Positions 1 to 24,000 of a stretch of 24,000 nt of DNA are shown here, piece after piece; the first letter of the stretch is position 1; each line of letters starts with the position of its first letter. This stretch comes from Metallosphaera javensis (ex Hofmann et al. 2022). Its GTDB lineage: Archaea > Thermoproteota > Thermoprotei_A > Sulfolobales > Sulfolobaceae. The stretch covers positions 126,545 through 150,544 of the forward strand of contig NZ_JAKNCW010000005.1 in assembly GCF_022064045.1 (NCBI RefSeq), read 5' to 3'. A program made the position numbers and the translations under genes. The notes below the pieces were generated by a model. It saw nothing but the letters and a program-made list of their open reading frames with translations. It made no database searches and was not told the DNA's origin.

Positions 1-531
1 CCTAGGGGAAAGACGAGCGATGAGGATTTCGAACTGGAACAGGAACTTCTTGCCTCCGAGAAGGAGATGGCTGAACACCTGATGCTGGTGGATCTGGCTA
101 GAAACGACATAGGAAAGTCCTGCGTCCCCGGAACGGTGAAGGTCCCTGAGTTTGCCTATGTTGAGAAGTATAGTCACGTGCAACATATAGTCAGCAGGGT
201 TGTGGGTACGTTGAGAAAGGATGCAAGTTCCTTGGACGTTCTAAGGTCCATGTTCCCTGCAGGGACTGTAAGTGGTGCTCCGAAACCCATGGCAATGAAC
301 ATAATAGAGATGCTGGAGCCTTATAAGAGGGGGCCTTACGCTGGTGCGGTTGGGTTCATCTCCAGGAATTCGGCAGAGTTCGCAATAACAATTAGAACTG
401 CAATGATTAACAGGGATATACTCCGCATACAGGCCGGGGCAGGGATAGTTTACGACTCGGTGCCTGAGCAGGAATACTTCGAAACCGAGCACAAAATGAG
501 GGCCCTGAAGGTAGCTCTTGGGGTGAGCTAA
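1..531 (+). CDS. trpE: anthranilate synthase component I, C-terminal part (5' end lies outside the window)
   Basis: Frame 1 is open from the window edge. It translates as [36 protein letters not shown], the chorismate-binding-enzyme signature, followed by GTVSGAPK and GAGIVYDS motifs. The TAA stop at 529-531 overlaps the trpG ATG (TAATG). Confidence 0.9.
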
Positions 532-1112
532 TGGACATAACCTTGATAATAGATAACTATGACAGCTTCGTTTACAACATCGCACAGAGTATAGGTGAGC
601 TTGGAAGTTACCCCCTGGTAGTGAGAAACGACGAGATATCTGTGAGGGGTATCGAGAGACTTAGGCCTGATAGAATAGTGATATCGCCAGGCCCCGGATC
701 CCCAGAGAAGTCAGAGGACGTGGGAATAGTTCCTGAGGTTATCAGAACCCTGGGGAAGAGAATTCCAATTCTTGGAGTCTGCCTGGGACATCAGGCCATA
801 GGTTATACATTCGGAGCTAGAATAAGGAGGGCTAGGGTAATATATCACGGGAAACTCAGCACCGTTGTCAGAACTGGAGAAAGCCCCCTATACACCGGAC
901 TGCCAACTGAGTTCAGGGCAACCAGGTATCACAGCCTGGTCGTGGATAATGTCACCCCTCCTCTAGCGGTTGACTCGGTCTCCAAGGAGGATGGGGAGAT
1001 AATGGGTCTACATCATGTGGAGTATAGGATTTACGGTGTTCAGTTTCATCCTGAGAGCGTGGGAACTACCCTAGGACAAAAAATATTTTACAACTTCCTC
1101 AACAGAATCTGA
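531..1112 (+). CDS. trpG: anthranilate synthase component II (class-I glutamine amidotransferase)
   Basis: 193 aa. Carries GVCLGHQ (nucleophile Cys) and QFHPES (His/Glu of the triad). Start overlaps the trpE stop by 1 nt. Confidence 0.9.
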
Positions 1113-1114
1113 TA

Positions 1115-1867
1115 ATGCCAAGATATCTTGAAGGATGGATCAAGGAAGTAGTTGAAAATGCCAAGAGGAGACCTTACGTTTCCAGAAGCAGGGAGAAGCC
1201 AGTTCTGCAGATAGTTCCAAGGATAAGGACCACGAAAGAAGCAGGGCTTAACCCGGTGATTGCAGAGTATAAGAGGAAGTCTCCCTCCGGATTTTCTGAG
1301 GATAGGGACCCTGTTTCATACGCCAGGGAAATGGAGAAGGGCGGGGCTGTGGCCATCAGCGTCATTACTGAAAATACTGTGTTTGGCGGATCCTATGAGT
1401 ATCTGGAGAGAATAGCACGGAACGTCAAGATTCCGCTACTCATGAAGGATTTTGTGGTCACGGAAAATCAGGTGGATACCGCATATGACCTTGGAGCCGA
1501 TTTCATTTTACTTATCGTGAGAATTCTCACGGAGAGGGAACTTTCAGGTCTCCTGGAATACGTGAGATCCTATGGAATGGAGGCCTTGGTCGAGGTTCAC
1601 GACAGGGAAGATCTAGATATAGCCTTGAGGTGCGGAGCGAGTCTCATAGGCGTGAACTCAAGGGATCTCCTCACGCTGACGATTCAGAAGGAGATGGCCA
1701 TGAAGCTACTGGAGCAGATGCCTTCAACAGTTACCAAGGTGGCCGAGAGCGGGATAGAGTCCGTGGAGGAAATCAGGTTATTGAAGGAGAAAGGAGCGGA
1801 TGCCTTTCTTATAGGCTCGAGCTTGATGCGTAATCCAGATAAGATTAAAGAGTTTGTTAAGGGGTAG
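1115..1867 (+). CDS. trpC: indole-3-glycerol-phosphate synthase
   Basis: 250 aa with the EYKRKSPSG motif and a TIM-barrel-like pattern (LLMKDF, GVNSRDL, ESGI). Starts 2 nt after the trpG stop. Confidence 0.88.
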
Positions 1868-1880
1868 TAGAAGGGGAAAA

Positions 1881-3071
1881 ATGGAAAATTTCGCAAGTTC
1901 ACTTTCAAGGTTAACCGGAGAGTCAACTCTCCTTTATCAGGAAATAGCTAGGAACGTGGAGAGAACCAAGGGAATAAAAACCATTAACTTTGGTATAGGC
2001 CAACCAGATCTACCTACTCCTCAGAGGATAAGGGATGAGGCTAAAGTGGCACTGGATAAGGGTTTCACTGCATACACTCCAGCACTAGGCCTTGACGAGT
2101 TAAGATCCAAGATAGCGGAATTTCTAACTCAAAGATACGGGGATCAGATCAGGAAGGAGGAGGTAGCTGTTACCCCTGGGGCAAAGACTGCTCTGTTCCT
2201 TGCATTTCTGATGTATGTCAATCCTGGTGACGAGGTGATCATGTTTGATCCATCCTTCTACTCATATGGAGAAGTAGTAAATCTTCTTGGAGGGAAACCG
2301 GTTTACGTACCCCTTCACTTCAACGAGAACACAGGTTTCAGCGTGGATATGAACGAGCTAGTTTCCAAGATAACTCCAAGAACCAAGATGATAGTTTATA
2401 ATAACCCCCACAATCCCACTGGAATGAACTTTAACGATAAACTTGCGAAGGACCTAGTTGATATAGCCAGGGAGAAGAGGTTAATCCTTCTCTCAGACGA
2501 GATTTATGACTATTTCGTCTATGACGGTGGATTCAGAAGCGTGTTGCAGGAATCTTGGAGAGACAATGTGATTTACATAAACGGGTTCAGCAAGACCTTT
2601 AGTATGACAGGTTGGAGACTGGGGTATATTGTGGCACGAAAGGAGGTCATAAATAAGGTGAGTATACTGGCGTCCAACATATATACATGTCCCACAAGTT
2701 TCGCGCAAAGGGGTGCCCTTGCGTCCTTCGATACCTTTGACGAAGTAAAGCATATGATAGACCTGTTCAGGAGGAGAAGGGACGTAATGTTCTCAGAGCT
2801 TAAGACCCTCAAGGGAATCAAGGTTTACAAGAGCTCTGGGGCGTTCTACATGTTTCCAGACGTTAGTGAGATCCTGAAGAGAACTGGAATGGACTCAAAG
2901 GCTCTGGCAGTGAAAATCATTGAGGAGGGCGGAGTAGTCACTATTCCAGGCGAGGTGTTCCCAGAAAAGGTTGGAAGAAACTTCCTGAGACTGAGCTTTG
3001 CCCTAGATGAGGAGAAAATTAAAGAGGGAGTATCAAGGATGAAATTGGCACTGGAGAAACTCACAGGTTGA
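1881..3071 (+). CDS. class-I (fold type I) PLP aminotransferase, aspartate/aromatic aminotransferase family
   Basis: Motifs NNPHNPTG and [13 protein letters not shown] (PLP lysine). ATG 1881 is preceded by AAGGGG. The ORF-track TTG at 1854 would overlap trpC by 14 nt, so I prefer 1881. Confidence 0.8.
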
Positions 3072-3116
3072 TGAAAAAGTTACGGGTGATCGATGATCAA
3101 AACTCCCATGGTCTGA
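3068..3116 (+). ncRNA. candidate box C/D sRNA (2'-O-methylation guide)
   Basis: Layout is TTGATGA (C, 3068-3074), 11 nt, GTGA (D', 3086-3089), 3 nt TCG, ATGATCA (C', 3093-3099), 13 nt, CTGA (D, 3113-3116). Total 49 nt, exactly filling the convergent gap between the aminotransferase stop and the valS stop. Confidence 0.4.
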
Positions 3117-3117
3117 A

Positions 3118-5544
3118 TCACGCGGGAGATATCTTCACGTCCGGTTGCTCCGCCTCTCTATAGGTTATCTCAGTTATTTTGAGCGTTTTCTTGAGATCAT
3201 CTTCCACTCTCATTAGGTCCTCTAAGAACTGTTTCGGCCCCTGTACCTCCACCTTTATCTGCGAGTTCATGGACATCCTCATCTTCACCTTGTTGGTCCT
3301 CACCAGTGAGTTGAACTTCTTGACAGAGTCTCCCATCCTCACCACATCCTCCGCTACCTTGATGTCATCGGTTGAAGGTAAGCTCTCGAGTAGGACGCTC
3401 TGTTTCTCGCCGAAAATGAGGGAGTAAATTTCCTCCGTTATATGCGGGGCAATAGGATGCAACAGGATAATTATATCCTTAAGTATCCTTCCCAGAGTGT
3501 ATATGGCAGACTTATCATCATTAAATAGCCTATGCTTGATTAGTTCAAGATACTCATCAGCTATGGTTTCCCAGAAGTATTCGTAAAGCATGGAAAGTAT
3601 CACGAAGAAGTCCTGATTTTCGTAGGCTTGAATGGTCTTCTCCACAAACTCCTTGTGCCTAGCCAGTATCCACTGGTCAATGGGGTGTAACATGGCTGGT
3701 CTATCCAGTTTCCTGCCGTGTATGAATGGGTAGGCTAGCCTGCTAGCGTTCCACAGCTTCTGAAGAAGTAACTTCTTTCCCTTGACCGTGTCCCACTTGA
3801 AGGGGAAATCGTCGCCTATGGAGGCGTCAAGCAGGGTCATCCTTATTGCATCAGCACCAAACTCCTCTATCCTGTCCATTGGAGAGACGTTATTACCCTT
3901 ACTCTTACTCATCCTAGTTCCATCTGGGCCCAGAACTTGACCGTGTATTACCACTCTCTTGAAGGGCACATTCCCAGCAAGCATTAGAGTTCTAAAGAAA
4001 GTGTAGAATAGCCAGGTTCTAATGATGTCAGTACCCTGCAGTCTCACATCCGCTGGGAAGGTCTTGTTGAACCTGAGTTTGTTCTCATAAAACCCAGACA
4101 GATAAAGCACAGTCACGCTGGAGTCTACCCAGACGTCAGCTACATGTGTCAATGGTTTCAGTGGAAGTCCACAATGCGGACACTTATCCACGGGTGGATT
4201 GCTCTTGGTGGGATCCACAGGCAACGAGGAGATATCAGCTGGAACCAGATGTAGATTATCGCAGTACCAGAAGGGTAAGGGGGTCCCGTAAAGTCTCTGC
4301 CTGCTTATGTTCCAGTCCCACTCAATGTTATTTATCCATTCCTCAAGTTTACCTGCCATTCTCTGTGGCTTGAAGTTCATTTTCTTATACTCCTCGAGCA
4401 GTCTCCCCTTATAGGGGACAACATCAATGTATACCTGCTCCTTCACCAAGAACTCTATTGGTGAGAGGCAATCACTTCTCTCGGTATGGGATAGGACGTT
4501 ATGCTTTATGGTCTCAATCTTTCTAACATATCCCTTCTCCTTCAATAATTCCACTATCCTCTTCTTAGCCTCCTCCACCTTCAATCCATCCAGAAAGCCA
4601 GTCCCCTTTATTCTCCCCCTCTCGTCCACGAGCTCCGTGACCGGAAGGCTATACTTGAGTTGCCATCTTATGTCCTGGGGATCGCCGTATGTACTTATCA
4701 TCACAGCTCCTGTTCCAAAGTCCTTCTCCACATCCGGATCAGCTATTATCTGAACTTCCTTCTCAAAGAGCGGAAGTATTGCCTTCTTTCCCACGAGGTT
4801 CTTGTAACGCTCATCCTGGGGATTTACGGCAACAGCCTGGGTAGCTCCTAGAAGTTCAGGACGTGTTGTGGCAATGACTATTTCCCCACCTTCCTTCAGG
4901 GGAAATCCAATGTAGACTAGAATACCCTGTTTCTCGAGATATCCCACTTCACTCTGCGCCACTGCAGTCTCGCATTTGGGGCACCAGTACACAGGCCCCT
5001 GTTTCATCCTTATCATTCCCTTCTGATGCATCTCAATTAGACTTCTCTGTATAACTCTCCTGTAGTTTGGGTGGTATGTCCTATACTCAAATTGCTCCCA
5101 GTTGGGCCTATATCCCAGCCTTATCATGGCAGATTTCATTTTTCCTATCATGTCCTCGGTCCATTCCACGCACTTCTTCAGGAACAGCTCCCGGTTCTCC
5201 TTGGGTATCCCAAGCTTGTACTGGACCTTGAGCTCCGTTGGCAGGCCTTGGGTATCCCATCCCTGGGGGAAGAGGACGTTATAACCTTGAAGTTTCTTGA
5301 ATCTGGCCATTGCGTCGGCTATGGTAACCCAGTAGGCATGGCCCATGTGTAGCTCTCCGCTTGTGAACGGGGGAGGGGTATCAATGAAGAAAACAGGCTT
5401 CTCGGAGTTCTCATCAAACTTGAATATCTTTTCCCAGTATTCCTGGGTTAACCAAAGTTTCTGCCATTTGGGTTCAATATCCTTGGGACTATAATGCTTG
5501 GGCCATTCCTCCATTCTCTTTAAAATCTCATCCTGGGACAACAA
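3118..5544 (-). CDS. valS: valyl-tRNA synthetase (class Ia aaRS)
   Basis: 808 aa. N-terminus is IEPKWQKLW...[17 protein letters not shown] (HIGH-type motif) then [12 protein letters not shown]; RMSKSKGN is the KMSKS motif. Length and motifs fit archaeal ValRS better than LeuRS or IleRS. The ORF opens with TTG-TTG; the first ATG is codon 11. Confidence 0.8.
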
Positions 5545-5567
5545 TAACAGATCACCGCTAACTAGAA

Positions 5568-5575
5568 TATAAAAA
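5568..5575 (-). promoter_or_regulatory. TATA box candidate for valS
   Basis: The minus strand reads GTTTTTATATTC. The core is centred about 27 nt upstream of the TTG at 5544, which would make the transcript leaderless or nearly so. Confidence 0.35.
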
Positions 5576-5592
5576 CGTGCTTACAAAGAACC

Positions 5593-5600
5593 TTTTATAC
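5593..5600 (+). promoter_or_regulatory. TATA box candidate for the FAD-oxidoreductase gene
   Basis: TTTTATAC is centred about 25 nt upstream of ATG 5621, the spacing expected for a leaderless mRNA. Confidence 0.35.
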
Positions 5601-5620
5601 TTTTCGACAATGTATAGTTG

Positions 5621-6598
5621 ATGTTAAGGGTTGCTATCATAGGTGGAGGGGTGGGTGGATCTCTCCTGGGTTCACTACTTCACGATGCTGGACATGATGT
5701 TACCCTATTCGATATCAAGGAGAGGTACTTCAAGCCCTGTGGTGACATAGTTCCCAATGTCTACAAACCTCCCTTTCCCTGGAAGGTTGAGTATGAGATA
5801 AGGGACTTCGCATTTTATCTGGACGGGGAGAGGATCTATGACGTGAGTTACAGGAGTCCCAAATGGCTTACCATAAACAAGAGCGAATGGATAAACTCCA
5901 TGAGAGCGAAGCTGAGGCAGGTTGTGGGGAACGAAAAACCTAAGCTTGATAACTACGACGCAGTGCTCGATTCCAGAGGTCCCTATCCCATGGATAGGGA
6001 AGTGGTATATACCACAAGGGTAATAATGAAGGTTGAGGATTTTAACCCAGAGGCCATCCTCGAGTTTAACACTAGACTAACTGGATTCTACTGGATATTT
6101 CCAGCGGGGGAAGGTTTACTTAACGTGGGTGCCGGGTTCCTTGAGGAAAAGAACTCAAGGAGGCTTCTCTTGGAATATCTGAGGGAAAGGTTCACAAAGT
6201 ATGAGATCATTGACGTCAGGGGCGCCCCAATATCCATAGGCAAGGTCGTCAAGAAAGAAGGTAGAATAGGGGAGGCCAGGGGACTGGTCTTTCCCCTGAG
6301 CGGGGAGGGAATAAGACCCTCGGCTATCTCAGCTGAAATAGCCTTTAATGCCCTGAATAGGGGAAAGCCTCTGGAGCAGGAATTGGAAAAGGGGCTCTCC
6401 ACCATAGAGTCGAGAATATCCATCCAATCCTTGCTACTTAACTGGTATAGGAAGTCTAACATCTCCATGAGGAGGATAATGTTAAGGCATTTCCTCAGGA
6501 GTGAAATCTTAATAGATGCGTTCCTTGAGGATAAACTTGACTTTCAGGGAATCAAGGAGTCTATGGAGCTGATTAAAAGTGGTGGAATTAGTACTTGA
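5621..6598 (+). CDS. FAD-dependent oxidoreductase, geranylgeranyl-reductase-like family
   Basis: The N-terminal Rossmann dinucleotide motif [17 protein letters not shown]...DVTLFD matches this family. Length about 325 aa. ATG 5621 is preferred over the TTG at 5618. Confidence 0.6.
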
Positions 6599-6956
6599 GC
6601 AATCTAAGAGCAAGTCTGGAAAGCACGCGGTGAGGTCCCTGCTATTTAAATGGGATAACGAACCGAAACAACTCAATCCCAAGGGCACAAAGATACCTCC
6701 GCTCTACAAAGATGGAGAGGCCGTTCTGATCAACCTGAAGGAAAAGGGAATATTCATTTACGCAAGGTTTGTCAGGAACCTCAGGGGAAGGGTAAGGGGG
6801 AAGCTGATGGTAATTAAGGACGGAGCTGTGTCCCTGGAGATGAATTACCGAAAGCTAAAACTGAAGAGAATATCAGGCGACGCCAACCTTTACCCCTATG
6901 TTAAGGCAGTAATGGACACGCTCAAAATCCCCATCAAGAGAACTAACCTAAAATGA
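6579..6956 (+). CDS. hypothetical basic protein (Lys/Arg-rich), function unknown
   Basis: 125-codon ORF with coding-like composition and no convincing opposite-strand competitor. It has only GTG starts (6579, 6582, 6630) and overlaps the upstream gene by 20 nt. I recognise no motif. Confidence 0.45.
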
Positions 6957-6966
6957 GGGGAATTTC

Positions 6967-7278
6967 TTGTTTGAGGTTCTTTTAGGCGTTCAGACGGATC
7001 CTCAACGTATAAGGGACATCTTCAAGGACATGGTTAAAGTGCTTGAGGGTATATGTGTTCCCGTGAGAATTGGAGCATCCTTCCTCTGTTCTCCTTCCTC
7101 TTCGTCCCTAATCACCGTGTACCTCGCTGAACAGGAAATGAGACCTATGTATCTGGCGTTCAGAATAAAATCCAAGGATTCGCAGGACATCGTGAATTTT
7201 TCAGAGAAGATTAACCTCAAACTGAAGGATTATGGAGTGCACCCAACCCTCATTAACTCGGACTCCACTTCCCTGTGA
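6967..7278 (+). CDS. hypothetical protein
   Basis: 103-codon ORF with a TTG start and coding-like sequence. The antisense ORF 7002-7220 looks like a shadow. The 3' end overlaps the convergent gene by 49 nt. Confidence 0.4.
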   Translation: MFEVLLGVQTDPQRIRDIFKDMVKVLEGICVPVRIGASFLCSPSSSSLITVYLAEQEMRPMYLAFRIKSKDSQDIVNFSEKINLKLKDYGVHPTLINSDSTSL

Positions 7279-7526
7279 ATCTCCTCCGCGGAAGGGTTCG
7301 AGGAGTTCAATTCCACCACGACATTGCATATGACTGCCACTCCGTTCACGGGACAGAGCACTATCTTTCTAATGACCCCGAACTTGGTTTCTATGGTAGC
7401 GTCAAGATATTCAAGTTCCTTGAGTCTCTTTTTGCACGGTATGGAAAGGTCTAGAAAAACTAACCTCTTATCCCCGTCCTTGATAAACGAAACCTTGAAG
7501 TGATTCACGTAAAAATTCTCTATCAT
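7230..7526 (-). CDS. hypothetical protein, second gene of a two-gene cassette
   Basis: 98 aa. Its ATG overlaps the stop of the upstream Zn-ribbon gene (ATGA at 7523-7526), implying co-transcription and translational coupling. Confidence 0.5.
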   Translation of the reverse strand: MIENFYVNHFKVSFIKDGDKRLVFLDLSIPCKKRLKELEYLDATIETKFGVIRKIVLCPVNGVAVICNVVVELNSSNPSAEEIHREVESELMRVGCTP

Positions 7527-7741
7527 ACTGCGGGTACCAATTCAGTGTTGCAGTATGGGCACCTGCCCTTCAAACTTCTCTTATCGGCCTCACAGAAGTA
7601 TGCTCTGTACTTTTTCTCACATTTGGGGCATTTATACACCACGTCTATGCCCAGCCTTAAAGTTCTGTCACATATGGAACAGTAAACCTCAAACCAGCCA
7701 AGATGACCATAAGCGTTAGTTCCCTTCAGTCTCAAGCTCAT
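7523..7741 (-). CDS. small Cys-rich zinc-ribbon protein
   Basis: 72 aa with CSIC, CPKC and CPYC pairs plus an extra Cys in YFCEAD. That is enough for one to two Zn-ribbon knuckle pairs. Confidence 0.6.
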   Translation of the reverse strand: MSLRLKGTNAYGHLGWFEVYCSICDRTLRLGIDVVYKCPKCEKKYRAYFCEADKRSLKGRCPYCNTELVPAV

Positions 7742-7771
7742 TTTTATCGTAGAAGTATGAAGTCTCTCCTG

Positions 7772-7780
7772 TTATAAAAG
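7772..7780 (-). promoter_or_regulatory. BRE/TATA candidate for the Zn-ribbon cassette
   Basis: The minus strand reads GGAAAC-TTTTATAA, centred about 35 nt upstream of ATG 7741. This predicts a leader of roughly 9 nt. Confidence 0.4.
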
Positions 7781-8039
7781 TTTCCGGGTAGGCACGTAGA
7801 TGCTTTGCACAAGATCCATGAACTCAAGGCTAGTCCCGCCTGAAGCTCCTTTAAGCGAATGCCTTTCCACTTGGTTCCTCGTGACCCTATCAACCCTCAC
7901 GTAATTGCTCAATATCCGGATTAAAATCCTCATAATTAACATAATCGATTTTACTATAACAGTGTCTTCTCAGGGTCTTACCAACTGGCTGTAGGAGAAG
8001 TTTAATTACACACATTAACCGTTAATATGATGGGTCAAT

Positions 8040-8567
8040 TTGGATGCTACCATAATCTATTATGATCCAGTTACTGTGCCCGTCTTTCCTGACGTGTCAC
8101 TCGTGGGGGTAAAGTATGAGAGAGAGGAGAAGAGATCGGTGAATTCAGTTGAGGAGATGGAGCAGATAAGTGTGCAGGGAAAAGTCGTCTTAGTGAGGGC
8201 TAAGGGTACAGTATCCCTTAATGTGGGTCTTAATGTGACCTACCCCTTTAGCGAGATAGTTAACGTGAAACGTGTTGGCGTTCCACGTGAATTTGCCAAT
8301 GAGGGAGTGAAAGTTGAGTACAAAGAAGTCCTAGAGCCCTACGGATATGTTGGCATAAACATCAATTTCTCTCCATCCCTTCCCTTCGTTATAGTGGAGA
8401 CGGAACAGGGTAGCAGAATAATCTCCCTCTCCTCCATACAGGACACAAAACCCGAGATTCCAAGAGAATCTAAAACCCCAGAGAAAAAGAGGAAAAGACG
8501 TGTTAAGAAAAGTCGTAAGAGACGCAAGGTTAAGAGCAAGGGTTCTAGAAAGAGTAGAGGAGTTTAG
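8040..8567 (+). CDS. hypothetical protein with an extremely basic C-terminal tail
   Basis: 175 codons. TTG 8040 is the first possible start after the in-frame TGA at 8028-8030; the next in-frame candidate is GTG 8076. The body looks beta-strand-rich. In the last 27 residues, 18 are K or R (KKRKRRVKKSRKRRKVKSKGSRKSRGV). Confidence 0.5.
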   Translation: MDATIIYYDPVTVPVFPDVSLVGVKYEREEKRSVNSVEEMEQISVQGKVVLVRAKGTVSLNVGLNVTYPFSEIVNVKRVGVPREFANEGVKVEYKEVLEPYGYVGININFSPSLPFVIVETEQGSRIISLSSIQDTKPEIPRESKTPEKKRKRRVKKSRKRRKVKSKGSRKSRGV

Positions 8568-9105
8568 GTTAAATAATAGGGCGAGCGAGAAGGTCTGGTT
8601 CAGGGAACTGGTTCTCTGCATACTCACGGCTAACTCAAGCTTCATCGGGGCCTTCACAGCCCTTCAGTCCTTGGGAGATCTCATCCTTTACGGATCAGCT
8701 GAGGAGATATCCAAGGTTCTCAAGGAAACGGGCTACAGGTTTCCAAACCTTAAGGCAAAATACATCGTTAGGAGCAGATCGCATTACGGCAAGCTTAAGG
8801 AGATTGGGCGGGTAGCCGATAAGGATCAGATTGAGGCTAGGGAGATGTTACTGGAAGTCCAGGGTCTTGGAATGAAGGAGGCCAGTCACTTTCTCAGGAA
8901 CATGGGATATCTGGACTTGGCAATAATTGACAGACATATATTACGCTTTTTCTCCGATTATCTGGAAGACCGCAAAATCTCCTCAAGGAAGAGGTACCTA
9001 GAACTGGAGTCTGTACTCAGGGGTATAGCATCAGCCCTGGACCTTCCAGTGGGAGTGCTGGACCTCTACATCTGGTATCTCAAAACGGGCAAGATAGCCA
9101 AGTAG
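8500..9105 (+). CDS. ogg: N-glycosylase/DNA lyase, Ogg2-type 8-oxoguanine DNA glycosylase (HhH-GPD superfamily)
   Basis: 201 aa. WFRELVLCILTANSS and the helix-hairpin-helix QGLGMKEASHFLRNMGY...IIDRHI match archaeal Ogg proteins from memory. GTG 8500 is the only in-frame start upstream of the conserved block. Confidence 0.85.
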   Translation: MLRKVVRDARLRARVLERVEEFRLNNRASEKVWFRELVLCILTANSSFIGAFTALQSLGDLILYGSAEEISKVLKETGYRFPNLKAKYIVRSRSHYGKLKEIGRVADKDQIEAREMLLEVQGLGMKEASHFLRNMGYLDLAIIDRHILRFFSDYLEDRKISSRKRYLELESVLRGIASALDLPVGVLDLYIWYLKTGKIAK

Positions 9106-9135
9106 GTATCCTCATTTACTCTAGTTAGAAAAAAG

Positions 9136-9143
9136 TATATAAA
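9136..9143 (+). promoter_or_regulatory. strong orphan TATA box with an A-rich BRE
   Basis: AGAAAAAAG-TATATAAA is bracketed by the inverted repeat CTAGTT (9121-9126) / AACTAG (9142-9147). The predicted TSS near 9166 is about 150 nt upstream of serA. Confidence 0.4.
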
Positions 9144-9172
9144 CTAGTGAATATCGATTAAAGTGACTAAAC

Positions 9173-9296
9173 ATGAATGGCCAACCGGTTACTACGCGTG
9201 ACCAACACTATTTTAATCAATATTATGTTTCTAAATATTTCTATTTCTCTATTTCCCTTTCATCTATTTCATCATCACTCTCATCCTGTTAAATAA
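9173..9296 (+). other. two overlapping 39-codon sORFs (ATG 9173, Ser-rich; ATG 9177, hydrophobic and His-rich)
   Basis: Hand translation of 9173-9292 gives MNGQPVTTRDQHYFNQYYVSKYFYFSISLSSISSSLSSC. Hand translation of 9177-9296 gives MANRLLRVTNTILINIMFLNISISLFPFHLFHHHSHPVK. Both begin 7-11 nt after the predicted TSS. Both are below the 60-aa cutoff of the ORF track. Confidence 0.2.
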
Positions 9297-9298
9297 TT
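9289..9298 (+). promoter_or_regulatory. proximal TATA candidate for serA
   Basis: TTAAATAATT is centred about 25 nt upstream of ATG 9318, which is leaderless spacing. The stop codons of both sORFs lie inside it. Confidence 0.35.
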
Positions 9299-9317
9299 CT
9301 CTTGAAGGTGAACAAGG

Positions 9318-10289
9318 ATGGCAGATAACTTTATGGGTGGTTCTCTAGCTAAAGAAAATCTAACCATACTAATAACCGATCCAATTGACGAGTACATGAT
9401 AAGGACACTGAAAACCAAGGGTCTCAGGGTAAACTATCAGCCCGATATAGATAGGGAGGAGTTACTGAAGGTAGTGGAGAACTATGACGTACTGGTGGTC
9501 AGGAGCAGAACCAAGGTTGACAAGGAGGTCATAGAGAGAGGGAAGAGGTTGAGGGTTATAGCTAGGGCAGGAATAGGTGTGGATAACATAGATACGGAGG
9601 AAGCCGAGAGGAGAAAGATCAGGGTCGTATATGCGCCAGGTGCTTCTACCGATTCCGCTGCAGAGTTGACGATAGGTCTAATGTTAGCCGGAGCTCGCAA
9701 CATGTTTACCTCCATGACCTTGGCTAAGTCTGGTATATACAAGAAAACTGAAGGAGTCGAATTGAGTGGAAAGACAATTGGAATAATAGGATTCGGAAGA
9801 ATAGGGTATAAGGTTGGGGTTATTGCAAAGGCCATGGGCATGAACGTCTTGGCGTACGATGTAATCGATGTCTCCAATAGGGCTGCGGAGATCGGAGCTA
9901 GAGCGGTTTCCTTGGATGAACTGGTTACCCAGTCCGACGTGATTAGCATTCATGTGACTGTAGGGAAGGACGCTAAACCAATACTGACCTCCAGAGAGTT
10001 TGAAATGATGAAGAAGGGAGTCATCATAGTCAACACAAGCAGGGCAGTGGCTGTTGACGGAAAGGCCCTCCTTCATTACATAAAGGAGGGAAAGGTTATG
10101 TCCTACGCCACAGACGTGTTCTGGCACGAACCACCAAAGGAGGAGTGGGAGCTAGAACTGCTCAGGCACGAAAGGGTCACAGTCACCACCCATATAGGGG
10201 CACAGACCAAGGAGGCACAGTACAGGGTTGCCGTCATGACCACGGAAAACCTGTTGAGGGCTTTACAGGAGCTCGGTGTTAAACTTTGA
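9318..10289 (+). CDS. serA: D-3-phosphoglycerate dehydrogenase / D-isomer-specific 2-hydroxyacid dehydrogenase (short form, no ACT domain)
   Basis: 323 aa. The NAD-binding motif GIIGFGRIG is present, along with the family-typical layout and the RxxxxD/H catalytic region (HIGAQT). Confidence 0.75.
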
Positions 10290-11407
10290 TGCTCATTCCA
10301 GGTCCAGTAAACGTTCCAAGAAGTGTGGCCCAGAATTCCACAGTCGTGGTTAATCATAGATCCGAGAAGTTCAGAGGAGTGGTTGCTCAACTTGAGCACC
10401 TTTTAAAGGGTGCGTTTTTCTCCTCTAGGGTTGCCCTGCTCACTGGATCTGGAACTCTTGCTGTGGAGTCCATGGTGTTCTCCCTTCTGAAGAAGGGGGA
10501 AAAGGTCATCGTGTTGACTTACGGGGAGTTCAGCGAGAGATTGCTGGACTCGGTAGTAAGAAGGGGTACCTCTGCAGTAGTGTATAGGAAACCCTTCGGG
10601 GAGATATTTTCGGAGGAGGAGATAAAGGAGATACTTGATACCAACAAGGACGCTACGGCCCTAGCATTTGTTCATAACGAGACCAGTACTGGTATAGCAT
10701 TCAGGAATTTGAGGAGGGTTGTGAAATTGGCTAAGGATATGGGACTGAAGGTTCTGGTGGACTCCGTTTCAGGTTTCGGTGCCTACGAAATAAGGGTAAA
10801 CGAGTGGAACATAGACGCAGTAGCAACAGGTAGCCAGAAGGCGCTAGCCTCTGTCCCAGGCATGGGCCTGGTCGGGCTATCGGAGGAAGGAATCCGCAAC
10901 CTTCAGGACGATGCGCCAAACTACCTCAACCTCAAGCTTCACCTTAAATTCCAGGATAGAAGGGAAACTCCTTTCACTCCTGCAGTGGGCGTATTCTTTT
11001 CTACACTGAGAGCCACAGAACTTCTTCACCAGGAAGGCGTTGAGAGGAGATGGAAGAGACATGAAGCATGTGCCAGGTTCGTGCGAAGTATAACTGCCAA
11101 GGCAGGTTTCTCTTTACTTGGAAATGAGAGTAATTTTTCCAATACAGTGGTAGCTGGGGCTCCTCCAGTTTCACCTAAATCCATGATAGAGGAACTTTCG
11201 AAGAGAGGAATAGAGATCTCAGGGGGAATTGGCGAGCTCAAGGATAAGATAGTGAGAATAGGAACTCTGGGAATGATAGATGATAGGGCCGTACTCAGAT
11301 TGAGATACGCACTGTCGGATATACTTAAGGTAGATTTGAACGATGTCCCCTCTGCAGACTGCAAACTTCCAGATTCTATAGCTCAAGAAATGGACTGGGA
11401 TAACTAA
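10286..11407 (+). CDS. class-V PLP aminotransferase (serine-pyruvate / phosphoserine aminotransferase-like)
   Basis: 373 aa. [12 protein letters not shown] contains the PLP lysine motif of AGXT-type class-V enzymes, and HNETSTG is also present. The start (TTG 10286 or ATG 10289) overlaps the serA stop. Confidence 0.8.
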
Positions 11408-11428
11408 TTTTTTATTTATTTAAAACAG

Positions 11429-11737
11429 GTGTCTCGTATGAGTCAAGACGAAGCTCCAGGGATTAACCCTTTGACGCAGGTTTATGTGGGGAGCTGGAGA
11501 GACAGGCTTACTTCCTACGAGAGGGCACGAATAATTAGTGCCAGGGCACTCCAGCTGGCCATGGGTGCTTCTCCCCTTATTGATGTTTCCTCAGCTGGAC
11601 TTGAAGGAGCTAGCTCACTTAGGATAGCTGAGGAAGAGTTTAGATCCAACCTCTTACCCATTAGTGTAAGGAGGAGGTTTCCCAACGGAAAAGTTGAGCT
11701 TATCTCTGTAATGAAGCTTAGCTCAAAGAAGCCTTAA
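11429..11737 (+). CDS. rpoK: DNA-directed RNA polymerase subunit K (Rpo6 / Rpb6 / omega family)
   Basis: LTSYERARIISARALQLAMGASPL is the Rpo6 signature. ATG 11438 may be the true start, because a T-rich TATA-like tract lies at 11408-11425. Confidence 0.85.
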   Translation: MSRMSQDEAPGINPLTQVYVGSWRDRLTSYERARIISARALQLAMGASPLIDVSSAGLEGASSLRIAEEEFRSNLLPISVRRRFPNGKVELISVMKLSSKKP

Positions 11738-11744
11738 TCTGGCG

Positions 11745-11795
11745 ATGATGTGAGTCATGCCAAATGATCGGTGAAGACAAACCTGGGGTATCTGA
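11745..11795 (+). ncRNA. candidate box C/D sRNA in the rpoK 3' region
   Basis: Layout is ATGATGT (C, 11745-11751), 12 nt, ATGA (D', 11764-11767), 3 nt TCG, GTGAAGA (C', 11771-11777), 14 nt, CTGA (D, 11792-11795). Total 51 nt, starting 8 nt after the rpoK stop. The D'-loop-C' core RTGATCGRTGA is shared with the 3068-3116 candidate. Confidence 0.3.
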
Positions 11796-11855
11796 GTATA
11801 TTGGATTAGGCATCACGAACCAAGTTAAGAAATCGTTAAAACCTCTGAGAACTCT

Positions 11856-11883
11856 AAAAAATTTAAAAAGGCTATAAAGCCTT
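11856..11883 (-). terminator. cdv operon terminator candidate (hairpin plus oligo-T)
   Basis: The minus strand reads AAGGCT-TTAT-AGCCTT, a 6-bp stem that includes the last cdvC codons and the TAG stop. It is followed by TTTTT-AAA-TTTTTT. Confidence 0.45.
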
Positions 11884-12981
11884 GAACTTTTCGTGCCACG
11901 CTGCGTATGCCTTTAACATATCCTGGTTAACGCTTGGCTTCCTGACCTTAAGCACTTCCCTGAAATCATCCATGTTTATCGCTCTGGGCTCCTGCAGGTT
12001 CTTTTCAAACATTTCCTTCACCACTCTCATGTGAGCCGATTGAACTATGTCTCTAATATCACTGGCCGTATATCCATCAGTCAATTCAGCAAGTTCCTCA
12101 AGGTTCACGTTTGGATCCAGCTTCACCTTGGAAGAGTAATGCTTCAATAACTCTAACCTGTGGGCCTTGTCTGGAAGGGTGATATATATCCTCTTCTGGA
12201 ATCTTCTCAGGAACGGTTCATCCAATCTCCACGGCTTATTGGTCGCCCCTATGACATACACTCTGGAAATCTCGTTTTTGTCGGCTAATCCGTCCATCTC
12301 CTTGAGGAATTGGTTCCTAACCCTGGCCTCTCCACCCACCTCTGATGTGTAGGAGGCAAGCAACGCATCCAGCTCATCTATGAAGATGATGGCAGGTTTG
12401 TTCTCCTTTTTAGAGAGCTCCCTGGCAGTCTTGAATATCTTGGCTACGTTCTTCTCCGCCTCTCCAAGCCACTTTGACATGATTGAGGCCGCATCCACAT
12501 GAATGAACTCCGAGTCAAGTTCGTTTGCTACTGCGGCCGCTATCATGGTTTTTCCACATCCTGGAGGACCATACAATAAGATCCCCCTAGGCCAGCCCAA
12601 CGGGAAGAGGTCTGGTCTCTTGCTAGGATAAACTACTGCCTCCTTCAGAGCTTCTTTCACGTCCTCTAGTCCAACAATTTCGTTCAGGGTCACCTTGGGT
12701 TTTTCCTTCATGACTATCTCTTCTTCACTTTTTTCAGTCTCTTCTCCTCCCTCCGGAACCATTTGGTTTAGCGTATCCAGCCTCTTCTTGTACTCGTTGA
12801 TCATCTGCTCATAGGCGTTCCTGGCAACCATATCAGGGTAGAGGGTAACGATCTGTGTAAGCACCTCAATCGCCTTCTTGTAATTGTTGATGGCATCCTC
12901 CCTTCTCCCCTCCTTGTCAGCCCTAACCGCGGCTATGGCATACTTCCTTGCCATTTCTTCCAGCATCACCTGGGCACTCAT
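11872..12981 (-). CDS. cdvC: Vps4-like AAA+ ATPase with an N-terminal MIT domain (CdvC)
   Basis: 369 aa. It has an N-terminal helical MIT-like region, Walker A GPPGCGKT, Walker B IIFIDELD and the [25 protein letters not shown] lies 9-13 nt upstream of the ATG, inside the cdvB 3' end. Confidence 0.93.
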
Positions 12982-12986
12982 CTGAG

Positions 12987-13805
12987 TCAGGCCTCCAGTG
13001 CTATTAGACCCTTCTTAGCTAGGTTGTTCAGTATCCCAAGGACTTCATTCTTGTCCACCCCATACTCCGCAGCCACCAGGGACACATCAAGTATACCCCC
13101 ACTGTTCCTTATAAGGGTCAGAAGTTCCTCCTCTCCTATCTTTCTTCTAACCACCTTGGGTTCGGATGGAGGATACGGAAGCCCTATCATACTAGGCTCC
13201 ATGGGAGTTACACTCTCCTTGGGAGGATGAGGTAAATCGAGCTTGGGCATCCTTTCACTGATCTTAGTTTCAGCTGTCTTTCTGGCCTCATCAAGTATCC
13301 TCCTTGCCTCATCGTCTACCGTAGGGACAAGAGATCTATCGCTTACCGTCATTCCCGTTTCGACGGCAATGCTATTCACGCTACTTATAATCGAATCCAA
13401 AGCTATGGCCACTTCTGGAGCCACTCCTCTTACTTGCTCCTTCAAGCTCTCCAAAGTCCTTCCTACGGGACCAATCATGGAAGACACCCCCTGGATATCG
13501 TGAATGGTTTCCAATCTAATCCTAACCTTCTCTATGGCCAGCCTCGCAGTGTAAACTATTTTCATGATTTTCCTTATTTCCGAAATTTCCTGAGCGTAAA
13601 TGGTAGCCCTGGTCATCTCCCCGTTCTCCTGGGACCTCACTACCTTGTCGAAGAGGTCCTTGTCCCTATCCTCCAGCTTCCTCATGGTTTCGTCGAGCTT
13701 GTCCTGCTGATCTCTCAATTTAATAGAAATTTCAGTTAATTTGGAAGATAACAACATCTGTTCATCTTTCTTCCTTGTAATGTTGAAAAGTAAGCTTAAC
13801 TTCAT
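12987..13805 (-). CDS. cdvB: ESCRT-III (Snf7/Vps2-family) protein with a C-terminal winged-helix-like domain (CdvB)
   Basis: 272 aa. Long helical-hairpin heptad-rich core, a Pro-rich linker ([30 protein letters not shown]), and a C-terminal [48 protein letters not shown]. The gene ends 5 nt upstream of cdvC. Confidence 0.9.
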
Positions 13806-13823
13806 CCTAAAGAAATAGGTTGG

Positions 13824-14543
13824 TCACTGTGTGCTTAAGACTTTAACAGGTATTGGTGTAGGTAATTCCGTCCTGCTAAGATCGGGCTTTGTTGATGACT
13901 CGGTTCCATTGGTGAGGGACCCTGCTCCTTTTATATCTAACCCACTATCTCTATCACTCAGGTCCAGTTTCTCCATGGTCTTTCTTATGTCATCCTTCTC
14001 TACAATGTAACTCTCCTTAGCCTGCCTCAGTATCTCTATGGAGCCCTTGTATGCACTCTCAGTCAGTTCAGCTGCTATATAACTCATTTTCACTGCGATC
14101 ATTGCCCTGTCTATATGAGTGATCTGATCCTCCACTTCATTGAGTCTGCTCTTTAGCTTGCTTTTAATTTTGGCATAATCCTCCCTTATTTTCACCATTT
14201 CGGAATCAAGTTTCCTTTTCATATCATCATAGGAAGACTTTGGAATTTCCTGCTTTGCGTATAACTCCTCTAGTGCCCTCTGCCTCTTCCTTATTTTCTC
14301 CATTTGCATTATAGATTTCATAGAGTCGGCCTTCCAATCGGGAAGGATAGCCAGTACATCATTAACCAGTGATATCCTGGACGGATCTAACGTGGAGAAA
14401 GTGTTCCCGTATGCAACCTCTATCCCGGTCACCGTTCCGTCCACTTCTGTATAAACATGGACAATGTAGCCTACCTCTCTCCCGTAAACGTCCTTCACCT
14501 TTTGACCTATGAATTTCATTAAATTATCATACGATATAGCCAT
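13824..14543 (-). CDS. cdvA: CdvA, cell-division protein (PRC-barrel-like N-domain, coiled coil, C-terminal ESCRT-III-binding tail)
   Basis: 239 aa. N-terminus is [33 protein letters not shown], followed by a long charged coiled coil. The tail is [24 protein letters not shown] lies 8-13 nt upstream of the ATG. The gene ends 18 nt upstream of cdvB. Confidence 0.9.
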
Positions 14544-14603
14544 AGGTATTACTCCTCAAAAATAGAGGTTACTCCAAGAATGGCTTAAAAGGCTTAGTGC
14601 CCC

Positions 14604-14651
14604 TCAGAGTAGGTTGTTCTTCATCTAATACGCGCTTTTAACCTTCATCAT
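14604..14651 (-). ncRNA. candidate box C/D sRNA or K-turn element upstream of cdvA
   Basis: The minus strand has a perfect ATGATGA (C, 14651-14645), then 20 nt with no clear D' box, then ATGAAGA (C'), 10 nt, and CTGA (D, 14607-14604). Total 48 nt. A symmetric TATA (14677-14686) is centred about 30 nt upstream of box C. Confidence 0.33.
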
Positions 14652-14676
14652 TGGTAAAGGTAATTCCGGGGGACAA

Positions 14677-14686
14677 TTTAAATAAA
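14677..14686. promoter_or_regulatory. near-symmetric TATA element, possibly bidirectional
   Basis: It reads TTTAAATAAA on plus and TTTATTTAAA on minus. It sits about 27 nt before TTG 14709 (33 nt before ATG 14715) on plus, and about 30 nt before the box C at 14651 on minus. Confidence 0.35.
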
Positions 14687-14714
14687 CTTTCCATGTCTAA
14701 TAAAAGGTTTGATC

Positions 14715-14963
14715 ATGACGTTACAGACGCTTGTAAACGTAACAAATCAGTTGTTCCATCCATTAAGCTTCAACACTGAGCCTTTATCAATAACACTGAT
14801 AGCAATGGGGCTCATAGTGCTGTTCCTGGTGGCCATAGGGGGAATGGTTTACGGTCTCTTCAAGGCAGTTAAAGCTGTACCCAACTTAACCACTAAACAA
14901 TTCATTCTCTTCCTCCTGCTGTTGGCCGTTGGTCTGGTAGTGGTAGGGATATTGCTGCCGTAA
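14715..14963 (+). CDS. small membrane protein with two predicted TM helices, divergent from cdvA
   Basis: The hydrophobic stretches ITLIAMGLIVLFLVAIGGMVYGLF and FILFLLLLAVGLVVVGILL are the evidence. Start is ATG 14715 or TTG 14709. Confidence 0.5.
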   Translation: MTLQTLVNVTNQLFHPLSFNTEPLSITLIAMGLIVLFLVAIGGMVYGLFKAVKAVPNLTTKQFILFLLLLAVGLVVVGILLP

Positions 14964-14964
14964 A

Positions 14965-16215
14965 CTAGAGTCTCCTGCCAAGATATTCAAATCCAAATTC
15001 GTTTTCAATTTCAAGTAATCTGTTATATTTTGAAGTTCTTTCCCCTCTTGAGGGTGCTCCTGTTTTAATGAAGTCGCTATTCAGTCCCACAGCCAGATCG
15101 GCAATGAAGCTATCTTCAGTTTCACCGCTCCTGTGACTGACCACGGTCTTTATGGAGTTGTCCCTTGCTAAATCGAAGAATTCGATGGTCTCAGTTAGCG
15201 TTCCGATCTGGTTTGCCTTGACGATAACTCCTTTTGCGGATTTCATCTCAATTCCTTTCCTCAGGTATTTCACGTTTGTAGTGAAGATATCATCTCCAGT
15301 AATAATGACATTCTTGATCCTATTTTGTAACTCGGAATATCTACCGAAATCGTTCTCCTCAAATGGATCTTCCAGATACAGTAAAGGGTAACGACTTGCT
15401 ATGTCCGCATAGAAATCTATCATTTCATCTGGGGACTTAGCTGTATTGTCTATTTCATACACTCCCTTCTCAGGGTTGTAAAAGTCCGATGCAGCAGCAT
15501 CCATTCCCATGAAGACTCTACCCTCCATTCCTGACCTCTTAATTGCCTCATATACGAGCTTTAGCGCATCCTCAGTCACACTAAGAGGTGGGGAGATCCC
15601 TCCCTCATCACCTAAGGCAGTGTATATCTTTCCGTACCTTTCTGTGACCAGGGATTTCAGTGTTTTATAGATCTTTGTGGAGGCAACCAAGGCCTCTTTG
15701 AGGGTATCAAACTTAGCTGGAATGATCATGAATTCTTGGATCTTCAACATGTTACCGGCGTGTAGTCCCCCATTCAAGATGTTCAGCAGTGGTACCGGTA
15801 GCGTATGTGTTCTAGCCCCACCAATATACATAAAGGGCTCCAATCCCATGGAAAGGGACGCGGTCTTGGCTACAGCAATGGATGTAGCTATAGTGGCGTT
15901 AGCTCCTAACCTGGACTTGTTCTCCGTTCCGTCCAACTCTATCATCAGCTTATCTATTCTTCCCTGTTCTCTCACATCCAGTCCCGTGAGTGCAGGTGAA
16001 ATGTAATAGTTTATGGAGTCCACAGCTCCTTTGACCGAACCATCCTTGTCCCTGAGCTCTATAGCTTCCCTGGTACCTTTGGAAGCCCCTGAGGGCGCAT
16101 CACCTGTTGCTCTAACTCCGGACTCCAAAGTGACCTTGGCCCTAACAGTTAGATTTCCCCTAGAATCAATGATCTCGTAACCCTGGACCTTAGCTATTGA
16201 GAAACCGTTCATCAT
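14965..16215 (-). CDS. eno: enolase (2-phosphoglycerate dehydratase)
   Basis: 416 aa. [19 protein letters not shown], and [10 protein letters not shown] (corresponding to the enolase IKxNQIGTxxE motif). Confidence 0.95.
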
Positions 16216-16250
16216 TTTAATTCATTGCTACTCATCATACACAGGCTAAA

Positions 16251-16556
16251 ATGTTAATGGTGCCGATAGCCCTCTTCCTGTTTTACGGCGTGATGTCGCC
16301 CGTATATTACCATTTATTGAAGGATAAAATGAGCAATCAAACGGCGTTCACAATAACTTGGATCACGGCACCCTTTCTGGCCTCCTATCCCTACCTCGTG
16401 TCCTATCTATACATTCTTCCTATTATTCTCGTGTTAAATATCATAGGATACGTTCTAGTGATACGAAGAAGTTACAAATATATTTATAATGGATTACTTT
16501 TCCTTACTGCCTCCATTATAACGATACTATTTTTTAAACTGTTACCTTACATATAA
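16251..16556 (+). CDS. hypothetical integral membrane protein
   Basis: 101 aa, three to four hydrophobic segments, AT-rich gene. It is the first of three co-directional, tightly spaced genes. Confidence 0.45.
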   Translation: MLMVPIALFLFYGVMSPVYYHLLKDKMSNQTAFTITWITAPFLASYPYLVSYLYILPIILVLNIIGYVLVIRRSYKYIYNGLLFLTASIITILFFKLLPYI

Positions 16557-16562
16557 CTCCAT

Positions 16563-16886
16563 ATGCCCAAGAAGAAACAAAGTGAACCGGACGTTTGTCC
16601 CAACTGCGGGACTAAGGCAGAGAAGCCCATAAAGACGTGGAACTTGGTATCTCCTCTTCCTGACGCGTACGGTAGAATAACCATTACCGTAATGGGTTCA
16701 TATGAATGTCCCAATTGCGGTCACAGATGGAGAGCGGTGGTCTCCAAGATAAGGGCAGGTGGATCAGAGGTAGAAGTGGAGGGAAAGAAGGGCGTGAAGA
16801 AGTTTGGAGGAGAGAAGAAGGAGCAGAGAACCGATGAAGGAGAGGTAATAGAGCTGGATTTAGGCGATCTGGATGAAGAAGAGTGA
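16563..16886 (+). CDS. zinc-ribbon protein with an acidic C-terminus
   Basis: 107 aa. CPNCG...CPNCG forms two CPxCG knuckles. Next comes a Lys/Gly-rich stretch and the acidic tail EVIELDLGDLDEEE. Confidence 0.6.
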   Translation: MPKKKQSEPDVCPNCGTKAEKPIKTWNLVSPLPDAYGRITITVMGSYECPNCGHRWRAVVSKIRAGGSEVEVEGKKGVKKFGGEKKEQRTDEGEVIELDLGDLDEEE

Positions 16887-17295
16887 TATAGCGATCATCA
16901 TTCTTATTGCGTTGGTTTATATCGTGTTTTATTCTAACATAGTGAGTTCTGCTAGCGTGGAAGGAGTATCAATGTATCCGATTTTTCAGAACGGGGCCCT
17001 GACCTTCTATCAGCCTCCAACTCACGTAACTTATCACTCAATCATAATATATAGGTCGCCACAGCTTCACACCTACGTGATCCACAGGGTCATAAGGGTT
17101 GACGGAACATACTACGTAACCCAGGGGGTGGATAAGATATCCAATCCTCAACCCGATAATCAGATAGGGTTAGAGCCGGCCCCTGGTGTTCCCTCCAGTG
17201 ACGTGATAGGAAAAGTGACTCAAATAGATGGATATGTTATTTCCATCCCTTATCTAGGTTACCTATCTATCCTACTTTCTTCCCTGGTTAGGTAA
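16873..17295 (+). CDS. signal peptidase I (S26 family, archaeal/eukaryal Sec11 type)
   Basis: 140 aa. It has an N-terminal TM anchor, the GVSMYPIF serine box and the VIHRV histidine box. It overlaps the upstream gene by 14 nt. Confidence 0.65.
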   Translation: MKKSDIAIIILIALVYIVFYSNIVSSASVEGVSMYPIFQNGALTFYQPPTHVTYHSIIIYRSPQLHTYVIHRVIRVDGTYYVTQGVDKISNPQPDNQIGLEPAPGVPSSDVIGKVTQIDGYVISIPYLGYLSILLSSLVR

Positions 17296-18762
17296 CCTAG
17301 ACCTGAGAACTCTGTATGTTGGAGTTACTGTGCTAGGATGATTTGCCTTCACCTGATCCAGTCTACCCACCGCAGTGTTCTGGGGAGTGGAGGTTATGGC
17401 TGAAGGATTGGTGTAGGCTTTTTCCACAATCTCCTTGATCGCCTCAGCGAACTGGTCTAAGACCTCTACGGGCTCCGTTTCTGTTGGTTCTATCATGAGA
17501 GCTTCCTCTACATTGGGCGGGAAGTATATGGTGGGCGCGTAGAAACCCCTGTCAAGTAGTGCCTTAGCCACATCGAATGCAGTTACCCCTGTCTCTTCAG
17601 CCAGTTTCTTAGCACTGAACACGACCTCGTGCTTTCTGAACCTGTGAGGAGCCATTAATTCCAGTCCCTTAACCCCCCTCAGTTTAGCTATTAGATAGTT
17701 TGTGGCCAAGGTACTCATTTTCCCAATCATGGATACTCCTTTACCACCAAGGCCAAGAATGTAGGCATAGGATCTCATTAGGTTACCGAAGTTACCGTTG
17801 AAGACAGAGATCTTACCTATGGACCTCTCGGGCTTGACCAGAGAGTATCTATCTCCCTTGACCACCACGGGGTAAGGGAGGTATTCAACCATTTTACCTT
17901 TGGCGCAGACGGCTCCAGCCCCTGGACCCCCACCCCCGTGGGGGACCCCGAAGGTCTTGTGAAGGTTAAGATGAACTATGTCAAATCCCATGTCTCCGGG
18001 CCTCACTATTCCCAGTATTCCGTTCAGATTGGCTCCATCGTAGTAGAGTACTCCGTCCACGGAGTGAACTAGATCGGCTATCTCCTTAATGTTCTCCTCA
18101 AAGAGTCCCAAGGTGTTGGGATTGGTCAGCATGAACCCTGCAACGTTCTCTGATATAGTTCCCTTGAGCACGTCAAGGTCAACCAGTCCCTCCTGGTTGG
18201 ACTTAATGTAGATTACCGAGAAGCCAGCCATGGCTGCGCTAGCGGGATTTGTTCCGTGAGCCGAGTCGGCAACCAGCATTTCCTCCCTCCTCCTGTTCTG
18301 CTCTCTATGGTATTTCCTGATCATCAGGACTCCAGCCAGCTCACCTGCGGATCCTGCAGGAACCTGTAGACTGCATTCATCCATCCCCGTGGCCTCAGCC
18401 AGCCACCTCTGCATTTCATACATTACCTCCAAGTTCCCCTGAACAGTCTCTTGATCCTGCAGTGGGTGGGTTCTCTCAAACACTCCTGTCTCCTCCTCTA
18501 TCTTGGGATTGTACTTCATGGTGCACGATCCCAATGGCATCATTCCCGTATCAACGCCAAAGCTCATCTGGGAGAGCCTAATGAAGTGCCTAACAACCTC
18601 GAGTTCTGAGACTTCTGGCAGCTCAGGTTCCCTTCCTCTCCTGATCTTCTCAGGTAACTTGGTCTCTGCCTCAATATTCTCCTTGGGCACAAGAAATCCT
18701 TGCCTTCCCTTTCCCTTGTATTCGGTGATAAGGGGCTCATCCCAATACGCTTGCCTCCACAT
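17272..18762 (-). CDS. gcvPB: glycine dehydrogenase (decarboxylating) subunit 2, P-protein C-terminal half
   Basis: 496 aa. HLNLHKTF contains the PLP lysine, and the remaining sequence looks typical of split P-protein subunit 2. The ATG abuts the gcvPA stop with no spacer. Confidence 0.92.
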   Translation of the reverse strand: MWRQAYWDEPLITEYKGKGRQGFLVPKENIEAETKLPEKIRRGREPELPEVSELEVVRHFIRLSQMSFGVDTGMMPLGSCTMKYNPKIEEETGVFERTHPLQDQETVQGNLEVMYEMQRWLAEATGMDECSLQVPAGSAGELAGVLMIRKYHREQNRRREEMLVADSAHGTNPASAAMAGFSVIYIKSNQEGLVDLDVLKGTISENVAGFMLTNPNTLGLFEENIKEIADLVHSVDGVLYYDGANLNGILGIVRPGDMGFDIVHLNLHKTFGVPHGGGGPGAGAVCAKGKMVEYLPYPVVVKGDRYSLVKPERSIGKISVFNGNFGNLMRSYAYILGLGGKGVSMIGKMSTLATNYLIAKLRGVKGLELMAPHRFRKHEVVFSAKKLAEETGVTAFDVAKALLDRGFYAPTIYFPPNVEEALMIEPTETEPVEVLDQFAEAIKEIVEKAYTNPSAITSTPQNTAVGRLDQVKANHPSTVTPTYRVLRSRLPNQGRK

Positions 18763-20106
18763 TCAGGCCACCTCTTTTATGGCGTTAATTAGGTCATCTA
18801 TTGCCCTCTTGGTGTGGACTTCAGTTACACAAAACAGTGCCTCCCTAGGACCCAGTTTCAATCCACCATGAATGCCCCTCTTGAGCAACTCTGAGTGAAT
18901 TCTATCGTAATCGGATCTGAACACAAAGGTGAATTCCTCAAAGAAGTCAGATTCCCACTTCCTAGTGCCAAGCTCCTCATCCTCCATCCTCTTCAAAGCG
19001 TAATGGGATCTCTTGTAAATCTCGGTAGCTAACTCCTTTATACCGTTCCTTCCAAGGAGGGATAGGTAAACAGCGTTGGCCAGGGCTATGAGAGCCTCAT
19101 TAGTGGTGATGTTTGATGTTGCCTTCTCCCTTCTCGCGAATTGTTCCCTCGTCTGAAGAATCAGGGTAAACCCTCTTTTCCCGTTAACGTCCTGCGTCAT
19201 GCCCACGATTCTTCCAGGCATCTGCCTCACCAATTTCATGTCCATCCTAGTAGCGAGGATACCGCTGTATGGACCTCCAAAGTTGAGCGGTATCCCTAAC
19301 TCCTGGCCATCCCCAACTGCTATGTCAAACCCAAGTTCACCCGGACTCTTTATCAGTCCCAGGGAGAGCGGGCTCACCCCTACAATACTCACCACGTTAT
19401 TCTTCCTCGCCCACTCAGTCACGTATTCCAGTTCAGTCTCCACTACCCCAAAGAAGTTGGGCTGTTGAACGTACACGGAGGAGATCTCGTCCGGATTGAG
19501 GGAGGATAGGAAATCAAGATCCACTTTGCCGTCCTTTCCTGTGGGAACCTTGACCACTTCCAGTTCCTTACCAGATATCCAGGTTCTGAGCACCTGTTCG
19601 TGTAGCGGGTTAATGGATTCTGGAACCACTACCTTTCTTCTCCCGTTGATCCTGTGCGCCATGAGAACCGCCTCGGCCAGGCTACCTCCCCAGTCGTAGT
19701 GGGACGAGTTAACCACATCCATCTCCAGAAGTTCAGCCATGAGGCTCTGATACTCGAACAGGGCCTGCAGGAGACCCTGATTTACCTCAGGTTGATAAGG
19801 CGTATACGCAGTGTAGAACTCCGACCTGGTCAGAATGAACTTAATCACGGAAGGAATTGAATGGGGATATGCCCCAGCGCCAAGAAAAGGGGGATATTTT
19901 AACTTTAAGTTCCTCTCAGCCACTTGGCCTAATCTCCATCTTATTTCCTCCTCGGATAAAGGAGAGTCGTAACCCACCTTCAGTTCTCGTCTCAATATTA
20001 GATCCTCTGGAACGTCCTGAAAAAGCTCGTCAATTTCCTCTACGCCAATTTCCCTTAACATGTCCTGAATCCTAGATATATTTGGAAGCCAGGGATGGTT
20101 GTCCAT
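18763..20106 (-). CDS. gcvPA: glycine dehydrogenase (decarboxylating) subunit 1, P-protein N-terminal half
   Basis: 447 aa. YTPYQPEVNQGLLQALFEYQ is the P-protein signature. Confidence 0.92.
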   Translation of the reverse strand: MDNHPWLPNISRIQDMLREIGVEEIDELFQDVPEDLILRRELKVGYDSPLSEEEIRWRLGQVAERNLKLKYPPFLGAGAYPHSIPSVIKFILTRSEFYTAYTPYQPEVNQGLLQALFEYQSLMAELLEMDVVNSSHYDWGGSLAEAVLMAHRINGRRKVVVPESINPLHEQVLRTWISGKELEVVKVPTGKDGKVDLDFLSSLNPDEISSVYVQQPNFFGVVETELEYVTEWARKNNVVSIVGVSPLSLGLIKSPGELGFDIAVGDGQELGIPLNFGGPYSGILATRMDMKLVRQMPGRIVGMTQDVNGKRGFTLILQTREQFARREKATSNITTNEALIALANAVYLSLLGRNGIKELATEIYKRSHYALKRMEDEELGTRKWESDFFEEFTFVFRSDYDRIHSELLKRGIHGGLKLGPREALFCVTEVHTKRAIDDLINAIKEVA

Positions 20107-20150
20107 TTAAACTCCATCAGCAAATATCAAACAATAGAAGGCGGTTATGA
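20107..20150. promoter_or_regulatory. 44-bp divergent control region of the glycine cleavage genes
   Basis: Only 44 bp separate the two start codons. The A/T-rich core AAATATCAAACAATAGAA (20122-20139) gives TATA-like elements about 25 nt from gcvT ATG 20151 and about 28 nt from gcvPA ATG 20106. Confidence 0.4.
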
Positions 20151-21194
20151 ATGTTTTGGACTCCCTTGATTAACTTTGAGGAAAAGTTAGGGGCAAGTCT
20201 GGGTGAGTTTGCAGGTTGGAAAATGCCCATGACCTACTCCTCCTATCAGGAGGAGCATATGGCTGTCAGGACCAAGTCAGCCTTTTTCGACCTATCCCAC
20301 ATGGGTAGATTGAGGGTTACAGGAAAACTACAGGAATTTGAAAATCTCATTGCAAAGAAGATCTCTGACTCTCCACCTGGCAACATGATTGGTCCAACGG
20401 CCTTTCTCAATGACAGGGCCGGTTTTGTGGACGACGTAATGACCTACAAGGTTTCCGAATCGGAGTTTCTTGTGGTCACCAATGCGATAAACAGGGAGAA
20501 GGTGATAAACTGGATCAGGAAGAACTCCGCCTTAGAGGTACAGGACTTAACCTTCGACTTGGTCATGATAGCTCTTCAGGGCCGGGGGATTTGGGAAGTG
20601 GTGGAGAAACCGGACCTTTCTCCTCTACAGTTCAAGTTAAACGCCAAGTTTGAGGGTCATGAGGTTTTCCTTTTGAGTAGATCTGGATGGACCGGTGAGG
20701 ACGGAGTAGAATTTTGGGCAAAACCTGAGGTGGCCCAATCAATTCTGGAAAGGCTCATAACCCGAGGGATTAAAGGGGCCGGTTTAGTCACGAGGGATAG
20801 TTTGAGGCAGGAAATGGGTTTCGTCCTATATGGGGAGGATATTGGAGAGGATGTGAATCCAGTGGAAGCCAGATACTGGGTTTACTCCCTAGAGAAGGAC
20901 TTCATAGGGAAAAGTGCTCTCCTGGAGATCCTAAGAGCAGGCGTGGATAAGCTGAGAATTGGTTTAAAACTACCCAAGAATCAAAGAGTTATCCCCAGGA
21001 ACTCCTCTAAGATCAAGATCGCAGGAAAGGAAGTGGGTTACGTAACGAGCTCTACCTTTTCTCCCTATCTGTCTAGGGTTATAGGAATGGGATACCTGAG
21101 TTCCAGGCATTTTTTAGTGGGCGGAAATGCTGAGGTTGAGGTGAGAGGGAAGGATTATAGCGTTAAATTGTCAGATTTCCCATTATTAAAATGA
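20151..21194 (+). CDS. gcvT: aminomethyltransferase (glycine cleavage T-protein)
   Basis: 347 aa. FDLSHMGRL and WTGEDGVE match the folate-binding GcvT family. Confidence 0.9.
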
Positions 21195-21204
21195 GGCGCT
21201 TAAT

Positions 21205-21612
21205 TTGAGCGAAATTAAGGTTGGTAAATACGTTCTTAGAAGTGATCTACTTTATACCGAGAGCGACGAGTGGGTTAAGTTAAATGGAACGGAGGCAGTT
21301 GTCGGGATAACGGATTACGCTCAGAAAAAACTCAGGGATATTGTGGGGGTAGATTTACCCAAAAGAGGACAGAGGGTCTCCCTTGGGGAAGTGATTGCGG
21401 TGGTGGAATCAGTAAAGGCGGCGGCAGACATTTACTCGCCACTCTCTGGGGAAGTGATAGATGTGAATGAGGAATTAGTGTCCAGTCCAGAGCTAATAAA
21501 TAAGGATCCCTATGGCTCAGGCTGGTTATTCAAGTTAAAAATAACCAATCCAGAGGAAAGTAAAAAGCTTCTCCCTGCAGAATTATATGCGGAGAAGATT
21601 AAGGGTGATTGA
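21205..21612 (+). CDS. gcvH: glycine cleavage H-protein (lipoyl carrier)
   Basis: 135 aa. [18 protein letters not shown] contains the lipoyl-lysine motif. TTG start. Confidence 0.9.
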
Positions 21613-22366
21613 TGTGGAGGAAGGATTTGAAGTAGAGGAAAATTATGTTCCGGATTTGAGGAAACCCTCGTACATGATTGTGGGTATACCTGATGCGGGT
21701 CTAGTCGGAGAGATTGCTACAGAATACATGATCAGCAAGGGACTGGTCCAGGAATATGGCCAAGTATTTTCTAGAAAGTATCTTCCCCCTATACTGCATG
21801 TTGATGATGGAATTGCCAAATCTCCCCTGAGGCTCTATCACGGAAAGGATCTCAACATAATCGTTGTTCACTCATGGACAGCGCTTCCGGTTAACGCTGC
21901 CTATCCACTGGCCAAGTTTATAACAGAGTATGCCATCAGATACGGTATCAGCTCGGTTATCTCCATAACTGGGTTGCCCATACCCAACAGGCTTGATATA
22001 GATAAACCAACTGCCTACTGGATAGCAAATTCCAAGGATTTGGCCTCAAGTCTGGGCGGACTCGACAACGTTCAGAAGTTCGGCCAAGGTTACATTTCCG
22101 GTCCATACGCTCCAATTCTTTATGAGACTGCAAAGAAGAACATAGGCAACTTCGCCATAGTCGTGGAGTCTTTTCTGGACATACCAGATCCCGAAGCTTC
22201 AGCTGTTGCCCTAGAAATAGTAGGAAAATACCTTGGATTCACCATAGATACTAGCGCCCTTTTACAGGAGGCTGAGGAAATCAGATCTAGGATTAAGGGC
22301 TTGATGGAGCAAACAAAGAGGGAACTTCCCACCTATTCCTCAGGAAAACCAATGACCTACGCGTGA
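21587..22366 (+). CDS. PAC2-family proteasome assembly chaperone-like protein
   Basis: [15 protein letters not shown] matches the PAC2 N-terminal motif, and the length is about 250 aa. The C-terminus ends ...PMTYA with a penultimate Tyr. The start could also be GTG 21614, which would remove the 26-nt overlap with gcvH. Confidence 0.65.
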
Positions 22367-22749
22367 AAGACATGCCTGCATATAAGGACCTTTACGACAT
22401 GGTAAAGAAGGCCATAGAGGCGGAAATGAGGGAAATGGAAAACATGGTAGAGCTAATGTCCAACGAAATAAGGGAGGCCGTGGAAAGGGAGAGCTGTCTG
22501 GTTCCACTTTACAGTGAACTGAGAAGGGAGAACGAGCTAATCTACATAGTGGATGTGCCCCACCTGAAAGAGGAGACCATATACGTTAAGCTGAATGGGC
22601 AGAACCTTGAGCTTTCCTGCACCAACTCAAGGGGAGTGAAGTACAGGCTAAACCTGAAAGTTCCCAAGGAATTGGAAGGGTCGGAGATCAAGGTCTCCAG
22701 GGTGAAGGGAAGGATAACCCTAAGGCTTATCAAGGCGAATACTAAATGA
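22363..22749 (+). CDS. small heat-shock protein-like (Hsp20 / alpha-crystallin-domain pattern)
   Basis: 128 aa. ELIYIVDVPHLKEETIYVKLNGQNLELSC...YRLNLKVPKELEGSEIKVSRVKGRITLRL follows the alpha-crystallin-domain strand pattern. GTG 22363 overlaps the PAC2 stop (GTGA); ATG 22372 is the alternative. Confidence 0.5.
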   Translation: MKDMPAYKDLYDMVKKAIEAEMREMENMVELMSNEIREAVERESCLVPLYSELRRENELIYIVDVPHLKEETIYVKLNGQNLELSCTNSRGVKYRLNLKVPKELEGSEIKVSRVKGRITLRLIKANTK

Positions 22750-22864
22750 TAATTTGAAAGTTTCAGTGTTGCTATAAATTTGGTTTCTAACTTTATTTGT
22801 GCTCATATAAAAGGTCAAAACTTTACGAGAGATAATAAAAGTCCCTTTTTCAAACTCTTATGAA

Positions 22865-22890
22865 GGCGTTGCAACATGTTTATAAACGCC
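22865..22890 (+). promoter_or_regulatory. TATA box enclosed by an inverted repeat, upstream of the AbrB-PhoU gene
   Basis: GGCGTT (22865-22870) pairs with AACGCC (22885-22890). These arms enclose the palindrome AACATGTT (22873-22880) and TTTATAAA (22879-22886). The TATA lies about 36 nt upstream of TTG 22919. Confidence 0.35.
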
Positions 22891-22918
22891 GTTTAAGATA
22901 ACTAGTTAAGGGATAATT

Positions 22919-23899
22919 TTGGAGGAGCTTAATAACGCCAAGGATATAGAGACTAGGAAGGTTCAGAAGCTCGGCTCATCCTCCCTTTTCATTACATTAC
23001 CCAAGAAGTGGATCAATAGGTGGAACGTTAAACCGGGAGACAAGATCCTGATAGAGGTGTCAAGTGATGGCTCTCTTAAGCTGATTGCAGAGAAGATAAA
23101 GATGGAGAATAATCACAGGTCCATCAAGATTGATGTTGACTCATTGAAGCAACCAATTCCCAGCATTATCCCATGTCTCTACACCCTTGGATACGACGAA
23201 ATCATCCTGGAATCCAAGAGATCCATTCAACCCAAGGACGTTGAGGACCTCATTCAAGTAACAAAGCAGATAGTTGGAGTCGAGGTAACGGAAACATCCG
23301 AGAACAGAATCAAGGTGGAGTGCCTCTTGGACACTGAAAAGGTTGGGATAGAGTCCCTTCTCAGAAGGATGCTCAACACTGTTGCCAAGAGAGTTGACGA
23401 GACCATAGCCCTGATATCAGGGGAAACGCCAAGGGAGAGCTCAGGGAATCATGAGGATCTGCGCAGGCTATATTACATGTTAATGAGAAGAGTCATGGGA
23501 AGCAGATACGAGACCGCCAAGAATATGACCAAGAACACCCTTATCGTGATAAATACCACTACCCTCCTTAACGTGGACACTGTGATAGATAAATTGATGG
23601 ACGCAATCAGGTCATCCAGCCCTAGTAAGGAGGAATCTCAGGTCCTTGTCGAGACGCTGAAAAAGGTCAACGATCTCTTGGACGAGGTTATAATGACCGT
23701 TCTATTTCCCAGCACCAAGAGGGTTCTAAACGGTCTTAACTTAGTCAGAGAATCTAGGCTCAACTTATCTCAGCTAAACAATACTCCGGTCGTAGAGTAC
23801 ATCAAACAGATAGTGGGACTTCTGGAGAGCGCTCTAGAGAATTCGTCCTGTACACTGTTCCTGGAGGATATGCCTTGGATAGAAAGAAACTTAACTTAA
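22919..23899 (+). CDS. AbrB/SpoVT-domain plus PhoU-domain regulator (archaeal phosphate-uptake-regulator type)
   Basis: 326 aa. The N-terminal VQKLGSSSLFITLPKKWINRWNVKPGDKILIEV is a swapped-hairpin AbrB motif. Two helical PhoU-like repeats follow. TTG start. Confidence 0.75.
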   Translation: MEELNNAKDIETRKVQKLGSSSLFITLPKKWINRWNVKPGDKILIEVSSDGSLKLIAEKIKMENNHRSIKIDVDSLKQPIPSIIPCLYTLGYDEIILESKRSIQPKDVEDLIQVTKQIVGVEVTETSENRIKVECLLDTEKVGIESLLRRMLNTVAKRVDETIALISGETPRESSGNHEDLRRLYYMLMRRVMGSRYETAKNMTKNTLIVINTTTLLNVDTVIDKLMDAIRSSSPSKEESQVLVETLKKVNDLLDEVIMTVLFPSTKRVLNGLNLVRESRLNLSQLNNTPVVEYIKQIVGLLESALENSSCTLFLEDMPWIERNLT

Positions 23900-23930
23900 A
23901 ATGCAATAAATGGTGTGTGGTGAATTGACA

Positions 23931-24000
23931 ATGTCTACACTTAAGGTTGAAAACCTTCACGTTGAGGTTGAGGGTAAGGAAGTTCTTAAGGGAGTTACAT
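23931..24000 (+). CDS. sufC: ABC-type ATPase N-terminus, SufC-like (3' end outside the window)
   Basis: Hand translation gives MSTLKVENLHVEVEGKEVLKGVT, which resembles the typical SufC N-terminus. Only 23 codons are visible. Confidence 0.5.
   Translation, partial: MSTLKVENLHVEVEGKEVLKGVT

Follow-up and report, generated by a model that had tools for sequence, protein, structure and literature searches.

The cdvABC cell division operon of Metallosphaera javensis and a predicted C/D box sRNA gene upstream of its cdvA promoter

Identity and organization of the operon

We are highly confident that positions 11872-14543 of the analysed stretch of DNA, a 24-kb sequence hereafter called the window, represent the cdvA-cdvB-cdvC operon of a Metallosphaera species, which encodes the half of the Sulfolobales ESCRT-type cytokinesis machinery that resides in an operon. 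The species can be specified as M. javensis because of an exact protein match, as NCBI already holds identical sequences as CdvA, CdvB, and CdvC of Metallosphaera javensis. The locus is thus an already known and correctly annotated cdvABC operon, in agreement with the first-pass annotation, which had described it as established rather than novel. The addition made here is a predicted C/D box sRNA gene upstream of the cdvA promoter.

Cdv represents, in prokaryotes, the relative of the ESCRT-III/Vps4 machinery that performs abscission in eukaryotes, and it takes a central place in ideas on how eukaryotic membrane remodelling arose from archaea. The M. javensis locus adds nothing to these ideas, being an orthologue of proteins crystallised from the sister species M. 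sedula, and it is useful chiefly as an anchor for reading the gene neighbourhood.

The operon consists of three ORFs on the minus strand, on which the domains, the promoter and terminator elements, and the sRNA gene described below also lie, each with an ATG start: cdvA (13824-14543, 239 aa), cdvB (12987-13805, 272 aa), and cdvC (11872-12981, 369 aa). The spacers measure 18 nt between cdvA and cdvB (13806-13823) and 5 nt between cdvB and cdvC (12982-12986), so that the ORF listing of the window agrees exactly with the previously described co-directional arrangement. The matches to the respective NCBIfam equivalog models lie far beyond chance (E-values of 8.9e-122 for CdvA, 1.7e-110 for CdvB, and 4.6e-209 for CdvC). 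Immediately past the cdvC stop codon, a T-rich stretch with T5 and T6 runs (11856-11870) is likely the operon terminator; this reading is based on the general rule that archaeal transcription terminates at oligo-T stretches.

The operon is complete, but the division machine is not complete in the window, since the 24 kb contain neither CdvB1 nor CdvB2, the ESCRT-III paralogues of the constricting ring. The description of the locus as "complete" in the first-pass annotation thus holds for the operon and not for the machine. A domain scan of every plausible non-overlapping ORF of at least 90 aa, from which shadow ORFs overlapping real genes were left out, found no further Snf7 domain and no tubulin/FtsZ domain in the other ORFs of the 24-kb window. 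The earlier remark that no ftsZ is visible is thereby borne out for this window, a result that says nothing about the genome-wide absence of ftsZ or presence of cdvB1 and cdvB2.

Domain architecture of CdvA, CdvB, and CdvC

CdvA, the archaea-specific template-ring protein, scores 405 bits on the CdvA equivalog of NCBIfam (cut-off 350) and 134 bits on Pfam CdvA PF18822 (cut-off 30), and it aligns over its full length with the solved CdvA structure 9s9g (E 7e-95, 60% identical). The assignment as a PRC-barrel-like protein with a coiled coil is thus retained, with different kinds of evidence for its two parts. The coiled-coil domain (aa 86-198, 13950-14288) is the region matched by PF18822. For the N-terminal PRC-barrel-like domain (approximately aa 1-70, 14334-14543), the Pfam PRC match over aa 10-55 is weak (14.7 bits, below the cut-off of 21.2), and the call therefore rests on the 60%-identical solved structure. 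The alignment to 9s9g includes the C-terminal E3B peptide (aa 226-239, 13827-13868), which aligns to SEIPLPIPVKVINT of the solved CdvA and is expected by orthology to bind the winged helix of CdvB. Published work gives the CdvA C-terminal peptide the name E3B and a role in CdvB winged-helix binding. The coding DNA of this peptide is conserved across all compared loci. Its name and role reportedly go back to Samson et al. 2011.

For CdvB, the ESCRT-III homologue with a winged helix, the profile matches lie close to their cut-offs. The protein scores 368.8 bits on the NCBIfam CdvB equivalog, 1.2 bits under the cut-off of 370, and barely exceeds that of Pfam Snf7 (27.6 bits, cut-off 27.3). These low scores are probably due to the linker, which is the longest among eight aligned orthologues. 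Among the rival NCBIfam models, CdvB1/B2 reaches 124 bits, a third of the score of the CdvB model, and CdvB3 reaches 48 bits. The ESCRT-III core (approximately aa 16-189, 13239-13760) aligns to solved structures of CdvB (9s9j, E 4e-63) and CdvB2 (9s97), and the C-terminal winged-helix domain (aa 222-271, 12993-13142) matches that of CdvB in PDB 2xvc (E 3.4e-7). In the M. sedula orthologue, Pfam CdvB_HTH (PF27303) is present. Together, the Snf7 match, the core, and the C-terminus support the earlier description of CdvB as Snf7/ESCRT-III-like with an added winged helix.

Two shorter elements of CdvB may mediate its contacts with the membrane and with CdvC. The N-terminal segment (13767-13805) is likely a membrane-binding amphipathic helix, a role taken over from published work; a hydrophobic-moment calculation on this segment was crude, had no control, and is not counted as evidence. 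The segment is kept in the orthologues, which favours the start codon of the 272-aa form and not that of the 243-aa form given as an alternative in RefSeq. The proline-rich motif LDLPHPP (aa 189-195, 13221-13241) is predicted, by analogy to orthologues, to be a MIM2-type docking site for the MIT domain of CdvC. The core of this motif, LPHPP, occurs in seven of eight aligned CdvB sequences and reads LPRPP in the remaining one. A MIM2 function of the CdvB proline-rich motif was reportedly described by Samson et al. 2008. GLPYPPSEP was considered as a second MIM2 and rejected, its conservation being confined to the M. javensis/M. sedula pair. Likewise, we rejected recombination or a foreign allele as the origin of the CdvB divergence: the protein is 89-90% identical to that of M. 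sedula, with the differences concentrated in the linker. A faster rate of CdvB is also seen in the comparison with M. yellowstonensis (55% identity for CdvB, 77% for CdvA, and 88% for CdvC).

CdvC, the Vps4-type AAA+ ATPase, passes the NCBIfam CdvC equivalog with 693.8 bits (cut-off 650), and its Pfam domains MIT, AAA, AAA_lid_3, and Vps4_C all score above their cut-offs. The MIT domain (PF04212, 37.3 bits, cut-off 30) spans aa 10-72 (12766-12954) and is followed by the AAA+ core (PF00004, 136.6 bits; aa 134-268, 12178-12582) and the Vps4-type C-terminal helix region (PF09336, 30.6 bits, cut-off 21.3; aa 322-366, 11884-12018). Reading of the motifs located Walker A (GPPGCGKT, aa 138-145, 12547-12570), the pore loop KWLG (12463-12474), Walker B (IIFIDELD, aa 198-205, 12367-12390), and the arginine pair RR (aa 259-260) within RRFQKR of the second region of homology (12190-12207). 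The result agrees with the earlier call of an MIT-domain AAA+ ATPase of the Vps4 type, and the motifs quoted with that call are present.

The functional motifs of the operon are all intact, comprising the E3B peptide, LPHPP, the winged helix, Walker A and B, the pore loop, and the arginine pair. There is nothing in the sequence itself that argues against the cdvABC reading, and none of the profile comparisons proposed as potential refutations for the three proteins overturned it.

Synteny and relatives

The locus was compared with eight loci from a genome-collection scan with a CdvA alignment, which did not return the source genome, and with M. sedula. Seven complete Sulfolobales loci and M. 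sedula have the cdvA-cdvB-cdvC order, with eno and a small transmembrane (TM) protein gene upstream, in common with M. javensis, in line with the synteny that the first-pass annotation had proposed to check. The eighth contig ends within cdvA and supports the upstream half only. M. sedula, M. yellowstonensis, and Sulfolobus sp. UBA167 share the longer order gcvP-sigpep-Zn ribbon-orf101-eno-small TM gene / cdvA-cdvB-cdvC-rpoK-aminotransferase-serA. Five other loci have the same block, but with approximately 2 kb between cdvC and rpoK or with a differing far side. The insert of approximately 2 kb was read in one locus and contains a 673-aa ORF that appears topoisomerase-like by eye only.

The closest relative is the M. 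sedula operon (Msed_1670-1672; CP000682, around 1.61 Mb), whose genes follow one another in the same order, with spacers that also measure 18 nt and 5 nt. CdvA and CdvC are 98% and 99% identical, respectively, and CdvB shares 243 identical residues out of 270-272. The upstream region contains the same sRNA, TATA-like element, and aCcr1 box. In contrast, the DNA is only 84% identical, and in the CdvB linker there are several substitutions and an indel of 3 residues. CdvA and CdvC of M. sedula have been studied in vitro and crystallised, with CdvC structures 4D80-4D82. The experimental references, the Cdv systems of Sulfolobus acidocaldarius and Saccharolobus islandicus (Saci_1372-1374), have the same three-gene operon, domain architectures, and promoter box, but their sequences are more diverged than those of M. 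sedula, with 60% identity between the S. islandicus CdvA and the CdvA described here. A further difference lies in the cdvA 3' end upstream of cdvB, where M. javensis has CTTAAGCA in place of the TATA-like AATAAATA.

With eukaryotic ESCRT-III (Snf7/CHMP) and Vps4, the M. javensis system shares the ESCRT-III fold, the MIT-MIM docking logic, and the Vps4-type AAA+ core with its C-terminal helix. However, eukaryotes have no counterpart of CdvA, the CdvB described here has an extra winged helix, and its likeness to Snf7 is marginal by Pfam. No ESCRT-I or ESCRT-II genes were found in the 24-kb window.

The cdvA promoter

A TATA-like sequence, CCTTTTAAG, at 14584-14592 (-49 to -41 from the cdvA ATG) is a probable cdvA promoter element, and a TATA-like sequence is found at this position in all nine aligned cdvA promoters. 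One nt upstream of the start codon, AGTAATACC (14545-14553) matches the 9-bp motif described as the site of the repressor aCcr1 (PMC9976878) and is a putative aCcr1-box. Eight of the nine aligned promoters have the consensus AGTA(A/T)TACC, and the ninth has GATAATACT at the same position. By count alone, the motif is not significant, since AGTAWTAC occurs once in the window and 1.1 occurrences are expected; its weight comes from its position and conservation. By analogy, we infer that this box serves as the repressor site that would shut off cdvA after division. With the TATA-like element located approximately 45 nt before cdvA and the putative aCcr1 box next to the start codon, transcription of cdvABC is expected to be cell-cycle gated.

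Proposed mechanism and alternative roles

The following mechanism is taken from orthologue work, so that protein contacts, order of events, and regulation are all carried over to M. javensis by inference. CdvA, with its PRC barrel and coiled coil, would polymerise at mid-cell, and its E3B peptide would recruit CdvB through the winged helix. CdvB, with its ESCRT-III fold and N-terminal membrane-binding helix, would then form a non-contractile template ring, to be followed by a ring of CdvB1 and CdvB2, encoded elsewhere, that apparently drives constriction. The MIT domain of CdvC would dock on the MIM2 motif of CdvB, and the ATPase would take ESCRT-III polymers apart at the expense of ATP.

Two alternative readings concern the identity of the 369-aa ATPase and the role of the operon. 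The ATPase might be a generic AAA protein of the Cdc48, PAN, or FtsH type that merely lies beside an ESCRT-III gene, and its AAA core does align strongly to p97/Cdc48 D2 domains (approximately 313 bits). We consider this possibility negligible and the Cdc48/PAN identity refuted, as the protein stays far below the cut-offs of the NCBIfam CDC48 (214.7 bits, cut-off 802.65) and PAN (196.3 bits, cut-off 500) models while passing the CdvC equivalog, has a single AAA domain between an MIT N-terminus and a Vps4 C-terminal helix rather than tandem AAA domains, and is almost identical to the crystallised CdvC of M. sedula. It is also very unlikely that extracellular-vesicle budding or virus release, instead of cytokinesis, is the main function of CdvA, CdvB, and CdvC. 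Eukaryotic ESCRT machinery is multifunctional, and Sulfolobales Cdv proteins have been linked to vesicle formation; however, the orthologues at 98-99% identity belong to a family for which genetics and imaging in Sulfolobus and Saccharolobus have demonstrated a role in division, and the cdvA promoter has the division-phase aCcr1 box. Vesicle and division roles are not mutually exclusive, and if Cdv proteins are active in vesicle budding, division need not be their sole role.

A predicted C/D box sRNA gene upstream of cdvA

Between the cdvA promoter and the divergent small membrane-protein gene (14715-14963, 82 aa), we predict a C/D box sRNA gene (14604-14651), a homologue of Sac-sR26. Its layout comprises a C box (ATGATGA), a 12-nt guide AGGTTAAAAGCG, a degenerate D' box (CGTA), a C' box (ATGAAGA), a 10-nt guide, and a D box (CTGA). 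The terminal boxes fit the consensus sequences RUGAUGA (C) and CUGA (D), and all ten aligned sequences have both CTGA and the TGATGA core. The C' box has one mismatch, and the D' box (CTTA elsewhere) fits CUGA at two of four positions. The C' box and the guide core are likewise invariant in the ten sequences, which include the published Sac-sR26, and the element is also found in M. sedula. Sac-sR26 (Dennis et al. 2015, PMC4644070) can be aligned from end to end, with the C box, the guide core GGTTAAAAGC, the C' box, and the D box unchanged, and differs in the second (D) guide, which has 11 nt in Sac-sR26 and 10 nt here and varies in sequence between species. The RNA-seq data of S. acidocaldarius (PMC4644070 Additional file 1) contain 5170 reads of Sac-sR26. 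Upstream of the C box, at a distance of 24 nt, lies a TATA-like sequence, TTTATTTAAAT (14676-14686), and a T/A-rich element occurs at a similar distance across the aligned loci. TTTATTTAAAT is possibly a bidirectional promoter common to the sRNA and the small membrane-protein gene.

Searches against Rfam at the gathering threshold and a tRNA scan gave no matches in the whole window, and no family matched the sRNA element at its gathering score, the best being sR1 (RF01152) with 28.2 bits versus 45. In a permissive search, seven C/D box families overlapped the stretch, six of them co-located and all below gathering.

As a conserved block at -110 to -62 from the cdvA ATG, within an intergenic region that is conserved across the Sulfolobales, the element might alternatively act at the DNA level, in the regulation of the cdvA promoter, instead of encoding an RNA. 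This is unlikely, given that the cdvA strand carries C/D' and C'/D boxes at the proper distances, albeit with a degenerate D' box. The Rfam matches also point to an RNA, since seven C/D box families match the block and the only other match, to a microRNA family, lies elsewhere. Furthermore, the S. acidocaldarius homologue is an abundant small RNA, and sR106 of T. tenax, an organism not known to have cdvA, has the same guide in the same register adjoining a canonical D box. RNA-gene and DNA-regulatory roles of 14604-14651 could coexist.

Continuing with the sRNA gene, we hypothesize from the guide sequence that its target is U34 of tRNA-Lys(UUU). The guide complement GCUUUUAACC is absent from the 16S and 23S alignments published for seven archaea. 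Of 120 viral-contig loci in which it is combined with a suitably spaced T arm, 113 are tRNA-Lys(UUU) genes. In these viral contigs, GCTTTTAACC followed by the T arm is a common tRNA-Lys(UUU) anticodon arm, which is uninformative for Sulfolobales. The literature on archaeal tRNA modification yielded no report on position 34 of tRNA-Lys(UUU) in Sulfolobus, no Lys-targeting guide is listed in Pyrobaculum (Lui et al. 2018), and a text search of the literature for the guide sequence returned irrelevant matches only.

The sRNA gene and the small conserved membrane-protein gene sit in the cdvA upstream region in all 11 Sulfolobales loci examined, an arrangement of sRNA and cdvA for which we found no description in the literature examined. 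A functional coupling of the sR26-type gene to the division operon beyond this adjacency is, in our view, quite improbable. It could take one of two forms: the T-stretch at the 3' end of the sRNA may also function as the TATA box of cdvA, in which case transcription of the sRNA and initiation at cdvA would interfere with each other, or some cdvA transcripts may begin at the sRNA promoter and would then carry a long leader with an L7Ae-binding kink-turn. If such coupling were true, synthesis of an RNA that guides methylation, possibly that of U34 in tRNA-Lys(UUU), would be tied to the wave of transcription in the division phase. Both the sRNA gene and the small membrane-protein gene in the upstream region should be reckoned with when the cdvA promoter is studied, a point of possible minor value.

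Organization and identity of the cdv operon

The genes cdvA (13824-14543, 239 aa), cdvB (12987-13805, 272 aa), and cdvC (11872-12981, 369 aa) each begin with ATG and lie on the minus strand, so that the ORF positions bear out the co-directional trio with spacers of 18 and 5 nt described in the first-pass annotation. GC skew and AT skew are both negative over this stretch, in agreement with minus-strand coding. The observation of three ORFs is confirmed and their interpretation as cdvA-cdvB-cdvC is supported; each outcome that the first-pass annotation had named as refuting was checked, and none occurred. Only the title of that annotation requires correction: the locus is complete as an operon but not as a division machine, because CdvB1 and CdvB2 are not encoded in the window.

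CdvA exceeds the cut-offs of both CdvA profiles (NCBIfam equivalog, 405 bits, cut-off 350; Pfam PF18822, aa 86-198, 134 bits, cut-off 30) and aligns over its whole length to solved structures of CdvA (9s9g and 9s9i), its C-terminus matching the E3B peptide region. Of the two domains proposed for this protein, the coiled coil is recovered (PF18822), whereas the PRC-barrel match is weak in Pfam (14.7 bits vs. a cut-off of 21.2).

The assignment of the 272-aa protein to Snf7/ESCRT-III also holds (Pfam Snf7, 27.6 bits, cut-off 27.3). It misses the NCBIfam CdvB equivalog cut-off by 1.2 bits (368.8 vs. 370), but this model is clearly preferred over those of the paralogues CdvB1/B2 (124 bits, cut-off 350) and CdvB3 (48 bits, cut-off 170). 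The core aligns to solved CdvB (9s9j, E 4e-63) and CdvB2 (9s97), and the last 50 residues align to the winged helix 2xvc, placing the proposed C-terminal winged helix at aa 222-271. The proline motif LDLPHPP occupies aa 189-195; LPHPP is found in seven of eight aligned CdvB sequences and LPRPP in the remaining one. RefSeq contains two CdvB starts, giving 272 and 243 aa. The shorter form would drop an N-terminal segment that is conserved in orthologues, which supports the long start.

CdvC is of the Vps4 type, as had been proposed, with MIT, AAA, AAA_lid_3, and Vps4_C domains each above the Pfam cut-off. It scores 693.8 bits against the NCBIfam CdvC equivalog (cut-off 650) and stays far under the cut-offs for CDC48 (214.7 bits vs. 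803) and PAN (196 bits vs. 500). The nearest solved relatives are archaeal CdvC/Vps4 chains, 4D80 first, and the sequence carries Walker A (GPPGCGKT, aa 138-145), pore loop (KWLG, aa 170-173), and Walker B (IIFIDELD, aa 198-205) motifs and an arginine pair (aa 259-260).

Each of the three proteins has an exact match in NCBI, where it is named as cell division protein CdvA, CdvB, or CdvC from Metallosphaera javensis/Metallosphaera sp. J1. Published in vitro work covers CdvA, CdvB1, and CdvC of M. sedula, and structures 4D80-4D82 are of the M. sedula CdvC protein. The cdv system of M. javensis is therefore already known and annotated, in line with its earlier description as established rather than novel.

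The cdv DNA of M. sedula is only 84% identical to the window, yet CdvA (235/239 residues, 98%) and CdvC (365/369, 99%) are nearly identical, pointing to strong purifying selection on these two proteins. CdvB evolves faster than its neighbours (243 of 270-272 residues identical, about 89-90%), with the differences concentrated in the linker. This linker (aa 196-221) is the longest among eight aligned orthologues and contains another proline-rich motif, GLPYPPSEP, that M. sedula alone shares in that alignment.

A division model can be drawn from work on orthologues rather than from M. javensis itself. By analogy, CdvA filaments would mark mid-cell and recruit CdvB by binding of the E3B peptide to the winged helix of CdvB, and CdvB would form a non-contractile ring. 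Next would come a further ring, made of CdvB1 and CdvB2, which appears to power constriction. CdvC (Vps4) would take the ESCRT-III polymers apart, and removal of CdvB would let constriction proceed. In the same model, the division-phase transcription wave would be switched on by TFB2 and then off by aCcr1.

Probable promoter and terminator elements

Across nine loci, the aligned 100 nt preceding cdvA show a fixed layout: a TATA-like CCTTTTAAG at positions -49 to -41 relative to the ATG, then a GAGG-containing stretch, and AGTA(A/T)TACC abutting the start codon in eight loci (GATAATACT in the ninth). The abutting element matches the 9-bp aCcr1-box and is a candidate site for this repressor; the box mediates cdvA repression in Saccharolobus islandicus and has been reported in cdvA promoters across the Sulfolobales (PMC9976878). 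As AGTAWTAC occurs once in the window against 1.1 matches expected by chance, the weight of this assignment lies in position and conservation, not in the count. Runs of T5 and T6 directly 3' of the cdvC stop codon are probably the operon terminator.

Seven other aligned Sulfolobales loci have a TATA-like GGTAATAAATAC in the last cdvA codons, which precedes the start codon of cdvB by about 30 nt. In the window it is replaced by GTCTTAAGCACA (13825-13850, minus strand). If GGTAATAAATAC serves elsewhere as an internal cdvB promoter, this promoter would be weakened in M. javensis.

A C/D box sRNA candidate upstream of cdvA

The block at 14604-14651 (minus strand, -110 to -62 from cdvA) is better conserved than the remaining intergenic DNA and is built like a C/D box sRNA: C box (ATGATGA), 12-nt D' guide (AGGTTAAAAGCG), degenerate D' box (CGTA), C' box (ATGAAGA), 10-nt D guide (ACAACCTACT), and D box (CTGA). 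It lies between the cdvA promoter and a divergent gene for a likely small membrane protein, with TATA-like elements on either side (14676-14686 and 14584-14592). In a permissive Rfam search, seven C/D box families overlapped the stretch, six of them co-located, all below the gathering threshold (best sR1, 28.2 bits vs. 45); the other match, to one microRNA family, was elsewhere on the opposite strand. Its alignment to Sac-sR26, a small RNA of S. acidocaldarius, is full-length, and 5170 RNA-seq reads are reported for Sac-sR26 (PMC4644070, Additional file 1). The same element is present in M. sedula and conserved in all 11 Sulfolobales loci examined. The block at 14604-14651 is most probably a gene for a C/D box sRNA, a homologue of Sac-sR26.

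All ten aligned sRNA sequences share the guide core GGTTAAAAGC without change, whereas the second guide drifts between species; Thermoproteus tenax sR106 carries the conserved guide in the same register beside a canonical D box. A search of published 16S and 23S rRNA alignments from seven archaea did not find the guide complement GCUUUUAACC. Among viral-contig loci in which GCUUUUAACC is followed at the proper spacing by a T arm, it marks a tRNA-Lys(UUU) gene in 113 of 120, and GGTTAAAAGC is complementary to a typical tRNA-Lys(UUU) anticodon arm. We hypothesize that the sRNA targets tRNA-Lys(UUU), where the N+5 rule would place a 2'-O-methyl group on the wobble U34. The pairing of a conserved with a drifting guide fits the pattern of one conserved and one free guide that Lui et al. 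set out for tRNA-targeting sRNAs.

The divergent gene (14715-14963, plus strand) encodes 82 aa with two stretches that are hydrophobic by eye, so that its product resembles a small membrane protein. It matches no Pfam or NCBIfam family and is annotated as hypothetical, with Msed_1669 as its M. sedula counterpart; its position is kept in all eight fetched Sulfolobales loci at 39-64% identity. This conserved gene and the sRNA are minor points for anyone dissecting the cdvA promoter.

Genomic neighbourhood

The scanned ORFs flanking the locus are housekeeping genes, including those for tryptophan biosynthesis, a class I aminoacyl-tRNA synthetase, an Ogg glycosylase, a 2-hydroxyacid dehydrogenase, an aminotransferase, RpoK, enolase, an archaeal signal peptidase, glycine cleavage, and a PAC2 protein. 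No tubulin/FtsZ domain, consistent with the earlier remark that no ftsZ is visible, and no second Snf7 domain were detected in the scanned ORFs of the window.

The upstream half of the order (gcvP, signal peptidase, Zn-ribbon protein, orf101, eno, small TM gene) recurs in all eight Sulfolobales loci fetched from genome contigs. Divergent from the small TM gene follow cdvA-cdvB-cdvC, then rpoK, aminotransferase, and serA, and M. sedula retains the entire order from gcvP through serA. In seven fetched loci cdvA is followed by cdvB and cdvC, the eighth contig stopping inside cdvA. The far side of the operon is variable: the arrangement of the window is repeated in M. yellowstonensis and Sulfolobus sp. 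UBA167, and the other five loci have about 2 kb separating cdvC from rpoK or, in one locus, no rpoK match. In one fetched locus (L003), a 673-aa ORF at 8661-10682, topoisomerase-like by eye only, lies between cdvC and rpoK, and four others (L002, L005, L007, and L008) have about 2 kb extra at the matching position. Neither the Metallosphaera loci nor Sulfolobus sp. UBA167 has this extra sequence.

Between eno and gcvP lie three small genes (16251-17295, plus strand) that are conserved across all Sulfolobales loci. Their products are a 101-aa protein without family, a zinc-ribbon protein of 107 aa, and an archaeal signal peptidase I of 140 aa (TIGR02228, 77 bits). The signal peptidase ORF runs 24 nt into the 3' end of the convergent gene for a gcvP subunit. 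Finally, a 326-aa protein (22919-23899, plus strand) combines an N-terminal MazE/AbrB-type domain (PF04014, E 1.7e-10) with about 260 residues without a family match.
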